NCBI GenBank assembly: GCA_020053305.1
Contig: JAGVNJ010000074.1
Location: 7,348-71,347 of the forward strand
Source of the DNA: Candidatus Edwardsbacteria bacterium
GTDB taxonomy: Bacteria > Edwardsbacteria > AC1 > EtOH8
DNA: 64,000 nucleotides
Direction: 5' to 3'
Part shown: piece by piece, positions 1-64,000 of the stretch
Position numbering within the stretch: the stretch's first letter is position 1
How the letters are laid out: every line of letters begins with the position of its first letter
Made by a program: the position numbers and the translations under genes
Notes under the pieces: model-generated
The model's database searches: none
What the model saw: the letters and a program-made list of their open reading frames with translations, nothing else
Told to the model about the DNA's origin: nothing

Positions 1-135
1 CCGCACGGCAAGGTGTACGGCGGCCAGGTGGCGGCGCCCATCTGCCGCAATATAATGAAGCGGATCATCAGCCTGCCGGGAGGTTTCGCCCAGGACCTGA
101 TGACCAACAATGCGGGGTTAAATACGAAATTGTGA
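1..135 (+). CDS. 3' end of a penicillin-binding protein transpeptidase (FtsI-like), partial
   Basis: In-frame from nt 1 to TGA at 133-135. The peptide ...YGGQVAAPICRNIMKRII... resembles a PBP C-terminus, and its position just upstream of murE is the canonical dcw order. Confidence 0.5.
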   Translation, partial: PHGKVYGGQVAAPICRNIMKRIISLPGGFAQDLMTNNAGLNTKL

Positions 136-1598
136 TGAAGGTAAAAGAGCTCATAAAATCCTGCCCCGATCAGATCGTCTCCCGGTCAGCGCTGCCGGAG
201 GGGATGGAGATCAGCGGGATGCATTATGATTCCCGGAGGATAGAGGCGGGAAATTTGTTCTTCGCCATCTCCGGCTACCAGTCCGACGGCAACCAGTTCG
301 TCGGACAGGCCCTGGCCAACGGGGCCGGCCTGGTCGTCAGCGAGAGCAACAGAATATCGGACGATATCCCCTGGATCAAAGTGGCCAATTGCCGCCGGGC
401 CATGGCCCTGATGTCGGCGGCCTTTCTGGGCCGGCCGGCGGACCAGCTGGATATGATCGCGGTGACCGGCACCGCCGGGAAGACCACCACCACCTATCTG
501 CTGCGCTCCATAATGGAATCGGCCGGCAGGAAGACCGGTCTTTTGGGCACCATCAGCTACTGGATACGGGATGAAAAATTCTCGGCCCCCAACACCACTC
601 CGGAATCGCTGGACCTCCAGGATCTGCTGTCCCGGATGGTCAGAGCCGGAGCCGATACCGCCATCATGGAGGCCTCGTCGCACGGCATCGAGCTGGACAG
701 GGTGGCAGGCATAAATTTTTCCACGGCAGTTTTCACCAACTTCTCCCAGGACCACCTGGATTTCCACAGGGATATGGAAAGCTACCTGAAAGCCAAGCTG
801 AAGCTGTTCCACAACCTGTGGGGTGAGGCCACAGCGGTGATCAACCTGGATGATCCGGCGGCCGGCCGGGTCAGGGAAGCGGTCAAAACCAAAACCCTGA
901 CCTTCGGAATAGACAGCCCGGCTGATATCAGGGCTGATAAAATTATCAGCAATCCGCAGGGTTCGGAGTTTGAATTAAAAACAAGCGATCGGACGATAGA
1001 AATAAAACTGGCTATAGCCGGCCGGCATAATATTTACAACGCTCTGGCGGCCGCGGCCGCGGCTTTGTCCCGCGGCAGATCGCCGGAGGATATCAAAGCC
1101 GGGCTGGAGAAGGTCAACAGCGTGGCCGGGAGGTTCGAGCCGGTGAGCCTGGGTCAGGATTTTTCGGTGATAGTGGATTATGCCCATACCCCCCAGGAGC
1201 TGGAGCACCTCCTGGATGCGGCCCGGGAGCTTAAACCCCAAAGGATCATAACCGTGTTCGGCTGCGGGGGCGACCGCGACCGCAGCAAGCGCCCCCTGAT
1301 GGGCCGGGCGGTGGCCAAAAATTCCGACATAGTGGTCGTAACTTCGGACAACCCGCGAACCGAGGACCCGGACCAGATCATCAACGATATTCTGCCCGGC
1401 CTGTCCGGCCGGGAATATATCCTGTTTCCCGATCGCAAGGAGGCCATATACAAATCCATCGAACTGGCCCAAAAAGGGGACATGGTGATCATCGCCGGCA
1501 AAGGCCACGAGGATTATCAGATACTGGGGGCAGTTAAGGTCCATTTTGACGACCGGGAGATCGCCGGGGAAGCCCTGAAGCAAAGGCTGGGCGCCTGA
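132..1598 (+). CDS. murE: UDP-N-acetylmuramoyl-L-alanyl-D-glutamate--2,6-diaminopimelate ligase
   Basis: Mur ligase P-loop GTAGKTTTT and a DNPR motif, in dcw order. The ATG at 135 forms a TGATG overlap with the upstream stop; the GTG at 132 is the alternative start. Confidence 0.9.
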   Translation: MMKVKELIKSCPDQIVSRSALPEGMEISGMHYDSRRIEAGNLFFAISGYQSDGNQFVGQALANGAGLVVSESNRISDDIPWIKVANCRRAMALMSAAFLGRPADQLDMIAVTGTAGKTTTTYLLRSIMESAGRKTGLLGTISYWIRDEKFSAPNTTPESLDLQDLLSRMVRAGADTAIMEASSHGIELDRVAGINFSTAVFTNFSQDHLDFHRDMESYLKAKLKLFHNLWGEATAVINLDDPAAGRVREAVKTKTLTFGIDSPADIRADKIISNPQGSEFELKTSDRTIEIKLAIAGRHNIYNALAAAAAALSRGRSPEDIKAGLEKVNSVAGRFEPVSLGQDFSVIVDYAHTPQELEHLLDAARELKPQRIITVFGCGGDRDRSKRPLMGRAVAKNSDIVVVTSDNPRTEDPDQIINDILPGLSGREYILFPDRKEAIYKSIELAQKGDMVIIAGKGHEDYQILGAVKVHFDDREIAGEALKQRLGA

Positions 1599-2950
1599 TG
1601 GAGAGCATGAGCCTGTCGGAGATAGCCCGGGCGGTGGGCGGGAACCTTTCCGGCCCGAATGGCCTGGCCCAAGGGGTCAGCATCGACTCCCGCACCATTA
1701 AACCGGGGGAGCTGTTCGTAGCCATAAAAGGACCCAATTTCGACGGGCAGGAATTTATAACCCAGGCAATCGGGAGCGGGGCCTCAGGGATCATAGCCTC
1801 CGGAAACATTGACCTGAAAGGCGAAAAAAATCCCGGACTGATCAAGGTGTCCGACACTCTCGGGGCGCTGAAGGAGCTGGCTTATTTTTACCGGAAAAAA
1901 TACCATCCCAAAATGATAGGCATCACCGGCACCAACGGCAAGACCTCGGTCAAGGAGATGACGGCGGCCATACTTTCCGCCAGATACAACGTCCTCAAGA
2001 ACCAAGGGAACCTGAACAACCAGTACGGCATTCCGCTGTCGCTGTTCAGACTCAGCGGAGAACACCAGATCGGGGTGATGGAGCTGGGGATGAGCGCCCT
2101 GGGCGAGATTGCCGATCTGTGCCGCCTGGTGGAGCCGGAGATCGGGATAATAACCAACGTGGGCGAGGGCCATACCCTGTTTCTGAAAGACCTGCCGACG
2201 GTGGGCCGGGCCAAGGGGGAACTGTTGGAGGCCCTTCCCAAAGGGGGGCTGGCGGTGGTCAACGGCGATGATGCCAACGTAATGCTCCAGACCGCCAGAA
2301 CCAGGGCCAAAATCATCAAGTTCGGGCTGGGCGATGATTGCCATTACAGGGCCCAGCAGATAAATTACCGCCCGGACGGGACCTCCTTCATAGTGAACGG
2401 ACAGAGGGTCATCATCAGGCAACCGGGACTGCACAATGTTTACAATTGCCTGGCGGCCATTGCTGCCGGGGAGGCCCTGGGGGTGGATATCAAAAGCGCT
2501 GCCGAAAAGCTGGCCGGGCTGAAACCAACCCCCATGCGTCTGGAGATAATACAAGCCGGCAAATTCACCATTATCAACGATGCCTATAATGCCAACCCGC
2601 CATCGATGAGGGCGGCCATCAAAGTGCTGGGTTCAATGGATGCCTCACGCCGGAAGGTTGCCATCCTGGGGGAGATGCTGGAGCTGGGGGAGATCGAAAA
2701 ATTGAGGCATCACGACATCGGGGTCTTTGCAGCGGAGCATGCCGACCTGGTGGTGGCAGTAGGCCGGCTGGGGGACCACATTCACCAGGGAGCCTCCAGC
2801 GTGAAGAAGAACAGCCGCCATTATCAGGATAATGCCGCTTTGATAGCCGAGCTGGGAACCATCTTGAAAAAGGGAGACCTGATCCTGGTAAAAGCCTCCC
2901 GGGGAGGGCATTTTGAGGAAATCGTCAACGCCATAAAAGGATTATCATAA
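1598..2950 (+). CDS. murF: UDP-N-acetylmuramoyl-tripeptide--D-alanyl-D-alanine ligase
   Basis: GITGTNGKTS P-loop and the Mur ligase middle and C-terminal domains. There is a 1-nt overlap with murE (TGATG). Confidence 0.9.
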   Translation: MESMSLSEIARAVGGNLSGPNGLAQGVSIDSRTIKPGELFVAIKGPNFDGQEFITQAIGSGASGIIASGNIDLKGEKNPGLIKVSDTLGALKELAYFYRKKYHPKMIGITGTNGKTSVKEMTAAILSARYNVLKNQGNLNNQYGIPLSLFRLSGEHQIGVMELGMSALGEIADLCRLVEPEIGIITNVGEGHTLFLKDLPTVGRAKGELLEALPKGGLAVVNGDDANVMLQTARTRAKIIKFGLGDDCHYRAQQINYRPDGTSFIVNGQRVIIRQPGLHNVYNCLAAIAAGEALGVDIKSAAEKLAGLKPTPMRLEIIQAGKFTIINDAYNANPPSMRAAIKVLGSMDASRRKVAILGEMLELGEIEKLRHHDIGVFAAEHADLVVAVGRLGDHIHQGASSVKKNSRHYQDNAALIAELGTILKKGDLILVKASRGGHFEEIVNAIKGLS

Positions 2951-4039
2951 ATGCTGTATCTGCTGTTATATCCCTTGGCCGATAAGATCCACTTCTTCAA
3001 TCTGTTCCGTTATATCACCTTCCGTTCGGCCTATGCCCTGGTGACGGCGCTGCTGATATCCTTCCTGATAGGGCCCTACATGATCCGGTGGCTTAAAAAA
3101 CTAAGGATCGGAGATACCGGCCGGGAGGACGCCCCGGACCACCATAAAAAAAAGGCCGGCACCCCCACCATGGGCGGGTTGATAATCCTGGCGGCCATAA
3201 TGATCCCGGTGCTATTATGGGCCGACTTAAGCAACCGTTACATCCAGATAGCCTCGCTGGCCACCCTGTGCCTGGGGGCCATCGGCTTCAGCGACGATTA
3301 CCTGAAGGTTGTCAAGAAACAGCCCAAGGGTCTGGTGGGCAGGAAAAAGCTGGCCGGCCAGATCGCCCTGTCGCTGGTGATAGGAGCCATTCTGGTCATC
3401 TATCCGTTGAACCCGGAGTTCGCCACCAAGACCAATTTTCTGTTCTTTAAAAATATCTTCGTCGATCTGGCCTGGTGGCTGTTCATTCCTTTTGTGGTGA
3501 TGGTCATAGTGGGGACCTCCAATGCCGTCAACCTGACCGACGGCCTGGACGGTCTGGCTATCGGGGTGGTGCTGTTCGCCGCCGCGGCCTATGCCGTGAT
3601 GTGCTATTTTGCCGGGAATTACAAGCTGGCCAGCTATCTCAACATCATATTCATGAAGGGCTCGGGAGAGCTGACCGTATTCTGTTCGGCCATTGTCGGG
3701 GCTTCGCTGGGCTTCCTGTGGTATAACGCCCATCCGGCCGAGATCATGATGGGCGACACCGGGTCGCTGGCCCTGGGCGGGGCCATAGGCACCACCGCCG
3801 TTCTGATCAAGCAGGAGATACTGCTGCTGATCGTGGGCGGGGTATTCGTGATGGAGGCCCTGTCGGTGATCCTGCAGGTGGCTTCCTTCAAACTGACCGG
3901 AAAACGGATCTTCAGAATGGCCCCCATCCACCATCATTTTACCATGAAAGGCTGGAGCGAGGAAAAGATAGTCACCCGCTTCTGGATAATAGCCCTGATC
4001 TGCGCCCTGGTGGCCCTCAGCACCCTGAAGATAAGATAG
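2951..4039 (+). CDS. mraY: phospho-N-acetylmuramoyl-pentapeptide transferase
   Basis: Polytopic membrane protein with the MraY signature stretches (NAVNLTDGLDGLA, MGDTGSLALGG), in dcw position. Confidence 0.95.
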   Translation: MLYLLLYPLADKIHFFNLFRYITFRSAYALVTALLISFLIGPYMIRWLKKLRIGDTGREDAPDHHKKKAGTPTMGGLIILAAIMIPVLLWADLSNRYIQIASLATLCLGAIGFSDDYLKVVKKQPKGLVGRKKLAGQIALSLVIGAILVIYPLNPEFATKTNFLFFKNIFVDLAWWLFIPFVVMVIVGTSNAVNLTDGLDGLAIGVVLFAAAAYAVMCYFAGNYKLASYLNIIFMKGSGELTVFCSAIVGASLGFLWYNAHPAEIMMGDTGSLALGGAIGTTAVLIKQEILLLIVGGVFVMEALSVILQVASFKLTGKRIFRMAPIHHHFTMKGWSEEKIVTRFWIIALICALVALSTLKIR

Positions 4040-4040
4040 A

Positions 4041-5405
4041 ATGAAACTCGATCTGGCAAATAAAAAAGTTTCGGTGATCGGCCTGGCCCGCAGCGGGATG
4101 GCGGCGGTGAGGCTTTTAAAAAAATCCGGGGCGGATGTCTTTGTCTCCGAGTTTAAAAACATTGCCCCCGAAGATTTGAAAGAGCTGGATAATTTGGGCG
4201 TGGTTCATGAAGCAGGAGGGCACACCGAAAAGCTGCTTGACAGCCGGATGATAGCGATCAGCCCGGGGGTCCGTACCGATATTCCGATCTTACAAAAGGC
4301 CGCCAAGATGGGCATCGAAGTGATCGGCGAAGTGGAGCTGGCTTACCGGGCCACCGGATCCCGGATCATCGCAGTCACCGGGACCAACGGCAAATCCACC
4401 ACTGTCTCCATGATCGGCAATATCCTTAAAGAATCGGGGAGGGATGTGCATATCGGCGGAAACCTGGCCCCGGGGAAACCCCTGTGCCAGCTGGCTATGG
4501 AAACCAAGCCCGATAGCATCATAGTGGCCGAGGTCAGCACTTTTCAGATAGAGACCATAAAGACATTCAAACCCTACATCGGCGTGGTGACCAATATCTC
4601 GCCGGACCACCTGGACCGGCACCCCGATTTTGAAAGCTATGCCCGGCTCAAAGGGGAGCTGTTGAAAAACCAGGATGAAACCGACCATTCGGTTCTGAAC
4701 CTGGATGATGCCAATGTTCAGAAATATTGCAGCGGGTACCGGGGAAAAAGGCTGGAATTCAGCCTGATAAAAACCGTGGATAACGGTTCTTGGTGGGACG
4801 GCCAAAACCTCAATATATCGCAGAATAAGATAAGCGATAAAGTTTTGGATACGGCAGAGCTCAAAGTTCCGGGGAAACATAACATCGCCAATGCCCTGGC
4901 GGCGATGGCCGCGACATCGGTCCTCAACGTTTCTTCGTCAGACATGGCGGCAGGGTTGGCCTCCTTCAAGGGAGTGCCGCACCGCCTGGAGGAAGTGGCG
5001 ATGATCAACGATGTCCGGTATATAAACAACTCCATGTGCACCAATAATGAGGCCGGGATAAATTCTCTGCGGGCCGTTGAAGGCCCTTTGGTGGTGATAG
5101 CCGGCGGCAAGGAGAAAGGGACCGACCTTTCCGGTTTCATGGCCGAGATTTCTAAGCGGGCCCGGGCAGCGGTGCTGATAGGCGAGGCCAGGGAAAGACT
5201 CAAAGCCGAACTGGATTCTCTGGGCTTCAGCAAGGTTATTTTGGCCGGCAATATGTCCGATGCCGTCAAGCGGGCATCCCGACAGGCCAAAGCCGGCGAT
5301 GCGGTGATACTGGCGCCGGGCTGCGCCAGCTTCGACATGTTCGTGGATTTTGAGGACCGGGGGGAGCAGTTCAAACAGGCGGTTCATGATTTGGAGAGCA
5401 GATGA
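4041..5405 (+). CDS. murD: UDP-N-acetylmuramoylalanine--D-glutamate ligase
   Basis: N-terminal Rossmann segment followed by a GTNGKSTT P-loop; Mur ligase. Confidence 0.9.
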   Translation: MKLDLANKKVSVIGLARSGMAAVRLLKKSGADVFVSEFKNIAPEDLKELDNLGVVHEAGGHTEKLLDSRMIAISPGVRTDIPILQKAAKMGIEVIGEVELAYRATGSRIIAVTGTNGKSTTVSMIGNILKESGRDVHIGGNLAPGKPLCQLAMETKPDSIIVAEVSTFQIETIKTFKPYIGVVTNISPDHLDRHPDFESYARLKGELLKNQDETDHSVLNLDDANVQKYCSGYRGKRLEFSLIKTVDNGSWWDGQNLNISQNKISDKVLDTAELKVPGKHNIANALAAMAATSVLNVSSSDMAAGLASFKGVPHRLEEVAMINDVRYINNSMCTNNEAGINSLRAVEGPLVVIAGGKEKGTDLSGFMAEISKRARAAVLIGEARERLKAELDSLGFSKVILAGNMSDAVKRASRQAKAGDAVILAPGCASFDMFVDFEDRGEQFKQAVHDLESR

Positions 5406-6637
5406 ACAGCAGGGGCGGAGAAATAGACCATTACCTATTGGTGGCGGTGCTGGTGCTGACCGGATTCGGGCTGATCATGAGCTTCAGCGCCGGGGGCTTC
5501 ATGTCCGGCAGTTCGGCCAAATTCTCCAATGACAGCCTGTTCTTTTTCAAGCGGGAGCTGATAAGGGTGGCCTTGGCCCTGGTGTTTTTCCTGGTAGCCC
5601 TCAATATCAATTACCGGAAATTAAGGAGCCTGATAGTCCCGTTCTTCGGGGCGATGCTGGGGGCGATGCTGCTTACCCTGCTTCTGGCCCAGTCGGTCAG
5701 GGGATCCCGCAGCTGGATAATGGGGATACAGCCGGTGGAGATCGCCCGGATCGCCTTGGTGTTGTTTTTGGCCGACTTCATAGACAAAAAGGGCGAAGAT
5801 TTCAAAAAAATAAAGGTCGGATATATTCCGGGGGTGGCGGCGGTGGGTTTGCTGGCGGTGATCATTGGCCTGCAGCCCGATTTCGGAAGCGCCATGGCGT
5901 TGTCGATCCTGGGCTATACCATGCTGTTCCTGGGCGGGGCCAACCTGCTGGCCTGGGCGGGCGGGCTGGGCCTGGCCTCAGTTCTTTTTGTTACCGCAGC
6001 CCTGACCCAAAAGCATGTGCTGGGCCGGCTGACCGGATTCTGGTGGGGGCTTACCAGGCCCGAGGAACTGGGGGCTTTGATCGGCTCCTCCTCCGGGCAT
6101 GTTAAAAATACCCTGATACAGGCCCATCAGTCCATCCTGGGTATCGGCTCCGGCGGGTTTTTTGGGGTGGGACTGGGACAGAGCCGGCAGAAGTTCCTGT
6201 TCGTCAGCGAGGCCCACACCGATTTCATATACTCCATCATCGGGGAGGAGGGCGGGCTTCTGTTCGCCGGGATAATCATGCTGGTCTTTCTGGTCATTCT
6301 GTGGCGGGGGATAAAACTATCGCTGCAATTGAGCGACCGGTTCGAGTCCCTGACGGTGCTGGGATTGAGCTGCGGGATATTCATCTATGCGGTCATCAAC
6401 ATCAGCGTGGCGCTGGGGATCTTTCCGATCACCGGCCTGCCCCTGCCTTTTCTAAGCTACGGCGGCTCGGCCCTGGTGGCCAATGCGGCCTCGGTGGGTT
6501 TGATACTGAACATCTCAAAGCACCGGGGGGAAAAATCCGGACAAACCTTTATCAGGAAGAACAATGGAGTTAGCGATAGCCGGTGGAGGGACGGGAGGTC
6601 ATCTCTATCCTGGTCTGGCCGTAGCCGCCGCCGTTAA
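5402..6637 (+). CDS. ftsW: peptidoglycan glycosyltransferase / cell division protein FtsW (SEDS family)
   Basis: Ten-TM SEDS-like protein between murD and murG. It has a 4-nt overlap with murD and an Arg-rich C-terminal tail that overlaps murG by 74 nt. Confidence 0.85.
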   Translation: MNSRGGEIDHYLLVAVLVLTGFGLIMSFSAGGFMSGSSAKFSNDSLFFFKRELIRVALALVFFLVALNINYRKLRSLIVPFFGAMLGAMLLTLLLAQSVRGSRSWIMGIQPVEIARIALVLFLADFIDKKGEDFKKIKVGYIPGVAAVGLLAVIIGLQPDFGSAMALSILGYTMLFLGGANLLAWAGGLGLASVLFVTAALTQKHVLGRLTGFWWGLTRPEELGALIGSSSGHVKNTLIQAHQSILGIGSGGFFGVGLGQSRQKFLFVSEAHTDFIYSIIGEEGGLLFAGIIMLVFLVILWRGIKLSLQLSDRFESLTVLGLSCGIFIYAVINISVALGIFPITGLPLPFLSYGGSALVANAASVGLILNISKHRGEKSGQTFIRKNNGVSDSRWRDGRSSLSWSGRSRRR

Positions 6638-7664
6638 GCAGGCGGATACTCAAGCCAAGATCACGTTTTATGGCACCAAGCAGGGCATAGAATCGCGGGT
6701 GCTACCGGGGATGGGCTATGATCTCAAATATATTTCTGCCAAGGGATTTTTGGGTAAAGGCTGGACAGACAAAATATTTTCCCCTCTCTGGATGGCAGCT
6801 GGCGTCTGGCAATCGCTCTTTTATATGGCCAGGAACCGCCCGGATGTGGTTCTGGGCACCGGCGGTTACGTTTCGGCCCCCCCGGTGGTGGCGGCCTGGA
6901 TGTTAAGAATCCCGGTATCCCTGCTGGCCCTGGATGTGATGCCCAGTCAAGCGGTGCGGTTCCTGGCCAGGTTTGCCGATCAGATATACGGCGGTTTTCC
7001 GGAATGCGCCCGGCACCTAATCCCCAAGTCCCAGGTGATATTCACCGGAAATCCCATCAGGCCGGAGATCGGAAGAATAACCAGAGGCCAGGGGGCGGTC
7101 CGGTTCGGGCTGGAAGAAAACAAAAAGACCATCCTGATATCCGGCGGGAGCCAGGGAGCCCACAGCATCAATATTTCGGTGCTGGATTCTTTGAAGATAC
7201 TCGATCAGGTCGGAAGGCTTAAGGAAATCCAGATAATATTTCAGACCGGCAAAAAAGATCATGGCCAGGCGACGGAAGCCGTCAAACGTTTTGCAACAAA
7301 AATAAAAGTCCTGCCCTATATCGACGAAATGCCTTACGCCCTGGCGGCCGCCGACCTGGTGATCAGCCGCTCCGGGGCCGGGATTTCGGAAACCCTGGCC
7401 TGCGGCCTGCCCTCGATACTGATACCGTATCCTTATGCCGCCAGCAATCACCAGGAATACAATGCCAAAAGTCTGGAAAAAGTCGGTGCAGCAGAAATGA
7501 TATTGGACAAGGATATGAACGGGCAAGTGTTGGCGGAAAAAATCACTAAAATTCTATTCGACCAGGACAGATATCACCAAATGGCCATCGCCTCCAAATC
7601 CCTGGCCCGGCCGGAAGCAGCAGGGAAAATTGCCGAAAATTTATTAAGAATTGCGGGAAAATAA
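6564..7664 (+). CDS. murG: undecaprenyldiphospho-muramoylpentapeptide beta-N-acetylglucosaminyltransferase
   Basis: N-terminus MELAIAGGGTGGHLYPGLAVA is the canonical MurG G-loop; GT28 family. Confidence 0.9.
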   Translation: MELAIAGGGTGGHLYPGLAVAAAVKQADTQAKITFYGTKQGIESRVLPGMGYDLKYISAKGFLGKGWTDKIFSPLWMAAGVWQSLFYMARNRPDVVLGTGGYVSAPPVVAAWMLRIPVSLLALDVMPSQAVRFLARFADQIYGGFPECARHLIPKSQVIFTGNPIRPEIGRITRGQGAVRFGLEENKKTILISGGSQGAHSINISVLDSLKILDQVGRLKEIQIIFQTGKKDHGQATEAVKRFATKIKVLPYIDEMPYALAAADLVISRSGAGISETLACGLPSILIPYPYAASNHQEYNAKSLEKVGAAEMILDKDMNGQVLAEKITKILFDQDRYHQMAIASKSLARPEAAGKIAENLLRIAGK

Positions 7665-9025
7665 TGTTCGGAAAGATCAAAAAGATACATTTCGTGGGCA
7701 TCGGCGGAATAGGCATGAGCGGGATCGCCGAGGTGCTGCTAAATCTTGGCTACCAGGTCTCCGGCTCCGACCTCAAATTTTCCGAGGTGACCGAGCACCT
7801 GCAACAGTTGGGGGCCACCATCGTGGAGGGGCACCGGGCGGAGAATGTGGGCCAGGCCGAAGTGGTGGTCACCTCGTCGGCGGTTCACGATGATAACCCC
7901 GAGGTCAGGGCGGCTCATGAGAAAAAGATCCCGGTGATCCGCCGGGCCGAGATGCTGGCGGAGCTGATGCGGCTCAAAGTGGGCATCGGGATCGCCGGGA
8001 CCCACGGCAAGACCTCCACCACCTCCATGATCGGCCAGGTGCTGACCCAGGCCGGTCTGGATCCCACCCTGGTCATCGGCGGAAAGGTCCGCTCATTAGG
8101 CAGCAACGCCAAGCTGGGCACCGGAGAATATCTGGTGGCCGAGGCCGACGAGTTCGACCGTTCTTTTTTGAAGCTGGCCCCGGTGATAGCGGTGATCACC
8201 ACCATCGAAGCGGAGCACCTGGACTGCTACAAGGATCTGGACGAGATCAAGAACGCCTTTGTGGAGTTCGCCAACAAGGTGCCGTTCTACGGCGCCATCA
8301 TCGCCTGCCTGGACGAGCGGGGGGTGCAGGCCATCATGCCGCGTCTGGAAAAAAGGTGCATAACCTACGGCCTGTCATCGCAGGCCGACCTGCAGGCCCG
8401 GGATATAAAATTCGACGGGATGAAGACCAGCTTCGAGGCGCACAACGGCAAGGGGCTTATGGGCAACATCAACCTGAACCAGCCCGGAATCCATAATGTC
8501 AAGAATTCGCTGGCCGCCATCGCGGTGGGCCTGGATATGGAGATTCCCTTTGAGAAGATCGCCCAAGCCCTGGCGGAGTTCAACGGGGTCTACCGCCGGT
8601 TTGAGATAAAGGGCGAGAGAAACGGGGTGCTGGTGATCGACGATTACGGACATCATCCCACCGAGATCGAGGCCACCCTCAAAGCCGCCAAGGACGGTTT
8701 TTCCCGCCGGGTGGTGGCGGTGTTCCAGCCCCACCTGTACAGCAGGACCAGGGATTTTCACACCGAATTCGGAGGGGCTTTCTTCCAGGCCGACCTGCTG
8801 CTGGTCACCGACATCTACCCGGCCCGGGAAGCCCCGATCCAGGGGGTAAGCGGCGAGCTGATCGCCAAAGCGGCCAGGGAAAAGGGCCACCGCAATGTCC
8901 ATTATATTGCCGATAAAAAAAATATCCCGGGCGAACTGGAAAAATTGGTCAAACCCAACGATATCGTGATCACCCTGGGGGCCGGGGATATCAATAAATA
9001 CGGGGAAGAATTTCTTAAGAAATGA
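7664..9025 (+). CDS. murC: UDP-N-acetylmuramate--L-alanine ligase
   Basis: GIAGTHGKTSTTS P-loop; Mur ligase. There is a 1-nt overlap with murG. Confidence 0.9.
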   Translation: MFGKIKKIHFVGIGGIGMSGIAEVLLNLGYQVSGSDLKFSEVTEHLQQLGATIVEGHRAENVGQAEVVVTSSAVHDDNPEVRAAHEKKIPVIRRAEMLAELMRLKVGIGIAGTHGKTSTTSMIGQVLTQAGLDPTLVIGGKVRSLGSNAKLGTGEYLVAEADEFDRSFLKLAPVIAVITTIEAEHLDCYKDLDEIKNAFVEFANKVPFYGAIIACLDERGVQAIMPRLEKRCITYGLSSQADLQARDIKFDGMKTSFEAHNGKGLMGNINLNQPGIHNVKNSLAAIAVGLDMEIPFEKIAQALAEFNGVYRRFEIKGERNGVLVIDDYGHHPTEIEATLKAAKDGFSRRVVAVFQPHLYSRTRDFHTEFGGAFFQADLLLVTDIYPAREAPIQGVSGELIAKAAREKGHRNVHYIADKKNIPGELEKLVKPNDIVITLGAGDINKYGEEFLKK

Positions 9026-9933
9026 AAATCTCATCCGATATATTGAAACAACTGGCCGCCAAGGCCAAAGGGCAGTGCCGTTTCAGCGAGCCGATGTCCC
9101 GCCATACCTCCTTCAGGATAGGCGGGCCGGCCGACCTGCTGGTGATCCCGGCCGATGAACCCGACCTGCAGAACCTGCTGGCCGGGATACATAAGTCAAG
9201 GATCCCGTATATGATCCTGGGAAACGGCACCAACCTGCTGGTGCTGGACGGCGGCATTCGGGGCGTGGTGATCAAGATGACCTCAGGGTTCCGGCAGCTG
9301 GACAGAAAGGAAAACACCCTTAAGGTCGGCGCCGGATACGCCCTTCCCCGCCTGGTGGAGGGGGCGGCCGAAATGAGCCTGGCTGGGCTGGAGTGGGGAG
9401 TGGGCATCCCGGGTTCGCTGGGCGGGGCGCTGGTGATGAATGCCGGGGCCTACGGCGGCCAGATGTCCGACATAGTCAAAAAGGTCTGGGGATACACCCC
9501 CTCCGGCGACCGGCTGACCCTGCGGCCCGGCCAGATAAATTTCGGCTACCGGCATTCCGAATATCCCGATGGTTTTGTGATCGCCGGCGCCGAACTGGAG
9601 ATGCAGGCGGGCAAAAAGACCAGGATAAAATCCGCCATGGAACAGTGGATGGGAAAAAGGCAGAGGAACCAGCCGCTGAGCCTGCCCTCGGCCGGCTGCA
9701 TCTTCAAAAATCCCGCCAACGACTCCGCCCGCCGGCTGATAGGGGTGGCCGGACTTAAGGGCAAAAAGGCAGGCGGGGCAAAGGTCTCCAGCAAGCATGC
9801 CAACTTCATTATCAATGATGGCGGGGCCAAAGCGGCCGATGTATTGAAGCTGATCGATATCATAAAGGAAAGAACCCATAAATCTGTCGGAATTGAACTG
9901 ACCCCCGAGGTCAAGACCGTCGGGGAGCCATGA
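9022..9933 (+). CDS. murB: UDP-N-acetylenolpyruvoylglucosamine reductase
   Basis: FAD-binding PCMH-type N-terminus and a MurB C-terminal domain. It sits where ddl usually lies. Confidence 0.85.
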   Translation: MKISSDILKQLAAKAKGQCRFSEPMSRHTSFRIGGPADLLVIPADEPDLQNLLAGIHKSRIPYMILGNGTNLLVLDGGIRGVVIKMTSGFRQLDRKENTLKVGAGYALPRLVEGAAEMSLAGLEWGVGIPGSLGGALVMNAGAYGGQMSDIVKKVWGYTPSGDRLTLRPGQINFGYRHSEYPDGFVIAGAELEMQAGKKTRIKSAMEQWMGKRQRNQPLSLPSAGCIFKNPANDSARRLIGVAGLKGKKAGGAKVSSKHANFIINDGGAKAADVLKLIDIIKERTHKSVGIELTPEVKTVGEP

Positions 9934-10721
9934 CCGCCTATTTCGACCGGAAGAGCGCCGGGCGGCTGCGTAAAAAACGCCGGCAAAAAGGGAAGCTGAA
10001 AGCCATATTGGTTCTGATCATCTTTTCGGTAATGCTGGCCGCCGGATTCTACGGGTATAAGCAGGGCCTCAAAAAAGGCATCTTTAATATCAAACAGGTC
10101 AATGTCAAAGGAAATCGGATGGCCGATACCGGCGGGATCATGGAAATAGTTGGAGACCTGAACGGCCGAGTCCTCTGGAGGGCAGGGTATAAAAAGATCG
10201 CGGCCCGGGTCCGCCAAAAATATCCGGCGGTAAAAAGATCCACATTCACAGTGTGGCCCTGGAGGATAGTGGATCTCCGTATCACCGAGCGGAAGCCCCT
10301 GGCCGAACTGCAGCACGATGGCCAGCTGGTTATAGACGCTGAAGGAGTGGTCTTCAGGACCAGTCTGATGCCCGCTGACAGCTACAGGGAAAAGCTTCCC
10401 CGGTTAAGGACCAGCGGCGCTGGCCCGGAGGGCATCTGGCGGGCCCTGCGTCTGATAGAATCGGCTCCCTGGGTGGAGAGCCAGTGGCTGTTCGATCCGT
10501 CCGACCAGAACGATATAAAACTGTGGCTGCCGGGAGGGGTGGCTGTTCATTTCGGCAACGGTCACTTCAAAAGGGAATGGCAGAAGCTGGGAGAGGTGCT
10601 GGAAAACCTGAAGAACGAAAATCTTACTGTTACCGAGATAGACCTGCGTTTCAACGGACAGGCTATCATCAAAGGACAGGCGCTGGTCCAGGGACAAAAA
10701 GATAAAACGGGAAGCAATTAA
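9930..10721 (+). CDS. ftsQ: cell division protein FtsQ/DivIB
   Basis: Basic N-terminus, a single TM segment, then a POTRA-like domain; located between murB and ftsA. Confidence 0.7.
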   Translation: MTAYFDRKSAGRLRKKRRQKGKLKAILVLIIFSVMLAAGFYGYKQGLKKGIFNIKQVNVKGNRMADTGGIMEIVGDLNGRVLWRAGYKKIAARVRQKYPAVKRSTFTVWPWRIVDLRITERKPLAELQHDGQLVIDAEGVVFRTSLMPADSYREKLPRLRTSGAGPEGIWRALRLIESAPWVESQWLFDPSDQNDIKLWLPGGVAVHFGNGHFKREWQKLGEVLENLKNENLTVTEIDLRFNGQAIIKGQALVQGQKDKTGSN

Positions 10722-10771
10722 AAATATTTTTCATAAATAAATACTCAAGATCATCATTAAGGAGGCCGGAA

Positions 10772-12001
10772 ATGGCTAATACAATCGTGGGTTTAGATCT
10801 GGGCACCACCAAGATCGCCTGCATAATCGCCGAGGTCGACAGGGATCAGCTTAAAATAGTAGGGGTGGGCACCTGCTCCTCGGAGGAGGGTCTGCGGCGG
10901 GGGGTGGTGGTCAACCTGGAGAAGACCGCCCGGTCCATAGAGAAGGCGGTCTCCGAGGCCGAGCTGATGGCCGGGGTCAAGATAAACTCGGTCTATGCCG
11001 GCATCGCCGGGGATCATATCCGCTCCATCAATTCGCGGGGGGTGATCGCGGTCTCCCGGGGGGGCAACGAGATCTCCCAGGCCGACGTGGACCGGGTGAT
11101 CGACGCCGCCCAGGCGGTGGCCATCCCCATGGATCGGGAGATCCTGCACGTGATTCCCCAGGGCTTCATCGTCGACGATCAGAAGGGCATCAAGGATCCC
11201 ATCGGAATGGCCGGGGTGCGGCTGGAGGTGGAGGTCCATATAGTCACCGGGGCGGTGGCCTCGGCCGAGAACATCTACAAAAGCATCAAACGGGCGGGGC
11301 TCAAGGTGGACGACCTGGTGCTGCAGCCGCTGGCCTCCAGCTATGCGGTGCTGACCCCGGACGAGAAGGCCCTGGGGGTGGCGCTGCTGGACATCGGGGG
11401 CGGGACCACCGACATCGCCATGTTTTTCGAGGATTCCATCCGCCACACCGCGGTGATAGGACTGGGCGGCAACAACCTGACCAGCGATATCGCCATCGGC
11501 CTCCGGACCCCCACCGATCAGGCCGAGAGCATCAAAAAGAAATACGGCTGCGCCACCCTGTCGCAGGTCAAGGAGGACGAGATGATCGGGGTGTTCGGGG
11601 TGGCCGGGCGCGAGGAGCGGGAGGTGTCCCGCCAGGTGCTGGCCCAGATAATCGAACCCCGGATGGAGGAGATATTCAGCCTGGCCAGCCGGGAGATCAA
11701 GCGCTCCGACTACGGCGAGATGCTGGGGGCCGGGGTGGTCCTGACCGGCGGGGCGGCCAAGCTTCCCGGGTGCGCCTCCCTGGCGGAGCAGGTGTTCAAC
11801 CAACCGGCCAGGGTGGGCGAGCCGCGCGGCATCAGCGGGGTGGTGGACCTGATCAAGGACCCGATGTACGCCACCGGGGTGGGGCTGGTGCTCTACGGCT
11901 ACGAGCGGAGGTTCAAGAATGACTCGATAGACGAGAGCAATCCCTTCGAATCGATCCTGAGCAAGATGAAGGGCTGGTTCGGCGACCTTTTCAACGGTTA
12001 A
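10772..12001 (+). CDS. ftsA: cell division protein FtsA
   Basis: Actin/Hsp70-fold ATPase motifs (VGLDLGTTKI, DIGGGTTD). An AGGAGG Shine-Dalgarno sits at 10757-10762. Confidence 0.9.
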   Translation: MANTIVGLDLGTTKIACIIAEVDRDQLKIVGVGTCSSEEGLRRGVVVNLEKTARSIEKAVSEAELMAGVKINSVYAGIAGDHIRSINSRGVIAVSRGGNEISQADVDRVIDAAQAVAIPMDREILHVIPQGFIVDDQKGIKDPIGMAGVRLEVEVHIVTGAVASAENIYKSIKRAGLKVDDLVLQPLASSYAVLTPDEKALGVALLDIGGGTTDIAMFFEDSIRHTAVIGLGGNNLTSDIAIGLRTPTDQAESIKKKYGCATLSQVKEDEMIGVFGVAGREEREVSRQVLAQIIEPRMEEIFSLASREIKRSDYGEMLGAGVVLTGGAAKLPGCASLAEQVFNQPARVGEPRGISGVVDLIKDPMYATGVGLVLYGYERRFKNDSIDESNPFESILSKMKGWFGDLFNG

Positions 12002-12056
12002 AATAAAATCATATATAATCCGTTATCAGGGAAAACGAAAATCAGGAGGTCCGATC

Positions 12057-13331
12057 ATGGCCGAGCAGATAAAACTTTTGGAACAGCAGATCGCCGAGGC
12101 GATCGCCGAGCCCTTGTACGGCATCATTCAGAACGAACCCAAGAAATCAAATAAAGGAGAAGAGAGTATGCTGGAATTCGAAGAGGATGTTATCAGCGAA
12201 CGCTGCAACATCAAGGTGGTGGGAGTGGGCGGCGGAGGCGGCAACGCCGTCAACCGGATGGTGGAGGCCGGCCTGAACGGGGTGGACTTCATCGCCGTCA
12301 ATACCGACCTGCAGGTGCTGAGGAAATCCCTGGCCGGCCAGAAACTGCAGATCGGGCACAAGCTGACCAGGGGCCTGGGATCGGGCGGCAATCCCGAGAT
12401 CGGGCGCCGGGCCTTCGAGGAGGACAAGGCCCGGGTGGCCGAGATGATCTCGGGCAGCGACATGCTGTTCATCACCGCCGGGATGGGCGGGGGCACCGGA
12501 ACCGGGGCCGCCCCGATGGTGGCCGATCTGGCCCGGGAGATGAACATCCTGACTGTGGCGGTGGTCACCAAGCCCTTCGAATGGGAGGGCCGCAAGAGGA
12601 TCCTGCAGTCCGAGGAGGGCATCCGGGACCTGAAGGAACGGGTGGACACCCTGATCGTCATCCCCAACCAGCGGGTGCTGTCAGTGGTGGGCAAACAGAC
12701 CAAGCTGACCGAATCTTTCCGAATCATAGACGACGTGCTGCTCAAGGCCACCCGCGGCATCTCCGACCTGATCACCGTTCCCGGACTGGTCAACGTGGAC
12801 TTCGCCGACGTCCGCGCGGTGATGCTGGAGCGGGGCGACGCCCTGATGGGGGTGGGAATCGGCACCGGCGAGAACCGCTCCATCACTGCGGCCGAGGAGG
12901 CCATCGCCAACACCCTGCTGGAGGGGGTTTCCATCAAGGGGGCCAAGGCCATTTTGCTGAACATCTCGGCCTCGGATGAGATGACTCTGACCGAGGTCAA
13001 CGAGGTGGCCTCGGTTATCCGCAGCGCGGCCGGCGAGGAGGCCAACCTGATCTTCGGAACGGTGATAGATCCCGAGGCCGGGGACAATATGAGCGTGACG
13101 GTGATAGCCACCGGCCTGGGCAACGGCGCACCCAAGATGGAGAAGGATCTTCCCGACAACAACCGGATAGATTTCCCCCAGTCCTTCCGCAAGGAGAACC
13201 TGGCTCCGGGGACCTTCCAGCGCAAGGAACAGCGCTCCAACATCCAGACCATTGTCACCAAAGGCCAGGTCAGCGCGGTAAAGCAGGACGATTTGGAGAT
13301 ACCCACCTACATGCGCCGCCTGATGGACTGA
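12057..13331 (+). CDS. ftsZ: cell division GTPase FtsZ
   Basis: Tubulin signature GGGTGTG, the NTDLQ motif and a C-terminal FtsA-binding peptide (DLEIPTYMRR). A Shine-Dalgarno lies at 12044-12049. An alternative ATG at 12168 is also preceded by GGAG. Confidence 0.95.
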   Translation: MAEQIKLLEQQIAEAIAEPLYGIIQNEPKKSNKGEESMLEFEEDVISERCNIKVVGVGGGGGNAVNRMVEAGLNGVDFIAVNTDLQVLRKSLAGQKLQIGHKLTRGLGSGGNPEIGRRAFEEDKARVAEMISGSDMLFITAGMGGGTGTGAAPMVADLAREMNILTVAVVTKPFEWEGRKRILQSEEGIRDLKERVDTLIVIPNQRVLSVVGKQTKLTESFRIIDDVLLKATRGISDLITVPGLVNVDFADVRAVMLERGDALMGVGIGTGENRSITAAEEAIANTLLEGVSIKGAKAILLNISASDEMTLTEVNEVASVIRSAAGEEANLIFGTVIDPEAGDNMSVTVIATGLGNGAPKMEKDLPDNNRIDFPQSFRKENLAPGTFQRKEQRSNIQTIVTKGQVSAVKQDDLEIPTYMRRLMD

Positions 13332-13424
13332 TCCCGGTTCACGGATAACGGATAATAGGGTAAAGATGTAATAATCCAGGGCTGTCTGCTATCTCTTCGG
13401 CAGACGGCCGGAAGTGGTTTGATC

Positions 13425-13515
13425 TCTTCTTTATTTGACCTCACCCCTCCGCCATTAGCAGGTGGTCCATATAGGCGGGCAAGCTGCCCCTCTTCTATTA
13501 AAACAGGAGAGGGGT
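13425..13515. repeat. gene-less copy of DUF559-module end (TTGACCTCACCCCT + CCCCTCT..AGAGGGG hairpin)
   Basis: The 14-mer TTGACCTCACCCCT is identical at 13425 and 53745. The hairpin CCCCTCT(14 nt)AGAGGGG at 13477-13504 matches those flanking the DUF559 genes. Confidence 0.5.
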
Positions 13516-13636
13516 TTTGTATGCCCGGTGGTTTGACCACCCCCGTCCCTCCCCGCAACGGAGAGGGCTTTTGTATTCCCTTCCCGAGGCGGGAAGAGGC
13601 AGGGGTTGGGTCCGTATCACCACGACCGCCAAACGA

Positions 13637-13664
13637 GTCATTCCTGTGCAAACAGGAATCCAGG
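13637..13664. repeat. dispersed hairpin GTCATTCC-N12-GGAATCCAGG (copy 1)
   Basis: GTCATTCCTGTGCAAACAGGAATCCAGG; a second copy is at 28649-28676. Confidence 0.5.
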
Positions 13665-13722
13665 CCTATATCATTGCCAATTTATAGGGGTGATTAGTGA
13701 GTCGCCCGTACCACCAATTACC

Positions 13723-13752
13723 GTAGGGACACGGCATGCCGTTCGTCCCTAC
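13723..13752. repeat. REP-like palindrome GTAGGGACACGGCATGCCGTTCGTCCCTAC
   Basis: 8-bp terminal arms GTAGGGAC/GTCCCTAC with an internal palindromic core ACGGCATGCCGT. Confidence 0.6.
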
Positions 13753-13921
13753 ATGCATGCCCGGCAGGTTTGACCGCCCCCCTCCCCATGGGGAAGTATT
13801 TTTATTTCCCCCTTGATCTCCCCAAAAATATTTAAAAAATCTTCATATGGGTCATTGACAAATTTTAATAAATTGTATTAGTATAATTACCTGGCAATGT
13901 CTATATCATACATCTGAATTT

Positions 13922-13949
13922 GCAGGGGCAGGATGCATACTGCCCCTGC
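13922..13949. repeat. REP-like palindrome GCAGGGGCAGGATGCATACTGCCCCTGC
   Basis: Near-perfect 28-nt palindrome centred on ATGCAT; a 37-nt near-identical copy lies inside the RAYT gene. Confidence 0.7.
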
Positions 13950-14026
13950 GGGTACAAAACATAGAAATCAAATTGTCATGTCCGTAAACAATTCCAAACA
14001 TAAACGTCGTTCTATCCGCCTGCCAA

Positions 14027-14076
14027 CCTCACCCATCTCCCTCTCCTAATGCTTTAGGAGAGGGAGATGGGTGAGG
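14027..14076. repeat. 50-nt perfect hairpin (23-bp stem) of the CCTCACCC..CCCTCTCC family, inserted at RAYT 5' end
   Basis: CCTCACCCATCTCCCTCTCCTAA-tgct-TTAGGAGAGGGAGATGGGTGAGG. A TAA inside the right arm terminates the in-frame upstream RAYT reading frame. Confidence 0.75.
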
Positions 14077-14148
14077 TAAGGGGCGTATTACATAACAATC
14101 TGCGCCCAAGACCGCAAATGTATATTTGGTGCAATCGCCGATGGGCGG

Positions 14149-14583
14149 ATGGTATTAAACCCATTCGGCGAAATTGCCCGAAACGAATGGGTTAAAACCG
14201 GCGAATTACGGCCCTATGTCATTCCGGATGTATTTGTGATTATGCCGAATCATATTCATGGAATATTGATAATAACCGATGATGACCATTGTAGGGGCAC
14301 GATGCATCGTGCCCCTACGGGTACGACCGAACGTTTTGGCAAACCTGTCGCCGGATCATTGCCGACCATCATCCGTTGTTACACCGCGGCGGTGACCCGC
14401 CAGATAAATAAATTGCGCAATACCCCGGGCCATAAAATATGGCAACGTAATTATTACGAACACATCATCCGCAACGATAAATCATACGATAAAATCAGAC
14501 AATACATCATGGAAAACCCGCTGTATTGGCCGCAGGATGAGGAAAATCCCAACCGAGCAATTCCTAAAAACGCCATATCATAA
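14149..14583 (+). CDS. REP-associated tyrosine transposase (RAYT / IS200-like HUH Y1), probably 5'-truncated
   Basis: HUH motif (IMPNHIHGILII) and a C-terminal catalytic Tyr region (NYYEHIIRNDKSYDKIRQYIMENPLYW). The first beta-strand (..AYYITICAQDRKCIFG) is encoded in-frame upstream of the ATG but is cut off by a stop inside an inserted 50-bp hairpin. Confidence 0.7.
   Translation: MVLNPFGEIARNEWVKTGELRPYVIPDVFVIMPNHIHGILIITDDDHCRGTMHRAPTGTTERFGKPVAGSLPTIIRCYTAAVTRQINKLRNTPGHKIWQRNYYEHIIRNDKSYDKIRQYIMENPLYWPQDEENPNRAIPKNAIS
14291..14318. repeat. perfect 28-nt REP-like palindrome GTAGGGGCACGATGCATCGTGCCCCTAC inside RAYT coding sequence
   Basis: Perfect palindrome. It is translated as ..HCRGTMHRAPTGT.. 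between the HUH and Tyr motifs. Confidence 0.75.
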
Positions 14584-14589
14584 CAGGTC

Positions 14590-15870
14590 GTGAAAACCTT
14601 AATATTCATAATATTTACGGTCCTTTCTCTTCCCACCTTAGCCGTTGCCTCCTTTGAAGAGATCCAGACCGATGCCCGGCTCTACGGCCTGGCCGGGGCC
14701 GGGGTAGCGCTATCCGATATGACCGGCAGCGACCTGTATAATCCGGCCCTTCCGGCTCTGGCAGGCGACCTCTCGGCCTCCAGCGGCAGTTCGATTCCCT
14801 TCGGCTTGATGGACCTGACGGCTTTCTCCGGCGCCTATGCCCATCGTAAAGATAAAATAGGTGTGGGCGCAATGCTGGCTACTATGGGCGGCCGTCTTTA
14901 CCGGGAAAATATTTTAAAAGGGGCCTTCTCCTGCCTCCTGATAGATGAAGCGGCGGTGGGAGTTTCCCTTAACTGCTATCAGCTGAACATCGAAAGGTAC
15001 GGCTCGGCGGCCGGAATGGGGCTGGACCTGGGATTGCTGGGCAAACCGGCAGAATGGCTGGCGCTGGGAATGAAGGCCGCAAACGTGAACCGGCCGACCA
15101 TCGGCCAAAATGGTGAGGAGATCTCGCAAAGCCTTTCGCTGGGCGGGGCGGTGGAGCCCTTGGATGAAATTACATTATCCTGGGAACTGTATTGCCAGCG
15201 GGATTGGCCCTGCCAGGTCCGCATCGGGCAGGAATACCGCTATCGTAATCTGTTAGTCCTTCGGGCCGGATTCTGCGATCGGCCCAATGCGTCCAGCCTG
15301 GGCTTCGGGGTGATCCATAGGAATTTAAGGCTGGATTATGCCGTCAGGACCCACCCCGATCTGGGGCTATCGCACTGCCTGAGCCTGAACTATATCACCC
15401 AGAGGATATTTGCCAGACCGGAGGAGGTCAGGATAGAGGAGGCCCCAACCGTAAAAATCCTCGAAAAGATAGACCCCAACAGCGCTTCGTTCGATGACCT
15501 CAGTCTTTTGCCGGGCATCGGGCCCCAATCGGCCGCGGATATCATCTCTTTTCGCGACAGCATCGGGCCGTTCAAATATCTAGATGACCTGGCCGAAGTC
15601 AAGGGAATCGGCCGGGCGATGCTGGAGAGAATGGCTCCGTATGTGACGCTGGAATACAAACCCTACATCCCGCTCATTATCAACATCAACCAGGCATCGG
15701 CCCGGGAATTGGCCGCCCTGCCGGGCATCGGGCCCAAAGCTGCCGGGGACATTGCCGCCTACCGCCAGGAGAACGGACCATTCCGGAACCTGGAGGATAT
15801 AATGAACGTCAAAGGCATCGGGCGGAGGACCTACGAAGCGATAAAGAATCTTATCACCATCGGGCCATGA
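14590..15870 (+). CDS. secreted/outer-membrane beta-barrel-like protein with two C-terminal ComEA-type helix-hairpin-helix DNA-binding motifs
   Basis: Signal peptide and a Gly/aromatic-rich N-terminal domain. Two HhH motifs (LLPGIGPQSAADIISFR...VKGIGRAMLERM and LPGIGPKAAGDIAAYR...VKGIGRRTYEAI) are typical of ComEA. Confidence 0.6.
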   Translation: MKTLIFIIFTVLSLPTLAVASFEEIQTDARLYGLAGAGVALSDMTGSDLYNPALPALAGDLSASSGSSIPFGLMDLTAFSGAYAHRKDKIGVGAMLATMGGRLYRENILKGAFSCLLIDEAAVGVSLNCYQLNIERYGSAAGMGLDLGLLGKPAEWLALGMKAANVNRPTIGQNGEEISQSLSLGGAVEPLDEITLSWELYCQRDWPCQVRIGQEYRYRNLLVLRAGFCDRPNASSLGFGVIHRNLRLDYAVRTHPDLGLSHCLSLNYITQRIFARPEEVRIEEAPTVKILEKIDPNSASFDDLSLLPGIGPQSAADIISFRDSIGPFKYLDDLAEVKGIGRAMLERMAPYVTLEYKPYIPLIININQASARELAALPGIGPKAAGDIAAYRQENGPFRNLEDIMNVKGIGRRTYEAIKNLITIGP

Positions 15871-17741
15871 ATAAATTCCTGAAGGGCCTGGCGATGCTGG
15901 CAATTTACTTGAATGCCGGGGCTCAGGAGATGCCCGACATCGAGGACGAGCAGGCTTCGCAGGACCTTGCCGAGCAGATGATCTATCTGCAGGAGCACCC
16001 GGTAAATCTCGATCATGCCGATCTTGAACAGCTGATGGCCATTCCGGCGATCACTCCCTATCAGGCCCTCCGTCTGGACCGATACTTAAAAAGCCATCCC
16101 AAATTGAGCGATCCGTTCATTCTGGTCAGGGATTCCATTTTGGACCTGCGGACCGTGGAATCCTTGCTGCCTTATATCTGCCTTGATTCCTATTCCCCGG
16201 CCCAAAGCGCCAAATTAAAGTTCTCCACCAGGCTGCAGCGAAAGTGGCCGGACGCCGAGGGCATTGCCGACGGCAGTTTTCACGGTTCGCCGCTGGAGAG
16301 CCACACCCGGATGCGGTTTCGCCCGGATAAAAACTGGGAGGTATTCGGACAATGCCAGCATGATGTGGGCGAGCCGGCCTGGAACGATTATTGTTCGGGC
16401 AATCTATGGTGGTCGGCTGGCGGGGGTAAGAGGCAAATAATACTTGGGGATTATCAGATGAGGATCGGGGAGGGGCTGCTGTTCGGCGGCAGCTCGCCCC
16501 GCATATTCTCCAGCCACTGGTCCGGCTCGGCCCGGATTGACGCGGCAGAGGTTCGCCCGTATTTTTCCTCTCATGAATACAGGGGTTTACGGGGGCTCTG
16601 CCTAAAATATCCATTAGGTGATAACCTAAACGTCATTGGTTTTGTCTCCCGGCGGCAGATGGATGCCAAAACAGATTCGCTGGGCCAGATAACCGGCATC
16701 TATGACGACGGATATCACCGCAGCGATGGGGAGCTGGAAAGGAAAAACAATTCGGCCGAAACCATCTTTGGCGGACGGGTGGGCCTAAGTGCCAACCGCT
16801 CCTGCGATATCGGGATAACCGGCTATAACCGGTCCTTTGATAAAACGACGGTCGAAGGGTTATATAACTCTTTCCTGATAAGCCTGGATGCCAGGACCGT
16901 AAGGGATAAAAACCGAGTCTCGCTTGAACTGGCCAAGGGAGAGGGGGCGGTCGGCGGGTATAGCGGGGAGATCGGTTTTATGGTGCGGGATTATGCCGGC
17001 CGAATCAATTTTTACGGATATTCCCCGGAATTCAAGCCCCCCCGCTTTAATTCGGACAATTATTTCGGCGGTGATGATGAAAAGGGGGTCACCATCGCCG
17101 GATCGTATCGGGCTCCGTTGGGCTTTGATATTTCGGCCATATATAACCAATTCCATCCCTGGCAGCCGTTTCCCATTTCATCCCAGGGTTATCGGGGTTT
17201 TCGCTACGAAGCCAGGCTGGATAAAAAAATATTCCAAGGTCTTCTGGCCGATCTTCGGATCAGATCCCTGCAGAAAGAATATTTTAACGATGGACAATCC
17301 GTCGATCCGTTACACCATACCTCGAACTTTACCCTCAAGACCGGGTTGCGTTGGCAATTGGCAAAAAATTACAGCGCCGGCAGCAGGTACCAAACATCCT
17401 TTTTCGGGGATTCCCGGTACGATGCCAAGAGCCGCGGCGAAATAATATCCTTAGCTGTAAAAGCCCAGCTGCCTAATGATCTCACAATCCAAATGCAATC
17501 GGTTTTTCATCACGCACCCAGTTACGATGCCAGACTCTACCTGGCGGAGCCGGAGCTTAGGTCCGGGGGGAGCTTTCACGGCTACTGGGGCCTGGGGCGG
17601 CGGGATGTTTTATTTTTGAGATATGCTTTGGGCCGTACCGGGGCTTTTTATCTGAAAATAGCCAGGCAGATAAGGGATTACCAGGGCCAGATTACTAAAA
17701 ACACTGAGCTGGGAATCGAACTGGAATTTTTGTTAAAATAG
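15867..17741 (+). CDS. helix-hairpin-helix domain protein with large predicted outer-membrane beta-barrel
   Basis: Signal-like N-terminus, then a ComEA-like HhH (VNLDHADLEQLMAIPAITPYQALRLDRY), then about 500 aa rich in Y/G/R alternating strands. It has a 4-nt overlap with the upstream gene. Confidence 0.55.
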   Translation: MNKFLKGLAMLAIYLNAGAQEMPDIEDEQASQDLAEQMIYLQEHPVNLDHADLEQLMAIPAITPYQALRLDRYLKSHPKLSDPFILVRDSILDLRTVESLLPYICLDSYSPAQSAKLKFSTRLQRKWPDAEGIADGSFHGSPLESHTRMRFRPDKNWEVFGQCQHDVGEPAWNDYCSGNLWWSAGGGKRQIILGDYQMRIGEGLLFGGSSPRIFSSHWSGSARIDAAEVRPYFSSHEYRGLRGLCLKYPLGDNLNVIGFVSRRQMDAKTDSLGQITGIYDDGYHRSDGELERKNNSAETIFGGRVGLSANRSCDIGITGYNRSFDKTTVEGLYNSFLISLDARTVRDKNRVSLELAKGEGAVGGYSGEIGFMVRDYAGRINFYGYSPEFKPPRFNSDNYFGGDDEKGVTIAGSYRAPLGFDISAIYNQFHPWQPFPISSQGYRGFRYEARLDKKIFQGLLADLRIRSLQKEYFNDGQSVDPLHHTSNFTLKTGLRWQLAKNYSAGSRYQTSFFGDSRYDAKSRGEIISLAVKAQLPNDLTIQMQSVFHHAPSYDARLYLAEPELRSGGSFHGYWGLGRRDVLFLRYALGRTGAFYLKIARQIRDYQGQITKNTELGIELEFLLK

Positions 17742-17796
17742 ATCCGATTTTATGTTATAATAACGCACTTAGTTAAAGACCGAAAGGGACCGGTTT

Positions 17797-18993
17797 ATGA
17801 CAGAAGACAGGAGACAAATAGAAGGCAAAGAGCATGAGCTGAGAGAGGCGGAGGCCAGGCTCGGTCCGAACAATCCCGAATTGCTTCCCTTGCTAAAAGA
17901 ACTAGCGGAAACCTATACCCACTGGGGAAGGTTTTCTTTGGCCGATCGCCTGTACCGCAAAGCCCTGAAGATAACCATCACGGAATCAGGCCCGGAGAGC
18001 CTGGAGGTTGCCTCTTGTTTTAATAATGTGGCCGTTTTGTGCAGCATTCAGGGGCGTTATTATGAGGCTCTGCCGTTTTATGAGAAATCCCTCAAGCTGA
18101 ATAAAAAACTGGCCGAACGCGATGTCTTGGCACAGGCCAGATTGATGGCCAATATCGGGACGGTCTACAAAATCCTGGGGCGGAACGCCCAGGCCGAGGA
18201 AATTTTGCTGAAAGCCAGGGAAATCTTCCAAAAGGAATCCGGCGGCAATAATCCAATGCTGGCGGGAATACTGATAAATCTGGCCGGGCTGTATCGCGAT
18301 CTGAACCGTCTGCCGGCGGCCGAGTCCCTATGTAATACCACCATCGAGATGTCATTGAATGCCTACGGCCCCGAGCATCCACAAATAGCCTTATGTTATA
18401 ATAACCTGGCCGAGGTTTACGCGGCCCAGGGAAGGATGAACGAGGCCGAGGAGCTGTATCTGAAAGCCATAGAAATCAAGGAAAAGGTACAGGGCCCTGA
18501 GCATCCGGAGATCGCAATGTATCTCAACAACCTGGGCGACCTCTACCGATCGCAGCAAAAATTTATGGAGGCCGAAACCATCTACCGCCGGGCTTTGGAG
18601 ATAGACGAGATCCATTTGCCCCAGGAAAGCCCGACCATGGCCACCACCTATAAAAACCTGGCCACCCTTTCTTCGGTCCAGGGTTATTATGATAAAGCCG
18701 AGGCCTATTATCTCCGGGCCATCTCCATTTATGAACGCACTTTGGGGCCGGATCATCCCGAGGTGGCGGAGCCCCTGGTTCGGCTGGCGGAGTTGATGCA
18801 CGGGCAGGGCCGGAACAACGAGGCCGAGGCCCTGTGCTACCGTTCGATGGCCATCTGGCAGAAGGGGTATGGGCCCAAACACATCAAGGTGGGGGAGATG
18901 CTGAAGATGCTGTCCAAATTGTGCTTTGCCCAGGAAAAGATGTCCGAGGGAGAGGCGTTTTTAAAGCAGGCCTTTGAGATAAAAACAAACTAA
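17797..18993 (+). CDS. tetratricopeptide (TPR_10/TPR_12-like) repeat protein
   Basis: At least eight tandem 42-aa repeats of the form ..A.CYNNLA.VY..QGRY.EAE.LY.KALEI. Confidence 0.8.
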   Translation: MTEDRRQIEGKEHELREAEARLGPNNPELLPLLKELAETYTHWGRFSLADRLYRKALKITITESGPESLEVASCFNNVAVLCSIQGRYYEALPFYEKSLKLNKKLAERDVLAQARLMANIGTVYKILGRNAQAEEILLKAREIFQKESGGNNPMLAGILINLAGLYRDLNRLPAAESLCNTTIEMSLNAYGPEHPQIALCYNNLAEVYAAQGRMNEAEELYLKAIEIKEKVQGPEHPEIAMYLNNLGDLYRSQQKFMEAETIYRRALEIDEIHLPQESPTMATTYKNLATLSSVQGYYDKAEAYYLRAISIYERTLGPDHPEVAEPLVRLAELMHGQGRNNEAEALCYRSMAIWQKGYGPKHIKVGEMLKMLSKLCFAQEKMSEGEAFLKQAFEIKTN

Positions 18994-19012
18994 AGCTTTT
19001 AAGGAGGTTCCC

Positions 19013-19759
19013 ATGCACCGAGTCTTGATGTCGGCGTTGATTTTCCTCATTATTGTTTTGTCTCCATACAGCAAAGCATATTCACAAACTGTAGCACCCG
19101 ATAGCGGTTCTATCCAGCAAATAGAAACAGAGGGTTTAAATCCCGAACCTCAAGCGCCAGTTGCCGCAATAGCCGATAGCATTGCCGTTATCAAACCTTT
19201 CGCACCCTCCCTGCGGTTGGAGGGTTTCAGTATGTATAATTTTGCCGCGGCCTACTTCTACAGTCGCCAGAAAATGACCGGGCTTGTTTGGTGGGACGAG
19301 ACCAGCTATGAGTACACCTATACCACAACGATTTTTGCAGCCGGGGCGAGCTGGAATTACCTGATAAATAACGGGCTTTCTTTGGGCGGCAGCTTGGGGC
19401 TTGTCAACATCGGGACATCCAGATCCGGCGGGCCGGAATCATATTACTATTCCGATTATTCCAACAACTCCTCCATGACCCTGATCGGGCCGAGAATTGC
19501 CCAGTATTTTGGAAACAAGAACAGCAAATTCATGCCCTTCGTGGCCGGCGAGATGGATATCATTACAACCTCATATGGAAGCTATGGCGACAGCGAGACT
19601 ATTTTTCGAGTGGGCGGCGGCGTGATCATCAAACTTGTTCCCAGCGTGGGTCTGTCTATCGGCCTGGATTATCTTAAAATAGAGGATCAGAAGAACACCG
19701 TGAATGTAATGGGCACTATGGGGTTGGTCTGCATGCCTTTCGACCTAAAAAATCAATAA
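19013..19759 (+). CDS. putative outer-membrane beta-barrel protein
   Basis: Signal peptide, alternating hydrophobic and aromatic beta-strands, Gly-rich loops, and a C-terminus ending CMPF. Confidence 0.5.
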   Translation: MHRVLMSALIFLIIVLSPYSKAYSQTVAPDSGSIQQIETEGLNPEPQAPVAAIADSIAVIKPFAPSLRLEGFSMYNFAAAYFYSRQKMTGLVWWDETSYEYTYTTTIFAAGASWNYLINNGLSLGGSLGLVNIGTSRSGGPESYYYSDYSNNSSMTLIGPRIAQYFGNKNSKFMPFVAGEMDIITTSYGSYGDSETIFRVGGGVIIKLVPSVGLSIGLDYLKIEDQKNTVNVMGTMGLVCMPFDLKNQ

Positions 19760-19774
19760 TCAGGAGTCGTAATA

Positions 19775-21121
19775 GTGATAACAATTCTGGCTACGTTATT
19801 CGTTCTGGGGATCATGGTGTTTGTCCACGAGCTGGGCCATTTCTATGTGGCCAAGAAGGTGGGCATCAGGGTATTAAAATTCTCCCTGGGGTTCGGTCCC
19901 AAATTGTTCGGATTCAAAAAAGGCGACACCCAATATCTGATCTCGGCCCTCCCCCTGGGAGGATATGTGAAACTGGACGGGGAGGAGGCTTTTGAAGAAA
20001 ATTATATCGCCAAGCCGGGCGATTATATGGCCGCCCCCTGGTGGGGCCGGGTGCTGATGGCCCTGGCCGGACCGATGGCCAACCTGCTTACGGCCTTTCT
20101 GATATTCATCATGCTGGGGCTGGTGGGATTCAACGCTCCGGATTATTCCACTTCGGTCGGCAAGGTGGAACTCGGCAGCCTGGCCCAGCAGGCGGGCATA
20201 AGCGAAGGCGATCGGATTATCGCCGTAAGCGATCGGGAAATTAAAACCTGGCACGGCCTGTGGCAGGAACTGCAGACCGAGAGTACAGCAGACTCGTTAT
20301 CCCTCACCTTGGACCGGGCGGGAGAAAGGAAAGTTCTTAATATTCCCTCATCCCGACGGATGAAATTTTTAGAGGGTATCGAGCCGGCGGTGCCGGCTCA
20401 ATTGGGAGAGGTCTATCCCAGCCTGCCGGCCTACCAGGCCGGGCTTAACGCCGGGGACATCATCCTGGCCATTGATGATAAGCCGGTAAAGACCTGGGAC
20501 GGCATGAGGGAGATCATCAACCAGAATGCCGGGCGGGAGACCAAGCTGCTGGTCGAGAGGGGCTCAGATACCTTCAGTGTCAGGATCACACCGGTGGAAC
20601 AGGATTATCCGGGGCAGGGTTCCGTCGGGGTGATTGGAGTCACCGCCCCGGTGTTCGGGAGCTATAAGCTGCGGCTGGGACTTTGGGCCTCGATCGCCAA
20701 TGCCACGGTCAGCACCGGAAGCTTGGTGGCCCGGACTTACGGCGTATTGTACAAGATCGTGGTAAAGCCCTCCTCGGCCAAACAGCTGGGCGGCATTCTG
20801 ATGATAGGAGAGATGGCCGGGAGCACCGCCAAAAAAGGCTTCAGCGACCTGATGCTGCTGGTGGCGCTACTTTCCATCAGTTTGATGGTTCTCAATCTCC
20901 TGCCTCTGCCGGTGTTGGACGGGGGCGTGATATTCTTCAGCCTGCTGGAGGGAATAAGAAAAAAGACCCTGCCGGTCAAGGTGCAGGTGGTCATCCAGCA
21001 GATCGGGATCGCCATTCTGATCATGCTGATGCTGTTCACCATTCTTAACGACGGAATGAAGATATTCAGCCGGCACTCGGCGGTCAAGAAGAACAGCCTG
21101 CAGATCGAACAGACCAAATAA
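19775..21121 (+). CDS. rseP: site-2 zinc metalloprotease RseP (M50 family)
   Basis: HELGHF zinc motif in TM1, two PDZ segments, and a C-terminal LDGG motif. Confidence 0.85.
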   Translation: MITILATLFVLGIMVFVHELGHFYVAKKVGIRVLKFSLGFGPKLFGFKKGDTQYLISALPLGGYVKLDGEEAFEENYIAKPGDYMAAPWWGRVLMALAGPMANLLTAFLIFIMLGLVGFNAPDYSTSVGKVELGSLAQQAGISEGDRIIAVSDREIKTWHGLWQELQTESTADSLSLTLDRAGERKVLNIPSSRRMKFLEGIEPAVPAQLGEVYPSLPAYQAGLNAGDIILAIDDKPVKTWDGMREIINQNAGRETKLLVERGSDTFSVRITPVEQDYPGQGSVGVIGVTAPVFGSYKLRLGLWASIANATVSTGSLVARTYGVLYKIVVKPSSAKQLGGILMIGEMAGSTAKKGFSDLMLLVALLSISLMVLNLLPLPVLDGGVIFFSLLEGIRKKTLPVKVQVVIQQIGIAILIMLMLFTILNDGMKIFSRHSAVKKNSLQIEQTK

Positions 21122-21196
21122 ATAGGCCGGGAGCGGCCAATAGCAGCCGACTGCGCCAAGGCTGTTTATTATTGGTAAACGTTAAAAGAGCATGTA

Positions 21197-23146
21197 ATGA
21201 AAGATTTATTGAAAATTCTGGAAAAGAAAAAAATTACTTTGCCGGATGACATTTTCGCTCTGCTCAACAATTGCAAAAACATCTCTGTTTTCGATTCTGT
21301 TGAGCAATTGGCAAGTGCTGCCGTTGGCGGCGAGAACAACAAAACTTTTGAAGTTAAGTACGACATTCCAGGGAAAGGGGAATACATCGAAGCAATAATC
21401 CACCGGGTAACCAATGGTATTTCCGCTAATTATATAGAGCCCTATATGCGCCGGCGGGACCCCGGCACCATGTCCATAGCAGATGCCCTGCCCAGCGATA
21501 AAAAGAGGTTTAAAGAGGAATTTGGGTATGAATTTCAATTGCTTAAATCAGAAACATTAAATTGGCTAAGAAAGCAGGACTTGGCCGTTTTTTTCTATTT
21601 TGCCGGAAGGGAAAAAATCGGCGTGGGAGGAATGGCCATTGCCCCGGCAAATGCCGGTTTTTTTGCCATGGGGTTAGCGATGTTGCAAAGCATCACTCCT
21701 GTTGTCAATTTACCGGAGGATTTTGCTATTGATTCTGTAATATATGTTGCCCCGACTTTTAGGCACACCCATTTTAAAGGCAGGCAGGTAGTTGTTCACA
21801 ACCGATCAGAAAACCGGCACGAAATTTATGCCTATAACCTATATCCGGGGCCAAGCGCCAAGAAAGGGTTGTATGGAGTATTATTGACAAAAGGGGAGAA
21901 AGAAGGATGGATCACTGCCCATTGCTCCACAGTTCAAGTAGTGAGCCCCTACGACAATTTAACAACTTTTATGCATGAAGGGGCAAGCGGCGGAGGAAAG
22001 AGCGAAATGCTGCAGCATATAGTAAGGGAGCAGGATGGTCAGGTTTTAATCGGGCAAAATATAGTGACCGGTGAAAAAAGGCTTATCAACCTGCCCCTTT
22101 TCTGCTTGTTTAATCCTGTTACCGATGATATGGCCCTCTGTCATCCATCAATCCAGTCGGATAGCGGAAAATTGACGGTTTTAGACGCAGAGAATGCTTG
22201 GTTTATTCGGGTTGACAGCATTAATGAATATGGAGACGATCCTTTCCTTGAAAAAATAACCATCAACCCCAAAAAGCCGTTGTTATTTTTGAATATTAAA
22301 TCTAAACCAGAGTGTACGGCGTTGATATGGGACCATATCGAAGATGAACCAGGAAAAAGATGCCCCAACCCCAGGGTAATTCTTCCAAGGGATGTTGTGC
22401 CCGGCGTTATCAGTAAACCCATTACAGTGGATGTCCGGAGTTTTGGCGTGCGCACTCCTCCCTGTTCAAAGGTTAGCCCCAGCTATGGTATTATCGGATT
22501 ATTCCATATCCTGCCGCCGTCATTAGCCTGGTTATGGAGGCTCGTTTCGCCCAGAGGCCATGCAAATCCGAGCATTGTGGGAGGCGGGGGAATGGAATCG
22601 GAAGGAGTCGGTTCGTATTGGCCTTTTGCGACCGGCAAGAGGGCGACCCATGCAAATATAATTCTTGAACAGATTATACAAACCCCGCGGATGAGATATA
22701 TTTTAGTGCCTAATCAGCACATTGGCGTTTGGAAGGTAGGCTTCAAACCACAGCTTTTAATGCGCGAATACCTCACACGCAGGGGAAATGCAAAATTAAG
22801 GAGCGACCAGTACCAAGAGGCCAGATGCCCCCTGTTGGGTTATGAATTGAACTATCTTACCATTGAAGGGGCAAAAATACCTTCGCGGTTTCTTCAGGTT
22901 CACCGGCAGAGCGAAGTCGGTAATGAAGGGTATGATGCCGGAGCACGGGTTTTATATGATTTTTTTAAAAATGAGTTGCAGAACTATCTGACGCCGGAAT
23001 TATCTGTTACCGGAAGAATGATAATTGAGGCATGTATGTCGGGCGCAACAGCTGAAGACTACAATTCGATAATACCAATGCATTACCAGTACTCATTCTT
23101 AACAATGGATGATTATGAACTTAGCAATAACAATACTTGGTACTAA
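21197..23146 (+). CDS. hypothetical P-loop protein with HprK/PEPCK-like Walker A (GASGGGKSE) and an LIG motif
   Basis: Markedly lower GC than its surroundings. The GxSGxGKSE motif matches the HPr kinase P-loop, and the spacing to a following VLIGQN resembles the PEPCK kinase-2 LIGDDEH motif. Confidence 0.5.
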   Translation: MKDLLKILEKKKITLPDDIFALLNNCKNISVFDSVEQLASAAVGGENNKTFEVKYDIPGKGEYIEAIIHRVTNGISANYIEPYMRRRDPGTMSIADALPSDKKRFKEEFGYEFQLLKSETLNWLRKQDLAVFFYFAGREKIGVGGMAIAPANAGFFAMGLAMLQSITPVVNLPEDFAIDSVIYVAPTFRHTHFKGRQVVVHNRSENRHEIYAYNLYPGPSAKKGLYGVLLTKGEKEGWITAHCSTVQVVSPYDNLTTFMHEGASGGGKSEMLQHIVREQDGQVLIGQNIVTGEKRLINLPLFCLFNPVTDDMALCHPSIQSDSGKLTVLDAENAWFIRVDSINEYGDDPFLEKITINPKKPLLFLNIKSKPECTALIWDHIEDEPGKRCPNPRVILPRDVVPGVISKPITVDVRSFGVRTPPCSKVSPSYGIIGLFHILPPSLAWLWRLVSPRGHANPSIVGGGGMESEGVGSYWPFATGKRATHANIILEQIIQTPRMRYILVPNQHIGVWKVGFKPQLLMREYLTRRGNAKLRSDQYQEARCPLLGYELNYLTIEGAKIPSRFLQVHRQSEVGNEGYDAGARVLYDFFKNELQNYLTPELSVTGRMIIEACMSGATAEDYNSIIPMHYQYSFLTMDDYELSNNNTWY

Positions 23147-23347
23147 AGGCGATTTTGAACATGGTAAAAGAGGAAAATAAAATTCAGAAACAGGCATAGC
23201 TGTTGCAGACAGAGTTGTCTCGGCAGACACTGGCTTAAACAATTCGTCGGCTTTGATTATTGTTGACTTTTATATATCAAGATTGTTATAATTCAAATCC
23301 TGTTTACTTTATAAAACAACAAAATTACATATATCGGGAGGGATGTT

Positions 23348-25432
23348 TTGAAGAATTATACTGCGGACAAGATCCACAACATTGTATTGGCCGGCCACGG
23401 CGGTTGCGGTAAGACCACCCTGGCCGAGGCCATGGTTCATGTCGGCAACCCCACCGGGCGCCTGGGACGGGTGGACGACGGCAACTCCATCTTTGATTTC
23501 GACATCGATGAGACCACCCGCAAGATATCCATCTTCTCATCCCTGGCGGCCTGCGAACACCAGGACCACAAGCTGAATGTGATAGACACCCCGGGCTATG
23601 CCGATTTTGCCGGCGAGGTCAAGGCCGGAATGCGGGTGGCCGACTGCGTGATCATCGTGGCCCAGGGGGTGGCCGGGATAGAGGTGGGCACCGACAAGTG
23701 CTGGAAGTATTCGGACGAGCTGAAGCTTCCCCGGGCCATCTTTCTGACCCGCCTGCTGAAGGAGCATTCCGATTTTTATAAATCGCTGGACCAGGCCCGC
23801 GATATGTTCGGCCATCAGGCGGTGCCCCTGACCCTGCCCATCGGCGACCAGCTGAACCTGAAGGGAGTGGTCGATCTCACGATTATGAAAGCCTTTCTCG
23901 AGAGTGAGGGAAAATCCACCATCGGCGAGATACCGGGCGAGATGGCCGGCAAAGCCAAGGAATATCGTGACAAGCTGGTGGAGGCGGTGGCCGAATCCGA
24001 TGATAACCTGATGGAGAAATTTTTGAACGGCGATAGCCTGACCGACCAGGAAGTATCCGATGGTTTAAAAACAGCCATTAGAAAAGGGAGCCTGATCCCG
24101 GTGTTCGCCGGCGACGGTTACTTCCAGGTGGGGGTCAACGCCCTGTTGAACTCCATTGCGGCCTTCTTCCCGACGGCGGCCGATACCGAAGAAGTGGTTG
24201 CCAAAAAAGCCGGCAGCGATGAGGAAATAATCATCAAGTGCGATTCGGCCGGAACCCCGGTGCTGTTCATGTTCAAGACCTTTATCGAACCCCATGCCGG
24301 AAATCTGAATTATTTCCGGATGTATTCCGGCACGCTGGAGCCGGGGATAGAGCTTTATAACGCCTCACTCAGCAAGGCGGAAAAATTCGGACAGTTCTAC
24401 TTTCCCAACGGAAAAGACCGCATCGACGCCCCCAAGATCAGTTGCGGCGATATCGGCATCGCCGTAAAACTGAAGGAATCGGGCACCGGCGACACCATCA
24501 GCACCAAGAATAACCAGATAATTCTGCCGGAGACCGTACTGCCCAAGCCGTCGATATCGGTGGCGGTGGAGGCAAAATCCAAGGACGACGAGGGCAAGAT
24601 ATCGGTGGGCCTGTCCCGCCTTAATGAGGAGGATCCCACCTTCACCTACGGCTTTGTCCCCGAGATCCGGCAGACCCTGATCAACGGCCTGGGCGAACTG
24701 CATTTGGACATCATGGTGGGGCGGTTGAAGAGGAAGTTCGGGGTGGAGGTCACCATCATCAAGCCCCGGATACCCTACCGCGAGACCATCTCCAAGAAAG
24801 TGGAGATCCAGGGCAAGCACAAGAAACAATCGGGCGGACACGGCCAGTACGGGGACGTCTGGCTGCGCCTGGAGCCGCTGCCCCGGGGCGGAGGCTTCGA
24901 GTTCGTGGACGAGGTGGTGGGCGGGGTGGTGCCCGGCAACTTCATTCCCTCGGTGGAGAAGGGCGTCAAGGCGGCCATGCTGGAAGGGGCGGTGGCGGGC
25001 TACCACATCGTGGACCTGAAGGCGGCCATATATTTCGGCTCCTATCACCCGGTGGACTCCTCCGGAACCAGCTTCGAGATCGCCGGTTCCATGGCCCTCA
25101 AGAAGGGCGTGCTGGACGCCTCTCCGGTTCTGCTGGAGCCCATCATGAAACTGGAGGTGGCCATCCCCGAGGAATTCGCCGGACAGGTGATGGGCGACCT
25201 CAACTCCCGCCGGGGCCGCATCAGCGGCATGGATTCGGCCAAGGGCATGCAGGTGATCAAAGCCACCGTGCCTCAGGGCGAGATGTACAAGTATTCCACC
25301 TCTCTGCGCTCCATGACCCAGGGCCGGGGCAACTTCGAGATGGAGTTTTCTCATTACGACCCGGTGCCTTTCGAGGCCACCCAGAAGATCATAGAAGAGG
25401 CCAAGAAGGAAAAGGAAGAGAAGCAAAAATAA
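23348..25432 (+). CDS. elongation factor G family protein (EF-G paralog with degenerate G motifs)
   Basis: Full EF-G domain layout. The motifs diverge from canon: G1 is AGHGGCGKTT, G3 is DTPGY (catalytic His to Tyr), G4 NKxD is replaced by TRLL, and G5 SAK is lost. Confidence 0.8.
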   Translation: MKNYTADKIHNIVLAGHGGCGKTTLAEAMVHVGNPTGRLGRVDDGNSIFDFDIDETTRKISIFSSLAACEHQDHKLNVIDTPGYADFAGEVKAGMRVADCVIIVAQGVAGIEVGTDKCWKYSDELKLPRAIFLTRLLKEHSDFYKSLDQARDMFGHQAVPLTLPIGDQLNLKGVVDLTIMKAFLESEGKSTIGEIPGEMAGKAKEYRDKLVEAVAESDDNLMEKFLNGDSLTDQEVSDGLKTAIRKGSLIPVFAGDGYFQVGVNALLNSIAAFFPTAADTEEVVAKKAGSDEEIIIKCDSAGTPVLFMFKTFIEPHAGNLNYFRMYSGTLEPGIELYNASLSKAEKFGQFYFPNGKDRIDAPKISCGDIGIAVKLKESGTGDTISTKNNQIILPETVLPKPSISVAVEAKSKDDEGKISVGLSRLNEEDPTFTYGFVPEIRQTLINGLGELHLDIMVGRLKRKFGVEVTIIKPRIPYRETISKKVEIQGKHKKQSGGHGQYGDVWLRLEPLPRGGGFEFVDEVVGGVVPGNFIPSVEKGVKAAMLEGAVAGYHIVDLKAAIYFGSYHPVDSSGTSFEIAGSMALKKGVLDASPVLLEPIMKLEVAIPEEFAGQVMGDLNSRRGRISGMDSAKGMQVIKATVPQGEMYKYSTSLRSMTQGRGNFEMEFSHYDPVPFEATQKIIEEAKKEKEEKQK

Positions 25433-25451
25433 TTCCACACAATCAAAAAAA

Positions 25452-25480
25452 CGGGGCGATAAGATCGCCTCGTTTTTTCT
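25452..25480 (+). terminator. rho-independent terminator after EF-G paralog
   Basis: Stem GGGGCGAT/ATCGCCTC followed by TTTTTT. A second small hairpin with a T-run lies at 25485-25500. Confidence 0.7.
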
Positions 25481-25563
25481 TGAAAGCCGGGCTTTTTTGC
25501 AGTAATATTCAATAAGGTGGATAGCAGAGAAATAATGGTTGTGGTAGTTTTAATGAGGCGTAA

Positions 25564-26082
25564 ATGAAAAATAAGATCGCCATAGTTGCTTCGGAAATGA
25601 TAGAACGCTCTATTTTTGTAATAAGAGGGCATAAAGTGATGTTGGATGCCGATCTGGCCAAACTTTACGGGGTGGAGACAAAAGCGCTTAACCGGGCCGT
25701 GAAAAGGAACATTGAACGTTTTCCCGGCGATTTCCTGTTCAGACTTACTACCGCCGAAACTGATAATTTGAGGAGCCAAATTGGCACCTCAAGTTGGGGT
25801 GGCAAAAGATACTTACCCCATGCCTTTACCGAGCAGGGAGTAGCCATGCTTTCAGGTGTTCTTAAAAGCAAAAGAGCCGTAAACGTAAATATTGAAATAA
25901 TGCGGGCATTTGTAAAAATGCGTAAAATGCTTATCTCTCACGATGAACTTGCTCAAAAAGTGACGGACATGGAAAAGCGGTACGACGGAAATTTCAGAAT
26001 GGTTTTCAACGCCATAAAACAATTGATAGAACCTCCGGCCATAAAAAGAAACCCCATCGGATTCAGGTCCGATAAAAAGTAA
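25564..26082 (+). CDS. ORF6N (KilA-N-like) domain DNA-binding protein
   Basis: Conserved ORF6N stretch ..VMLDADLAKLYGVETKALNRAVKRNIERFPGDFLFRLT..SQ.GTSSWGGKRYLPHAFTEQGVAMLSGVLKS.. Confidence 0.75.
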   Translation: MKNKIAIVASEMIERSIFVIRGHKVMLDADLAKLYGVETKALNRAVKRNIERFPGDFLFRLTTAETDNLRSQIGTSSWGGKRYLPHAFTEQGVAMLSGVLKSKRAVNVNIEIMRAFVKMRKMLISHDELAQKVTDMEKRYDGNFRMVFNAIKQLIEPPAIKRNPIGFRSDKK

Positions 26083-26098
26083 TCAAAATGGACAGTAA

Positions 26099-27097
26099 AT
26101 GATCAAACCCAAAATAGCCATCATCTTCACCGGCGGGACCATCTCCATGAAGTCCAGCAAAAAAAGCGGGGGCGCGGTGCCGGCCTTCAAGGGGCGGGAC
26201 ATTCTAAAGCTCCTGCCGGTGATAAATAAAAGCTTCAAGATAGAGGTCCATGACTTCGGGCAATATCCCGGCCCTCATATCACCCCGGAGATGATGCTGG
26301 AGATATCCCGGATCGCCAAGAAATATCTGGTCCGGCCCGATATCAAAGGCCTGGTCGTCACCCACGGTACCGATACCCTGGAGGAGACGGCCTACTTTTT
26401 AGACCTGGCCATATTCTCTCCCAAGCCGGTGGTGGTGGTGGGGGCCATGAAGGACTGCACCGAGCTGGGCTGGGACGGACCGGCCAACCTGATGGGCGCC
26501 GCCCGGACGGCGATTTCGCCCGATGCCCGAAACAAAGGGATCCTGGTATTTCTGAACAACACCATCAATTCGGCCGGGGAGGTCACCAAGACCAGCACCG
26601 ATTCCTTCGAGACCTTCCGCAGCCCCGACCTGGGGCCATTGGGCTGGGTGGACCAGGACCGGGTGCTGTTCTACCGCCAGCCGATGTACCGCGAGCATTA
26701 CGAAGTCAAAAAGATACAGCCCCGGGTGGATCTTTTTAAAATGGCGGTGGGAATGGACTCCCGCCTTGTCAAATACGCGGTCGATTCCGGGGCCAAAGGG
26801 CTGGTGATCGAGGGCATGGGCCGGGGGAATATTCCGCCCGATGTAGTGCCCGGGATAGAGTACGCCATTGCTAAAAAGATCCCGGTCATCCTTTGTTCCC
26901 GCTGCATCGGGGGAAGGGTGCTGGGAACTTATGCCTACCCAGGCGGCGGTGCCCAGCTGATCAAGAAAGGCGTCATCCTGGGAGGGCACCTGCCGGGGCA
27001 GAAGGCCCGGATAAAATTGATGATCCTACAGGGGAAAGATATGTCAATACTTCAGATCAAGAAGGCCTTTGAATGCCGGGAATATTTCTGCGCTTAA
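26099..27097 (+). CDS. L-asparaginase (type I) / asparaginase-glutaminase family
   Basis: The N-terminal IAIIFTGGTISM matches the asparaginase threonine motif (TGGTI); the length is typical. Confidence 0.8.
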   Translation: MIKPKIAIIFTGGTISMKSSKKSGGAVPAFKGRDILKLLPVINKSFKIEVHDFGQYPGPHITPEMMLEISRIAKKYLVRPDIKGLVVTHGTDTLEETAYFLDLAIFSPKPVVVVGAMKDCTELGWDGPANLMGAARTAISPDARNKGILVFLNNTINSAGEVTKTSTDSFETFRSPDLGPLGWVDQDRVLFYRQPMYREHYEVKKIQPRVDLFKMAVGMDSRLVKYAVDSGAKGLVIEGMGRGNIPPDVVPGIEYAIAKKIPVILCSRCIGGRVLGTYAYPGGGAQLIKKGVILGGHLPGQKARIKLMILQGKDMSILQIKKAFECREYFCA

Positions 27098-27104
27098 GGA
27101 GAGA

Positions 27105-28505
27105 ATGGATTATAACCAGGTAAATAACCATATTCTAAAAAAAATGGTTTCTATCGTCGGAGAGAAATATCTGATAACCCTGGACGGCGACAAGGAGCCC
27201 TATTCCCACGACGAGACACTGCACCACAAATTCATGCCGGCGGTGGTGGTCAAACCGGGAAATACGGCAGAGGTATCAGCCATAATGAAACTGGCCAATG
27301 CCGAAAAGATCCCGCTTACCCCCAGGGGCGCCGGCACCGGATTGTCGGGCGGGGCTCTGCCGGTGTGCGGCGGCATCCTTCTGTCACTGGAGAGGTTCGA
27401 CAAGATTCTGGAGATCGACGAAGAGAACCTGATGGCGGTTACCCAGCCGGCGGTGATCACCGGGCAGTTGCAGAAGGCGGTCGAGGAGAAGGGACTGTTC
27501 TACCCGCCGGATCCGGCCAGTTTGGATTCCTGTTCCATCGGCGGCAATATCGCCGAGAACGCCGGGGGTGCCAGAGCCTTCAAGTACGGGGTCACTCGCC
27601 ATTATCTCTGCGGCCTGGAGGCGGTCTGGCCCAACGGCGATATCTCCCGGCTGGGGGGCAGGATCATCAAGGATGTTTCTGGCTACGACCTGATGCATCT
27701 AATATGCGGATCGGAGGGGACCCTGGCCATCATTACCGAGATCACCTTGAGGCTGCTGCCAAAGCCGAAGGTCCAGGCTGACCTCCTGATCCCATTCTCA
27801 TCCATCGAGGATGCGGTTAAAGCCACCAATGCCGTGATTCGGGAAAGGATAATCCCCGCCACCATGGAATTCATGGAAAAGAAGGCCATTTTGGCAGCCG
27901 AAGCCTTTTTGGAGAAGAAGGCGCCCTACCGGGAAGCCGAGGCTCATCTGCTGGTCCAGCTGGACGGCGAGGCCCGGGAGGACCTGCAGAAGATCTACGA
28001 AAGGATAGGGGAGATAGTCTCCGACTACGGCGCACTGGATGTGCTGGTGGCCGAGGACCGGCCGTCACAGGAACGGCTGTGGGATATCCGCCGCTCCCTG
28101 TCAGAAGCGCTGACCGCCAAAAGCCCGGTCCGGGAGCGGGAGGACGTGGTGGTACCCAAGTCAAAAATACCGCAGCTTTTTAAGGAACTGGAACTTTTGC
28201 AGAAGAAATATTCCATGGAAATCGTTTCCTTCGGGCACATCGGAGACGGCAATATCCATGTAAACATCCTCAAAGGGGAATCTCAGACAGAAAAATGGCA
28301 GGAGATTCTGCCCGGTCTGCTTGACGAAATGTTCAAAAAGGTGGTGGAACTGGGGGGGACCATCTCCGGGGAGCACGGCATCGGCTATGTCAAGAAAAAA
28401 TACCTGCCTTTGGCGGTGGATGCCCCGGCCTTGGCCATGATGAAAGCCGTTAAACGGGCCATTGACCCGCAGAATATATTGAATCCGGAGAAGATATTTC
28501 TTTAA
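27105..28505 (+). CDS. FAD-linked oxidase (GlcD / D-lactate dehydrogenase family)
   Basis: PCMH-type FAD-binding domain (PRGAGTGLSGGA) and a C-terminal FAD-oxidase domain. The start is placed at the ATG at 27105, preceded by AAGGAGAG; the ORF-track start at 27069 would overlap the asparaginase gene. Confidence 0.75.
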   Translation: MDYNQVNNHILKKMVSIVGEKYLITLDGDKEPYSHDETLHHKFMPAVVVKPGNTAEVSAIMKLANAEKIPLTPRGAGTGLSGGALPVCGGILLSLERFDKILEIDEENLMAVTQPAVITGQLQKAVEEKGLFYPPDPASLDSCSIGGNIAENAGGARAFKYGVTRHYLCGLEAVWPNGDISRLGGRIIKDVSGYDLMHLICGSEGTLAIITEITLRLLPKPKVQADLLIPFSSIEDAVKATNAVIRERIIPATMEFMEKKAILAAEAFLEKKAPYREAEAHLLVQLDGEAREDLQKIYERIGEIVSDYGALDVLVAEDRPSQERLWDIRRSLSEALTAKSPVREREDVVVPKSKIPQLFKELELLQKKYSMEIVSFGHIGDGNIHVNILKGESQTEKWQEILPGLLDEMFKKVVELGGTISGEHGIGYVKKKYLPLAVDAPALAMMKAVKRAIDPQNILNPEKIFL

Positions 28506-28648
28506 TACCTTTCCCCACGCTTGCGCCCCGCCACACTTCGACTATGACTTTGGCCAACTCTGTCCGGCGGCTCAGTGCCCGGCGGGGCTACAGCGCGCAG
28601 GCACGAAAGACGCGGAACGACGCGAAAAATATTTTCCGTTGCCCAATC

Positions 28649-28676
28649 GTCATTCCCATGAAAATGGGAATCCAGG
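28649..28676. repeat. dispersed hairpin GTCATTCC-N12-GGAATCCAGG (copy 2)
   Basis: GTCATTCCCATGAAAATGGGAATCCAGG, immediately upstream of the AT-rich beta-propeller gene. Confidence 0.5.
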
Positions 28677-28709
28677 TAAAAGATGTTTATAAATAATAAG
28701 GGATAGACC

Positions 28710-29951
28710 ATGATCCAAATATTAAAATATCTCAGTTTAGCAACAATACTTGGCATTTGGAGCCTTTATGGCAATAATTATCTTTTTGCGGCCGAACAGC
28801 CTGATAGCGAAGCCGTTCATACAGTTTGGACCAGCCCGGAGTTGGACGGGGATGTGTTGGAGTTGTTCTTTAGTCCTGATACAAATATTCTATATCCCAA
28901 TAAAGCATTGATATTTAGAGAAACATATTGGTATAAGTTAGTTTATTTTAACAGTGGTGGCGGCATAGTTAAAACGACAACATTAGCAACAAGAAGCGAA
29001 AAATCTTGGGATATACCATGGGCAATTAGCTGGACGCCTGATGGTAAGAAGTTCTGCGTTTCAAGTCAATATATAGGCTCAGCAAGCAGGTATGATATAC
29101 GATACAAATATATTGTTTATGACGAAGCTGGTACGGAATTGCTTTTTAAAAGTAATGCAGGTATCACCAATGAAATCAGCCCTGACGGGAAATACATATT
29201 GACCGTTAACGGGGGTAAGGGAATGGTTGAATTATATGACGACAAAGGCAGGTTGATAAAAGCCATTGATAAACCGATTGGATATGGTGAAGGTATTGGT
29301 CCTACGGGCAAGGTACAATTTGCTGGCAATAAAATATTCGTCTTAATGGAAGATATGAAACCGAAGTATAGTTTTTATGCTATAGATCAAAAAGGAAAAT
29401 TATTATTCAAATTAGAGAATATTAATGGTCGTGAAGAAGTCGCTGATTTCATAGCCTCAAACAAAGGTGATTTTATTGTTTTAAATTCGGGGAATCCCTA
29501 TAAGGGGGATTTAAGAAAATATAATAATAACGGTAAAATGGTGTGGCAAATAAATACGGAAGTAGGGCAACTAGGACTTGTGCTAAGTGCTAATGATAAA
29601 TACCTTTTTGCATATACTGACGGTGTTTGTTTTATGGTCAATACGGATACAGGTGAATTTGTACGAATACAGGATAGAAGAATTGGTACCAGCGGAAGAA
29701 AGGTAATAGTTTTTGATAATGGTACTGCGATGTTCACTCAAAATGAAAATAATTTGGCATTTATTAATAAAGATGGGCAATTTGAAATGGAAGAAATGCC
29801 GGGTTTGCCATTTTCAAGATATATTAATTTAAAAAGGGGCATATTTATTAGTATAGAATCCAAATACGATGAGCTTCAAAAAATGATAATTAAAAAAGCA
29901 GGCTCGAAATATATTGATAGGTTAAAGAAAGTAAGCGGTGACTCAAAATAG
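28710..29951 (+). CDS. secreted beta-propeller-like repeat protein (PD40/WD40-like), hypothetical
   Basis: Signal peptide and repeated ..SPDGKY..V.. blades; AT-rich relative to flanks. Confidence 0.5.
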   Translation: MIQILKYLSLATILGIWSLYGNNYLFAAEQPDSEAVHTVWTSPELDGDVLELFFSPDTNILYPNKALIFRETYWYKLVYFNSGGGIVKTTTLATRSEKSWDIPWAISWTPDGKKFCVSSQYIGSASRYDIRYKYIVYDEAGTELLFKSNAGITNEISPDGKYILTVNGGKGMVELYDDKGRLIKAIDKPIGYGEGIGPTGKVQFAGNKIFVLMEDMKPKYSFYAIDQKGKLLFKLENINGREEVADFIASNKGDFIVLNSGNPYKGDLRKYNNNGKMVWQINTEVGQLGLVLSANDKYLFAYTDGVCFMVNTDTGEFVRIQDRRIGTSGRKVIVFDNGTAMFTQNENNLAFINKDGQFEMEEMPGLPFSRYINLKRGIFISIESKYDELQKMIIKKAGSKYIDRLKKVSGDSK

Positions 29952-30579
29952 AGATAAAATAAAAATCCCTGAATCGGCCATTCGCCGCCTGTCTATGTAT
30001 TTCCATCACCTGGCCTCCCTGAAGGAGCTGGGCGTGGTCACCATCTCATCCCGGGAGATCGCCTCGGTATATGGACTAGAACCGTTCCAGGTGAGAAAGG
30101 ATCTATCCTATTTCGGGGCCTTTGGCCGCCGGGGCCGGGGGTACAATGTCGCCAAACTGATGGACAAACTGGGCGCTATCCTGGGATTGGATCGCAGTTG
30201 GAATATGTGCCTGGTGGGGGCCGGCAATATCGGACTGGCCATGTACCGCTATCAGGACTTCAAACAGCGGGGCTTCAACATCGTGGCGGTGTTTGATTCC
30301 GATCCCAAAAAGGAGGGTCAGACACTCAAACCGGGGATGACCATTCAACCGATGGACCAGATCGAACAGACCGTCAGCCAAAAAAAGATCCAAATAGGCA
30401 TTATAGCCGTGCCGCCCCAGGCCGCCCAGGCGGCGGTCGACAGGCTGATCAATGCCGGTATTAAAGCCATCCTGTTCTTCCCCTCCAGCCAGGTTTCGGT
30501 AACAAAGGGGATCGCTTTACGGAGGGTCAACCTGGGTCTGGATCTGGAATTTCTCAGTTATTCGCTTACCAATAATTAA
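29938..30579 (+). CDS. rex: redox-sensing transcriptional repressor Rex
   Basis: N-terminal winged helix (IPESAIRRLSMYFHHL) and a Rossmann motif GAGNIG. Confidence 0.85.
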   Translation: MTQNRDKIKIPESAIRRLSMYFHHLASLKELGVVTISSREIASVYGLEPFQVRKDLSYFGAFGRRGRGYNVAKLMDKLGAILGLDRSWNMCLVGAGNIGLAMYRYQDFKQRGFNIVAVFDSDPKKEGQTLKPGMTIQPMDQIEQTVSQKKIQIGIIAVPPQAAQAAVDRLINAGIKAILFFPSSQVSVTKGIALRRVNLGLDLEFLSYSLTNN

Positions 30580-30590
30580 ATATAAGGATT

Positions 30591-31976
30591 TTGCATCAAA
30601 TGGATCAGCATATCGTCATCATCGGCGGGGGCCCGGCGGGATACGTGGGGGCCATCAGGGCCGCCCAGCTGGGGGCCAAGGTTACTTTGATTGAAAAAGA
30701 CACTTTGGGCGGAACCTGCCTTAACGTGGGCTGTATCCCCACCAAGGCCCTGCTGGCATCGGCCGCTATCATGCAGCATATCAAGACCGCCGGGCAGTTC
30801 GGGATCAAATCGGAAGGCATCAGTTTCAATTGGGCTGAGATCCAAAAACGGAAGGACCGGGTGGTCAAAAAAGCCACTGCCGGGGTGGGCATGCTCCTGA
30901 GATCCCGGCAGGTGGAGGTCATAAAAGACTCGGCCCGCCTTTCAGGAACGGGAAAGATACTGCTGGAATCCGAAGGCCGAGAGGTCAAATACGATAAATT
31001 ACTGATAGCCACCGGCTCACAGCCGGTGACACCGCCCATCCCCGGAATCGACCTGCCCGGCGTCTTGGACAGCACCGGATCCCTGGCGTTGGATGAAATA
31101 CCGGAAAATATTTTGATCATCGGCGGCGGGGTGATCGGCTGTGAGATGGCTGAGATATTCAGCACTTTCGGCTCGAAGGTGACCATGGTCGAGATGATGC
31201 CCCAGCTGATCCCAGGGGAGGACTTGGAGGCAGTGGAAGTGCTGTATAAAGCGCTGGTCAAAAAAGGGATGGATATTAAGCTGGGCACCCGGGTGAACGG
31301 CCTTATACAAAAAGGACATTTGCTCACTGCCGAAGTGATCGAAAAAGATGGAAGCAAAATAAATATTGAGGCCGCCAAGGTGTTGGTTTCAGTGGGCCGC
31401 AAAGCATCGATTCAGGGCCTGGGGTTGGAGGAGGCCGGGATCGCCCTTGAAAAAGGCTACATCAAGGTCAACGACCGGATGGAATCCAATGTTCCCGGCG
31501 TATATGCGGCCGGGGACTGCATCGGCGGATGGCTGCTGGCCCATGTGGCTTCACGCGAAGCGGAGATAGCGGTGGAGAACATGCTGGGGCATGATACCAT
31601 CATGCAATACCATGCCGTGCCCCGCTGCGTCTATACCCATCCGGAGATAGCCTCGGCGGGTGGGCCGGCCGCCCGGCAGGCGGATAAAGATATCCTAACC
31701 GGCAAGTTTCCCTTCTCGGCCAGCGGCAAGGCCAGCTGTATTGGAGAACTGGAGGGTTTTGTCAAGATCATGGCCGACAGGGAAACCCATCAACTTCTGG
31801 GGTGCGTTATCGCCGGGCCCAATGCCACCGAGCTGATCTCCGAGGCCTCGCTGGCCATATCCAGCAGGCTCAAGCTTGAGGACATGATCCAAACCATACA
31901 TTCCCACCCCACCCTCCACGAGTCGCTCCAGGAGGCGGCGCTCAATGCGCTGGGCCGGGCCATTCACCTGCCCTGA
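30591..31976 (+). CDS. lpdA: dihydrolipoyl dehydrogenase
   Basis: GGGPAGY FAD motif, the redox-active disulfide GGTCLNVGCIPTK, and the HPT dimerisation motif. Confidence 0.9.
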   Translation: MHQMDQHIVIIGGGPAGYVGAIRAAQLGAKVTLIEKDTLGGTCLNVGCIPTKALLASAAIMQHIKTAGQFGIKSEGISFNWAEIQKRKDRVVKKATAGVGMLLRSRQVEVIKDSARLSGTGKILLESEGREVKYDKLLIATGSQPVTPPIPGIDLPGVLDSTGSLALDEIPENILIIGGGVIGCEMAEIFSTFGSKVTMVEMMPQLIPGEDLEAVEVLYKALVKKGMDIKLGTRVNGLIQKGHLLTAEVIEKDGSKINIEAAKVLVSVGRKASIQGLGLEEAGIALEKGYIKVNDRMESNVPGVYAAGDCIGGWLLAHVASREAEIAVENMLGHDTIMQYHAVPRCVYTHPEIASAGGPAARQADKDILTGKFPFSASGKASCIGELEGFVKIMADRETHQLLGCVIAGPNATELISEASLAISSRLKLEDMIQTIHSHPTLHESLQEAALNALGRAIHLP

Positions 31977-31991
31977 AGACAAAGGAGTCCC

Positions 31992-33476
31992 ATGAAAAAG
32001 AACATCCTGGCATTTTCCCTGCTGGCCTTTTTTTCCTGCAGCAGCCCGCAGCAGCAGACCTTGCGGATAGCCATCAGCGAAGGACTGATCAGCTTTGACC
32101 CCCATACCCAGGACGAGCTGGTCACCATGGAGGTTCTGGGCAATGTCTACGAAACCCTGGTATCTTTCGATGTCGACATGCAATTCGTGCCGATGCTGTG
32201 CACCGGATACAGCAACGTCACCGACCGGGCCTGGCGTTTTTATATCAGGCCGGGGGTGAAATTCCATAACGGTAAATCCCTGTCGGCGGCGGATGTCATC
32301 TACAGCCTGGGCCGGGCCAGGAACCACCGGGCATCGGTCTTTAAAAGCATGCTGGCCGGGATCGATAGTATACAAAAAGTGGACAGCCTGACCGTCGAGA
32401 TATCAACCGCCAAACCGCGCCCCAACCTGATAAACACCCTGGCCATGATAAGCATCATCCCCGCCCAATCCGATCCGGCAAAACAGCCGGTAGGCACCGG
32501 GCCCTATTCCGTCGCTGTATTCAATGGCCGGGATATCCTGTATCTGGACAAGTTCAAGAGTTATTGGGGCGAGGAGCCGTTCTTCAATAAAGCGGAGTTC
32601 CATATAATCCCGGAGGATTCCCTGCGGGTGGAAAAACTGCTGAGCGGCAAGATGGATATCGATGCCAATGTCATGGAAAACTACCGCACCAGGCTGTCCG
32701 GCGATGACAAGATAAACCTGGTGACCAAGCCGGGCGCCACCATTACCATCTTAGGGTTGAATACCTCTGGCAAATTCAATGACAATCCTCTATCCGATAT
32801 CCGGCTGCGCCAGGCGATATCCCTGGCCCTAAACCGCCGGGAGATGGTCGCCAAAGCCTGCCACGGACACGCTGTTCCCGCCAACCAGATAGCAACCCAG
32901 GCCATATTCGGCTATGATCCGGACCTTCCTGAAATTGAGCAGAATATTGAAAAAGCCCGCCTGCTTATTCGCCACTTGAAAGCGCCCGATCCGATCGAAC
33001 TGACCATAATGGTATCGACCGCCGCCTGGTTCGAAGGACAGATCCTGGCGGAATTCCTGGCGCCCATAGGAGTAAAGCTGACGGTAGACACACTATCGTG
33101 GACGGAATTGTATAATTCCATCGAGTCCGGGCAGGCAAAATTTTATCTGATGGGTTTTGCTTACAGTTTCGGAGATGCCAGCGAACTGTTAAACGATATG
33201 GTCCATTCCAAAAGCGGCACCCAGGATTTCGGCATCCGCAACCTGGCGGGGTACATTAATCCCAAACTTGATCAAATCATCGAACAGGCCGACCGCGAGT
33301 TTGATCCGGCCAGGCGTAAGCAGTTACTGCAGGAGGCCATCAGGATAACGACCAACGACCTTCCCTTTATCCCCCTGTATATCCGGGACAGCAGCTACGG
33401 ATTGCGCCAGGGCCTGGCCTGGCAGCAGAAGACAGCTTCGGTTATGCTGGTCAAAGAGATCCACCCTCAAAAATAA
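31992..33476 (+). CDS. ABC-type periplasmic solute-binding protein, family 5 (peptide/nickel type), lipoprotein
   Basis: Lipobox (FFSC) and the SBP_bac_5 architecture. No adjacent permease or ATPase genes. Confidence 0.8.
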   Translation: MKKNILAFSLLAFFSCSSPQQQTLRIAISEGLISFDPHTQDELVTMEVLGNVYETLVSFDVDMQFVPMLCTGYSNVTDRAWRFYIRPGVKFHNGKSLSAADVIYSLGRARNHRASVFKSMLAGIDSIQKVDSLTVEISTAKPRPNLINTLAMISIIPAQSDPAKQPVGTGPYSVAVFNGRDILYLDKFKSYWGEEPFFNKAEFHIIPEDSLRVEKLLSGKMDIDANVMENYRTRLSGDDKINLVTKPGATITILGLNTSGKFNDNPLSDIRLRQAISLALNRREMVAKACHGHAVPANQIATQAIFGYDPDLPEIEQNIEKARLLIRHLKAPDPIELTIMVSTAAWFEGQILAEFLAPIGVKLTVDTLSWTELYNSIESGQAKFYLMGFAYSFGDASELLNDMVHSKSGTQDFGIRNLAGYINPKLDQIIEQADREFDPARRKQLLQEAIRITTNDLPFIPLYIRDSSYGLRQGLAWQQKTASVMLVKEIHPQK

Positions 33477-33496
33477 TCTGTGATGGAGTTAGACCG

Positions 33497-34972
33497 ATGT
33501 TGAGAAGAATCACGGCAATATTACTAATAGGCCTGCTATGCACCTGCGCCAGGAGCAACAACCATGGCGGGCTTCTGCTTTTGGCCATGGAGGACGAGCT
33601 GATAACCCTTGATCCCTATCTGCATGATGACAGCATCGCTCATTCGATACTCGGTAATATTTATGATGCTTTGGTCAGCTTCGACCAGGATATGAAGGTG
33701 GAGCCGGCCCTGGCCATCGGATGGGAAAATCCCGACGACCTCACTTGGAGGTTCATCCTTCGTCCGGGGGTTTACTTTCATAACGGCCGGGAATTCACGT
33801 CAGCGGATGTCAAATACAGCCTGGAAAGGGCCAGACAGGGCAAGGTCTGTCATTACCTCTCCACAATCCAGGGCATCACTGTCATTGATAAATTGACCAT
33901 AGAAATAAAAACCAGCAAACCATCGCCGATCTTATTGAATAAACTGACCTTCATCGCCATTATGCCGGTGAATACCGAGACCCCGGTTACCAGGCCGACC
34001 GGAACGGGGCCCTATCATTTTATAAAACAACTGGCCGGGGACCAGATAGAATTGAAAGCCAACGAAAAATACTGGAAAGGAAAACCGGTGGTTAAACGGG
34101 CGGTTTTCAAGATCATTCCCGACGAACAGACTCGTTTACAGGCTCTGCTTGACGGCCGGGTGCAATTGATCCGTGATGTGGACAAGAACAAGGCCGAACA
34201 AAACCGCGCCAATCCAAAAATATATTTTGTCACCAGCCCCGGCCTGGGGGTCAGCATGCTGGGCATTAATTTCCTTGGGAAAGGCGCCCTATCGAACCGG
34301 AAAGCACGGGAGGCCATTTATTGGGCGATAGATCCGGAGGAGGCCGTAAGAGCCTCCGGCTGGGACGCCCTGCCGATAGATCAGCTGGTTTCACCATACA
34401 TCGTAGGATATAACCCCGACATCGCGGCCCAACGCCCCGACATTGGCAGGGCAAAAAAGTGCTTGGCTGCGGCGGGGTATCCTGACGGGTTTTCGATCAC
34501 CCTGGAAATGTCAAAAACGGCCGCTGCCACCACCGGGGACATTCTGGTCCAGCAGCTGGGCGGGATCGGGATTAAAGTAAAGCTGGTTGGATTGGATTGG
34601 TCCGATTTATCCGGGCGCCTTTACCAAAAGAAGATTCCCTTCTTTCTGGTGGGCTGGTCCTGCGGTTCGGGGGATGCTTCGGATTTTTTTGACGCCTGCC
34701 TGCACAGCTCGGATGAAAAAAATTACGGAAGCGCCAACTGGGGGAACTATCGCAACCGCAAACTTGACGAGATAATAGAAAAAAGCAATCAGGTATTGGA
34801 CAATAAGGAACGGATAGAATTGTTGAAAAAAGCCATGACTATGGCTATGGCTGATTACCCGTTCATTCCGATATTTGCCAGGAACAGGGTCTATGGCGCT
34901 GATAAAAACATCGTGTTTATCCCCAGACAGGACGGGAGGATCAAACTGTTCGAAATATATTACAAGTTATAA
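33497..34972 (+). CDS. ABC-type periplasmic solute-binding protein, family 5 (paralog)
   Basis: Lipobox LLCTC. It is collinear with the upstream SBP (shared segments such as LTWRFILRPGVYFHNG and GTGPY). Confidence 0.8.
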   Translation: MLRRITAILLIGLLCTCARSNNHGGLLLLAMEDELITLDPYLHDDSIAHSILGNIYDALVSFDQDMKVEPALAIGWENPDDLTWRFILRPGVYFHNGREFTSADVKYSLERARQGKVCHYLSTIQGITVIDKLTIEIKTSKPSPILLNKLTFIAIMPVNTETPVTRPTGTGPYHFIKQLAGDQIELKANEKYWKGKPVVKRAVFKIIPDEQTRLQALLDGRVQLIRDVDKNKAEQNRANPKIYFVTSPGLGVSMLGINFLGKGALSNRKAREAIYWAIDPEEAVRASGWDALPIDQLVSPYIVGYNPDIAAQRPDIGRAKKCLAAAGYPDGFSITLEMSKTAAATTGDILVQQLGGIGIKVKLVGLDWSDLSGRLYQKKIPFFLVGWSCGSGDASDFFDACLHSSDEKNYGSANWGNYRNRKLDEIIEKSNQVLDNKERIELLKKAMTMAMADYPFIPIFARNRVYGADKNIVFIPRQDGRIKLFEIYYKL

Positions 34973-35009
34973 AATTATTATACTGGCTACATATCTATAA
35001 ACACAGACG

Positions 35010-36509
35010 ATGTTTAAAAGCATAAAAATAAAACTGGCCATAGCTGCCAGCCTGCTGGTGATAATAATCATATCGGTGTACTCGCTGGTTTCTGTCATGA
35101 CCCGGCGGGAGCAGTTGAAAAAAGAGATACAGGCCGGGGTTGTCTCCTTTGCCCAGATGACCGTGGCTCCCATCTGCCAGAACTATTATGTTTATTATAC
35201 CTCCGGGTACTTCAAGTTCAGGGGCTTATTGGCCAATTATTTCAAGATGAACGACAACATTGTCGAAATCCAGATCATAGATGTTAGCGGCGTGGTTATG
35301 TTCGATTCCCGGCAGATGGATATGGAGCGTTCCGGCATCATTCGGAAGCCCGAATCATATGAACCGGACCTGATGGAGAGGGTGAAAAGGCTGGACCTGA
35401 GCCATAAAATAATCCGCTCTGCCGACAACCAGGAGATAATTTCGGTGGTTATGCCCTATATTGAAGAATGGGGCCGCCATAGATTATCGGTAAGGTTTGT
35501 GGGATCCTTCGCGGCCCTGGGCTATCTGGCCCGTAGCAGTTTAAATCAGGTTTTGATTACCGGCATTATATTTGTATTGCTGGGGAGCCTGCTGGCATAT
35601 TTTATGGCCAAGAGCATTACCGATCCCATCCACCAGCTTACGGTTGCGGCCCGGGATATCGGCGCCGGAAAGCTGGACCATGAAGTGGCGGTCAAAACAG
35701 ATGATGAGATCGGTTCCCTGGCCGATAATTTTAATATCATGACCAGGCAGCTGAAAGGCAATCTGGAGGCCCTGTCCGAGTCCTACGATCGTTTGTCCCA
35801 GGCCAATGCCGAACTGATGGAGCTGGACCGGTTGAAAAGCAACTTCATCGCCAATGTTTCCCATGAGCTTAAAACCCCCCTGACCACTATTTCGGGATAT
35901 GCCGATTATCTGGCCATGGAAAAACTGGGCCCCCTGACCGAGACCCAGCGCAAGGGCATCGATGTAATGAGAAGGAACATCAGGCGGCTGACCAGACAGA
36001 TTAAGGACCTGCTGGATTTCATTACCATCGAGTCCGGACACTTCATCATCGAACAAAAGCCATTCGATATTCGAGCGCTTTTCGAGGAGACGGCCGCCAA
36101 TTACCAGGCGGAGCTGGACAAGAAAAAACTGGAGCTGATCATCGTGGCACCGGAAGCGGTGAATGTCATAGGCGACCGGGAAAGGATACTGCAGGTGGTG
36201 GATAATCTGGTAATGAATGCCCTAAAATTCACTTCTAAGGGGCACATAAAACTAACTGCCGAGGCTGGGCCGGACGGCAAAGCCCGAATCGAAGTATCCG
36301 ATACCGGTGTCGGTATCCCCCAGGAATCGGTCCCCCGGATATTTGAGAGGTTTCACCAGCTGGACGGCTCATCCACCAGGAAATATGGCGGAGTGGGTTT
36401 GGGTCTGGCCATCGTCAAATCTATTCTGGATGCCCATCAAAGCGCCGTCGAAGTCACCAGCCGGTCCGGGAAGGGCAGCAGTTTTACTTTTAAATTGCCG
36501 TTAGAATAA
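35010..36509 (+). CDS. sensor histidine kinase (TM-sensor-TM-HAMP-HisKA-HATPase_c)
   Basis: H-box SHELKTPLTTI and the N, G1 and G2 boxes (DTGVGIP, GGVGLGLAI), with a HAMP domain after TM2. Confidence 0.85.
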   Translation: MFKSIKIKLAIAASLLVIIIISVYSLVSVMTRREQLKKEIQAGVVSFAQMTVAPICQNYYVYYTSGYFKFRGLLANYFKMNDNIVEIQIIDVSGVVMFDSRQMDMERSGIIRKPESYEPDLMERVKRLDLSHKIIRSADNQEIISVVMPYIEEWGRHRLSVRFVGSFAALGYLARSSLNQVLITGIIFVLLGSLLAYFMAKSITDPIHQLTVAARDIGAGKLDHEVAVKTDDEIGSLADNFNIMTRQLKGNLEALSESYDRLSQANAELMELDRLKSNFIANVSHELKTPLTTISGYADYLAMEKLGPLTETQRKGIDVMRRNIRRLTRQIKDLLDFITIESGHFIIEQKPFDIRALFEETAANYQAELDKKKLELIIVAPEAVNVIGDRERILQVVDNLVMNALKFTSKGHIKLTAEAGPDGKARIEVSDTGVGIPQESVPRIFERFHQLDGSSTRKYGGVGLGLAIVKSILDAHQSAVEVTSRSGKGSSFTFKLPLE

Positions 36510-36525
36510 TCAATGGAGGAGCGCT

Positions 36526-36924
36526 ATGCCACCAGATGCTTTGGGTAGGTCCATCATTTTAGCAGTGGACGACGAAGAAGATATTTTAGGGCTGGTTAAA
36601 ATGGTATTGGAGGAAGCCGGTTACACGGTGATAACCGCGCTTTCGGGCCACCAGGCCCTGCAGACACTATACCATACCAAGCCGGACCTGATATTGCTGG
36701 ATATCATGATGCCGGAGCTGGACGGCATGGAATTGATCAAGATACTGAAGATCATGGATTTCTCAGCTATGATTCCGATAGCCATGCTGACGGCCAAAAC
36801 AGATTTCAGCGATCGTATGGCAGCCATTCAGGAGAATGCCGTAGATTACATCTGCAAACCATTTACTCCCCCCGAATTGGTTAAAAGGGTGAAAGAAATC
36901 CTAAAAGGTGGAAACAACAAATAA
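36526..36924 (+). CDS. single-domain response regulator (CheY-like receiver)
   Basis: REC motifs: LAVDDEEDI, the phospho-acceptor in LLDIMMPELDG, and a conserved K in ICKPF. Confidence 0.8.
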   Translation: MPPDALGRSIILAVDDEEDILGLVKMVLEEAGYTVITALSGHQALQTLYHTKPDLILLDIMMPELDGMELIKILKIMDFSAMIPIAMLTAKTDFSDRMAAIQENAVDYICKPFTPPELVKRVKEILKGGNNK

Positions 36925-37109
36925 CGGTATCCAGTTTTGGTTCCTGAATTGGTATTAAATATGCATATAATATGATTTTGGCAGTTATAAATAAATATCT
37001 CCCAAATATTATCTATCAAGCTAACTGGGTGTTTCATTAAGTTTTGCCGGGAATATAATTATTAACAATAAATCTTATTTATAATAAAATGATATAAAAA
37101 GCGATAACT

Positions 37110-37131
37110 CGAATATAGATATTTATATTCG
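37110..37131. promoter_or_regulatory. candidate operator: 8-bp inverted repeat CGAATATA-N6-TATATTCG about 30 bp upstream of the c-di-GMP gene
   Basis: Perfect 8-bp arms inside an AT-rich spacer. Confidence 0.35.
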
Positions 37132-37159
37132 CAAATCACATGATTTAAGGCAGACAACT

Positions 37160-39829
37160 ATGTCCAAAGCTCAGATATTGGTAGTAGAGGATGAGCGAAT
37201 TGTAGCTTCCGACATCGAAAAACGATTGAAAAAGCTGGGCTACAATGTGCTGGAGTTGGTTACATCCGGCGAAGAGGCTGTGGAAAAGGCAAAAAATATC
37301 CTGCCGGATCTGGTGTTGATGGATATAGTCTTAAAGGGGGGTATGGATGGGATCTCAGCGGCAGATACAATCCATACCCTTCTTAATATTCCGGTGATCT
37401 TTTTGACGGCTTACGCCGATCCCGATACATTGTCCAGGGCTAAAAAATCCGAGCCTTACGGATATCTGATCAAGCCATTCGAGGAACGGGAGCTGATCGC
37501 GGTAATAGAGATTGCCTTAGAAAGGCACAGGAATGTCTCCAAGCTGAAGGACAAGGAAAAGCATTTTCGTTTCCTGATAGAGAACGGCTCGGATATCATA
37601 CTGGTTATTGACAGCAATGGGGTCTTTGAATACGGCTCTCCTTCAATCGAAAATATTCTGGGCTATAAGCCTGAGGACTACCTGGGCAAAGGGGGGAGGG
37701 ACTTCATCCATCCCGACGATGCCGACGGCATCAGAAGCACCCTGGAGAAAAGGAAAAAGACCCCCGGCGTTTCCCCGGCCTTCGAAGTGAGGGCCAGGCA
37801 CAAGAATGGGAGCTGGCGATTTTTCGAAGCTATTGCCAACAATATGTTGAACGATCCCGAGGTCTCGGGGATCGTGATAAACGCCAGGGATATCACCGAC
37901 AGAAAAATAGCCGAGGAGGGCCTCAGCAAGGCCCATCAGGAGCTTAAGGCAATATTTGAAGCCCTGCCCGACATGTTCTTCCTGCTGGATAATGAGGGCA
38001 CCATCCTGGACTACAACACCAGCCGGCTTTCGGATCTGCTGGTGCCGCCCGAGAGATTTCTGGGCAAGATGATCCGGGAGATCCTGCCGGAACCTGCCGC
38101 CGGGATCGTCGGGCAGGCCCTGCGTGAGGTAAGGGAGAAGGGCGTGTTGACGGTCACGGAGTATTCCCTGACCAAGGATGGTGAGCAGGACTTCTACGAG
38201 GCCCGGCTGTTGCCCCTGCAGGCTTCACAGATCATCGCCATAGTGAGGAAGATCACCGACCGGAAGAGGGCGGAGGAAAAACAGCGCAAATACTCCGGCA
38301 ACCTGGATTTTCTGTCCAAAACGGCCATGGATTTCGTCAGGATGCCGGCCGAGCAGGACCTTTTCAGATATATCGCCCAAAAGGTGAAATCGGTAACCGG
38401 AAACTCCTTAGTGATAGCCAGTTCCTTCGACGAGGCCTCGGGGATGCTTCAGGTAAAACATATCATGGGAATAGAGGAGCATTATCACGATATTTTGAAA
38501 CTCATCAAGGCGGACCCGGTAGGCATGTTCTTCAAGATCAGCCGTGAAGCAAAGGAGGCCTATCTCTCCGGCAAGGTGATCGATGCCCCGATAAACCTGT
38601 ATGAACTTAGCTTCAGAAAAATATCTAAAAAAGTTTGCAGCAAAATCGAATCCCTGTTGGCCATAAAGAACATCTTTACCATAGGATTGTGTCATAGCGA
38701 TGTTCTGTTCGGCAATATCGCCATATTGTCATCCAACCCTGCCCCGCTGTTTGATGCCAGCCTGGTGGAAACATTCTCCAATCAGGCGTCGGTCGCACTG
38801 CAGAGGCGCAAGGCCGAGGACCAGCTTAAATATATCAGCCTGCACGATCCTCTGACCGGGCTCTATAACCGGGCCTTTTTTGAGGAGGAGATGCGCCGGC
38901 TGGATATGGAAAGGATTAACTCGGTGGGCCTGATAATGTGCGACGTGGACGGTCTGAAACTGGTCAACGATATCATGGGCCACAAGACCGGCGACGGTCT
39001 GTTGATGGCGGTCTCCGGCATAATCAGGGACGCCTGCCGGAAGGGCGACTTAGTGTCCCGGCTGGGCGGGGATGAATTTGCGGTATTGCTGCCTAATATC
39101 ACTCCGGCTGTTCTGGACGGCATATGTCACAGGATAAAGCATACCATCCATACCTACAACGCCGAAAATCCCGAACTTCCCTTAAGCCTGTCAATCGGCC
39201 ACACCTTGCGCAGCCAGGATAATGTGAGCATTACCGACCTTTTCAAGGAAGCTGATAATATCATGTACCGGCAGAAGCTGGACAACCACGATCTGCTGAT
39301 CCAGAACTTCATCAAGGCCCTCAAGACCCGGGGAGTGATCTCCGAAGGAAAGGTGGCCCGGCTGGAGAACCTGATAACCCATTTCGCCATGACCATGGGG
39401 TTGTCGGAGATCGACATCAAAGGGTTGAAACTGCTGGCCCGCTTCTCCGATATCGGCAAGATAGGAATTTCCGACAGGATATTGTTGAAATCCAAGTCGC
39501 TGGTGCCCGGCGAGACGGCTGAAATGAAGCGGCATTGCGAGATAGGTTACCATGTGGCCCTGTTCTCCCCGGACCTGATCCCGGTGGCCGAACTGATCCT
39601 GAAACATCATGAATGGTGGAACGGGCAGGGGTATCCCCTGGGCTTGTCCGGCGGGGATATTCCCCTGGAGTGCCGGATGCTGGCCATAACGGAAGCCTAC
39701 GAAGCCATGACCAGAGACAGGCCGCATAGCAAGGCTATGAGCCACGAAGAGTCTCTTGCCGAACTGAAGAAATTTGCCGGGACCCAGTTCGATCCCTTCC
39801 TGGTCGAAAAATTCATCGATATATTCTGA
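37160..39829 (+). CDS. response regulator with REC-PAS-PAS-GAF-like-GGDEF-HD-GYP domains (c-di-GMP turnover)
   Basis: REC (VVEDE..LMDI), PAS segments, GGDEF (RLGGDEFAVLL) and HD-GYP (HHEWWNGQGYPLGL). Confidence 0.85.
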   Translation: MSKAQILVVEDERIVASDIEKRLKKLGYNVLELVTSGEEAVEKAKNILPDLVLMDIVLKGGMDGISAADTIHTLLNIPVIFLTAYADPDTLSRAKKSEPYGYLIKPFEERELIAVIEIALERHRNVSKLKDKEKHFRFLIENGSDIILVIDSNGVFEYGSPSIENILGYKPEDYLGKGGRDFIHPDDADGIRSTLEKRKKTPGVSPAFEVRARHKNGSWRFFEAIANNMLNDPEVSGIVINARDITDRKIAEEGLSKAHQELKAIFEALPDMFFLLDNEGTILDYNTSRLSDLLVPPERFLGKMIREILPEPAAGIVGQALREVREKGVLTVTEYSLTKDGEQDFYEARLLPLQASQIIAIVRKITDRKRAEEKQRKYSGNLDFLSKTAMDFVRMPAEQDLFRYIAQKVKSVTGNSLVIASSFDEASGMLQVKHIMGIEEHYHDILKLIKADPVGMFFKISREAKEAYLSGKVIDAPINLYELSFRKISKKVCSKIESLLAIKNIFTIGLCHSDVLFGNIAILSSNPAPLFDASLVETFSNQASVALQRRKAEDQLKYISLHDPLTGLYNRAFFEEEMRRLDMERINSVGLIMCDVDGLKLVNDIMGHKTGDGLLMAVSGIIRDACRKGDLVSRLGGDEFAVLLPNITPAVLDGICHRIKHTIHTYNAENPELPLSLSIGHTLRSQDNVSITDLFKEADNIMYRQKLDNHDLLIQNFIKALKTRGVISEGKVARLENLITHFAMTMGLSEIDIKGLKLLARFSDIGKIGISDRILLKSKSLVPGETAEMKRHCEIGYHVALFSPDLIPVAELILKHHEWWNGQGYPLGLSGGDIPLECRMLAITEAYEAMTRDRPHSKAMSHEESLAELKKFAGTQFDPFLVEKFIDIF

Positions 39830-39850
39830 ATCGCCCCGCATCCTTTTTTA

Positions 39851-39884
39851 GCGCGGCCCTGCCATACCAGGGGCCGCTTTTTTC
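39851..39884 (+). terminator. rho-independent terminator
   Basis: Stem GCGGCCCTG....CAGGGGCCGC followed by TTTTTT. Confidence 0.65.
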
Positions 39885-39980
39885 AGTGATATGTTTTAAG
39901 GATTGAATAAATACGGAAATATATTGTATAATGCTTAAGATAAACATCCCCTTAACCAGACTGCAAAACGGAGGAAGAAA

Positions 39981-40892
39981 ATGACGGTCAGCAATTATTA
40001 TCTTGAGCATTGGATAGACGAGATCCACCTGCACGGTGTTAAAAAGACGGTGGTCAGCACCCAGACCAAGTACCAGAAAATTGACATCGTGGACACCCAT
40101 AATTACGGGCGCTGCCTGTTCCTTGACGAAAGGATGCAGAGCTCGGAGCGCGATTCCTTCATCTACCACGAGGCGCTGGTACACCCTCCTCTGTTGCTGC
40201 ATCCCGATCCCAGGAAGGTGATGATCGTGGGCGGCGGCGAGGGCGAGACCCTGCGTGACATACTAAAGCACAAATCGGTCAAACAGGTGGTGATGGTGGA
40301 CATCGACAAGGAACTGGTGGAGTTCTGCAAGAAGGAGTTGCCGCAGTGGGCCGGTGGGGCTTTCAAGGACCGTCGCTCCCAGGTGCGTTATATGGATGCC
40401 CGGGCCTACCTGCAGAAGACCAGGGAGACCTTCGATGCGATAATCATCGACCTGACCGAGCCCATAGAGGGCGGGCCTTCGTTCAAGCTTTACACCCGGG
40501 AGTTCTACCGGTTGCTGAACCGGCGGCTTTCGCCGCAGGGCCTGATCTCCCTGCAGGCCGGCACCACCCGCAGCGGCGATACCCAGATGCTGACCTCCAT
40601 CGCCCGCACCATCTCCGGCGCCTTCCCGGTCACCAGGATATACCAGGTGATAATCCCCTCCTTCGGCCTGCCCTGGGGGTTTATTTTGGGATCCAAAGGC
40701 GCCGATCCCCTGGTCTATTCCCCGGCCCAGATCGACACTTTGATAAAAAAACGGGGGCTTAAAAAACTGGATTACTATGACGGCATCACCCATTTAAGCA
40801 TGTTCGCTTTGCCGAAATACCTGCGCAAAGATTTCGATAAACAGCAGAGAGTGATAACCGACAAGAACCTGCTGACCGCCAAGTTCGCCTAA
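39981..40892 (+). CDS. speE: spermidine synthase (polyamine aminopropyltransferase)
   Basis: SAM-binding motif VMIVGGGEGETLRD and acidic motifs DIDKELVEFCKK and IIIDLTEP. Confidence 0.85.
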   Translation: MTVSNYYLEHWIDEIHLHGVKKTVVSTQTKYQKIDIVDTHNYGRCLFLDERMQSSERDSFIYHEALVHPPLLLHPDPRKVMIVGGGEGETLRDILKHKSVKQVVMVDIDKELVEFCKKELPQWAGGAFKDRRSQVRYMDARAYLQKTRETFDAIIIDLTEPIEGGPSFKLYTREFYRLLNRRLSPQGLISLQAGTTRSGDTQMLTSIARTISGAFPVTRIYQVIIPSFGLPWGFILGSKGADPLVYSPAQIDTLIKKRGLKKLDYYDGITHLSMFALPKYLRKDFDKQQRVITDKNLLTAKFA

Positions 40893-40990
40893 TCTTTAAA
40901 CCATAAAAACACTAAGGCCCAAAAGTAATTATTAAAAAGAATGATATAATAATTCAGTATTGTCTTGTTGGCAAAATAAAATATCTGAAA

Positions 40991-42466
40991 ATGAAACACC
41001 GCACATCGCCACATAATTCGCCCCAAAGCCGGGCGCCGCTGTTCGACGCCCTGGCAAAATACATCAAACAGCCCAAGGTGCCGTTCCACACCCCCGGCCA
41101 CAAGCAGGGTAAGGGGATTGATAAGGCCTGGCGCCGGCTGGTGGGCGATGACATCTTCAGGATGGACCTGACGGTGCTGCCCGAGACAGACTGTTTGTTC
41201 CACCCCACCGGTGTCATCAAGCAGGCCCAGGCCTTGGCGGCCGGGGCCTATCATGCCGATAAAAGCTATTTTCTTATCAACGGCTCCACCGGCGGCAACC
41301 TGAGCATGCTGATGGGGGTGCTGTTTCCCGGAGACAGGATCATCGTTCCCCGCCATACCCATAAATCGGTGATAGCCGGGCTGATTATGTCCGGAGCCCT
41401 GCCCATCTACATCCATCCCGAGGTCAATCAGGAATGGGGCCTTATCCTGAACGTCTCGCCCGAAGTGGTGGAGAAGGCCCTGATCAAAAATCCCGATGCC
41501 CGGGCGGTATTCGTCTCCTCGCCCACCTATCATGGCATATGCTGCGACCTGGGGAAGATTGTCAAGCTCTCCCATCTCAACGACCGGATAGTGATGGTGG
41601 ATCAGGCTCATGGGCCGCACCTGTTGTTTCATCCCTCACTGCCCGCCTCGGCCATGGAGGCCGGGGCCGATATCTGCGTGGAGAGCTCGCACAAGATAAT
41701 CTCTGGGCTGACCCAGGCCTCCATGCTGCACGTCAAGGGCCCCAACATTGATATCCGCGATCTGGAGGAGGTGCTGCTGCTGACGCAGAGCACCAGCCCA
41801 TCATACCTGCTGCTGACCTCGCTGGACCTGGCTCGGCGCCAGATGGCCCTGGAGGGGCGGAATCTTTTGGAAAAATCCATCGCCATCTCTGTCAAACTGC
41901 GCAGCTCCATCAATAAGATAAAAGGACTGTACTGCCTGAATCCCGAGGACGTCAAGCCGTTCAAGCTTGATCCCACCAAACTCACCGTCTTTGTGGACAA
42001 GCTCGGGCTTACCGGATACCAAGCCAGCAAGATATTAAATCAAAAGTACGACATCCAGGCCGAGATGGCCGACTGGGACCATGTGGCCTTCATCTTCTCC
42101 ATAGCCGACGGGCAGTCCGAGGCCGATAGTTTGTTGCGGGCCCTGAAAGCCCTGGCCTCGTCGCACTATGGCCGCGGTCCGCTGCAAAAACTCGATATCC
42201 AGTTTCCCTCCAATTATCCCGCCATGTCGCTGACCCCGCGCGAAGCCTTTTTCGCTACTTACAAGATGGTCAAACTGAAAGAAGCGGTGGGGGAGATATC
42301 CACCGAGTTCTTCACCGTTTACCCGCCGGGGATCCCGGTGATCGTTCCCGGTGAGCGCATTACCCACGAGGCGGTGGAATATCTGGAAACCATGAAGCGT
42401 TTGGGAGCGATACTGGTGGGCCCGGAATCCGGCCAGCCGGGGAGGATCAGGGTGGTGGCGCAATAA
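40991..42466 (+). CDS. Orn/Lys/Arg decarboxylase family-1 PLP enzyme, probably arginine decarboxylase (Bacillus SpeA type)
   Basis: The N-terminal ..PLFDAL..VPFHTPGHKQGKG matches the OKR_DC_1 family, and SSHK is a PLP-lysine context. Being adjacent to speE supports a polyamine role. Confidence 0.8.
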   Translation: MKHRTSPHNSPQSRAPLFDALAKYIKQPKVPFHTPGHKQGKGIDKAWRRLVGDDIFRMDLTVLPETDCLFHPTGVIKQAQALAAGAYHADKSYFLINGSTGGNLSMLMGVLFPGDRIIVPRHTHKSVIAGLIMSGALPIYIHPEVNQEWGLILNVSPEVVEKALIKNPDARAVFVSSPTYHGICCDLGKIVKLSHLNDRIVMVDQAHGPHLLFHPSLPASAMEAGADICVESSHKIISGLTQASMLHVKGPNIDIRDLEEVLLLTQSTSPSYLLLTSLDLARRQMALEGRNLLEKSIAISVKLRSSINKIKGLYCLNPEDVKPFKLDPTKLTVFVDKLGLTGYQASKILNQKYDIQAEMADWDHVAFIFSIADGQSEADSLLRALKALASSHYGRGPLQKLDIQFPSNYPAMSLTPREAFFATYKMVKLKEAVGEISTEFFTVYPPGIPVIVPGERITHEAVEYLETMKRLGAILVGPESGQPGRIRVVAQ

Positions 42467-42537
42467 GGATAATGGGGACAGGATTATGGGAGATGGGGAT
42501 CTTATTTAAGGAAATAGAGATTATTGGGATTGGATAG
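42467..42537. repeat. three copies of GGAT(A/T)AT(T)GGGA motif upstream of promoter
   Basis: GGATAATGGGGA (42467), GGATTATGGGAGA (42481) and AGATTATTGGGATTGGATAG (42518). Confidence 0.4.
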
Positions 42538-42556
42538 TCTGAAAACAGGAGGGGGC

Positions 42557-42585
42557 TTGACAAATCGGGATTTTGGAGCGATAAT
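42557..42585 (+). promoter_or_regulatory. consensus sigma70-type promoter: TTGACA, 17-nt spacer, GATAAT
   Basis: Exact -35 TTGACA (42557-42562), 17-nt spacer, -10 GATAAT (42580-42585). Confidence 0.6.
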
Positions 42586-42627
42586 TCAGCTGTGCGACAA
42601 AACGAAAACAAAAAAAAGGAGATTAAA

Positions 42628-42738
42628 ATGTGTAATTCCTGCGGATGCGGCAGCAAGCTGACCTATAAGTGTGAAAAATGCGGCCAAACATCCAATCTGC
42701 CCAAGGAATGTTGCGGCCAGCCTATGAAAAAACAGTAA
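42628..42738 (+). CDS. 36-aa cysteine-rich small protein (zinc-ribbon-like, CxxCxC..CxxC..CC); missed by ORF track
   Basis: AGGAG 6 nt upstream of the ATG. Translation: MCNSCGCGSKLTYKCEKCGQTSNLPKECCGQPMKKQ. It is preceded by a consensus promoter and followed by an intrinsic terminator. Confidence 0.5.
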   Translation: MCNSCGCGSKLTYKCEKCGQTSNLPKECCGQPMKKQ

Positions 42739-42751
42739 GATCGGCATTTTT

Positions 42752-42787
42752 AAAGCGATAGCTGAATTTTCGGCTATCGCTTTTTTC
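42752..42787 (+). terminator. rho-independent terminator
   Basis: Stem GCGATAGC/GCTATCGC with a 10-nt loop, followed by TTTTTT. Confidence 0.7.
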
Positions 42788-42801
42788 ATTCCAGTTAACA
42801 C

Positions 42802-42830
42802 TTGACAATTAATGTAATTTGGTATAACAT
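42802..42830 (+). promoter_or_regulatory. sigma70-like promoter: TTGACA, 17-nt spacer, TAACAT
   Basis: TTGACA at 42802-42807; the -10 candidate is TAACAT (or an overlapping TATAAC). Confidence 0.45.
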
Positions 42831-42865
42831 TCGAACCTTGAGTTTTAACCGCAGATGAGGACCAC

Positions 42866-43087
42866 ATGGATAAGATCACCAAGGATATGACCATCATGGA
42901 AGTGGTCAACAAATATCCCCAGAGTATAAAGGTGTTTTTCGAGCACGGACTTTTCTGCATAGGCTGCAACGTGGCCTACCGCGAGACAGTGGAACAGGGG
43001 GCGATGGCTCATGGCTTGGACGTCAGCGAACTGATGGACAGGCTGAACGAGACGGTCAATAATCCCGATCCGGCGGAGAAGAAGTAG
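42866..43087 (+). CDS. DUF1858 (hybrid-cluster-protein-associated redox disulfide) domain protein
   Basis: Conserved ..TIMEVVNKYPQ...F..HGL.CIGC....ETVEQGA..HG.D of DUF1858 over 73 aa. Confidence 0.7.
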   Translation: MDKITKDMTIMEVVNKYPQSIKVFFEHGLFCIGCNVAYRETVEQGAMAHGLDVSELMDRLNETVNNPDPAEKK

Positions 43088-43101
43088 TCTGATATCATTG
43101 T

Positions 43102-43134
43102 AAAAAGCAGCCTGTGAAACAGGCTGCTTTTTTG
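43102..43134 (+). terminator. rho-independent terminator
   Basis: Stem GCAGCCTGT/ACAGGCTGC followed by a T-run. Confidence 0.7.
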
Positions 43135-43195
43135 TTTGACTTAAACTGTAGAATACTTTAAAATAAAAGACACAAACAGTAATGGAAAGGCGAGT

Positions 43196-44224
43196 ATGAA
43201 AAAAGTAAAAATACTTCCAATATTATTATTTCTATTTCTGTCACCTGCTGCCGGACTGGCCCAGGTTTTGGATGCGGAAGGCCGGGTCCAGGAGGTTGAT
43301 TCGGTCAGGATATTGATACTCCGAGCCGACAAGGCATATAACGATAAGGATTACGAGGGATCGGCCCAAGCCTACATAGCCCTGTTGCTGCATAAGCCCG
43401 GTTACGGGATGGCAGCTTATAGCGTAGCCTGCAACTACAGTTTGATGAACAGGAAAAAAGAAGCCATTAAATGGCTGGAACAGGCGGTGGAATGGGGTTT
43501 TTACGGTTTTGAAAAGGATACTGATCTTAATAACATCAGCAACACCGGACAATATAAGAAAATCCTGGCTCGGGCCCGCAAGTTGATAGCAGAATTGAGA
43601 CCCAAGATTGACAAGCCGGTGGTGGAACTTCCTCAAGACTACGACTCCACTAAAACCTATGGCCTGCTGGTATGCCTGCACGGTTACAGCGATAATCCCA
43701 GCTACTTCATACAAACCCTGGCCGGAGTTCCCCAGCAGTTGGGCTATATTGTAGCGGCGCCTTATGGGCAGGAAATCCTGGGCAAGGAGAGTTTTGGTTG
43801 GGGCAACTCGGAGGAAACAGAAAGGAACGTGCTGGCAGCAGTAACGGAGGTACAGGCCAAATATAAGATTGATCCCGCCAAGATAATACTAATGGGCTTT
43901 TCCCAGGGCGCATCCCGGACCTACTACACCGGCACAAAAAATGCCGGCCTTTTCAAGGGCATTATTCCTATAGCCGGGCGCTATGATTATGATTCGACAG
44001 TGGTCCAGTTCCTGCCCCGCAGCCGGGTGAACGGACTTAAAGTCTTTATCATGGTAGGGCAGCTGGATAATGAGAAGTTTATCAGCGCTAACCAATTAGC
44101 AGTGAAGTTTTTCATGACGGCTGGGGTCACTGTCAGTTTGAACGTCTACGCCGGAATTGGGCATACCCTGTTACCCAATAAAAAGGAGGAACTGCAGCGA
44201 GCCATCGAGTGGGTGGAGAAGTGA
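43196..44224 (+). CDS. secreted alpha/beta-hydrolase (phospholipase/carboxylesterase-type) with N-terminal TPR-like segment
   Basis: Signal peptide; LVCLHGYSDN and the nucleophile elbow GFSQGAS (GxSxG); a His near the C-terminus (GIGHTL). Confidence 0.65.
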   Translation: MKKVKILPILLFLFLSPAAGLAQVLDAEGRVQEVDSVRILILRADKAYNDKDYEGSAQAYIALLLHKPGYGMAAYSVACNYSLMNRKKEAIKWLEQAVEWGFYGFEKDTDLNNISNTGQYKKILARARKLIAELRPKIDKPVVELPQDYDSTKTYGLLVCLHGYSDNPSYFIQTLAGVPQQLGYIVAAPYGQEILGKESFGWGNSEETERNVLAAVTEVQAKYKIDPAKIILMGFSQGASRTYYTGTKNAGLFKGIIPIAGRYDYDSTVVQFLPRSRVNGLKVFIMVGQLDNEKFISANQLAVKFFMTAGVTVSLNVYAGIGHTLLPNKKEELQRAIEWVEK

Positions 44225-44322
44225 TGAAAGTTTCCAAGGACTGCTGAGGCAAGCCGATGAGTTGATTGCCAAGCTAAACCAAGCTCTGCCCGAGGAGGCG
44301 GCAAAAAAATGATCCAGGATTT

Positions 44323-44360
44323 AAAAAGCCCGGTCCTTTTGGGACCGGGCTTTTTGTTTT
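44323..44360. terminator. bidirectional rho-independent terminator between convergent genes
   Basis: AAAAAGCCCGGTCC-TTTT-GGGACCGGGCTTTTT: a perfect 13-bp stem with A-runs and T-runs on both sides. Confidence 0.75.
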
Positions 44361-44366
44361 AATCAT

Positions 44367-45092
44367 TCAGATTTTATCCAAAACCTCTGGCAGTTCGGCA
44401 ATGCTTTTTATGACTGGGCAATCACCCGATCCTTGGCCCTCAGGGGAGATCCAAACCGCCTTGATCCCGGCCGCCTGCGCCCCCAGAATGTCATTCTCCC
44501 AGCTGTCCCCCGCATGTACCGTCTGCCTCCGATCGGCCCCCAGCTCCCGGAGGGCCGTTTCAAAAATTGCGGCATCGGGCTTACGGATGATGGTCTCGTC
44601 AGAGAACAGGGCGCTCTTAAAATATCCTAATATATCATAATCCCCGAGAAGTTTCCGGAGCGTAATTCCCGGGGTTCTTCCGGTATTACAGATCAATCCC
44701 ATCTTATAACCGCGGGAAGCCAACTGATCCAAGGTCTCCCGGGCGCCTGCGATCAGCCGGGGGCGGAATTGCAGAACGGCACCGGAGTAGATCTCTGCAA
44801 TTGACTGGAACTGGCTTTGGTTCAGGGAGGTCAATAAATTGTCATTTATCAACCCGATAAAAAGCCGGGCTTGATCAGTAAAGGCCAGGTCCCGGGCTTT
44901 ACCCCATAAGGTCGAACACTCCCGCCAGATTTTTTCGTGGGCGCAGTGAATATTATTGATATCGATCCCGGGCTGTATTTGCGACAGCAAAGAATGGATG
45001 TTTTTCACCCGGTATTCGGTCCGCCTGCTGTCCAGCTCCGGAGAATCGGCGATCAATGTTTCCCATAGATCAAAGGTGATGAACCTGCCCAT
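44367..45092 (-). CDS. HAD-superfamily hydrolase (subfamily IA, haloacid-dehalogenase-like)
   Basis: Motif I FITFDLWETLI, motif II ICNTGRT, motif III K, motif IV GDSWENDI. The start is at ATG 45090-45092 (MGRFITFD), 1 nt after the upstream gene's TAG; the ORF-track start at TTG 45197 is unlikely. Confidence 0.7.
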   Translation of the reverse strand: MGRFITFDLWETLIADSPELDSRRTEYRVKNIHSLLSQIQPGIDINNIHCAHEKIWRECSTLWGKARDLAFTDQARLFIGLINDNLLTSLNQSQFQSIAEIYSGAVLQFRPRLIAGARETLDQLASRGYKMGLICNTGRTPGITLRKLLGDYDILGYFKSALFSDETIIRKPDAAIFETALRELGADRRQTVHAGDSWENDILGAQAAGIKAVWISPEGQGSGDCPVIKSIAELPEVLDKI

Positions 45093-45093
45093 G

Positions 45094-47001
45094 CTAGGCC
45101 AGGCCCTCCAAAACCGAGGAAAGGGCCTTGACCTTGGCGGGGCCCAAGGGGGCGGAGTTGGCGGTAAGATTGAAAAGCAGCAGGGTGATATCCTCAAAAT
45201 CCGTCCGGCAGACGGAGTTGGCCTGGTATTTTTTTACGGCCTCAAATATCCCTTTCAACCGGCCCTGGTTGTACCTGAAAGCCACGGCCAGGGCCGTGAA
45301 ACTGGGGTCGTTATCGGTCAGTTTCATCTCCTGGAAAATAACGGAGATCGGCCGCCCGGAGAGGACATCGTTATGGACCTTATATTCCAGCTTGACCTGG
45401 GCGAAGATGGCGTCGTTGGTGACCTCCGGGTTGAGCAGACAGCGGTCCCCGATGCTGTAAAAGAGGGATTTTATCTGATCTCCGGGGATGTTCAGTTTTT
45501 CAGCCAGTTCGGAGACGGCCTTCAGGCGCATCTGGCGCAGGGCCCGGCTGGTGCGGTCGAATATCCGGAGCTTGGGTCCGAACCCGGGGATGGTCTTGAT
45601 GGCCTGTTCGATCCGGTTGTATATCTCCTCGTCATTCCAATTCTCCCGTTTGATTCCGAACAGGGTCTTGCGGTCGATCCAGATATCAATGATCGATATC
45701 TCCTGCTGCTGTTCCTTGCCGTTCTGGATATTGGTCATGATGTTGGGCTTGTCCGGCATGGCGGCCGAGAATCCCGGCACCGAGGTCAGGGCCCCCACCA
45801 CCTCCAGCCCGAAACCCTTGTCGTTGCCGGAGGCCACAATTATAACTTTGAAATGGTCCGGGGCGTGGGGGTGGATATAGCCCTGGGGGATCTTAATATC
45901 CTTCTCCTCGTCTATCATCAGCGGGACTATTTTGCGGCGGATCAGCTCCACTCCCGGGGTAGGGCCCAGGGTCTCCTTTTGCGAGGGGATCTCCCGGATA
46001 GCTTCAGCCAGTTTATCCTGAAGATCCCGGGCTATCGGCCTCTCCTGCTGATCGGTCAGTTCTATGTGAAAGACCGACAGTTTGTCGGCGGTGAAGTAGG
46101 CATAATCGTCATAACGGTGGTTCTGGGCCACCAGCTCGTTTATCAATCTCATCAATCGTTCGAAGGTGATGCTCTGTTCCTTGGTGATGACCGTCACTCC
46201 GGTCAGGGTCTTGCTGTTGTATTGCACCTGTTGGAAAGAAATTTCCAGCGAAGATCGCCCGGCCCGGATATTCTTCTTCATGACATAATTGCTCAGGATC
46301 TGTTCGGCCACGGATTCCAGGGTGCGTTGGTTGATGTATGATTCATGCCGTGACATGAAGAATTTCAGGGCCTCGCCGCTGTCGCCCATGATCTCCTTCA
46401 GGTCATCGGCCGGCAGCTTGCCCCGCAGCTGGTCGGTGACGGTGGTGAAAGCATAGAGCTTCCTGGCCTCCTGGCGCTGCAGGGTCCTTTTGGCGGCATC
46501 CTCGGAGGCGATGATGCTCAGCCTTTCCTGGATCTTGGCCCGGGCGATATCCAGGGCCTTCTGGGTCAAATGGGGCGACAATTCCACCTCCATCAGCACC
46601 ACCCCCAGTTTCTCCCGGTTCCTCCGCAGAATAAAACCATGGGTGTAAGCAATGTTCAACCCGGCCTCATGCACCGTCCCCAAGCAGGCATCAGCCAGCC
46701 CGGCCCAGTCGGGGGCCAGCACTCCGAACAACAGGGACGGCAGATCGTTATCGCTCTTTTCCACCGATACTTTCTCGGTTATCACATGGGACATACCGGG
46801 CAGCATATCCTCCTCGCGCAGCAGGCGTATCAGAATCGCCCTCTCCTGGGCGGTCAGCCTTCCGGCATAGGCGGTGCCGCGGGTGATCATCCGGTTAAAA
46901 CCGGCTATCTGCCTGTGGGTCAGGGACAGATGGGACAGATGGGAAAAAATCTGTGATAATCTCATATGGGTCAATGATACCATCTTATATTTTAAAGTCA
47001 A
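45094..47001 (-). CDS. hypothetical protein with about four ACT-like regulatory domains
   Basis: Repeated beta-alpha-beta-beta-alpha-beta ACT-like blocks, e.g. LLFGVLAPDWAGLADACLGTVHEAGLNIAYTHGF, KVIIVASGNDKGFGLEVVGAL and ISVIFQEM..FTALAVAF. No catalytic motif was recognised. Confidence 0.45.
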   Translation of the reverse strand: MTLKYKMVSLTHMRLSQIFSHLSHLSLTHRQIAGFNRMITRGTAYAGRLTAQERAILIRLLREEDMLPGMSHVITEKVSVEKSDNDLPSLLFGVLAPDWAGLADACLGTVHEAGLNIAYTHGFILRRNREKLGVVLMEVELSPHLTQKALDIARAKIQERLSIIASEDAAKRTLQRQEARKLYAFTTVTDQLRGKLPADDLKEIMGDSGEALKFFMSRHESYINQRTLESVAEQILSNYVMKKNIRAGRSSLEISFQQVQYNSKTLTGVTVITKEQSITFERLMRLINELVAQNHRYDDYAYFTADKLSVFHIELTDQQERPIARDLQDKLAEAIREIPSQKETLGPTPGVELIRRKIVPLMIDEEKDIKIPQGYIHPHAPDHFKVIIVASGNDKGFGLEVVGALTSVPGFSAAMPDKPNIMTNIQNGKEQQQEISIIDIWIDRKTLFGIKRENWNDEEIYNRIEQAIKTIPGFGPKLRIFDRTSRALRQMRLKAVSELAEKLNIPGDQIKSLFYSIGDRCLLNPEVTNDAIFAQVKLEYKVHNDVLSGRPISVIFQEMKLTDNDPSFTALAVAFRYNQGRLKGIFEAVKKYQANSVCRTDFEDITLLLFNLTANSAPLGPAKVKALSSVLEGLA

Positions 47002-47111
47002 GAAAAAAACGGAAATTAAAAAATCTTGCGGGCTTTGTTGCCGGGACTTTTTTGCTTGATTTTTATGCCGTTTTAGTGTATTCTATCAAGAGATTTTAGT
47101 TTCGTAATTGA

Positions 47112-47984
47112 ATGACAGATTTGTATTTAGCCCGAAATCAAAACAAAACAATCTTTGAGGCGATAAAAGATATGAATACCGAGAAAGTCACCACCCGGAC
47201 CCTGCTCAAGATGAAGAAAAAGGGTGAAAAGATAGCCTGTCTTACGGCTTATGATTATCTGACGGCCCGGCTGCTGGACGAGTGCGGGATAGACCTGATC
47301 CTGGTGGGTGATTCGGCGGCCATGGTCTTCGCCGGGTACGAGAACACCCTGCCGATAACCATGGAGGCCATGCTCTACCATACCGCCGCGGTCAAGCGGG
47401 GCGTCAAGCGGGCCATGGTGGTGGCCGACATGCCGTTCCTCTCCTACCAGACCTCGATAGCTGACGCCGCCCAGAATGCCGGACGATTCCTCAAGGAATC
47501 CGGGGCCGAGGCGGTCAAGATCGAGGGCGGCCGGGTGGCGGCCCCCATCGTCAAGAATCTGGTGGAGCGCGGCATACCGGTGATGGGCCACCTGGGGCTG
47601 ACCCCCCAGTCCATCCACAAGTTCGGGGGCTACCAGCTGCAGGCCAAGGACAAGGAGTCGGCCGAGCGCCTGATGGCGGCGGCCAAGGCCCTGGAGAACG
47701 CCGGGTGTTTCGCCATCGTGCTGGAGAAGATCCCCTATCAGGTGGCCCAGGAGGTCAGCCGGGAGCTGAGCATTCCCACCATCGGCATCGGGGCCGGGCC
47801 GTACTGCGACGGGCAGATACTGGTGGTGGACGACATGGAGGGACGCTACGAGGGCTTCGAGGCCAAGTTCGTCCGCAGGTATGCCGACCTGGCCGGACAG
47901 ATGAGGACGGCCTTTAAGGCCTATCACAAGGACGTCAAGGAGAAATCCTTCCCCTCGCTGGACGAGAGCTTTTCCCAGGAATAG
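47112..47984 (+). CDS. panB: 3-methyl-2-oxobutanoate hydroxymethyltransferase
   Basis: LTAYDY..A.L.DE.GID.ILVGDS and GHLGLTPQS motifs. The start may be the internal ATG at 47172. Confidence 0.9.
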   Translation: MTDLYLARNQNKTIFEAIKDMNTEKVTTRTLLKMKKKGEKIACLTAYDYLTARLLDECGIDLILVGDSAAMVFAGYENTLPITMEAMLYHTAAVKRGVKRAMVVADMPFLSYQTSIADAAQNAGRFLKESGAEAVKIEGGRVAAPIVKNLVERGIPVMGHLGLTPQSIHKFGGYQLQAKDKESAERLMAAAKALENAGCFAIVLEKIPYQVAQEVSRELSIPTIGIGAGPYCDGQILVVDDMEGRYEGFEAKFVRRYADLAGQMRTAFKAYHKDVKEKSFPSLDESFSQE

Positions 47985-48030
47985 ATCCGACCCCTCCCTG
48001 CCCTCCCCCGGTGGGAGAGGGATTGTTATT

Positions 48031-48882
48031 GTGAGTATGAAAATAATTAAAACTATAAAACAACTCCGGCAGGCCATCGCTATTCAGAAAAAACGGGGTA
48101 GGCGAATAGGCTTTGTGCCCACCATGGGGGCCTTGCACGAGGGGCATCTGTCACTGATCCGGCTGGCTAAGAAGAATTCCGACTTCGTCGTAGTCTCCAT
48201 CTTCGTTAACCCCACCCAGTTCGGGCCCAAAGAAGATTTCAAAAAATATCCCCGCGATCTGAAGAAGGATGCGGCGCTCTGCCAGACCGCCGGGGCCGAC
48301 CTGATATTTTCGCCCTTCACTGAAGAGATCTATCCCAAAGGGTTTTCCACCTATGTCAACGTGGAAGGCCTGACCCAAGGGTTGTGCGGGGCTTCGCGGC
48401 CCGGGCATTTTAAGGGCGTGGCCACGGTGGTCAGCAAGTTGTTCAACATCGTTCAGCCGGATGTGGCTGTCTTCGGGCAGAAGGACGCCCAGCAGCTGGC
48501 GGTGATCAGACGAATGACGGCGGACCTGGACCTGTCGGTGAAGATCATTGGCGCGCCCATAATCCGGGAGCGGGACGGCCTGGCCATGAGCTCGCGCAAT
48601 GCGTATCTGACGCTGGAAGAACGAGCGGAGGCGACGACGCTGTATAGGGCTCTTCAGTTGGCGGGAAGCATGGCACAAAGCGGAAAGCGAAAAGCGGATA
48701 GCGTGAAGCGGGAAATGGCGAAATTGTTATACCGCGATGCGCCGCTGGGGGAGATTGATTATATCGAGATAGTGGATAATGAGACTTTGAAGCCTGTGAA
48801 ACAGGTTCAGAAAAATACATTGGTCGCGCTAGCAGTGAAATTTCCGAATGCAAGATTAATTGACAACATCGTACTTGCCTGA
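48031..48882 (+). CDS. panC: pantoate--beta-alanine ligase
   Basis: GFVPTMGALHEGHLSLI HIGH-type motif, and FGQKDAQQ. Confidence 0.9.
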   Translation: MSMKIIKTIKQLRQAIAIQKKRGRRIGFVPTMGALHEGHLSLIRLAKKNSDFVVVSIFVNPTQFGPKEDFKKYPRDLKKDAALCQTAGADLIFSPFTEEIYPKGFSTYVNVEGLTQGLCGASRPGHFKGVATVVSKLFNIVQPDVAVFGQKDAQQLAVIRRMTADLDLSVKIIGAPIIRERDGLAMSSRNAYLTLEERAEATTLYRALQLAGSMAQSGKRKADSVKREMAKLLYRDAPLGEIDYIEIVDNETLKPVKQVQKNTLVALAVKFPNARLIDNIVLA

Positions 48883-48902
48883 TGACGGGATGAATTCATT
48901 CT

Positions 48903-48996
48903 GTCATTGCGAGAAAACTTCAAAGCAGAGCAGACGAAGCAATCTGGACAATAGGGGATTGCTTCATCAGTCGGATAAAAGTCGGTTCGCAATGAC
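48903..48996. mobile_element. 94-bp gene-less MITE-like copy of the GIY-YIG element termini
   Basis: GTCATTGCGAG-N-CGAAGCAATC-N11-GGATTGCTTCA-N-TCGCAATGAC: two nested perfect inverted repeats identical to the ends flanking both GIY-YIG genes. Confidence 0.65.
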
Positions 48997-49029
48997 CACT
49001 GGTAAATTATAAATCAACAAAAGGATAAT

Positions 49030-49392
49030 ATGTTTCGTATCCTCTGTAAATCCAAGATCCACCGGGCCACCCTAAGCGGGGCCAACCTGCATTACGAGGG
49101 TTCCATCGCCATAGATGAGGCGCTGATCGAGGCGGCTGATATCCTGCCCAACGAGATCGTGCAGGTGGTGAACATCAACAACGGGAACCGTTTTGAGACC
49201 TATGTGATCAAGGCTCCCAGAAGGTCCGGCACCATCACCCTTAACGGGGCGGCGGCCCGCTTGGGCCTGCCCGGCGACAAGGTTATCGTCATCTCCTCCT
49301 GCTACAAAGAGGATGCCGAGGCCAGAAAGCACCAGCCGAAGATCGTCTGCGTGGACGACAGGAATCGCATCGCCAAAAAGACCAAGCTATGA
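49030..49392 (+). CDS. panD: aspartate 1-decarboxylase
   Basis: The N-terminal [30 protein letters not shown] includes the self-processing G-S site. Confidence 0.9.
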
Positions 49393-50129
49393 CCAGGGAC
49401 TGCATCTGCCTGATCTTGGCGGCGGGCCAGGGCACCCGGATGAAGTCCGACCTGGCCAAGGTGCTGCATCCCCTGTGCGGAAAGCCGTTGGTGGAGCATG
49501 TGGTACGCTCGGCCCAGAAGGCCGGTGTGGCCAGGACCGTGGTCATCGTCGGCCACCAGGCCGACCAGGTCAAAGCGGCGCTGAAGGATTTGGACATAGA
49601 GTTCGTACTTCAGGCCGAGCAGAAGGGCACCGGCCACGCAGTGATGCAGGCCCTGCCCATCATAGAGAAATTTGCCGGCGAACTGCTGGTGCTTTACGGC
49701 GACGTGCCGATGATCAAACCCGAGACCATTGTCTCATTGCTGAAAAGTCATAGAGATGAGCGCAACGCCTGCACCATGCTAAGCACGGTCATAGACCAGC
49801 CCGGGGGCTACGGCCGGGTGATCCGGGATGCCGATGGCTTCGTCACCAAGATAGTGGAGGCCAGGGACGCTTCGCCGGAAGAGCTGGCGGTCAAGGAGAT
49901 CAACCCGGCCATCTATTCCTTCGAGAACCAGAAATTGGTGGCGGCCCTGGGCGAATTGGCACCCAACAACAAGCAGGGCGAATATTACCTGACCGACGTG
50001 ATCGGGATATTCAGGTCAAAGGAAATGAAGATCGCGGCCCAGGTGGTGGCCGACAGCCGGGAGGTGCTGGGCATCAATACCCCCCAAGAGCTGGCGGAGT
50101 GCGAGGAATACCTTCGTCGTCAACAATAG
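49389..50129 (+). CDS. sugar-phosphate nucleotidyltransferase resembling the GlmU N-terminal uridyltransferase domain (no LbH acetyltransferase domain)
   Basis: [31 protein letters not shown] closely matches the GlmU N-terminus. At 246 aa it ends before any hexapeptide-repeat domain. There is a 4-nt overlap with panD. Confidence 0.75.
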
Positions 50130-50147
50130 CAATCAACCCGACTTTTA

Positions 50148-50530
50148 GTCATTGTGTAACGAAGCAATCTTCTTGTTGACTTTCAAACCATGGGACGCGA
50201 GTATTATTTCTATATAATGTCAAACAAATGGAACTCGGCATTATATTCAGGCGTGACCAACAATCTCAAGCGCCGCATAGTGGAGCATAAGCAAAAGCGT
50301 CCCGGAAGTTTTACTTCGCGTTATAATATTACAAAACTTGTTTATTTTGAGATATTCAATAATCCCAGGGATGCCATCAAAAGAGAGAAGCAGATCAAGG
50401 CTGGCCCGCGAAAGCAGAAGCAAGAGTTGATCGAAAGCATCAATCCGAAATACAGTGATCTATCAGAGAACCTATAAATAGCCCGGCGGGGATTGCTTCG
50501 TCGCATTCTTTTGAAGCTCCTCGCAATGAC
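50148..50530. mobile_element. TIR-bounded GIY-YIG mini-element, copy 1
   Basis: Left end GTCATTGTGTAACGAAGCAATC (50148-50169); right end GGATTGCTTCG..(20 nt)..TCGCAATGAC (50490-50530). The extended match CTTTTAGTCATTG/CAATGACTAAAAG makes the termini inverted repeats. Confidence 0.65.
50190..50477 (+). CDS. GIY-YIG nuclease domain protein (COG2827/UPF0213-like)
   Basis: YYFYIM...LYSGVTNNLKRRIVEH...KLVYFE.F......REKQIK: GIY-YIG motifs with the catalytic Arg and Glu. Confidence 0.8.
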   Translation: MGREYYFYIMSNKWNSALYSGVTNNLKRRIVEHKQKRPGSFTSRYNITKLVYFEIFNNPRDAIKREKQIKAGPRKQKQELIESINPKYSDLSENL

Positions 50531-50551
50531 TAAAAGCGATAAAATAAAGAG

Positions 50552-51022
50552 ATGTCAACAGCAGATTTGAAAAACCGTCCGGCCAAGACCGGCCGCAACA
50601 GATACCTGCCTCTGGCGGTGATATTCCTGGTCGTCGTCCTGGCGGTCATCGGCGGCTCGGTCTACATGCGCTGGCGGCAGAACCGGCAGGCCGATCTCAA
50701 GCAGAGAAAGGCCCAGATCCGGATAGAGGTGCTTAACGGCACCAAGAAAAGCGGGCTGGCCCAGGAAGTGGCCCAGCAGCTGCGGGACAGCGGCTTCGAC
50801 GTGGTGGACATCGCCAATGCCGAGAACGACAGCTTCCCGGAGACGGTGGTGGTGGACCGGGCCGACGACGGCCAGAGCAACGCCATTTTGGTGGCCAAAG
50901 AACTCAAATGCAAAAACATAATACCACAAATAGAACCAACATCATTATTGGAGGTTACAGTAATAATTGGCCAAGATCATCTTAAAGAAAAGAAAAAAGG
51001 CTTCCTCGGCATCAGTTTCTGA
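50552..51022 (+). CDS. LytR_C (LytR/CpsA/Psr C-terminal) domain protein, membrane-anchored
   Basis: N-terminal TM segment, then IRIEVLNGTKKSGLAQEVAQQLRDSGFDVVDIANAEN...TVVV. Confidence 0.7.
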   Translation: MSTADLKNRPAKTGRNRYLPLAVIFLVVVLAVIGGSVYMRWRQNRQADLKQRKAQIRIEVLNGTKKSGLAQEVAQQLRDSGFDVVDIANAENDSFPETVVVDRADDGQSNAILVAKELKCKNIIPQIEPTSLLEVTVIIGQDHLKEKKKGFLGISF

Positions 51023-51491
51023 TGTCTTGAAGAAGAAGCCCGCAGCAAGGTCCAAGATCAAACCCGGCACCGCCAAGGCCAAGAGCCTGGCCCGGGAAAA
51101 GCCGGCGGCGCCCAAAGCGAAAGCCCCGGCCAAGGCCCGGGTGGTCAGCCCCGGGCAGCAGCTGGCCCGGGAAATAGCCCAGCTGACCCTCAACCGGAAG
51201 GCTTTCGATGTGACGGTGCTGGACGTCAGGGGGCTTTCCACCGCCACCGACTTCTTCGTGATCGCCTCCGGCGCCACCGACATCCAGATCCGGGCCATCC
51301 GCCGGGCCATCGAGGAGGGTCTGCTTCCCAAGGGCATCAAGGCCCTGCATATCGAGGGCGAGAAGACGGCCTCCTGGCTGCTGATGGATTACGTGGACGT
51401 GGTGGTGCACATCATGCAGCCCCGGGTGCGCGACTATTACAACCTGGAAGCCCTATGGGGCGACGCGCCCAGCGAAGAGATAAAAGATTAG
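50967..51491 (+). CDS. rsfS: ribosomal silencing factor RsfS (Iojap) with Lys/Ala-rich N-terminal extension
   Basis: The C-terminal 115 aa match RsfS (DVTVLDVRGLSTATDFFVIASG...SWLLMDYVDVVVHIMQP). The first 58 aa are K/A/P-rich and overlap the LytR_C gene; a GTG at 51141 would give a canonical-length RsfS. Confidence 0.75.
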   Translation: MAKIILKKRKKASSASVSDVLKKKPAARSKIKPGTAKAKSLAREKPAAPKAKAPAKARVVSPGQQLAREIAQLTLNRKAFDVTVLDVRGLSTATDFFVIASGATDIQIRAIRRAIEEGLLPKGIKALHIEGEKTASWLLMDYVDVVVHIMQPRVRDYYNLEALWGDAPSEEIKD

Positions 51492-51569
51492 CTTTTACTG
51501 ATAACCGCTGCCAGCCTTACTTCTTTGAGGCACTGATAAAGCGATCCAGTTATAAGTAAAGCACGAAAA

Positions 51570-51969
51570 GTCATTGCGAGTATACTTCCCTGATAAACAA
51601 ATGAAGCAATCCATTTATCATGTTTGGCAAAAAATATTTTGTATATATTCTGGCCAGCAAGAAAAACGGGACTTTGTATGTCGGGGTTACAAACGATCTT
51701 AAGCGCAGGGTGGCCGAACACAGAAACGGAGTGATCCCTGGCTTTGCGAAAAGATATAAAACCTTTTTACTGGTTCATTTTGAAGCGTTTGATGAACCGA
51801 GATTTGCTATTGCTATGGAAAAGCAGTTGAAGGCCGGGTCACGGGCAAATAAAATAAGACTTGTAGAACGGGATAATCCCGATTGGCTCGATCTGTTTGA
51901 AAAGATATAATACAAAGTTGTTATTTGTGGATTGCTTCGTTAGCTATATAAAATCATTCTCGCAATGAC
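51570..51969. mobile_element. TIR-bounded GIY-YIG mini-element, copy 2
   Basis: Left end GTCATTGCGAG..(21)..GAAGCAATC (51570-51611); right end GGATTGCTTCG..(20)..TCGCAATGAC (51929-51969). Confidence 0.65.
51620..51910 (+). CDS. GIY-YIG nuclease domain protein (paralog)
   Basis: KYFVYILASKKNGTLYVGVTNDLKRRVAEH...REKQLK; divergent from copy 1 but collinear with it. Confidence 0.8.
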   Translation: MFGKKYFVYILASKKNGTLYVGVTNDLKRRVAEHRNGVIPGFAKRYKTFLLVHFEAFDEPRFAIAMEKQLKAGSRANKIRLVERDNPDWLDLFEKI

Positions 51970-52038
51970 AGAGGGACAATTTATTTATTATACCCAGAAT
52001 AATATTTCACAAAGACAAAATAGATTGTTTCACAAGTA

Positions 52039-52064
52039 GGGCAATGATGTCGTTTCGCAATGAC
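52039..52064. repeat. solo remnant of GIY-YIG element end (GGGCAATGAtgtcgtTTCGCAATGAC)
   Basis: Matches the right-end motif TCGCAATGAC; lies 15 bp upstream of argS. Confidence 0.4.
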
Positions 52065-52078
52065 GAAAAAGAAAGTTT

Positions 52079-53725
52079 ATGATAAAAGACTACCTGCGTA
52101 AAAATATTTCCCAAACCATCGAGCAGACTCTGGGACTAACGATCGATCCTTCCCAGATCGGGCTGGAGAAGCCCAAACAGGACGGCCACGGCGACTGGTC
52201 CACCAATATCGCCCTGAACCTGTCCAAAAGCCTGAAGGAGAACCCCCGGAAGCTGGCCGACCAGATCACGGCCTCCCTGAAGCTTGATCCCGAGCTGGTG
52301 TCCCAGACGGAGGTGGCCGGGCCGGGATTCATAAACTTCAAGCTGGCTTCGGGCTGGCTGTACAGCGAGCTGGTGACCCTGCTGGACAAGAAAAATTCCT
52401 TCGGCTGCTGTGATCACGGGAAAGGGGAAAAGGTTCAGGTGGAGTTCGTCTCGGTAAATCCCACCGGGCCGTTGCACGTGGGCCACGGGCGGGGAGCCTT
52501 CGTGGGCGATGCCATCGCCCGGCTTCTGCAGTGCGTGGGCTACCAGGTCCACCGGGAGTATTACATAAACGACGCCGGCAACCAGATAGACAAGCTGGGC
52601 CGCTCGGTGCTGGCCCGTTTGAACGAGCGGTGGGGTCGGCCCTTTGAATTTCCCGAGGGCGGCTACCAGGGCGAGTATCTAAAAGGTTTTGCCGACCAGC
52701 TGGATTCCGAACAGGGGGACCGGCTAAAAGCCCTTTCATCAGACGAACTGCTGGCAGAGGTCACCAGGATCTCACGGGACGGCATGCTGGAGAACCTGAA
52801 GCTGTCGTTAAAGGACCTGAAGGTGGAGTTCGATGAATGGTTTTCCGAGGTCGGCCTGGTGGAATCCGGGGCCATCAGTAGATCATTGGAAGAACTGAAG
52901 AAGAAGGGCTACCTCTACGAGCAGGATGGAGCGCAGTTCTTCAAGGCCAGCGAGTTCGGGGACGAGAAGGACCGGGTGGTGATCAAGTCCACAGGGGAAC
53001 ACACCTATTTTGCCGCCGACATCGCCTATCTGCTGAATAAGTTCGGCCGGGGCTTTAAAAGACTGATCTACGTCTGGGGGGCCGACCATCACGGCGACGT
53101 TCCCCGCATGAAGGGCGCGGCCCAGGCGCTGGGGCATGATCCCGATTCGCTGGAGTTCATCCTGATGCAGATGGTCCGCCTGATCGAGGAGGGCCGGGAG
53201 GTCAAGTTCTCCAAACGCAGCGGGGTGATAGTCACCCTGGATGAACTGCGGGACGAGGTGGGGCCGGACGTGATGCGGTATTTCTTTCTGATGCGGCGCA
53301 GCGAAAGCCAGTTCGATTTCGACCTGGACCTGGCCCGCAAGCACTCCGACGAGAACCCGGTCTTTTACGTTCAGTACGCCCACGCCCGGATCTGCAGCAT
53401 CATCGACCACGCCCGGGAGAAGGGCATCAACCGGGCCAAGAGCGACCTGGCTCTGCTGAAGGAGAAGGAGGAGATCAACCTGATCAAGGCCCTGCTGGAA
53501 TTTTCCGAGGTGGTGCTGGGGGCGGCCATGGCCCGGGAGCCGCACCGCCTGCCGACCTACCTGCAGGACCTGGCCGGGGTGTTCCATACTTTTTATCACC
53601 AGCACCGGGTGGTGACCGAAGACGCCGGACTGACCCAGGCCCGGCTTGACCTGTGCGACGCCGCCCGGATAGTGTTCGCCAACGGGTTGAGTCTGCTGGG
53701 GGTCAGCGCCCCGGAGAAGATGTGA
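52079..53725 (+). CDS. argS: arginine--tRNA ligase
   Basis: Class-I HIGH motif (PTGPLHVGHGRG), an ArgS N-terminal domain, and a C-terminal DALR anticodon-binding region. Confidence 0.9.
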   Translation: MIKDYLRKNISQTIEQTLGLTIDPSQIGLEKPKQDGHGDWSTNIALNLSKSLKENPRKLADQITASLKLDPELVSQTEVAGPGFINFKLASGWLYSELVTLLDKKNSFGCCDHGKGEKVQVEFVSVNPTGPLHVGHGRGAFVGDAIARLLQCVGYQVHREYYINDAGNQIDKLGRSVLARLNERWGRPFEFPEGGYQGEYLKGFADQLDSEQGDRLKALSSDELLAEVTRISRDGMLENLKLSLKDLKVEFDEWFSEVGLVESGAISRSLEELKKKGYLYEQDGAQFFKASEFGDEKDRVVIKSTGEHTYFAADIAYLLNKFGRGFKRLIYVWGADHHGDVPRMKGAAQALGHDPDSLEFILMQMVRLIEEGREVKFSKRSGVIVTLDELRDEVGPDVMRYFFLMRRSESQFDFDLDLARKHSDENPVFYVQYAHARICSIIDHAREKGINRAKSDLALLKEKEEINLIKALLEFSEVVLGAAMAREPHRLPTYLQDLAGVFHTFYHQHRVVTEDAGLTQARLDLCDAARIVFANGLSLLGVSAPEKM

Positions 53726-53744
53726 CCAGAATCCCAGCCCAAAG

Positions 53745-54266
53745 TTGACCTCACCCCTGCCCCTCTCCAAAGGCATTTGGAGAGGGAGGTTGTAATGAGT
53801 AAAAGCATTTATGGCAAGTACAAAGAATTTTGGTGTCAGCACCGGCCGCCGGATCAAGAACGAAAAACTAGAAATGGCCAAACAAATGCGGCGGGAGATG
53901 ACCTATGCCGAGCGGTGTTTTTGGAACGGGGTCAGGGGCCGCAAACTGCATGGCTTGAAGTTCCGCCGCCAGCAGATCATAGACGGGTTTATAGCTGATT
54001 TCTATTGTAATGAGTTAAGGCTGATTGTTGAGATAGACGGCGGTGTTCATGAGACCCAGAAGGATTACGATAAACTGCGCGACAGGATAATCAGCCGGAA
54101 TGAAATTAAAGTGATCCGGTTTTCCAACGAGTTAGTCGTAGACCAGTTTGATACTGTGGCCAGACGTATTGGTGAACTACGTCCTCCCTCGCCAGGTTTA
54201 CCTGGAGAGAGCCTGCACCGAGATGGCCACAATAAATGACAAACGAAAGTGGGCAGGGGTGAGGTC
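53745..54266. mobile_element. DUF559 endonuclease module bounded by 16-bp inverted repeats and hairpins
   Basis: TTGACCTCACCCCTGCCC (53745-53762) and its reverse complement GGGCAGGGGTGAGGTC (54251-54266). Internal hairpins CCCCTCTCCAAAggcaTTTGGAGAGGG and CCTCCCTCgCCAGGtttaCCTGGAGAGAG sit at the two ends of the gene. Confidence 0.55.
53874..54239 (+). CDS. DUF559 (Vsr/PD-(D/E)xK-like) endonuclease domain protein
   Basis: ..AKQMRREMTYAERCFWNGVRGRKLHGLKFRRQQIIDGFIADFYCNELRLIVEIDGGVHE.. is canonical DUF559. The start is set at the internal ATG 53874; the ORF-track start is 53811. The C-terminal tail PPSPGLPGESLHRDGHNK is encoded by hairpin DNA. Confidence 0.75.
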   Translation: MAKQMRREMTYAERCFWNGVRGRKLHGLKFRRQQIIDGFIADFYCNELRLIVEIDGGVHETQKDYDKLRDRIISRNEIKVIRFSNELVVDQFDTVARRIGELRPPSPGLPGESLHRDGHNK

Positions 54267-54947
54267 GAAACCATGAGCTTAAAAACCAATTACATAGGCC
54301 ACGACTCCCAGTACAAACGTTTCAAGGCCGAGGGAATGAACGGCTGGAACGACGAGGAGACCTGGCAGGCGTGGAAGACGGAAATACTTGCACTGATCGC
54401 TTCGGATGGTTTCCCGAAGTCTGGCAAAGTACTGGAGTTGGGATGCGGGGCCGGAGATGTGGCCCTGTTGTTTGCGGAAAAGGGATATCAGGTCTCGGGC
54501 ATTGACATCGCTCCAACTGCCATCGAGTGGGCCAGGGAGAAAGCTATCAGGGCAGGCCTGAGAGCGGAGTTTGAAGTTGGTGACGTTACGAATTTGGGAA
54601 GATGGGAAAACGGGACGTTTGATATTGTGGTCGACGGGCATTGTCTGCATTGCATAATCGGGAAGGACAGGTCCGAGGTCCTGAAAGAAACATACCGGGT
54701 ATTGAAACCGGGCGGGATATTCTATGTAAGCACCATGTGCGGGGAGCCCAAGGAACCGGAAGTGTTGAAGAATTATGATCCAGAATCACGTTGCATGGTA
54801 TATAGTGGTGTGGCCGGAAGGTATTTCGGCAGGGCGGAGGATATCATCAAAGAGATAGAGAAAGCAGGGTTCAAGATCAGACGGCACGAAGTACGGGGAA
54901 ATAACGATACGCAGGACGATTTGATCGTGCTTGCGATAAAACAATAA
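54249..54947 (+). CDS. class I SAM-dependent methyltransferase
   Basis: Motif I VLELGCGAGDVA, motif II DIVVD, and a post-I acidic residue (GIDIA). Confidence 0.75.
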   Translation: MGRGEVETMSLKTNYIGHDSQYKRFKAEGMNGWNDEETWQAWKTEILALIASDGFPKSGKVLELGCGAGDVALLFAEKGYQVSGIDIAPTAIEWAREKAIRAGLRAEFEVGDVTNLGRWENGTFDIVVDGHCLHCIIGKDRSEVLKETYRVLKPGGIFYVSTMCGEPKEPEVLKNYDPESRCMVYSGVAGRYFGRAEDIIKEIEKAGFKIRRHEVRGNNDTQDDLIVLAIKQ

Positions 54948-54976
54948 TTCTTAAGTCATTTTTGGGGAGATAAAAA

Positions 54977-56290
54977 TTGACCCAAAAGAACATTAAATGG
55001 ATTTCTGAAGAAATGCCATTGTTGGTCGAAAAGGGCATAGTATCCGACCAGCAATCAAAGGCGATACTGGAACACTTCGCCCAACAGAACATTAAAAAAC
55101 CCAACACCGCAATTGTGGCCTTCAGCATAATCGGTTCAACTTTGCTGGCAGCAGGCATAATTCTAATATTAGCGCATAACTGGTCTAATTTATCTCGGGC
55201 AATCAGGATATGTATTTCTTATCTTCCATTAGTTGTTTCACAAATAATTGGCTTTTGGGTAATCATCAAAAAGAGGGATTCAATCGCCTGGACAGAGGGA
55301 ATTGCTGCCTTTGGATTTTTATCTATTGGCGCGACATTATCCCTTGTAAGCCAAACCTATCATATCCAAGGTGATTTCAGATCCTTTATATTTAATTGGA
55401 TGTTACTTGGCTTTCCACTGGTATATTTATACCGGTCAACTACAGCAGCTGTTTTCTACATAGTGAGCCTAACTGCCTGGGCAATAGCAGAGAAAGTTGC
55501 ACTCCATGGTTCATTAGGGTACTGGCCTTTGATCGCGTTGATAGTACCATACTATATAATGAGATTTAATAATGATATTCACAGTAAGATTGTAACAATA
55601 ATTGGTTGGTTCCTTTCTATAAGTTTAATATTCGGCGTATTTTGGGCAATTAACGATATAACTGAGGGTTTTAAAGTAATTTCACTAATAGCGCTGTTTC
55701 TGGGTTTTCTTTCAATCGGGCTGTTGTATTTTAAAGACGAAGAATCGTTTTGGATGGTACCTTTTTCAAGGGTTGGATTACTTGGTTTGTCGGTAGTTTA
55801 TGTGGTCTTGTCATATAGAGATGTCTGGAAGCACCTATCTTTTACGCAAAGACCTGAAGTAATGAATGCTGTTGGATTATTGAAAACAGGAAATATAACA
55901 ATCTCGATATTATTGCCGATCTTATCAATAATTCTAATTTACAAATCAGTTAAAATAAAGAAATGGCCCATTCTATTGTACTCTATTGGCTTGCCAGTTG
56001 CCTTAATTGGTTTTACCTTATCAGACAATGATTTGGGCAGAGTTATAATTACATCAGGATTCAATTTGTATGTATTGCTTTGCGGTCTTTTGTATTTGAT
56101 TCGAGGCATAAAATACAATTCAGGAAAATCAATGAATTATGGCTTTGTAATGATTGCAGCAATTGTAATACTCAGATTTTTTGATGCGGATCTAACTTTC
56201 ATTGCACGGGGTTTAGTATTTATTGTACTAGGCATAAGTTTTCTTGGGGCAAATATCTACCTGGCCAAGAGAAAGGCGAGAATAAAATGA
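54977..56290 (+). CDS. polytopic membrane protein (DUF2157-like, possibly fused to DUF4401-like)
   Basis: Soluble N-terminal helix pair (..LLVEKGIVSDQQSKAILEHF) followed by about 11 TM segments; AT-rich. Confidence 0.45.
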   Translation: MTQKNIKWISEEMPLLVEKGIVSDQQSKAILEHFAQQNIKKPNTAIVAFSIIGSTLLAAGIILILAHNWSNLSRAIRICISYLPLVVSQIIGFWVIIKKRDSIAWTEGIAAFGFLSIGATLSLVSQTYHIQGDFRSFIFNWMLLGFPLVYLYRSTTAAVFYIVSLTAWAIAEKVALHGSLGYWPLIALIVPYYIMRFNNDIHSKIVTIIGWFLSISLIFGVFWAINDITEGFKVISLIALFLGFLSIGLLYFKDEESFWMVPFSRVGLLGLSVVYVVLSYRDVWKHLSFTQRPEVMNAVGLLKTGNITISILLPILSIILIYKSVKIKKWPILLYSIGLPVALIGFTLSDNDLGRVIITSGFNLYVLLCGLLYLIRGIKYNSGKSMNYGFVMIAAIVILRFFDADLTFIARGLVFIVLGISFLGANIYLAKRKARIK

Positions 56291-56838
56291 AAAACAAAAT
56301 TTTTGTTGTTATTTTGACGATAGTGTCCATTGCGCAGCTATACATTCCCGCAACAATAATATTTAAAAGCGAGGCCATCCTTAAAAAAGGATCAAAATAT
56401 CTTTTCAAGACCGCTCCGATAGATCCAACGGATGCATTCCGAGGCAAGTATGTCCAGCTTGCATTTGAAGCAGACAGTCTGATTGTTGAAGATTGGAGGA
56501 AAAATAATTATAATCGTATTCAATATTTAAACATTGTTAAAGATGACTTAGGATATGTCAAACTGACAGGGTTAGCAGAAAAAATACCAAGCGCCGGCGA
56601 CTACATTAAAGTGAAAATCCGTTATATTGCTAATAGTGTAGCTTACTTCAATTATCCATTTGATAGATTTTACCTGGAAGAAGGAATGGCTGAAAAAGCG
56701 GAAGAATTATACAGGAAGGACAACATCAGTGGTAAGCAAGATAGTTACGCAGTAGTGAGAGTCCAGTCAGGTTCTGCACTGATCGAAGATCTTTGGATAG
56801 GCGGGAAACCAATCAAGGAATCGTTAAAAGAGAAATAA
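56287..56838 (+). CDS. GDYXXLXY-like domain protein, secreted/membrane-anchored
   Basis: N-terminal TM or signal segment, and GDYIKVKIRY near the centre. It overlaps the upstream membrane protein by 4 nt; this pairing is known for DUF2157/GDYXXLXY. Confidence 0.4.
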   Translation: MKNKIFVVILTIVSIAQLYIPATIIFKSEAILKKGSKYLFKTAPIDPTDAFRGKYVQLAFEADSLIVEDWRKNNYNRIQYLNIVKDDLGYVKLTGLAEKIPSAGDYIKVKIRYIANSVAYFNYPFDRFYLEEGMAEKAEELYRKDNISGKQDSYAVVRVQSGSALIEDLWIGGKPIKESLKEK

Positions 56839-56842
56839 AGCC

Positions 56843-57868
56843 ATGCGTTACAAAGATGCGGGCGTCAACATTGACGCCGGGACCGAATCGGTCCAAAGAA
56901 TAAAAAAACTGGTCCGCTCCACCTTCACCAAGAATGTGCTGACCGACATCGGCGGGTTTGGGGCCCTGTTCGACGGCTCGCTGAAGGGCTACCGGGAGCC
57001 GGTGCTGGTCTCCTCCTGTGACGGGGTGGGCACCAAACTCAAAGTGGCCCTGATGGCCAACAAGCACGACACGGTGGGGCAGGACCTGGTCAACCACTGC
57101 GTCAACGATATATTGGTGCAGGGGGCCAGGCCGCTGTTCTTCCTGGACTACGCCGCCTTCGGCCGGCTGGACCCCAGGATCCTGGAGCAGGTGGTAAAGG
57201 GTTTTGCCAAGGCCTGCCAGGAGAACGGCTGTTCGCTGATCGGCGGGGAGACCGCCGAGATGCCCGGCATGTATGCCATCGGGGATTACGACCTGGCGGG
57301 GTTCATCGTGGGGGTGGTGGAGAAGAAGACGCTGATCACCGGGAGGAGCATCAAACCCGGCGACGTGGTGGTCGGACTGTCCACCAACGGTCTGCAGACC
57401 AACGGCTATTCGCTGGCCCGCAAGGTCCTTTTTGAAAAATGCAGATACCAGACCAACACTTATCTTCCGGAAATAAAATCCACCGTGGGAGAGGCCTTGC
57501 TCAAGGTTCATCCGTCCTTCCTGGGGCCTGTCTCTCCGCTGTTGGACAAGGACCTGATCAAGGGCATGTCCCATATCACCGGCGGGGGATTTTTGGACAA
57601 CATCCCCCGGGTTCTGCCGGAGAAATGCGGAGTGGAGATATCCCTCGGCTCCTGGCCGGCCCTGCCGATATTCGAGCTTCTCCAGAAAAAGGGGAGAGTC
57701 CCGCAGGATGACATGTACCGGACGTTCAACATGGGGATCGGGTTTATTTTGATAGTGGCCGAGCGGGATGCCAACGAAACGTTAAAAATGTTGAAAAGGT
57801 TTAAAATGTTCAAGCCGTATGTGATCGGCCGGGTGGTAAAGGGAAACAAGAAAGTGAAGTTGGTGTAG
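56843..57868 (+). CDS. purM: phosphoribosylformylglycinamidine cyclo-ligase (AIR synthetase)
   Basis: MRYKDAGVNIDAG..., DIGGFGALF and SSCDGVGTKL. Confidence 0.9.
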   Translation: MRYKDAGVNIDAGTESVQRIKKLVRSTFTKNVLTDIGGFGALFDGSLKGYREPVLVSSCDGVGTKLKVALMANKHDTVGQDLVNHCVNDILVQGARPLFFLDYAAFGRLDPRILEQVVKGFAKACQENGCSLIGGETAEMPGMYAIGDYDLAGFIVGVVEKKTLITGRSIKPGDVVVGLSTNGLQTNGYSLARKVLFEKCRYQTNTYLPEIKSTVGEALLKVHPSFLGPVSPLLDKDLIKGMSHITGGGFLDNIPRVLPEKCGVEISLGSWPALPIFELLQKKGRVPQDDMYRTFNMGIGFILIVAERDANETLKMLKRFKMFKPYVIGRVVKGNKKVKLV

Positions 57869-57941
57869 CCCTAATTCGTTTACAGTATTCAAGGCAAAAA
57901 CAATATCCGCTATCTGCAAAATTAGATGAAAGGGATAATAC

Positions 57942-58565
57942 GTGAAGCATTGGCAGTTTGCTTTAATAAGCAGCATAGTAGGTATGCTTATAGTGTATTT
58001 TATAATGCCATACGTTGACAAAATAACCCAGAATCTAATGAAGATGATAATTAATAATGTTAAACCTATACGCATCCAATTTTTTGGGAATTTAAGAAAA
58101 AAGAAATTATTCAAGCCAAATATATTTATTATTGAATTGTTTGTTTTTATTTGTATATTTATAAGCATATTTTCATATATGAATCTGAAGGAACTTAAAA
58201 CACGTACACAATTGGCACAAAGCAAGTATAACAGCAGCGATTCAATTGGGGTCTTTCTAAACAAATCATTGCCCAGTATGATGGATAGCTTATATGGAAC
58301 AGCCACAAAGATTTTGGCTATAAATATTGTTCTGTTACTATTATTCATCTATCAAAGAGCCGTGGCGTTATTGCTTCTAACAATGCTAAACAACTTTAAA
58401 AATAAAAAACTAGAGTTACTTAAAACCGCTATTAGCGAAAAAGATTTCGTTGTGTTTGATTTTAAGTGGGGGTCAATTAATAGTTTCGACGACTATAATA
58501 ATTTATGCGGAGAATTAGATATTTATATAAGTAAATTTCCAAATAATGAAACGCCCAGTGTTTAA
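57942..58565 (+). CDS. hypothetical membrane protein (AT-rich island)
   Basis: Long ORF with about three TM helices. GC is far below neighbours and there are no recognisable motifs. Confidence 0.35.
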   Translation: MKHWQFALISSIVGMLIVYFIMPYVDKITQNLMKMIINNVKPIRIQFFGNLRKKKLFKPNIFIIELFVFICIFISIFSYMNLKELKTRTQLAQSKYNSSDSIGVFLNKSLPSMMDSLYGTATKILAINIVLLLLFIYQRAVALLLLTMLNNFKNKKLELLKTAISEKDFVVFDFKWGSINSFDDYNNLCGELDIYISKFPNNETPSV

Positions 58566-58571
58566 TATTTA

Positions 58572-59450
58572 ATGCCCATGAAAATCCTCGTCAACGAAAA
58601 AGCCCAGGAAATAGCAACCGGTTCGCTGGTGTCCGATGCCGCCCGGCTTTACAAGGACAACGCCGATATCTTTATCCGCAACGGATTTCCTTGCGGCCAG
58701 GACATCAAACTGGAGGACGGCGACCGGTTGGTGCTGATCAAAAAGGGCGAGATGCCCAAGCGTGAGGAGCTGGAGCATCTCTTAATGGCCCGGCATACTC
58801 CCGGCGTCCACGAGCGGTTGAAGAACGCCACAGTGGGCATCGCTGGGTGCGGCGGGCTGGGATCCACCGCCGCTGTGGCCCTGGCCCGGGCGGGGATCGG
58901 CAAACTGATCATTGCCGATCATGATGTGGTGGAGCCGTCCAACCTAAACCGCCAGCAGTATTTTGTGGAGCACATCGGGAAACCCAAGGTGGAGGCTCTC
59001 AAGGAGATCATCCAAAAGGCCAATCCCTTCGCCGTGGTGGAGTGCCATCAGGTGAAAATAACCACGGCCAATGTGGCCGAGCTTTTCAGTACGGCAGGCG
59101 TTATCGTGGAGGCCTTCGACCTGGCCGACCAGAAGCTGATGCTGGCCGAGGCGGTCCAGAAACAAATGCCGAACAAACCGCTGGTGATCGGCAACGGCAT
59201 GGCCGGCTGGGGCGACAACAATCTTTTGAAGACCAGAAAAGCGGGAAATATCCACATCTGCGGGGACGAGATCAGCGAGGCCGGGCCGGGCATGGGCCTG
59301 ATGGCTCCCCGGGTGGGCATTGCCGCCTGCATGGAGGCCAACCAGGTGCTGGAGATACTGCTGGGGCCCGATCCCCGGATCCAAAGCTTCATAGAACAGG
59401 ATAAGCAGAATATTTTGAATATAAAAAAAGCCAAAGGTGAGAGATGCTGA
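58572..59450 (+). CDS. ThiF/MoeB-family E1-like adenylyltransferase with N-terminal ThiS/MoaD-like beta-grasp domain
   Basis: Rossmann motif GIAGCGGLGS, and ..DHDVVEPSNLNRQ. The first 60 aa or so (KILVNEKAQEI..LEDGDRLVLIKKG) resemble ThiS but lack the terminal GG. Confidence 0.8.
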   Translation: MPMKILVNEKAQEIATGSLVSDAARLYKDNADIFIRNGFPCGQDIKLEDGDRLVLIKKGEMPKREELEHLLMARHTPGVHERLKNATVGIAGCGGLGSTAAVALARAGIGKLIIADHDVVEPSNLNRQQYFVEHIGKPKVEALKEIIQKANPFAVVECHQVKITTANVAELFSTAGVIVEAFDLADQKLMLAEAVQKQMPNKPLVIGNGMAGWGDNNLLKTRKAGNIHICGDEISEAGPGMGLMAPRVGIAACMEANQVLEILLGPDPRIQSFIEQDKQNILNIKKAKGERC

Positions 59451-59641
59451 AGGTCAACGGGCAGGACCATCCCTGGCACCCTGGGCTGACCGTGGCCCGG
59501 CTGTTAAAGGAGAAGAATTACATATTCCACGCCATCATCGTCAGGGTCAACGATAAATATGTTCCCAGCGAGGAATACGACAAGACCGCCATCAACGACG
59601 GCGACGACATCCAGGCCATACATCTGATAACCGGCGGCTGA
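59444..59641 (+). CDS. ThiS/MoaD-family sulfur-carrier protein (ends -GG)
   Basis: 65 aa, MLKVNGQD...INDGDDIQAIHLITGG. It overlaps the E1-like gene by 7 nt. Confidence 0.7.
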   Translation: MLKVNGQDHPWHPGLTVARLLKEKNYIFHAIIVRVNDKYVPSEEYDKTAINDGDDIQAIHLITGG

Positions 59642-59648
59642 TCGCATC

Positions 59649-60812
59649 ATGCGCTCTTGGATGATCTTCATATTCATTTCCCTGGCCATACTGATATACG
59701 CCCTGGTCAATTTCTATATTTTCACCAAGGGATGGCAGTCATTGGATGGCGTCCGGCGGGAATGGCGGCTGGCCTACGCGATCGTCTTCATCACCTTGGC
59801 TTTGTCATTGATCGCCGGACGGTTTTTGGAGCGGGCCGGCAGTAATGCCTTCAATGATGTCCTGATCTGGATCGGCTCGTTCTGGCTGGCGGTGATGCTG
59901 TATGGGTTCCTGGCCTCGGCGTTGTCCGATGTCCTGGTTTTGGCGGCAAACCTGTTTAAGGTTAAGACACTCCAGTTTCTGCTGACCGGTACCGCCGGAA
60001 AATTGTGGACATTCATTGCTGTAGCCGGGCTGATATTGGTCATAACCGTTGCCGGATTTTTCAACGCCTGCAATGTCCGGGTCAAAAAGCTGAAACTGGA
60101 CATACCTAAAAGTGCCGGACAGTTCAAACAGCTGAACATCACCATGGCCTCGGACATCCACCTGGGCACCATCATCGGCAACGGGCGGCTGGGAAGGCTG
60201 GTGGACAAGATCAACGCCACCGATCCGGACCTGGTCATTTTAGCCGGGGATATCGTGGACGAGGACATCGGTCCGGTGATCCGCCGGGACATGGGAAAGA
60301 AGCTCAAGGAAATAAAAGCCCGCTACGGGGTGATCGGCATCACCGGCAACCACGAGTATATCGGCGGGGTGAAAAAGGCGGGGGAATATCTGGAGGCCCA
60401 CGGCATCAAAATGCTGCTGGACGACAAGGTGCAGATCGCCGATGCCCTGTGGATCGTGGGTCGCAAGGACCGCAGCGGCGCCCGGTTCGACGGAAGCCCC
60501 AGAAAACCGCTCAAGGATATTCTCTCCGGCAGCGATCAAAAATTGCCGGTGATCCTGCTGGACCATCAGCCGTTCGAACTGCAGGATGCCTCAGCCAACG
60601 GAATCGACCTTCAGCTGTCGGGCCACACCCATCACGGCCAGCTGTGGCCGTTGAATTTCATCACCAACCGGGTCTATGAAAAGAGCTGGGGATATCTAAA
60701 GAAAGCAAACACCCATTATTACATCTCCAGCGGGGTCGGCACCTGGGGTCCGCCGGTGCGGACCGGGAACCACCCGGAGATCATCAGCATTAAAATAAAT
60801 TTCACCAAATAA
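59649..60812 (+). CDS. membrane-anchored calcineurin-like metallophosphoesterase
   Basis: About five N-terminal TM helices, then MASDIHLG, LAGDIVDE, GNHEY and SGHTHHGQ motifs. Confidence 0.8.
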   Translation: MRSWMIFIFISLAILIYALVNFYIFTKGWQSLDGVRREWRLAYAIVFITLALSLIAGRFLERAGSNAFNDVLIWIGSFWLAVMLYGFLASALSDVLVLAANLFKVKTLQFLLTGTAGKLWTFIAVAGLILVITVAGFFNACNVRVKKLKLDIPKSAGQFKQLNITMASDIHLGTIIGNGRLGRLVDKINATDPDLVILAGDIVDEDIGPVIRRDMGKKLKEIKARYGVIGITGNHEYIGGVKKAGEYLEAHGIKMLLDDKVQIADALWIVGRKDRSGARFDGSPRKPLKDILSGSDQKLPVILLDHQPFELQDASANGIDLQLSGHTHHGQLWPLNFITNRVYEKSWGYLKKANTHYYISSGVGTWGPPVRTGNHPEIISIKINFTK

Positions 60813-60835
60813 TAAATCGGGGATTTTTCAGACAG

Positions 60836-61810
60836 ATGTTATCAGACCAATTCGGCAGAAAAGTGAACTACCTCCGGGTGTCGGTCACCGACCGCTGTAA
60901 CCTGCGTTGCCGCTACTGCATCCCGGCGGAAGGAGTGTCATTAAAGAAGCACGAAGACCTGCTGAGCTTCGAGGAGATAGAGACCATCGTCCGGGCGGGG
61001 GTGGGACTGGGCATCAACAAGGTCAGGCTGACCGGTGGCGAGCCTCTGTTGCGCAAGGGTTTTTCGGAGCTGGTGAAAAAACTGGCGGCCATCGAGGGTC
61101 TCGAGGACCTGGCCCTGACCACCAACGGCATTTTACTTGGAGCCATGGCCTGGGAACTGAAGAAGACCGGCATCAAGAGGGTCAACGTCAGCCTGGACAC
61201 CTTAAGGCCCGAACGTTTCAATCGGATGACCGGCAGCGACCAGTGGCAGCAGGCCAAGGAGGGGTTCGAGACGGTCCTGGCGGCAGGGTTCGAACAGGTC
61301 AAGCTGAATGTGGTGGTCATCGCCGGCTACAACGACGACGAGATCGATGATTTCGTGGAATATATCATGGTTAAAAAGGCACAACTCAGGTTCATAGAAT
61401 TCATGCCGGTGGGAAACCATCACTGGAAAAATGAAATGGTGCTGCCCTCCAAGGGGATCATCGAAAGGATCAACCAGAAGCACCATATCGTATCATTGCC
61501 GCCTCTGAAAAATTCGATCGTCGAGGAATATCAGATAGTAGGCAGCCCGGCCACGGTGGGATTCATTTCCCCCATGTCTCATTCCTTCTGCCACGGCTGC
61601 AATCGCCTGCGTTTGACCGCGGACGGCTTCCTGAAACCCTGCCTGGCCTCCAAATATGAGGTCAATATCAAGGTCCCGGTAAGGGCCGGGCACGCCGGAA
61701 ACGAACTGCGGCGGGTGTTCTACGAGGCCATGAGATTGAAGCCCAAGGCCCACAAGATGGACCAGGGGTTCTCGGACAATACCCGCCATATGGCCGAGGT
61801 GGGAGGGTGA
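60836..61810 (+). CDS. moaA: GTP 3',8-cyclase (molybdenum cofactor biosynthesis protein A)
   Basis: Radical-SAM CNLRCRYC cluster, a second C-terminal Cys cluster ([18 protein letters not shown]) and GGEPLL. Confidence 0.9.
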
Positions 61811-62322
61811 TTTTGAAAAGCAAAAATAAAAAATTAAATATTAAAAACAAACGGAGCTTGTCGCATATCGACAAAAAAGGCCAGGCCAAGATGGTGGATG
61901 TCACCAAAAAAGTTAAGACCCAGCGGACGGCCGTGGCCTCCGGCCGGGTGAAGATGAAGCCGGCCACATTGGACCTGATCGCAAAAAACAAATTGACCAA
62001 GGGCGATGTGCTGGGCGTGGCCCGGATCGCCGGCATTCAGGCGGCCAAGAGGACCCATGAGCTGATCCCGCTCTGCCACCCGCTGGCTTTGACCCAGGTG
62101 GACGTGGAATGCAAATTGGACAGGAAAAGGTCAATAGTCGAAGTGACCAGCACCGTGCGCTGCGCCGACCGCACCGGGGTGGAGATGGAGGCCCTGACCG
62201 CGGCGGCGGTGGCCTGCCTGACCATCTACGACATGGCCAAGGCGGCGGACAAGGGGATGGTGATCTCGGAGATCAAACTGCTGGTGAAACGGGGAGGGAA
62301 GAGTGGGGATTGGAAGATATGA
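61807..62322 (+). CDS. moaC: cyclic pyranopterin monophosphate synthase
   Basis: [21 protein letters not shown] and IPLCHP..L motifs. Confidence 0.9.
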
Positions 62323-62326
62323 AAGT

Positions 62327-62786
62327 CCCCTCTGGGCAAGAGGGGATTTAGGGGTGTGTTCATGAAAATCTACTACAATGCCAAACTAAAAGAGAAAGCC
62401 CGCCAGCTGCGGAATAACAGCACTAAAGCAGAGATCCGGCTTTGGCAGCATCTCAGAGGCAAAAAGGTAATGGGCTATGATTTTCACCGGCAAAAGCCGA
62501 TAGGCAATTATATTGCCGATTTTTTCTGTCCCAAATTGAATTTAGCAATAGAGGTTGACGGATACACCCATAGTTTTGAAGAGGTCGTTAAGAAGGATCA
62601 TAAAAAACAGGGCTATCTTGAGGATCTGGGTCTAACAGTTATGCGTTTTAAGGATGAAGAGGTTTTTTATGATATCGATTCGGTGTTGAATGGGATCAAG
62701 CAGTACATAATTGGACACACCCCTCGTTCCCCTCTTTGTAGAGGGGAGGAACACACCCCTAACCCCTCTTATTAGAGGGGAATAGA
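62327..62786. mobile_element. DUF559 endonuclease module with 11-bp inverted repeats and CCCCTCT/AGAGGGG hairpins
   Basis: Left end: CCCCTCTgggcaAGAGGGG followed by AGGGGTGTGTT (62350-62360). Right end: AACACACCCCT (62750-62760), flanked by CCCCTCTttgtAGAGGGG and CCCCTCTtattAGAGGGG. The stop codon lies inside the last hairpin. Confidence 0.55.
62356..62775 (+). CDS. DUF559 (Vsr/PD-(D/E)xK-like) endonuclease domain protein (paralog)
   Basis: ..AKLKEKARQLRNNSTKAEIRLWQHLRGKKVMGYDFHRQKPIGNYIADFFCPKLNLAIEVDGYTH..; the ATG at 62362 is the probable start. The C-terminal tail GHTPRSPLCRGEEHTPNPSY is encoded by hairpins. Confidence 0.75.
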   Translation: MFMKIYYNAKLKEKARQLRNNSTKAEIRLWQHLRGKKVMGYDFHRQKPIGNYIADFFCPKLNLAIEVDGYTHSFEEVVKKDHKKQGYLEDLGLTVMRFKDEEVFYDIDSVLNGIKQYIIGHTPRSPLCRGEEHTPNPSY

Positions 62787-62792
62787 AAGCAT

Positions 62793-63227
62793 ATGGGCAA
62801 AATAATTTCCATAAATATCAGCACCCATAAAGGGCAGAAGAAACATCAGATTGATTTCGCTGTCCTGAAAGAGAACCACGGGATAGAGGGCGATGCCCAT
62901 GCCGGGGACTGGCACCGCCAGGTGAGCCTTTTGGCACAGGAGAGCGTGGATAAGATGCGGGGCAAGGGAGTGGAACTGCATCCCGGGGATTTTGCCGAGA
63001 ACCTGACGGTGGAGAATATTGAACTAAGTAATTTGAAAATTGGACAAAGATTGAAAATCGGTTCGGAGGTAATTTTGGTGATAACCCAAATAGGCAAGGA
63101 GTGCCATAACGACTGCGCTATAAAACAGCAGGTGGGCGATTGCGTGATGCCGCGGGAGGGCGTGTTTGCCAGGGTGATAAAAGGCGGGGAGATCAAAACA
63201 GGCAACCAAATCAATTTTGAAATTTAA
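62793..63227 (+). CDS. MOSC domain protein
   Basis: ..HKGQKK....A.L...GIEGDAHAG.WHRQVSLLA.E.. beta-barrel with a conserved Cys (CHNDC). Confidence 0.75.
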   Translation: MGKIISINISTHKGQKKHQIDFAVLKENHGIEGDAHAGDWHRQVSLLAQESVDKMRGKGVELHPGDFAENLTVENIELSNLKIGQRLKIGSEVILVITQIGKECHNDCAIKQQVGDCVMPREGVFARVIKGGEIKTGNQINFEI

Positions 63228-63732
63228 AATGCAAAATTTAAAATTTAAAACAGCTATACTTACCATCAGCGATAAAGGCGCAGCCGGACAGCGGGAGGAC
63301 CTTTCCGGCCCGGCCATCAAAGAAATGCTGTCCAGCCTGGATGCCGAGATCGTGGCCGCCGAGATCATTCCCGATGAAAGAATACTGATCTCCGAAAGGT
63401 TGATGCACTACGCCGACAAGGCCTGCTGCGATCTGGTGCTGACCACCGGGGGCACCGGCTTTTCGCCCCGTGATGTCACTCCCGAGGCCACCCGGGAGGT
63501 GATCGACCGCCTGGTGCCGGGAATTCCCGAGGCCATGCGGGCGGCCGGTCTGTCCCAGACCCCGATGGCCATGATCTCCCGGGCGGCGGCCGGCATCCGG
63601 GGCCGGACCCTGATCATCAACCTTCCCGGCAGCGTCAAGGCGGTGAAAGAGAACCTGGAGGTGATCCTGCCGGTGCTGCCCCACGCCATCGAGATCCTGC
63701 GGGGCGATGCAGGCGAGTGCGGGCGGAACTAA
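63217..63732 (+). CDS. mogA: molybdopterin adenylyltransferase MogA/MoaB
   Basis: AILTISDKGAAGQREDLSGP, the LVLTTGGTGFSPRDVTPEAT GGTG motif, and IINLPGS. Confidence 0.85.
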   Translation: MKFKMQNLKFKTAILTISDKGAAGQREDLSGPAIKEMLSSLDAEIVAAEIIPDERILISERLMHYADKACCDLVLTTGGTGFSPRDVTPEATREVIDRLVPGIPEAMRAAGLSQTPMAMISRAAAGIRGRTLIINLPGSVKAVKENLEVILPVLPHAIEILRGDAGECGRN

Positions 63733-63733
63733 A

Positions 63734-64000
63734 ATGAAAAAATGGAAGAGTTGGCCCTTTTGGTTACGTGGAATTGTAGTAGCTGAAATATTATACATTT
63801 TATTTTTTGCCACAACTATTTTTATTGATAGTAAGTATCCGTGTGGCGATCCGGTTACAATTATACCTATGGCCATTGGGGTCATAATAGCAAGTATTTT
63901 ATCGATAAGTTCAAGTAGCAATATATTTGCATTTAGCGCGCTGTTTTTTAATTTAATCATTTGTGGTCTTTTGGGTGCATTGATAGGTAAGTTTGTTTGG
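63734..64000 (+). CDS. hypothetical membrane protein, partial (runs off window)
   Basis: AT-rich ORF with hydrophobic helices; truncated at the window end. Confidence 0.3.
   Translation, partial: MKKWKSWPFWLRGIVVAEILYILFFATTIFIDSKYPCGDPVTIIPMAIGVIIASILSISSSSNIFAFSALFFNLIICGLLGALIGKFVW

Follow-up and report, generated by a model that had tools for sequence, protein, structure and literature searches.

A decayed REP-transposase gene and a stack of palindromic repeats downstream of ftsZ in Candidatus Edwardsbacteria

The interval between ftsZ and a ComEA-like gene in a Candidatus Edwardsbacteria contig is best read as a repeat mosaic that was assembled in steps on a short ancestral spacer, a reading to which we give a probability of about 0.72. 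Three families of palindromic repeats lie beside ftsZ, and each of them matches the type of repeat found at a small nuclease gene within the 64,000-nucleotide stretch of DNA that was analysed (hereafter, the window). These genes are a RAYT gene at 13978, two GIY-YIG genes at 50190 and 51620, and a DUF559 gene at 53811. A preliminary description had presented positions 13332-14148 as an 820-bp non-coding spacer carrying hairpin repeats of at least three families. The region does begin after the end of ftsZ at 13331, but it is partly coding, since a disrupted RAYT gene begins at 13978 and extends through 14148 to 14583; likewise, there are indeed three families, but they are not anonymous.

The impression of a region packed with hairpins proved correct. 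Perfect stems of at least 7 bp occur six times in the 817 nt, versus 1.05 expected from the remaining window (Poisson P = 7.5e-4), and the fold of the whole spacer has z = -6.2. The spacer also contains local direct-repeat families, designated D1, D5, and D12. No tRNA gene, tmRNA gene, or meaningful tandem array was found in the region. The features are listed in Table 1.

Table 1. Features of the ftsZ 3' region and the reference DUF559 copy, in window coordinates
Position	Strand	Feature	Basis
13380..13409	+	H0 stem-loop, ftsZ 3' UTR, GGCTGTCTGC...GCAGACGGCC, CTTCGG in loop	fold z = -4.2
13435..13519	+	A-like element 1: arm TTGACCTCACCCCT, hairpin GCCCCTCTTC-TATTAAAAC-AGGAGAGGGG, then TTTTG	hairpin z = -3.2
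13530..13573	+	A-like element 2, degenerate: GGTTTGACC-ACCCCCGTCCCTCCCC-GCAAC-GGAGAGGGC, then TTTTG	z = -1.9, profile E = 0.53
13578..13611	-	Possible reverse A-like element: CTTCCCG-AGG-CGGGAAG + GGCAGGGGTTGGGT	sequence reading only; low confidence
13636..13664	+	B hairpin, NTS/dRS3-like, AGTC-ATTCCTGTG-CAAA-CAGGAAT-CCAGG	fold z = -3.0
13723..13752	.	Solo GTAG double-foot REP, second type, GTAGGGACACGGCATGCCGT-TC-GTCCCTAC	fold z = -4.1
13754..13811	+	A-like element 3, degenerate (TGCATGCCCGGCAGGTTTGACCGCCCCCCTCCCCATGGGG), then hairpin GGGGAAGTA-TTTT-TATTTCCCC	z = -2.6
13855..13887	+	Sigma-70-like promoter: TTGACA, 18-nt spacer, TAGTAT; TATAAT overlaps	10/12 consensus positions
13922..13949	.	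REP at 5' end of RAYT unit, GCAGGGGCAGGATGCATACTGCCCCTGC	28 nt before ATG; fold z = -5.6
13978..14583	+	RAYT / TnpA-REP pseudogene, TnpA-Y1 subclass 2.4	translation, homologs, motifs
14025/14026..14077	.	A-type perfect palindrome, ACCTCACCCATCTCCCTCTCC-TAATGCTTTA-GGAGAGGGAGATGGGTGAGGT	fold z = -10.3
14291..14318	.	REP in frame within RAYT gene, GTAGGGGCACGATGCATCGTGCCCCTAC	perfect palindrome, two 14-nt arms, z = -6.0
53747..54266	+	DUF559 gene (53811-54239) inside A-type palindrome, reference copy	Pfam DUF559 E = 1.9e-32

The RAYT reading frame consists of 16 N-terminal codons at 13978-14025 and the remainder at 14080-14583; the 144-aa ORF called at 14149-14583 is a leftover of this gene. Its homologs are named RayT, and the best of them is 88% identical. 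The NCBIfam model REP_Tyr_transpos (NF047646) matches with E = 4e-17 and 58-62 bits, which is below the 80-bit equivalog cut-off, the score range covering both the reconstructed protein and its intact orthologs. Pfam Y1_Tnp matches with E = 0.015, and the best solved relative is E. coli TnpA-REP (PDB 4ER8, E = 0.0016). The motifs published for TnpA-Y1 subclass 2.4 are the HuH motif NH[IFV]H, WQ, and the Y motif YIxNNP (PMC6006769). Here, NHIH occurs in MPNHIHGIL, WQ occurs in IWQRNYYEH, and the Y motif reads YIMENP, in which E takes the place of the consensus N and the class 2 signature Y-x-x-x-NP is kept. The RAYT unit has a G+C content of 0.34-0.51 versus 0.55-0.69 for its neighbours, and the gene is present as a single copy within the window.

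The two parts of the frame are separated by the perfect palindrome at 14026-14077, which had been described as a 50-nt perfect hairpin at 14027 and is in fact 52 nt long, with 24-bp arms and a 4-nt loop. It stands in place of 20 nt (GGGATACAATTATTCCCGGG in the relative L010) coding for a conserved YDY-type motif, and on either side its flank continues the RAYT reading frame exactly. The palindrome is not bordered by a target-site duplication, and thus it replaced sequence rather than being a simple insertion. Because the palindrome brings two in-frame stop codons, at 14047 and 14077, and removes the codons for the conserved G/E-Y-D/N-Y motif, the RAYT gene is, judging from its reading frame, dead in this genome, and does not encode an intact, catalytically competent protein. 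L010 has an intact 186-aa ortholog at this locus, and in GCA_031082425.1 ftsZ is followed by an intact 186-aa transposase. In the L011 lineage, the gene is frameshifted rather than disrupted by a palindrome.

Identification of this gene also accounts for the two REP-like palindromes, at 13723 and 13922, that the preliminary description had listed. Both exist, but a third, at 14291-14318, was overlooked, and since the REPs of this RAYT subclass explain these palindromes, they are to be regarded as a REPtron rather than as stray debris. Subclass 2.4 genes are flanked by REPs with 5' GT[AG]G and 3' C[TC]AC feet, and a REP inside the RAYT gene is a published feature of the subclass (PMC6006769). 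Double feet of this form, GTAG...CTAC, are found in the REPs at 13723-13752 and 14291-14318, while the 5' foot of the REP at 13922-13949 is decayed, having mutated from GTAG to GCAG (GCAG...CTGC). The 13922 REP and its flanks are 86% identical, as a direct repeat, to the internal REP and its flanks (family D2), and it is exactly at this REP that resemblance to L001 and L002, RAYT loci in an unrelated gene context, begins. The internal REP encodes RGTMHRAP, as it does in L001, L003, L010, and L011, and RGT..RAPT is nearly invariant across 20 RAYT homologs. The REP at 13723-13752 is missing from L010, L011, and L012, and is therefore a gain in the window lineage; save for a 2-nt insertion, it equals the REP that lies upstream of and inside the L003 RAYT gene. 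In fact, upstream and internal REPs co-vary between genes, one type being found in the window and L001 and the other in L003. No REP was found downstream of the RAYT gene at this locus, and, across the 64-kb window and some 100 kb of related loci, no GTAG-type REP outside RAYT loci. Genome-wide spread of REPs in this lineage is thus unsupported by the sequence scanned, and a low copy number is possible.

The palindrome that disrupts RAYT belongs to what we call the A-type, which is a family proposed here, not an established one. Three characters define it: a ACCTCACCCC-type tag, a pyrimidine-arm hairpin (CCCTCTCC...GGAGAGGG, also ACCTCACCCCTGCCCCTCTCC-loop-GGAGAGGG), and a copy that encloses a DUF559 gene. 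They are found in 14026-14077 together with 53747-54266. In the latter, which we use as the reference copy, the outer arms GACCTCACCCCTGCC and GGCAGGGGTGAGGTC form a 15-bp perfect match, and the inner hairpin lies at 53761-53786. A profile derived from hits in other phyla matches both arms of the 14026 palindrome (E = 0.004 and 0.005), and matches the left and right arms of the DUF559 palindrome with E = 3e-8 and 0.086, respectively. In addition, the reverse complement of the inner hairpin of the 14026 palindrome equals, at 26 of 26 positions, the hairpin that precedes the L135 DUF559 gene. By these matches, the 14026 palindrome is a gene-less copy of the palindrome enclosing the DUF559 gene at 53747-54266. 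It had been listed apart from a gene-less DUF559-module end in the spacer; both features are there, but they represent one family, of which the 14026 palindrome is the clearest gene-less copy. In relatives with 94-96% identical proteins, the gene is surrounded by perfect inverted repeats of 28 bp, and across close relatives the arms measure 22-28 bp. The gene sits in the right half of the palindrome, between the copies of a 9-nt direct repeat, TGGAGAGGG, an arrangement more suggestive of a gene that entered an already existing palindrome.

When species-representative genomes, including isolate genomes, are scanned with the left arm, more than 119 stretches are found in many phyla, and a matching right inner arm is present at about 75% of the scanned sites. 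Around 80 DUF559 genes, the density of pyrimidine-arm hairpins is 3.0 per kb within 300 nt of the gene, and 0.08 per kb farther off (0.49 per kb in non-ORF sequence). Note that the resulting 38-fold enrichment compares intergenic sequence with a mostly coding control, and that the fairer non-ORF control reduces it to about 6-fold. Approached from the repeats, the link is not visible: a DUF559 gene lies within 1.2 kb downstream at two of 124 A-type sites by tblastn and at one by phmmer, and no other recurrent gene family adjoins these 124 sites. Gene-less copies are far commoner than gene-carrying ones. A search of the open-access literature for the A-type sequence, or for DUF559 with hairpins or mobility, found nothing relevant, and the pairing of DUF559 with this palindrome is the one lead that may be new. 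At somewhat less than even odds, DUF559 proteins could be the cognate nucleases of this tagged repeat of many phyla, and the palindrome that killed RAYT, along with most of the spacer hairpins, would be among its products.

The remaining A-like copies in the spacer are less clear-cut, several of them being individually marginal (profile E = 0.28-1.4). In element 1, which corresponds to the gene-less module end mentioned above, the 14-mer TTGACCTCACCCCT at 13435-13448 is identical to 53745-53758 and the CCCCTCT...AGAGGGG hairpin is present at 13487-13514, but the 14-mer match by itself is not significant (BLAST E = 1.6, profile E = 1.4). The profile matches of the element have E = 0.28 and 1.4, and the 38 nt between its arm and hairpin (13449-13486) are unexplained. 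Its arm occupies the position of the left arm of the ftsZ terminator in L010 and L004; since L010 has TTTGGCCCCATCC there, the former terminator arm could be the source of the TTGACCTCACCCC arm. Element 2 belongs to the direct-repeat families D1, D5, and D12; its 33-nt unit recurs at 13754-13786 with 85% identity (E = 0.021), and L011 has an orthologous hairpin. Element 3 belongs to D1 and D12, and about 33 nt of it are missing from L010 and L011. Of two further hairpins reported previously, CCCTCCCC/GGAGAGGG is marginal (z = -1.9) and TTCCCG/CGGGAA is at chance level (z = -0.55). The latter lies in 13578-13611, a segment that is missing from L011 and L010, and in which GGCAGGGGTTGGGT resembles the outer arm GGCAGGGGTGAGGT.

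The second family is represented by the B hairpin, GTCATTCC...GGAATCCAG, which matches the NTS/dRS3 repeat of Neisseria. It had been recognized as a dispersed GTCATTCC-N12-GGAATCCAGG hairpin, and the second window copy does lie where it was reported, at 28648-28676. More copies are found in L011 and L012 (at the orthologous site), in L001 and L002, in L124, and in L136. With copies of the spacer motifs present elsewhere, the case in which none exists beyond this site does not apply. The NTS consensus is CGTCATTCCCGCGMAVGCGGGAATCYRG, and dRS3 is defined as ATTCCC-N8-GGGAAT (PMC11893778). In a manual, position-by-position comparison with this consensus, the 13636 copy agrees at 23 of 28 positions, four of the five mismatches forming two compensatory base pairs. 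The 28648 copy agrees at 24 of 28, its four mismatches forming two compensatory pairs, and is an exact instance of dRS3. Neither copy is matched by the published degenerate SRM pattern, which occurs once in the window, at 33408, within what chance predicts (0.29 expected). NTS/dRS3 is the substrate of the Ssn proteins, single-domain GIY-YIG (cd10448) single-strand nucleases, and ssnA has the layout repeat-gene-repeat (PMC11893778). The window contains single-domain GIY-YIG genes at 50190-50477 and 51620-51910 (95 and 96 aa), the nearest solved structures of which are UPF0213 proteins. Both genes are bracketed, in inverted orientation, by GTCATTG...GAAGCAATC (GTCATTG...GCAATC) elements.

Comparison of the ftsZ 3' flank among relatives gives these repeats a history. 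Between the window and its close relatives (94.8% and 93.9% identity in ftsZ DNA), hairpin content at the site rises from one clean terminator in L010 to three hairpins in L011 and L012 and six or more in the window, which also has one REP more and, within RAYT, the palindrome. From this series, it follows that small elements accumulated here, although the gains are inferred from three related genomes and mobility is not directly observed. Relatives outside the group (81-83% ftsZ identity) have a spacer of 207-285 bp and no RAYT; in pairwise alignments of the spacer with two of them, L004 and L006, at a low gap penalty, noise leaves only the terminator and promoter segments with assignable homology. 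The core of the earlier suggestion of an insertion hotspot or graveyard holds, in that small elements did gather where the dcw operon ends, except that the right part of the region is the RAYT gene.

In the mosaic that we propose, the ancestral spacer would have contained one conserved 3'-UTR stem-loop, one intrinsic terminator, and one promoter. The comparison shows that the ancestor shared by the window, L010, and L011 already had a RAYT unit; it lies 3' of the ftsZ terminator and ahead of the ComEA-like gene, and consists of a REP hairpin and a subclass 2.4 gene with an internal REP, possibly with its own promoter. Three palindrome families would then have been added in the L011 and window lineages, as gains seen by comparison with a presumed mechanism: GTAG REPs (the RAYT substrate type), an NTS/dRS3-like hairpin (the Ssn substrate type), and ACCTCACCCC-tagged pyrimidine-arm palindromes (the DUF559 type). 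Finally, a palindrome of the third type killed the RAYT gene by taking the place of 20 nt of it, a replacement that is directly visible in the alignment. Each family may owe its spread to a single-strand DNA nuclease or transposase specific for hairpins. Existing hairpins, or the sequence beside them, may be where new copies land, since a hairpin replaced a hairpin twice, once at a small palindrome of RAYT and once at the ftsZ terminator.

The stem-loop H0 is found in the window, L010, L011, and L004, and two of its 11 pairs have changed on both sides yet still pair; on this evidence, H0 is ancestral and not an inserted repeat. L010 has one textbook terminator at this place, GGCCCCATCCA-tatt-TGGATGGGGC-TTTTTTATTT. 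In the window, a terminator scan picks 13486-13515, followed by TTTGT, and finds four sites versus 1.3 expected. The GC-rich stems and T runs are probably tandem terminators or 3'-end stabilisers of the ftsZ transcript. The promoter-like site at 13855 hardly varies among the window, L010, L011, and L012, and both the RAYT remnant and the ComEA-like gene are probably transcribed from it. These terminator and promoter roles are read from consensus scans only. An alternative is that all of the hairpins are ordinary cis signals (terminators, attenuators, or mRNA stabilisers) that arose by point mutation and local duplication, with no mobile elements. The conservation of H0 and the terminator score of 13486-13515 agree with this explanation, as do the alignment of the arm TTTGACCTCACCC with the terminator arm of L010 and L004, the segmental duplication suggested by D1, D5, and D12, and the several A-like copies that are individually not significant. 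We nevertheless consider it unlikely. A terminator model does not explain a 52-nt palindrome that destroys a gene from within its coding sequence; identical sequences are found at unlinked places and in other phyla; the 13723 REP matches that of a RAYT gene in another genome; and close relatives differ by the presence or absence of discrete blocks.

Still less probable is that the hairpins are domains of RNA encoded in the spacer, whether one or several small regulatory RNAs or a structured RNA of some other kind. The fold score of the spacer, the conserved promoter-like site, and the conserved H0 would be expected of such an RNA. However, a search of the spacer against Rfam yields no family at the gathering score, most of the sequence is missing from relatives with 94-95% identical ftsZ, and the palindromes fold equally on either strand. 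The sub-threshold Rfam matches are to microRNA models only, on both strands of the perfect palindrome (20-40 bits vs thresholds of 60-140), and were rejected as an artefact expected of any long hairpin.

Metagenome assembly errors (for instance, collapse of a repeat or a chimeric join) are a very improbable source of the features specific to the window. The contig is metagenome-derived, palindromes and repeats are hard to assemble, and the 144-aa ORF is found on one contig only, but the layout recurs in independent assemblies from other samples (L010, L011, and L012), the palindrome joins the RAYT frame precisely, and isolate genomes contain the repeat types as well. The two ORFs in the spacer, 13307-13651(-) and 13419-13697(+), can hardly be real small proteins, as had already been suspected: they stay open for 114 and 92 codons because palindromic repeats keep both strands open, match no Pfam or NCBIfam family, and are broken by large indels in L010 and L011.

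For annotation, the "spacer" 3' of the essential ftsZ gene should be corrected to a decayed REP-transposase gene with stacked palindromic repeats, and the ORFs called within it should not be annotated as proteins. A candidate phylum known from metagenomes only carries the published RAYT subclass 2.4 arrangement as well as Neisseria-type NTS repeats. Moreover, small nuclease genes of three different kinds lie within a single 64-kb window, each set in a palindrome type of its own, and solo copies of every type share one intergenic region. Should the DUF559 link prove functional, this very common domain of unknown function would acquire a role open to testing along with a predicted DNA substrate, and could extend the small set of hairpin-specific nucleases that serve as tools. 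A nuclease-palindrome partnership of a third kind would then stand beside RAYT-REP and Ssn-NTS, and one selfish repeat system would have disabled another.

Several known systems resemble parts of this locus. Like Rho-independent terminators, it has GC-rich stems with T runs directly 3' of ftsZ; unlike them, it has several in tandem, with conserved unpaired tags and copies at unlinked sites. The 14026 palindrome recalls a MITE derived from an autonomous element, in that it keeps the arms and inner hairpin of the DUF559 element minus the gene, and has inverted arms and related copies. It falls outside the definition of a MITE, however, because it lacks a target-site duplication and 20 nt of its target are missing; furthermore, DUF559 has a Vsr-like PD-(D/E)XK endonuclease fold and is no known transposase. 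The B hairpin shares with the NTS of the SsnA system (Nat Commun 2025, PMC11893778) the frame CGTC-ATTCC(C)...(G)GGAAT-CCAG and compensatory stem differences, and the window GIY-YIG genes are bracketed by inverted repeats, as is ssnA. Their brackets, in contrast, are the longer GTCATTGCGAG-N22-ACGAAGCAATCC (GTCATTGCGAG...GAAGCAATCC) rather than the short B hairpin, and the SRM pattern does not match the B copies.

The RAYT unit resembles the REPtrons of subclass 2.4, or Bertels group 4 RAYTs (Quentin et al. 2018, PMC6006769), in its NHIH, WQ, and Y-x-x-x-NP motifs, a protein of about 185 aa, GTAG/CTAC double-foot REPs, single copy number, and a G+C content lower than that of its neighbours. 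It differs in its host, Candidatus Edwardsbacteria being outside the phyla listed in that study, in that the gene is dead and the foot of the upstream REP is GCAG instead of GTAG, and in having neither a REP 3' of the gene nor dispersed REPs in the available sequence. As a whole, the spacer is a repeat mosaic of a kind already known from the BIMEs of E. coli and the NIMEs (Neisseria intergenic mosaic elements): as in these, short palindromes are mixed at the 3' end of an operon and palindrome content varies between close relatives, whereas here the repeat families are others, three nuclease-linked families are mixed, and one copy lies within a gene.

The window has 1,258 nt between ftsZ and the ComEA-like gene, and this interval is not a single non-coding spacer (see table). 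The preliminary description took 13332-14148 to be an 820-bp non-coding spacer packed with hairpin repeats; this does not hold for its right-hand part, which from 13978 is a gene for a RAYT (REP-associated tyrosine transposase), as is seen when the frame of the called ORF 14149-14583 is translated upstream. The right boundary, 14148, merely marks the first ATG beyond the disruption of this gene. Two ORFs called in the spacer are likely spurious, as suspected, since they match no family and are broken by indels in relatives.

Features of the window discussed in the text
Feature	Position	Remarks
ftsZ	end 13331	Pfam Tubulin and FtsZ_C
Third REP palindrome	13723-13752	L003 type plus 2-nt insertion
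Promoter	13855-13884	predicted; conserved among close relatives
Upstream REP palindrome	13922-13949	28 nt ahead of RAYT ATG
RAYT gene	13978-14583	frame of called ORF extended upstream
Internal REP palindrome	14291-14318	inside RAYT, encodes RGTMHRAP; almost identical to upstream palindrome
ComEA-like gene	start 14590	HHH_3 protein; next conserved gene after ftsZ
GIY-YIG gene 1	50190-50477	single-domain, 95 aa; element span 50147-50530
GIY-YIG gene 2	51620-51910	single-domain, 96 aa; element span 51570-51970
DUF559 left outer arm	53747-53761	GACCTCACCCCTGCC
DUF559 gene	53811-54239	Pfam E = 1.9e-32
DUF559 right outer arm	54252-54266	perfect reverse complement of left arm

The fold z-score is -6.2 for the whole spacer, and for single hairpins it ranges from -10.3 (a 52-nt palindrome) to -0.55 (TTCCCG/CGGGAA), so that the last of these, proposed earlier as a hairpin, is not significant. 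The spacer has six perfect stems of 7 bp or longer, where 1.05 would be expected. An Rfam search of the region reached no gathering score, and neither a tRNA gene nor a meaningful tandem array was found there. Immediately 3' of ftsZ, a conserved stem-loop (H0, 13380-13409) has CTTCGG in its loop and shows compensatory changes among Edwardsbacteria relatives; it may be an ftsZ mRNA 3'-end element.

The RAYT frame reads MSVNNSKHKRRSIRLP, then 18 codons that include two stops, and then GAYYITICAQDRK. Its homologs are named RayT or REP-associated tyrosine transposase, and it contains the motifs NHIH, WQ and YIMENP. It matches NCBIfam REP_Tyr_transpos with E = 4e-17, which is under the equivalog cut-off of that model, and its best solved relative is 4ER8, E. 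coli TnpA-REP. The G+C content of the RAYT unit is below that of its neighbours. The palindromes at 13723 and 13922, at first described only as REP-like, match REPs of other RAYT loci and are RAYT-linked REPs of the GTAG type. Taken with their flanks, the upstream and internal palindromes are 86% identical as a 36-nt direct repeat, and similarity to two RAYT loci in unrelated gene contexts (L001 and L002) starts exactly at the upstream palindrome. A third RAYT locus, L003, has a different palindrome (GTAGGGACACGGCATGCCGTGTCCCTAC), the same one both upstream and inside the gene, so that the two copies change together. No GTAG REPs were seen away from RAYT loci in the window and about 100 kb of related loci, so that genome-wide spread of these REPs finds no support there.

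This RAYT/REP arrangement is of an already published type. TnpA-Y1 subclass 2.4 comprises proteins of about 194 aa with the motifs NH[IFV]H, WQ and YIxNNP, and its REPs are "double-foot", with 5' GT[AG]G and 3' C[TC]AC (Quentin et al. 2018, PMC6006769); the window fits every listed feature. In L001 (107-4667) and L003 (852-5558), the RAYT comes after an MmeI-like restriction-modification fusion gene and a small gene, which in L001 encodes a HEPN protein. Downstream of the L001 RAYT (4787-5007) lie hairpins resembling two further families described below, the pyrimidine-arm palindromes (A) and the NTS/dRS3-like hairpin (B).

Clustering at 90% identity places the window FtsZ in a group named Candidatus Edwardsbacteria; one genome of this group has an intact 186-aa transposase adjoining FtsZ. 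We retrieved the orthologous locus from GCA_031082425.1 (L010), two Rifle groundwater assemblies (L011 and L012) and the more distant L004-L009; the ftsZ DNA of L010 is 94.8% identical to that of the window, and the values for L011, L004 and L006 are 93.9%, 83.2% and 81.1%. The distant relatives have a spacer of 207-285 bp with one terminator-like hairpin and without RAYT. In an alignment of the interval among the close genomes (A3), the RAYT unit is common to all three and the upstream parts differ. After the stem-loop H0 in the ftsZ 3' UTR, L010 has a single textbook terminator (GGCCCCATCCA-tatt-TGGATGGGGC-TTTTTTATTT), L011 and L012 have three hairpins, and the window has at least six. Since the differing blocks are discrete, this stepwise series supports the accumulation of elements that had been proposed for this site. 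The 13723-13752 palindrome is missing from L010 and L011 and was thus gained in the window lineage. Also missing from these two is 13806-13840 (CCCCCTTGATCTCCCCAA...), which is similar to the ComEA-like promoter region of L006 (CCCTTGATTTCTCCAAG) and may, on this resemblance, be a remnant of the ancestral promoter.

The RAYT gene in the window is dead. Where L010 has CTGCC-GGGATACAATTATTCCCGGG-AAGGGGCG, encoding L-P-G-Y-N-Y-S-R-E-G-A, the window has CTGCC, A plus a 52-nt perfect palindrome, and AAGGGGCG (alignment A3); 20 nt have been swapped for 53, and the replacement puts two stops in frame. What was lost also formed a small palindrome (CCGGGA...TCCCGG) and encoded an almost invariant motif, Y-D-Y in at least 90% of 20 homologs. 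L011 and L012 have a 1-nt deletion at the same place, which indicates that the locus is decaying independently in two lineages.

The palindrome in the dead gene, at 14026, has the same layout of outer arm, inner arm and loop as the DUF559 module, minus the gene. In that module the left arm is followed by an inner hairpin, CCCTCTCC-aaaggcattt-GGAGAGGG, and the inner hairpin at 14026 is identical (26/26) to one upstream of the DUF559 gene of another locus, L135. We built an A-type profile solely from matches in other phyla and searched it against the window. It recovered the DUF559 left arm (E = 3e-8) and right arm (E = 0.086), and 6 of the 9 best matches fall within 13436-14078. A gene-less module copy is clear at 14026, where both arms match (E = 0.004 and 0.005). 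The copy that had been proposed for the spacer, at 13436-13514, is marginal; the arm at 13436 and the hairpins 13489-13514 and 13547-13567 have E = 0.28-1.4. A-type copies further left in the spacer are degenerate, and the 13436 arm occupies the position of the terminator's left arm in relatives. Elsewhere in the window, solo hairpins with pyrimidine arms (CCCCTCT...AGAGGGG type) also occur at 48001-48021, 62326-62346, 62728-62747 and 62763-62780. In two genomes of other phyla (L073 near 762-782, L089 near 3835-3855), a GTAG-type REP stands directly after or near an A-type left arm; thus, these two repeat families also meet elsewhere.

The pairing of DUF559 with palindromes may be the one new lead; a search of open-access papers found no published account of the A-type sequence or of DUF559 mobility. 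Among 80 DUF559 relatives, all from metagenomes, pyrimidine-arm hairpins lie within 300 nt upstream in 60, downstream in 46 and on both sides in 36; restricting the set to the 56 homologs under 50% identity gives 42, 42 and 35. Hairpin density is 3.0/kb near DUF559, 0.08/kb elsewhere in the loci and 0.49/kb in the non-ORF sequence of these loci, and distant homologs retain a related tag, ACTCACCCC. The arms that enclose the gene in close relatives are perfect inverted repeats of 22-28 bp. A scan with ACCTCACCCNTNNCCCTCTCC, using one genome per species, found at least 119 stretches. Taxa among the matches listed include Cyanobacteria, Bacteroidota, Chloroflexota, Patescibacteria, Bosea, Acidobacteriota, Ignavibacteria and Planctomycetota, and about three-quarters of the sites listed have a matching GGAGAGGG arm beyond a short loop. 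Of 124 A-type sites listed, only 2 are near a DUF559 gene, and no other gene family is a recurrent neighbour.

The DUF559 element stands immediately after argS in the window, L132-L134, L136 and L137; this place is shared by most copies of close relatives, so these copies descend vertically. The gene (segment 53787-54251 of the element) lies within the palindrome's right half between two TGGAGAGGG copies, as in close relatives. In relatives the last DUF559 codons enter the right arm, from which an extra 42 nt or so separate them in the window. A 956-aa ORF in L085 (Flavobacteriaceae) runs across A-type site 4693, with a leucyl-tRNA synthetase-like start and a DUF559-like segment inside; it may represent an in-frame insertion or a gene-calling artefact of a stop-to-stop ORF.

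The GTCATTCC...GGAATCCAG hairpin is indeed dispersed. Besides the window copies at 13636 and 28648, L011 and L012 carry it at the orthologous site, and L001, L124 and L136 have copies too; stem sequences vary from copy to copy with pairing kept. The hairpin shares its frame with the Neisseria NTS repeat CGTCATTCCCGCGMAVGCGGGAATCYRG; this repeat includes dRS3, and in single-stranded form it is cleaved by SsnA, a 94-aa GIY-YIG protein (PMC11893778). The 28648 copy agrees with NTS at 24 of 28 positions, the four mismatches being two compensatory pairs, and fits ATTCCC-N8-GGGAAT exactly; neither window copy matches the degenerate SRM pattern of PMC11893778. At both GIY-YIG genes of the window, GTCATTG...GAAGCAATC(C) elements stand on either side, inverted relative to each other; they have the GTCATT...AATC frame in common with the hairpin. 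The repeat-gene-repeat layout is like that reported for ssnA. An inverted pair of a 43-nt GTCATTGCGAG-N22-ACGAAGCAATC element at 48903-48997 encloses no gene and resembles a REPIN-like dimer; ahead of argS, at 52055 (- strand), there is another partial copy.

The spacer is thus composite, close relatives differ in it by discrete gains and losses, and for each repeat type the window also has a nuclease gene with which it is nested. RAYT and Ssn proteins are known from the literature to recognise and cut their own hairpins as single-stranded DNA. We infer that these enzymes, and possibly DUF559, would spread the repeats and that new copies would favour existing hairpins. Stems with T runs would serve as stacked terminators or ftsZ mRNA 3'-end stabilisers, and transcription from the promoter would continue across the RAYT remnant to the ComEA-like gene. 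The preliminary description was largely right in what it observed and partly right in how it interpreted it. At its core the locus has a dead REPtron of known type, and the whole is a repeat mosaic resembling BIMEs and NIMEs, a known kind now seen in a new phylum.

Follow-up and report, generated by a model that had tools for sequence, protein, structure and literature searches.

Why does a transposase gene carry a perfect palindrome within its own coding sequence, and can a gene with a hairpin lodged in its 5' part still work? Both questions are raised by a locus in the 64-kb window (the whole stretch of 64,000 nucleotides of Candidatus Edwardsbacteria DNA analysed here), which an earlier note had described as a RAYT with an intragenic REP. 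Very probably the locus is a REPtron in decay, belonging to TnpA-Y1 subclass 2.4 (RAYT group 4), in a Ca. Edwardsbacteria genome. An in-frame GTAG...CTAC REP is the published hallmark of precisely this group (PMC6006769), which the earlier note missed, and the intragenic REP is not peculiar to the copy in the window. The gene is made up as follows.

13978 to 14025, + strand: surviving 5' part of the RAYT gene, 16 codons (MSVNNSKHKRRSIRLP), in frame with the remaining gene
14025 to 14077, unstranded: 53-nt replacement, an A plus a 52-nt hairpin, which substitutes 20 nt (GGGATACAATTATTCCCGGG in L205, GGAATACGATTATTTGCGGG in L001)
14080 to 14583, + strand: remaining part of the RAYT coding sequence (167 codons and the stop), otherwise intact
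14080 to 14106, + strand: beta1, GAYYITICA
14149 to 14583, + strand: 144-aa ORF (P0259), the one reported by gene callers, with the IMG name 'REP element-mobilizing transposase RayT'
14245 to 14262, + strand: HUH motif, PNHIHG
14440 to 14463, + strand: WQ motif, WQRNYYEH
14503 to 14520, + strand: catalytic-Tyr motif, YIMENP

The reported ORF starts after beta1 and is without residues 1-46 of the intact protein. Upstream of its ATG at 14149 the frame translates as GAYYITICAQDRKCIFGAIADGR from 14080 on, and the first beta-strand that had been read there is indeed encoded. An intact enzyme has about 187 aa; the family length of 186-187 aa matches subclass 2.4. The next gene begins 7 nt past the RAYT stop, and a tblastn search of the 64-kb window returned no RAYT paralogs.

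The identification as a RAYT, already made in the earlier note, is confirmed by several lines of evidence in addition to the IMG name. The NCBIfam model REP_Tyr_transpos matches with E = 4e-17. A PDB search with a profile of 40 homologs gives 4ER8 as the sole match (E = 3.5e-6), spanning the HUH and Tyr motifs and aligning YIMENP with DYIYINP (Tyr115). The AlphaFold model of the ortholog P0001 (pLDDT 84, pTM 0.80) shows the HUH/Y1 fold expected for subclass 2.4, and Foldseek ranks 4ER8 first for it (E = 2e-7), followed by the TnpA proteins of ISDra2, IS200 and IS608. Results are less clear for other family models. The score against Pfam PF01797 (Y1_Tnp) is 15.9-16.2 bits at a gathering threshold of 23; P0001 and P0257 give no match in this search, and the relatives P0012 (29.8) and P0003 (25.8) exceed the threshold. 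NCBIfam NF047646, an equivalog model of the E. coli type with a cut-off of 80 bits, yields 59-62 bits (62.3 for the reconstructed protein) and 58-72 bits for the relatives, which points to a homolog rather than an equivalog. Given that there is no significant Pfam match, the classification is based on NCBIfam, the profile search of the PDB and the fold search, together with published motifs.

These motifs agree well with subclass 2.4, in which REPs of the 'double foot' type lie in frame between HuH and Y (Quentin et al. 2018, PMC6006769). PNHIHG contains the HuH pattern NH[IFV]H (PMC6006769, Table 1), and YIMENP fits the Y---NP of class 2, with E standing where the subclass 2.4 consensus YIxNNP has N. 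The REP shows the GT[AG]G / C[TC]AC feet and the G-C stem base of the 'long' or 'double foot' type, and lies in frame between HuH and Y at 14291-14318. What the locus lacks is an intact and potentially active gene, due to two TAA codons and the replacement. Judged from its sequence, the gene is an HUH/Y1 REP-associated transposase of TnpA-Y1 subclass 2.4 (RAYT group 4).

Comparison with known systems gives the same picture. The locus shares with subclass 2.4 / group 4 REPtrons the NH[IFV]H, WQ and Y...NP motifs in a protein of about 190 aa, double-foot REPs with 5' GTAG, 3' CTAC and a G-C stem base, the in-frame REP between HuH and Y, REPs beside the gene (here on the 5' side), a low REP copy number, and a distribution scattered over many phyla. 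It differs from them in being a pseudogene without a 3' REP and in having YIMENP instead of YIxNNP; also, Ca. Edwardsbacteria is absent from the phyla named in the papers on this group (PMC6006769, PMC5581495). The E. coli TnpA-REP (subclass 2.2 / group 2; 4ER8 is its structure bound to a REP hairpin) resembles it in the HUH/Y1 fold as best PDB match, in the GTAG-footed REP as presumed substrate and in being a single-copy, chromosomally fixed gene. However, identity to 4ER8 in the Foldseek structural alignment is 19%, the protein falls short of the NCBIfam equivalog cut-off, and the REPs of E. coli, single-footed and bulged, occur in hundreds of copies and do not lie inside the gene. The TnpA of IS200/IS605 (IS608, ISDra2) has the HUH/Y1 fold, recognizes subterminal hairpins and has a hairpin just 5' of its start, whereas the gene in the window has Y...NP rather than Y...Q, is single-copy and syntenic rather than a multi-copy IS, and has no tnpB. 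Based on the homology to E. coli TnpA-REP, the intact enzyme would be predicted to bind GTAG-footed REP hairpins in ssDNA and to cut and rejoin them.

The REPs of the locus are three.

13723 to 13752, unstranded: degenerate double-foot REP GTAGGGACACGGCATGCCGTTCGTCCCTAC with a 2-nt bulge (-10.1 kcal/mol, z = -3.5)
13922 to 13949, unstranded: 5' REP GCAGGGGCAGGATGCATACTGCCCCTGC, 369 nt 5' of the internal REP and 29 nt ahead of the ATG
14291 to 14318, unstranded: internal double-foot REP GTAGGGGCACGATGCATCGTGCCCCTAC, a perfect 28-nt palindrome (GTAG...CTAC) between the HUH and Tyr motifs

The perfect 28-nt palindrome had been correctly placed inside the gene, between the HUH and Tyr motifs, but it starts at 14291 and not at 14293. 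Its 14-nt arms are 100% complementary (0 of 100 shuffles match this), and as ssDNA it folds with -15.5 kcal/mol (z = -6.6). The design GTAG-GGGCACGATG/CATCGTGCCC-CTAC corresponds to a double foot and returns in 32 homologous loci; here it is translated as RGTMHRAPT, or CRGTMHRAPT over 14290-14319. The upstream copy that had been called near-identical is present as well, but its bounds are 13920-13955 and it has diverged, with 31 of 36 nucleotides identical to the internal REP. Its palindrome forms 13 of 14 pairs (-13.2 kcal/mol, z = -5.1), two stem positions being altered on both sides relative to the internal copy, and a copy at the same position is also found in the orthologs L001 and L206-L215. 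The looser relative at 13723 exists as described; at the aligned position in the syntenic loci L206, L207 and L211 it is missing. A GTAG-footed REP with an extragenic copy is what the proposed REP/RAYT pairing entails. No 3' REP was found after the gene at this locus. Further copies of the palindrome had been expected in the genome: the 64-kb window holds three REPs, all at the RAYT locus, but across about 140 kb of Ca. Edwardsbacteria DNA none lies outside it. Because low copy numbers are typical of RAYT group 4 (PMC5581495), this scarcity is no argument against the RAYT assignment.

Across the family, the internal REP shows a fixed position, strong conservation and covariation. Of 72 homologous genomic loci from many phyla, 48 have a hairpin with 10 or more pairs between HUH and WQ, against 0 of 360 codon-shuffled controls; its median start is 46 nt past the P of PNHxH. 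The proposed check whether other RAYTs carry such an intragenic palindrome thereby has a positive outcome, for the family as a whole rather than for paralogs in the window. RGT-xx-RAPT is encoded in about 85 of the best 120 homologs, with MH, LQ, AR, VH or AC as xx, all being reverse-complement codon pairs. In 22 distinct 28-mers, 97.7% of the cells are paired and compensatory changes affect 7 of the 12 pairs; the covariation score amounts to 0.557, compared to 0.141 for shuffles (0 of 500 as high) and at most 0.133 for slid controls. Two reading frames of the REP are in use (18 and 14 loci), the second giving VGA..PL; the third would contain TAG. Near-identical copies of a locus's own internal REP lie in the flanks at 24 of 46 loci, mostly at -330 to -390 and +270 to +345, and the likeness, often 100%, ends exactly at the GTAG/CTAC feet. 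Even L004 and L005, whose proteins are only 57-65% identical to that of the window, contain the same 28-mer. In the P0001 model the residues encoded by the REP (97-105) form the sole internal low-confidence loop (pLDDT < 50), between strand 81-88 and helix 117-136. The internal REP is a feature at the nucleotide level and not a protein motif.

From these observations an intact arrangement may be pictured with three REPs: two flank the gene closely, ahead of its start codon and behind its stop, and the third lies within the coding sequence, about 15 codons past the HUH histidines. The internal copy would be tolerated since its translation yields a disordered loop at the protein surface, and within one genome it would be held the same as the flanking copies through RAYT-mediated replacement or gene conversion. 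In the window, the 5' and internal REPs of this arrangement are present and the 3' REP is absent. Translated palindromes in a permissive region are also known from Rickettsia RPEs and intragenic GTAG/CGTC REPs (Di Nocera et al. 2013, PMC3733652), but here the host gene encodes the presumed repeat-recognising enzyme, and the position is conserved in the family and not sporadic.

It might be argued that the internal REP is more than tolerated, and serves as a working cis-element: a protected 'master copy' that serves to renew the REPs in the flanks and in the genome, or a site in its own gene or mRNA that the enzyme binds to limit its own expression. The recurrence at the same place in two thirds of the loci, the frequent full identity to flanking REPs even though inner stems vary between genomes, and the sharing of one 28-mer by distant proteins are all compatible with this. 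So is the finding that in the Ca. Edwardsbacteria clade the internal copy is perfect and the 5' extragenic copy has 5-6 mismatches, even where the gene is frameshifted. On the other hand, one third of the homologous loci have no strong hairpin, which means that it is not obligatory; coding constraint plus recent homogenisation may alone explain the conservation, and in the published reading the REP inserted neutrally into a loop at the periphery (PMC6006769). We therefore regard a cis-acting role as conceivable yet rather unlikely.

The lesion lies in the 5' part of the gene. A hairpin does interrupt this part, but measures 52 nt (14026-14077) and not 50: its 24-nt arms ACCTCACCCATCTCCCTCTCCTAA are 100% complementary around a 4-nt loop TGCT, and the fold reaches -30.4 kcal/mol (z = -10.1). 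DNA alignment to L001/L002 and to the syntenic L205-L207/L211 shows that 20 nt were replaced by 53 nt, with the loss of seven codons just ahead of beta1 (EYDYLRE/GYNYSRE in intact orthologs). Consequently the idea that some 10-15 N-terminal residues are missing does not hold, as 16 codons survive on the far side of the hairpin. The replacement adds 33 nt net, keeps the frame and brings in two in-frame TAA codons. One lies within the hairpin (14047-14049); the other (14077-14079), whose T comes from the hairpin and whose AA is native, is the one that had been held to close the upstream frame. No target-site duplication was found at the RAYT site; sequence was replaced, and there was no clean insertion. 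In terms of the arrangement sketched above, inactivation would have taken place when the seven codons were swapped for a hairpin unrelated to the REPs, of the CCTCACCC/CCCTCTCC family that also frames a DUF559 nuclease gene at another place in the window. Between an inactive gene and a truncated form, the two outcomes previously left side by side, the first stands: the RAYT gene is most likely dead, and a product from 14149, being without beta1, is very unlikely to fold or act.

Similar tendencies are observed in relatives, which have the order ftsA-ftsZ-RAYT-HhH gene-624-aa gene in common. The syntenic Ca. Edwardsbacteria RAYT is in frame in one MAG and frameshifted in ten contigs. These ten, from ten samples, have the same 1-nt deletion (C3 to C2), inside the same 20 nt that were replaced in the window. 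The sole in-frame ortholog has YYEQ for YYEH, a change at a position that does not vary among the 40 aligned sequences. The gene was thus inactivated independently in relatives. Pairwise dN/dS is about 0.13, which suggests that the gene was long constrained and that the lesions are recent. On the branch to the window we counted 12 synonymous and 9 non-synonymous changes, on the L001 branch 15 and 2, a difference that is not significant (Fisher p = 0.07). Syntenic orthologs, one in frame and ten frameshifted at the same spot, indicate a vertically inherited REPtron in decay.

Could the gene nevertheless be functional, through the 144-aa product, recoding over the hairpin or a reversible, phase-variable switch? 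The frame is kept, the downstream ORF has all catalytic motifs, the dN/dS is low, and the two lesions, though independent, hit one and the same short segment, in L205 a small hairpin in its own right (CCGGGA-N9-TCCCGG). However, there are two in-frame TAA codons to pass and no in-frame ATG, GTG or TTG ahead of 14149. According to the confident model, the short product would be without residues 24-32, which form beta1, and without a portion of the beta-hairpin that follows. All ten samples are fixed for the C3 to C2 deletion, the tract is not typically slippery, and constraint on the recent branches seems relaxed. A gene that still works is improbable on these grounds, and the decaying REPtron is preferred.

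Two further elements of the window are related to the hairpin.

13436 to 13615, unstranded: ORF-less degenerate relative, GACCTCACCCCTCC ... CCCCTCTTCT-N-AGGAGAGGGG ... GGCAGGGGTTGGGTCC, in the ftsZ-RAYT spacer
53748 to 54266, + strand: full-length relative, a DUF559 ORF (53811-54239) in a perfect 16-nt TIR, GACCTCACCCCTGCCC / GGGCAGGGGTGAGGTC

At its left end the DUF559 cassette has an inner hairpin CCCTCTCC-N10-GGAGAGGG, and it shares with the 52-nt hairpin both the inner arms CCCTCTCC/GGAGAGGG and the outer arms CCTCACCC/GGGTGAGG. The proposed origin from the family of repeats at the DUF559 ends is supported by this common build. As with MITEs, the TIRs of the hairpin are common to an ORF-bearing parent, resembling the ends of the longer DUF559 unit; it is likewise short, perfectly self-complementary, non-coding and present in many metagenome copies. 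Unlike MITEs, the family is mostly without target-site duplication, the ORF is DUF559 (Vsr-like fold) and no known transposase, and here the hairpin replaced sequence. Metagenomes contain the same architecture in at least 120 stretches; the spacers are complementary in 106 of 121 matches, with compensatory changes, and 104 of 112 copies have no target-site duplication. Of 120 ORF-less metagenome hairpins, on short contigs, only 2 adjoin a DUF559 gene, from which it follows that the link is real and not obligatory.

The argS/methyltransferase junction of related Ca. Edwardsbacteria is either empty or filled with an ORF-less hairpin or a full DUF559 cassette. All states differ at the exact same point, between TGA and GGTCGA, again with no target-site duplication, and TGAGGTC, the sequence of the empty target, is also how the element's inverted repeat ends. 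We tentatively suggest that the hairpin in the RAYT gene could be a member of a so far undescribed family of mobile elements that form hairpins and are site-specific, and whose longer form contains a DUF559 (Vsr-like fold) nuclease gene. In the literature searched we found no relevant account of DUF559 as a mobile or TIR-bounded element, nor of a hairpin family linked to DUF559 genes. A search for an Rfam identity of the 52-nt hairpin returned eukaryotic miRNA precursors only, at 39.8 bits or less against thresholds of 60-140, and these were rejected as generic long-hairpin matches. A scan of 13300-14700 for promoters and terminators gave 3 promoter-like sites, with 3.0 expected.

The hairpin might also be an artefact of assembly or sequencing, as chimeric reads can yield perfect palindromes. 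The metagenome contig L140 is itself a 4-kb palindrome around a hairpin of the same family, and a single assembly, the 76-kb contig that carries P0259, documents the disrupted allele. Nonetheless, both flanks run on in the same gene and in frame, further members of the repeat family exist at 13436-13615, at 53748-54266 and in the metagenomes, and an artefactual insertion does not explain why the native 20-nt segment is gone. An artefact is thus very improbable, slightly more so than a functional gene. Weakest of all is the notion that selection acted on a protein motif, RGTxxRAPT, whose codons happen to be self-complementary, and that the palindrome merely followed from it. This peptide hardly varies among the 120 closest homologs, yet the notion is contradicted by the use of the second frame (VGA..PL) in 14 of 32 loci, the reverse-complement codon pairs that always encode the variable middle residues, the covarying inner stem, identical copies outside the gene and the position of the peptide in a low-confidence loop.

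Summarizing, a REP within a RAYT gene has already been published as the signature of subclass 2.4, and there is nothing unusual in a pseudogenised copy, so that the locus in itself adds little. The comparative data do sharpen the published description of the subclass: the REP is fixed in position, covaries, is read in two frames and is often the same as the flanking REPs. With a conserved foot and G-C base next to a free inner stem, the data set is suited to asking which parts of the hairpin the enzymes read, and it raises the question whether the enzyme edits its own gene. The more novel lead is the hairpin family, which is widespread, linked to DUF559 and found as empty and filled sites in close relatives. 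If our tentative reading of this family is true, the window would show one family of ssDNA-hairpin elements disabling the enzyme of another.

Between ftsZ and a gene for an HhH-domain protein lie a single HUH/Y1 gene and a number of small palindromes. The relevant features of the window are as follows.

12057-13331: ftsZ, upstream neighbour of the RAYT region
13436-13615: degenerate, ORF-less copy of the disrupting hairpin
13723-13752: bulged relative of the internal REP
13920-13955: 36-nt relative of the internal REP, identical at 31/36 positions
14026-14077: disrupting hairpin, perfect, with 24-nt arms and a 4-nt loop
14149-14583: 144-aa ORF, the downstream remainder of the RAYT gene from the first available start
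14245-14262: HUH motif PNHIHG, 5' of the internal palindrome
14291-14318: internal palindrome GTAGGGGCACGATGCATCGTGCCCCTAC, perfect, 28 nt with 14-nt arms
14503-14520: Tyr motif YIMENP, 3' of the internal palindrome
14590-15870: 426-aa HhH-domain gene, downstream neighbour
53748-54266: DUF559 cassette; its inverted repeat (GACCTCACCCCTGCCC / GGGCAGGGGTGAGGTC) is perfect over 16 nt, and its left end has an inner hairpin

Only six loci in the 64 kb have perfect stems of 11 bp or more, of which the 14291-14318 palindrome and the 14026-14077 hairpin are the strongest. The palindrome was matched in 0 of 100 shuffles and folds as single-stranded DNA at -15.5 kcal/mol (z = -6.6); the hairpin reaches -30.4 kcal/mol (z = -10). 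As the earlier note claimed, the palindrome lies inside the coding sequence between the HUH and Tyr motifs, where it is translated as CRGTMHRAPT, and both a near-identical extragenic copy and a looser relative near 13723 are present. In the extragenic copy the palindrome (13922-13949) keeps 13 of its 14 pairs, with two positions altered on both arms. The ftsZ-RAYT spacer (13436-13900) is longer in the window than in syntenic relatives; it holds several hairpin-family fragments besides the REP at 13723-13752, and small palindromic repeats have accumulated locally there.

The protein matches NCBIfam REP_Tyr_transpos with E = 4e-17, yet stays under the equivalog cut-off (62 against 80 bits); it is also under the threshold of Pfam Y1_Tnp, whereas relatives pass. 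IMG names the 144-aa ORF, on a 76-kb contig, 'REP element-mobilizing transposase RayT'. The single PDB sequence matched by a profile of 40 homologs is E. coli TnpA-REP 4ER8, with HUH and Tyr motifs both covered. The same structure ranks first among the fold matches to an AlphaFold model (pLDDT 84, pTM 0.80) of the intact homolog P0001, followed by the ISDra2, IS200 and IS608 transposases. The NHIH, WQ and Y...NP motifs, the length of ~187 aa and the REP type fit subclass 2.4 (PMC6006769, Table 1). Subclass 2.4 in the scheme of Quentin et al. 2018 is the same as group 4 in the RAYT classification of Bertels et al. 2017, and 'double foot' REPs have 5' GT[AG]G and 3' C[TC]AC (PMC6006769). A REP inside the RAYT gene is already published as a family trait (PMC6006769).

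The lesion was defined by DNA alignment with P0001 (loci L001/L002; 91% identical) and syntenic orthologs. Between CTGCC and AAGGGGCG, 20 nt (EYDYLRE/GYNYSRE codons) are exchanged for 53 nt, consisting of an A plus the 52-nt hairpin, a net gain of 33 nt that keeps the frame. The insert contributes TAA 14047-14049 and the T of TAA 14077-14079. The latter closes the frame of the 144-aa ORF, which extends upstream to 14080 and reads GAYYITICAQDRKCIFGAIADGR, confirming that the frame is cut by a hairpin-derived stop. The alignment likewise bears out the 5' disruption proposed earlier, but not the missing N-terminal residues: the N-terminus is still encoded, with ATG 13978 starting MSVNNSKHKRRSIRLP in the same frame and running to the hairpin. 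In the frame preceding the 144-aa ORF, no in-frame ATG, GTG or TTG was found upstream of 14149. A product from 14149 would lack strand beta1, since in the P0001 model this strand comprises residues 24-32 (GAYYITICA) and the first Met further on is residue 47. The window locus belongs to a described subclass as a pseudogene.

In a clustering at 90% identity, the window's FtsZ groups with Candidatus Edwardsbacteria proteins. Other Ca. Edwardsbacteria assemblies have the same gene order, ftsA-ftsZ-RAYT-HhH gene-624-aa gene, and the RAYT is therefore chromosomally fixed and vertically inherited. In one MAG, L205, the RAYT is in frame and 186 aa long, with Gln in place of the YYEH His that is invariant elsewhere; its REP foot is GCAG. 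Ten contigs from ten samples (L206-L215; for example L206 2864-3000 against L205 4001-4140) share a 1-nt deletion, TTCCCGGG to TTCCGGG, that results in 140-aa ORFs. It falls within the same 20 nt lost from the window, a segment that in L205 is a small hairpin (CCGGGA-N9-TCCCGG), and we therefore count two independent lesions at one spot. Pairwise dN/dS between the window and its relatives is ~0.13 at dS ~0.3. The window branch carries 12 synonymous and 9 non-synonymous changes against 15 and 2 for L001 (p = 0.07), and the L205/L206/L211 clade shows few changes, mostly non-synonymous. In Ca. Edwardsbacteria the 5' REP copy is decaying while the internal copy is still perfect. A search of ~140 kb of Ca. 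Edwardsbacteria DNA for the further genomic copies raised in the earlier note turned up none away from the RAYT locus. Group 4 typically has low REP numbers (PMC5581495). Overall, the REPtron (RAYT gene plus REPs) was long maintained and is now disappearing from the lineage through different lesions in different genomes. Separately, a JGI metagenome homolog with 84% identity (P0004; L003 243-797) has a 1-nt deletion after RQI that frameshifts the C-terminal third; its in-frame version is P0256, and the frameshift reflects either another pseudogene or a sequencing error.

We collected 80 genomic loci (Chloroflexota, Nitrospirota, Cyanobacteria, Bacteroidota, Zixibacteria and others), 72 of them analysable. 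A hairpin of at least 10 pairs occurs in the HUH-to-WQ segment of 48/72 loci against 0/360 codon-shuffled controls, starting at a median of 46 nt past the P of PNHxH. Feet and G-C base are conserved, and the inner stem varies widely between loci. Could the palindrome be a by-product of a protein motif? Most of the 120 best homologs indeed read RGT-xx-RAPT. This explanation is excluded because each xx pair (MH, LQ, AR, VH or AC) consists of reverse-complementary codons, the inner stem covaries and two reading frames are used for the hairpin (RG..APT in 18 loci, VGA..PL in 14; the third would read TAG). Among 22 distinct 28-mers, 97.7% of cells are paired, double changes occur at 7/12 pairs, and the covariation score is 0.557, compared with 0.141 for shuffles (none of 500 as high) and no more than 0.133 with slid partners.

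Near-identical copies of a locus's own internal REP flank 24/46 loci, clustering directly 5' of the start codon (-330 to -390 from the internal REP) and directly 3' of the stop (+270 to +345), with the similarity reaching precisely to GTAG and CTAC and no further. Of these flanking copies the window contains the 5' one, at -369, but not the 3' one. In the P0001 model the REP-encoded residues 97-105 form the only internal low-confidence loop, a predicted position that agrees with the published view of a peripheral region. The window's exact 28-mer also lies in RAYT genes encoding proteins of only 57-65% identity (L004 1984-2011, L005 10287-10314); one of these loci is a Deltaproteobacteria MAG with a further identical 28-mer 279 nt downstream, just 3' of its RAYT gene (L005 10566-10593). 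Many homologs (P0005, P0011-P0013, P0016, P0026, P0056, P0078, P0086, P0092, P0097, P0110) carry tandem duplications of the REP-encoded peptide or surrounding segment, such as STLQRAPTGNDDNV three times over or 40 residues in P0016, which suggests that the internal hairpin undergoes slippage or recombination.

The disrupting hairpin has the layout CCTCACCC-N4-CCCTCTCC-loop-GGAGAGGG-N4-GGGTGAGG, which also frames the window's DUF559 gene (53811-54239; Pfam E = 1.9e-32). A pattern scan of metagenome contigs with a loop of N6-14 gave at least 120 stretches (L085-L204). Among the matches listed, the N4 spacers are complementary in 106/121, most commonly as CTAC/GTAG (48/121), the usual flanks are CC...GG, 104/112 copies have no target-site duplication, and some ORF-less hairpins cap longer palindromes of 12-17 nt. 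Only 2/120 of the matches listed adjoin a DUF559 gene, on contigs that are short; in L186 and L191 a complete hairpin immediately precedes a DUF559 ORF, and in L037 such an ORF is surrounded by complete hairpins. Contig L140 is itself a perfect palindrome, over 4 kb long and with a family hairpin at its centre; it is almost certainly an assembly artefact seeded by that hairpin.

The junction between argS and a methyltransferase gene shows three states: empty in a 94%-identical relative (ATGTGA joined to GGTCGA; L216 4140-4160, compared with L217 4140-4200), an ORF-less hairpin at the identical position in 90%-identical relatives, and the full cassette in the window. The sequence of the empty target, TGAGGTC, is identical to the end of the right repeat of the element, and no target-site duplication was found at this site. 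The shared layout, the hairpins at DUF559 ORFs and these site states support the 'DUF559-end' attribution made in the earlier note. A second DUF559 homolog in the window (62377-62748) shares 36% identity with the first and has another palindromic frame, of ~60 nt each side (left CCCCTCTGGGCAAGAGGGG-ATT-TAGGGGTGTGTTC, right GAACACACCCCTAA-CCCCTCTTATTAGAGGGG). Small GIY-YIG ORFs of ~95 aa occur twice in the window (50190-50474, 51629-51907) and once in L217-L219 (L217 1148-1435). Inverted repeats (CTTTTAGTCATTGCGAG... / ...CTCGCAATGACTAAAAG) lie on either side of the L217 copy, and at the equivalent ispD/LytR_C junction L216 (1492-1512) has no such ORF. These ORFs add another type of small nuclease gene that sits within a palindromic frame and varies in presence or absence.

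As a lead, the hairpin family linked to DUF559 has more novelty, but it stands beside the RAYT finding rather than being part of it. For the RAYT family itself, the covariation across the family and the exact match between internal and flanking REPs modestly extend the published description.

Follow-up and report, generated by a model that had tools for sequence, protein, structure and literature searches.

What are ComEA-type helix-hairpin-helix (HhH) domains doing on proteins of the outer membrane? The question is raised by two adjacent genes in the 64-kb window, that is, the whole stretch of Edwardsbacteria DNA that was analysed. The papers found by searching describe no ComEA domain that is tethered to a barrel of the outer membrane, and the searches on the gene pair, on the larger of its two barrels, on HhH outer-membrane proteins and on the neighbours of Fjoh_3466 and PGN_1783 likewise returned no relevant paper. 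The genes, here called A (14590..15870, 426 aa, GTG start) and B (15867..17741, 624 aa, ATG start), lie on the + strand, as do all features given below, and their reading frames and 4-nt overlap are exactly as recorded in the preliminary description of this DNA. That description took both products for outer-membrane barrels bearing DNA-binding HhH motifs, and suggested a surface device for binding or taking up DNA that would be distinct from the secretin route.

The two barrel proteins and their HhH domains

Structure prediction shows A as a secreted 14-strand barrel of the FadL/PorV/BamG type, followed by two ComEA HhH modules. Its signal peptide (aa 1–20, 14590..14649) reads MKTLIFIIFTVLSLPTLAVA in translation, with cleavage before SFEE (AVA/SF), contains no lipobox cysteine in the translation, and is conserved in position in alignments A2 and A3. 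The stretch at 14650..15414 then holds an N-terminal tail (aa 21–58) and the barrel (aa 60–274); in the alignment and in the AlphaFold2 model the tail is a strongly conserved segment of 38 residues standing before the barrel, with the pattern FEE..TDAR..G.AGAG...NPA. After the 14 strands the model (mean pLDDT 81) continues with a disordered linker (aa 276–290; annotated as a flexible linker at aa 276–291, 15415..15462, with pLDDT below 50) and two helical modules. The 14-strand fold and the close structural similarity to its members place A in the FadL/PorV/PorQ/BamG family, within which PorV and PorQ are its nearest relatives by sequence as well as by structure. It falls under every NCBIfam cut-off for type IX components, scoring 41 against 90 bits for PorV_fam, 19.4 against 250 bits for the T9SS_OM_PorV equivalog and 12.3 against 220 bits for T9SS_PorQ.

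The first of the two ComEA-type modules (aa 292–356, 15463..15657) has the hairpins LPGIGP and VKGIGR and is acidic (pI 4.3), and the second (aa 361–426, 15670..15867) has LPGIGPKAA and VKGIGRR and is basic (pI 9.4). Pfam HHH_3 matches A over two stretches (E 1.7e-40), the model for the ComEA HhH repeat region (TIGR00426) gives 109.7 bits, above its cut-off of 53.1, and identity to solved ComEA domains reaches 37% (8dss) and 41% (2duy). These results bear out the initial view of A as a signal peptide, a barrel and two C-terminal ComEA HhH motifs. The full-length ComEA architecture (TIGR01259, comE) is another matter: A reaches 130 bits, short of the 152.35 required, its alignment to the model is confined to the HhH part (positions 60–120), and no SLBB domain was found in A with Pfam or NCBIfam. 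All four Gly-h-Gly hairpins are kept in the alignment. Going by these motifs, the modules of A may well bind DNA, and module 2 is the best candidate for doing so.

B is also predicted to be secreted (signal peptide aa 1–19, 15867..15923, with cleavage AGA/QE read from the translation and alignments), the Gln at +1 being nearly invariant in the B family, and structure modelling shows a ComEA-fold domain that leads into a barrel of about 24 strands. In the model (pLDDT 79.7, pTM 0.76), a helical N-terminal domain spans about aa 28–114, with a ComEA-fold portion of some 65 residues, and roughly 24 long strands (aa 117–623) make up the barrel, which is annotated at aa 115–624 (16209..17738). The N-domain proper (aa 42–108, 15990..16190; pI 5.0) has a degenerate HhH_3 fold, in which both Gly-h-Gly turns are lost in the alignment and the hairpins read IPAITP and VRDSIL. 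Its homology to the A modules can be seen at the profile level only (hhalign, 96%, E 4e-9); their identity is 19–21%, against 37–41% between the A modules and canonical ComEA. When the B family profile was searched against PDB sequences, it matched ComEA 8dss (E 9e-12) through the N-domain alone. Of what had been described for B, then, the signal peptide, the N-terminal ComEA fold and the barrel of around 500 residues stand, while the HhH motif does not. Hairpin glycines had been named at the outset as a point on which the DNA-binding idea might fail; they are complete in A and missing from B, and to judge from the motifs only A, and not B, has credible DNA-binding candidates. The other such point was a soluble fold, and the models give barrels for both proteins.

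The large barrel of B (G 11.6%, R 8.4%, Y 5.5%) has few points of reference. Pfam and NCBIfam gave no match for B, Pfam has no model for its barrel of about 500 residues even across 40 members of the B family, and a fold search returned no close solved relative. Among the large barrels matched in that fold search were TonB-dependent transporters, ushers and LptD, the defining domains of which are absent from B (Plug and TonB box; usher N, plug and C domains; LptD jellyroll), and Pfam found no POTRA, Plug, TonB-box or LptD features in B and the 40 family members. By size it falls in the class of the 24-strand ushers and the 26-strand MtrB, which pass folded proteins. The expectation of something other than a secretin was sound, as no secretin C-domain with N0/N1 was matched by Pfam in A, in B or in the 40 family members, and the predicted fold of B is that of a monomeric barrel.

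Bacterial outer-membrane barrels with an even number of strands have both termini in the periplasm. Because the modules of A are C-terminal to a 14-strand barrel and the domain of B is N-terminal to an even-stranded one, this topology rule, together with the Sec signal peptide of A, makes it very likely that the HhH modules are periplasmic. The surface location first suggested for DNA binding does not agree with this, and it is most improbable that the modules stand on the cell surface and bind extracellular DNA there, be it for adhesion, for biofilm formation or to capture the DNA. In FadL-family proteins the N-terminal tail is able to extend to the membrane's outer face (PMC12611786), and parts of A may be exposed in this way; however, the signal peptides of A and B are both of the ordinary Sec kind, and neither protein has a surface-lipoprotein or type IX sorting signal.

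The pair and its relatives across phyla

The ATG of B lies on the TGA of A (ATGA, 15867..15870, 4 nt), and this start/stop overlap marks the two genes as translationally coupled. Sequence comparison shows that they are also co-inherited, the pair being kept down to 32% identity of B.

B belongs to a large family, for which a profile search gave 4,759 clusters (50% identity, E<=1e-30), nearly all of them full length (620–720 aa) and distributed among Bacteroidota, Ignavibacteriota, Chlorobiota, Balneolota and Latescibacterota. The window's B is a full-length member, matching the profile end to end, with the shared motifs EKDxGE, GDY..GQGL and DGYHR in register, and matching the barrel HMM at 2e-157. 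Motifs invariant in the family are QHDVGE (EKDxGE in most of the family), GDY..IGEGL, E237/R242/G243 and DGYHR. The N-domain is acidic in most members (pI 4–6), and the second glycine is mostly gone from each of its hairpins, but profile comparison shows the domain to be still recognisable as HHH_3 in most phyla. The name 'ComEA family DNA-binding protein' is therefore misleading for what is really a large family of outer-membrane barrels, predicted to have about 24 strands, with a small and often degenerate HhH-fold domain.

An A-like gene lies directly upstream of the B-like gene, on the same strand, at 63 of the 100 readable loci among the matches listed, in at least four phyla; these loci were drawn from a sample of at least 120 found with a hand-built two-motif DNA pattern that is biased to the 24-residue motif-spacing class, and the fractions given here and below are sample estimates. 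The same arrangement is seen at loci L005, L007 and L008, and the A-like proteins of L005 and L007 also fall under the PorV and PorQ cut-offs of NCBIfam. On these counts the conservation of the pair is far beyond what chance would give. The conserved co-occurrence that the preliminary description had proposed to look for is thus found, both at close range and across several phyla where A has no HhH, and there can be little doubt that A and B represent, in Edwardsbacteria, a two-barrel module conserved across the Fibrobacterota-Chlorobiota-Bacteroidota (FCB) group.

None of the 63 A-like upstream barrels among the matches listed carries HhH modules, and in the sequences compared only Edwardsbacteria have ComEA fused to A. 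A misassembly can be ruled out as the source of this fusion, since no fewer than 40 clusters, drawn from independent assemblies, have the same architecture. The alignments show that the A of the Edwardsbacteria clade has acquired a pair of canonical ComEA modules, and that the Gly hairpins are lost from the B domain there. The A modules, being much closer to canonical ComEA than to the B domain, were acquired separately from it. As the A modules are ComEA and the N-domain family of B is independently homologous to ComEA, domains of this type were recruited twice, to two different subunits of one module, which amounts to an argument of the Rosetta-stone type.

Genomic neighbourhood and possible function

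The surroundings of the pair differ between lineages. A RAYT open reading frame does end 7 nt before A in the window, as first described, but its position carries no meaning: the frame is broken by a 52-nt hairpin containing two stops in frame and is absent at the equivalent site in relatives, so that the RAYT is a disrupted, strain-specific insertion and a link to the pair was rejected. The gene order conserved in Edwardsbacteria is murB-ftsQ-ftsA-ftsZ-A-B-small OMP-rseP. The small predicted outer-membrane protein (19013..19759, 248 aa; weak OMP_b-brl match, E 0.0028) has a homologue directly after B in L001 and L002 and is absent from the other FCB loci, occurring in Edwardsbacteria-type loci only; it was considered as a part of the system, but its conservation does not extend beyond the lineage, of which it may be a specific accessory. 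In the window a TPR gene sits between B and the small OMP gene, and is treated as an insertion since it is absent in L001 and L002. The conserved order, and the position of B at locus L003, where it adjoins rseP downstream of uppS-cdsA, would fit a factor for the envelope in general or for outer-membrane biogenesis, or else a simple channel for nutrients, in which the HhH domains are incidental and the place between the cell-division cluster and rseP reflects a housekeeping role. This is improbable, however, given that the synteny is lineage-specific and the pair occurs in unrelated contexts elsewhere, that B shows none of the POTRA, Plug, TonB-box or LptD features sought above, and that conservation over more than 4,700 clusters would hardly be expected of an incidental domain.

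In the 64-kb window there are no comEC, comF, dprA or pilus genes, and the neighbours are housekeeping genes only, with none for competence or type IX secretion among them. The reading preferred here, with a probability of about 0.4, is nonetheless that A and B form an outer-membrane complex of two barrels, to which a periplasmic DNA receptor is tethered, for DNA uptake without a pilus. Gene order and analogy suggest that A would dock laterally on B in the outer membrane, like PorV on SprA and BamG on BamA, and FadL-family barrels of Bacteroidota do act as lateral partners of larger barrels (PMC12611786; PMC10994853). Since the C-terminus of A and the N-terminus of B would each lie on the periplasmic side, both ComEA modules would hang by their flexible linker of about 16 residues below the periplasmic mouth of the wide pore of B. 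There they would bind dsDNA non-specifically, mainly via the basic module 2, and would serve as a ComEA tethered to the outer membrane, catching DNA that arrives via B and preventing it from sliding back. Such a step would be the first in an uptake of DNA independent of pilus and secretin, serving either transformation or food. In transformable Bacteroidota the crossing of the outer membrane by DNA is an acknowledged gap, and type IV pili are not involved (PMC11532111; PMC8459023); the A-like/B-like pair is a concrete candidate for filling it, can be tested by knock-out and is present in many cultivable species.

That the job of the module as a whole is DNA uptake can be put forward tentatively, as several observations run against it. 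The acidic N-domain of the B family, with its degraded hairpins, fits protein docking better than DNA binding, and module 1 of A is likewise acidic. The neighbour conserved across phyla is not a competence gene but porD, a type IX accessory. A transposon screen in Riemerella, which was not saturating, gave a different outer-membrane barrel (PMC8459023).

The porD gene (NF052317, DUF4835, E 8e-89) stands divergently beside the A-like gene at 38 of the 54 loci among the matches listed, and these porD-linked loci span Ignavibacteriota, Bacteroidota and Balneolota together with one Chlorobiaceae genome, whose locus L062 may be a case of the three genes together without a type IX system. Seen from there, the pair of the window is the local form of a two-barrel operon that is very widespread, linked to porD and normally has no HhH on its small barrel, something that went beyond the preliminary description. 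PorD belongs to the extended type IX translocon, where it partners PorW/SprE in the periplasm (PMC8754138; PMC10994853). The main rival explanation, possible but doubtful, is accordingly a PorD-linked outer-membrane complex working with or beside that translocon, in the handling of cargo, lipid or lipopolysaccharide, where the HhH fold would serve protein docking, DNA would not be the substrate, and the ComEA modules of the Edwardsbacteria A would be a secondary, lineage-specific add-on. The kinship of A with PorV and PorQ and the acidic, degenerate N-domains of the B family are in keeping with it, and in PsbU and GspK, which both turn up here as weak matches, the HHH_3 fold serves without DNA. 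Yet neither A nor B passes the cut-off of any type IX secretion model, and the Edwardsbacteria pair has no adjacent porD: PorD was matched nowhere in the window, nor in L001–L004 and L129–L130. The role of porD is itself uncertain, because its deletion gives little or no secretion phenotype (PMC8754138; PMC10994853), and the rival leaves unexplained the clade-wide fixation on A of a canonical, well-conserved tandem ComEA domain. The cross-phylum synteny of this enigmatic gene, with its weak phenotypes, and a two-barrel operon points to where the real function of PorD may lie.

Returning to the tethered DNA receptor, its widest form would make the A-like/B-like pair, possibly with PorD, the machine, so far missing, by which DNA enters through the outer membrane in the FCB superphylum. 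This is unlikely; if true, it would explain how DNA is taken up into the periplasm in Bacteroidota and their relatives without type IV pili or secretins, and the fusion of ComEA to the small barrel in Edwardsbacteria would be the Rosetta stone that discloses the DNA-entry role.

Comparison with known systems

Canonical ComEA is soluble or anchored in the inner membrane and has one HhH_3 module, often with an SLBB or oligomerisation domain. Compared with the ComEA proteins of Bacillus/Geobacillus (8dss, 8dfk), the ComEA-related protein of Thermus (2duy) and the periplasmic ComEA/ComE of Vibrio and Neisseria, the A modules are of the true ComEA-type HhH_3 and, as for ComEA, are expected outside the cytoplasm; they differ in being two and in being fused to an outer-membrane barrel, while the B domain has just the fold in common.

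PorV-SprA and BamG-BamA likewise combine a FadL-family barrel with a larger one. SprA has 36 strands, and BamA has 16 strands and POTRA domains; B is unrelated to either in sequence. A differs from the PorV family in its scores under the PorV/PorQ cut-offs and in its HhH modules, which are not known from any protein of that family, and contact between A and B is proposed by analogy with these complexes. The family of 'HhH + large barrel' proteins in the FCB group, annotated as ComEA family or HhH domain-containing, owes its database name to the N-domain of 65 residues alone, and in the window's B even the HhH signature is gone; of the family's usual company, the window has the A-like upstream gene but not the divergent porD.

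Pilus-independent transformation is known from related phyla, in the Bacteroidota Riemerella anatipestifer (RA0C_RS04915/04920/02645) and P. gingivalis (ComEA PGN_0421, ComEC, ComF), where it proceeds without a secretin or type IV pilus route and requires a ComEA-type protein (PMC8459023; PMC11532111). In Riemerella the candidate for the outer membrane combines a barrel with a carboxypeptidase-regulatory-like domain and is not of the B family. PGN_0421 was considered as a possible B-family member, and the strong E-value of its ComEA domain (residues 94–165) suggests instead a short canonical ComEA. Lastly, B differs from the secretin PilQ, which works with the type IV pilus, in being a monomeric-type beta-barrel without secretin, N0 or AMIN domains and without pilus genes in the 64-kb window; if the proposal of a tethered receptor is right, the two routes would nevertheless have in common a wide outer-membrane channel and a periplasmic ComEA ratchet.

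A coupled pair of barrel proteins

Gene A, for the small outer-membrane barrel (426 aa, GTG start), occupies positions 14590–15870 of the forward strand, and gene B, for the large barrel (624 aa), follows on the same strand at 15867–17741. The two agree in coordinates with the adjacent pair first reported, 4-nt overlap included; there the ATG of B shares bases with the TGA of A as ATGA, an arrangement that usually signals translational coupling. Public assemblies under the name Candidatus Edwardsbacteria, a candidate phylum, encode exact and near-exact copies of both proteins, and all relatives of A and B fall within phyla of the FCB group.

The signal peptide of A is cleaved between AVA and SF and is without a lipobox cysteine. 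An AlphaFold2 model (29 homologues used, mean pLDDT 81) has four parts: a strongly conserved N-terminal segment of 38 residues, 14 beta-strands (aa 60–274), a disordered linker (276–290) and two helical modules. A matched the PorV/PorQ model at E 1.7e-10, well under every curated cut-off, and its identification as PorV or as PorQ was ruled out by scores under both cut-offs; it is a separate branch of that family. At the C-terminus, Pfam HHH_3 matched two stretches (E 1.7e-40), TIGR00426 scored 109.7 bits (cut-off 53.1), and the modules share 37% identity with Geobacillus ComEA and 41% with a ComEA-related protein of Thermus. Module 1 is acidic (pI 4.3) and module 2 basic (pI 9.4). All four Gly-hydrophobic-Gly hairpins are intact, on which test the ComEA-type motifs originally proposed for A stand, and the modules are canonical ComEA domains. 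A as ComEA in the strict sense was rejected, as it fails the full-length model, is anchored differently and carries two modules.

The signal peptide of B ends in AGA before QE, and this +1 Gln, typical of signal-peptidase-I substrates in Bacteroidota, is nearly invariant across the B family. In the model (pLDDT 79.7, pTM 0.76) the N-domain is helical, and about 24 long strands run from aa 117 to the end of the protein. The barrels claimed for both proteins are borne out by the predicted structures. The barrel of B found no Pfam or NCBIfam match, either in B itself or in 40 family members; secretin, TonB-dependent transporter, usher and LptD were each considered and rejected. B belongs to a large family whose name derives from its small N-domain alone, an annotation here exposed as misleading. 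This N-domain is homologous to the ComEA module: a profile of Edwardsbacteria-type N-domains aligned by hhalign with each module of A over 62 residues (96%, E 4e-9), and the wider B-family profile matched ComEA structures (8dss at E 9e-12). The hairpins, however, read IPAITP and VRDSIL; both glycine turns are lost and the domain is acidic in the window protein. By the refuting criterion given in the preliminary description, the DNA-binding HhH that had been claimed for B is refuted.

A porD-linked operon and its local form

A profile search for the B family recovered 4,759 clusters of 50% identity at E ≤ 1e-30 and, with the threshold relaxed to E ≤ 1e-10, 10,284 of them; almost all are full-length proteins of 620–720 aa. 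Three contexts outside Edwardsbacteria were inspected (Gracilimonas sediminicola and two metagenome bins), and all have a common layout: porD on the opposite strand, a gene of 268–309 aa, and an abutting or overlapping B-like gene. The small gene encodes an A-type barrel, matched to the A family by hhalign at 99.3%, and has no HhH module, and the divergent porD (DUF4835; L005 6226–7155, L007 4937–5842 and L008 4883–5710, in the coordinates of each locus) passes the curated PorD model (E 8e-89).

A wider sample, drawn with a two-motif pattern from the B barrel and one genome per species, gave at least 120 loci, and those listed come from Cytophagales, Chitinophagales, Bacteroidales, Ignavibacteriota (among them Ignavibacterium album and Melioribacter roseus), Chlorobiota, Latescibacterota and Eisenbacteria. 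All ORFs of the listed loci were searched with HMMs for the A barrel, its HhH modules, both B domains and PorD. Among these loci an A-like gene lies directly upstream on the same strand in 63 of the 100 with readable upstream sequence, none of the 63 carrying HhH modules, and the remaining B-like genes are solitary; porD adjoins the A-like gene in 38 of 54 listed loci (L009–L128) with enough flank. The window pair is the local form of this widespread, phylum-spanning, porD-linked two-barrel operon, and the main function of PorD may belong to the two-barrel module rather than to secretion proper. The divergent arrangement of porD beside the small and large barrels was seen across several phyla, including the Chlorobiaceae genome L062.

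Some of the solitary genes, about 700 aa long, resemble a second paralogue in Ignavibacteria. In these and related genomes there is a second B-type gene of about 690–725 aa, without an upstream A-like gene or porD (L012, L025, L027, L033, L045, L063, L075, L078, L087, L096, L111 and L114), which suggests two paralogous subfamilies. In front of a distant family member, P0022, stand genes for a DUF6029 protein (549 aa) and an Omp28-family protein (263 aa), neither of them recognisably A-like; the one annotated as Omp28 might itself encode a divergent A-like barrel.

Within the Edwardsbacteria clade the order is ftsA-ftsZ-A-B-small OMP-rseP, and homologues of A down to 45% identity all have the barrel and both modules. 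The ComEA fusion on A is a lineage-specific gain, coinciding with the hairpin loss in the N-domain of B. Since the modules of A are far nearer to canonical ComEA than to that N-domain, they derive from a ComEA gene and are not copies of the B domain.

Variable surroundings

The position of the pair directly after a RAYT (REP-associated tyrosine transposase), part of the preliminary description, is incidental, because the RAYT site and a neighbouring TPR gene both vary among relatives. The RAYT (13978–14583) is itself disrupted: its frame, which extends upstream of the listed ORF to begin near 13978 (MSVNNSKHKRRSIRLP...), is interrupted at 14026–14077, where a perfect hairpin of 24+24 nt adds two in-frame stops. 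Within the ORF, a perfect palindrome of 28 nt (14291–14318, GTAGGGGCACGATG/CATCGTGCCCCTAC) has a 93% copy upstream at 13922–13949. At this site L129, a relative with a B 87% identical, has a different gene (386 aa, no Pfam match), and more distant relatives such as L001 have nothing. The whole spacer between ftsZ and A (13331–14590, compared with 3821–5727 in L129 and 6403–6664 in L001) is a hot spot of variation, holding GC-rich direct repeats beside the RAYT remnant in the window.

Between B and the small OMP lies a gene for a TPR_12-rich protein (398 aa, 17797–18993), its place empty in L001 and L002 and taken in L129 by a 396-aa gene without a Pfam record. The small predicted outer-membrane protein (248 aa, 19013–19759) has a weak OMP_b-brl match, and only loci of the Edwardsbacteria type have it after B (phmmer 1e-31 to L001 9908–10615). 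Further downstream, a DUF4914 protein (649 aa, E 1e-292; 21197–23146) lies between rseP and fusA, an interval without this gene in L129 and L001, and an ORF6N-domain protein (25564–26082) lies between fusA and an asparaginase gene; ORF6N, a DNA-binding domain of the KilA-N/Bro-like kind, is characteristic of mobile elements.

A candidate step in DNA entry

Both A and B are secreted barrels whose genes are translationally coupled and inherited together; B bears a ComEA-fold domain throughout its family, and A has two canonical ComEA modules in the Edwardsbacteria clade. ComEA domains bind double-stranded DNA whatever its sequence and hold DNA that has entered in the periplasm. The pair had been interpreted as a surface DNA-binding or uptake device, of which the barrels and the ComEA modules of A are upheld, while the degenerate motif of B and the RAYT are set aside; surface exposure is also unlikely, since even-stranded bacterial outer-membrane barrels have both termini in the periplasm. 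On the favoured reading, the two barrels would join in one complex in which the modules of A, on their flexible linker in the periplasm, would sit beneath the wide pore of B and capture DNA arriving through it, as a first step of uptake without pilus or secretin. We give this reading a probability of roughly 0.35–0.4. The strongest argument for it is that two different subunits of one module each acquired ComEA-type domains, in two independent recruitments; against it, most of the family has a B domain that is acidic and degenerate, and across phyla the conserved neighbour is porD and no competence gene. The latter points would suit a PorD-linked module with a role other than DNA, which we regard as only slightly less likely. 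Within the 64-kb window there are no genes for competence, pili or type IX secretion.

Full-text searches found no paper on the A/B pair, on outer-membrane barrels carrying HhH or on porD neighbours. In transformable Bacteroidota the route across the outer membrane is stated as unknown, type IV pili not being used (PMC11532111), and for this open question of DNA entry the pair is a specific, testable candidate, with every functional step inferred. FadL-family barrels of Bacteroidota are lateral partners of larger barrels, as in PorV-SprA and BamG-BamA (PMC10994853; PMC12611786). A partial screen in Riemerella recovered another barrel (PMC8459023), which differs from those of A and B. What is new here is a PorV-like barrel with a ComEA receptor tethered to it, assembled from known parts and lying inside an uncharacterised operon.
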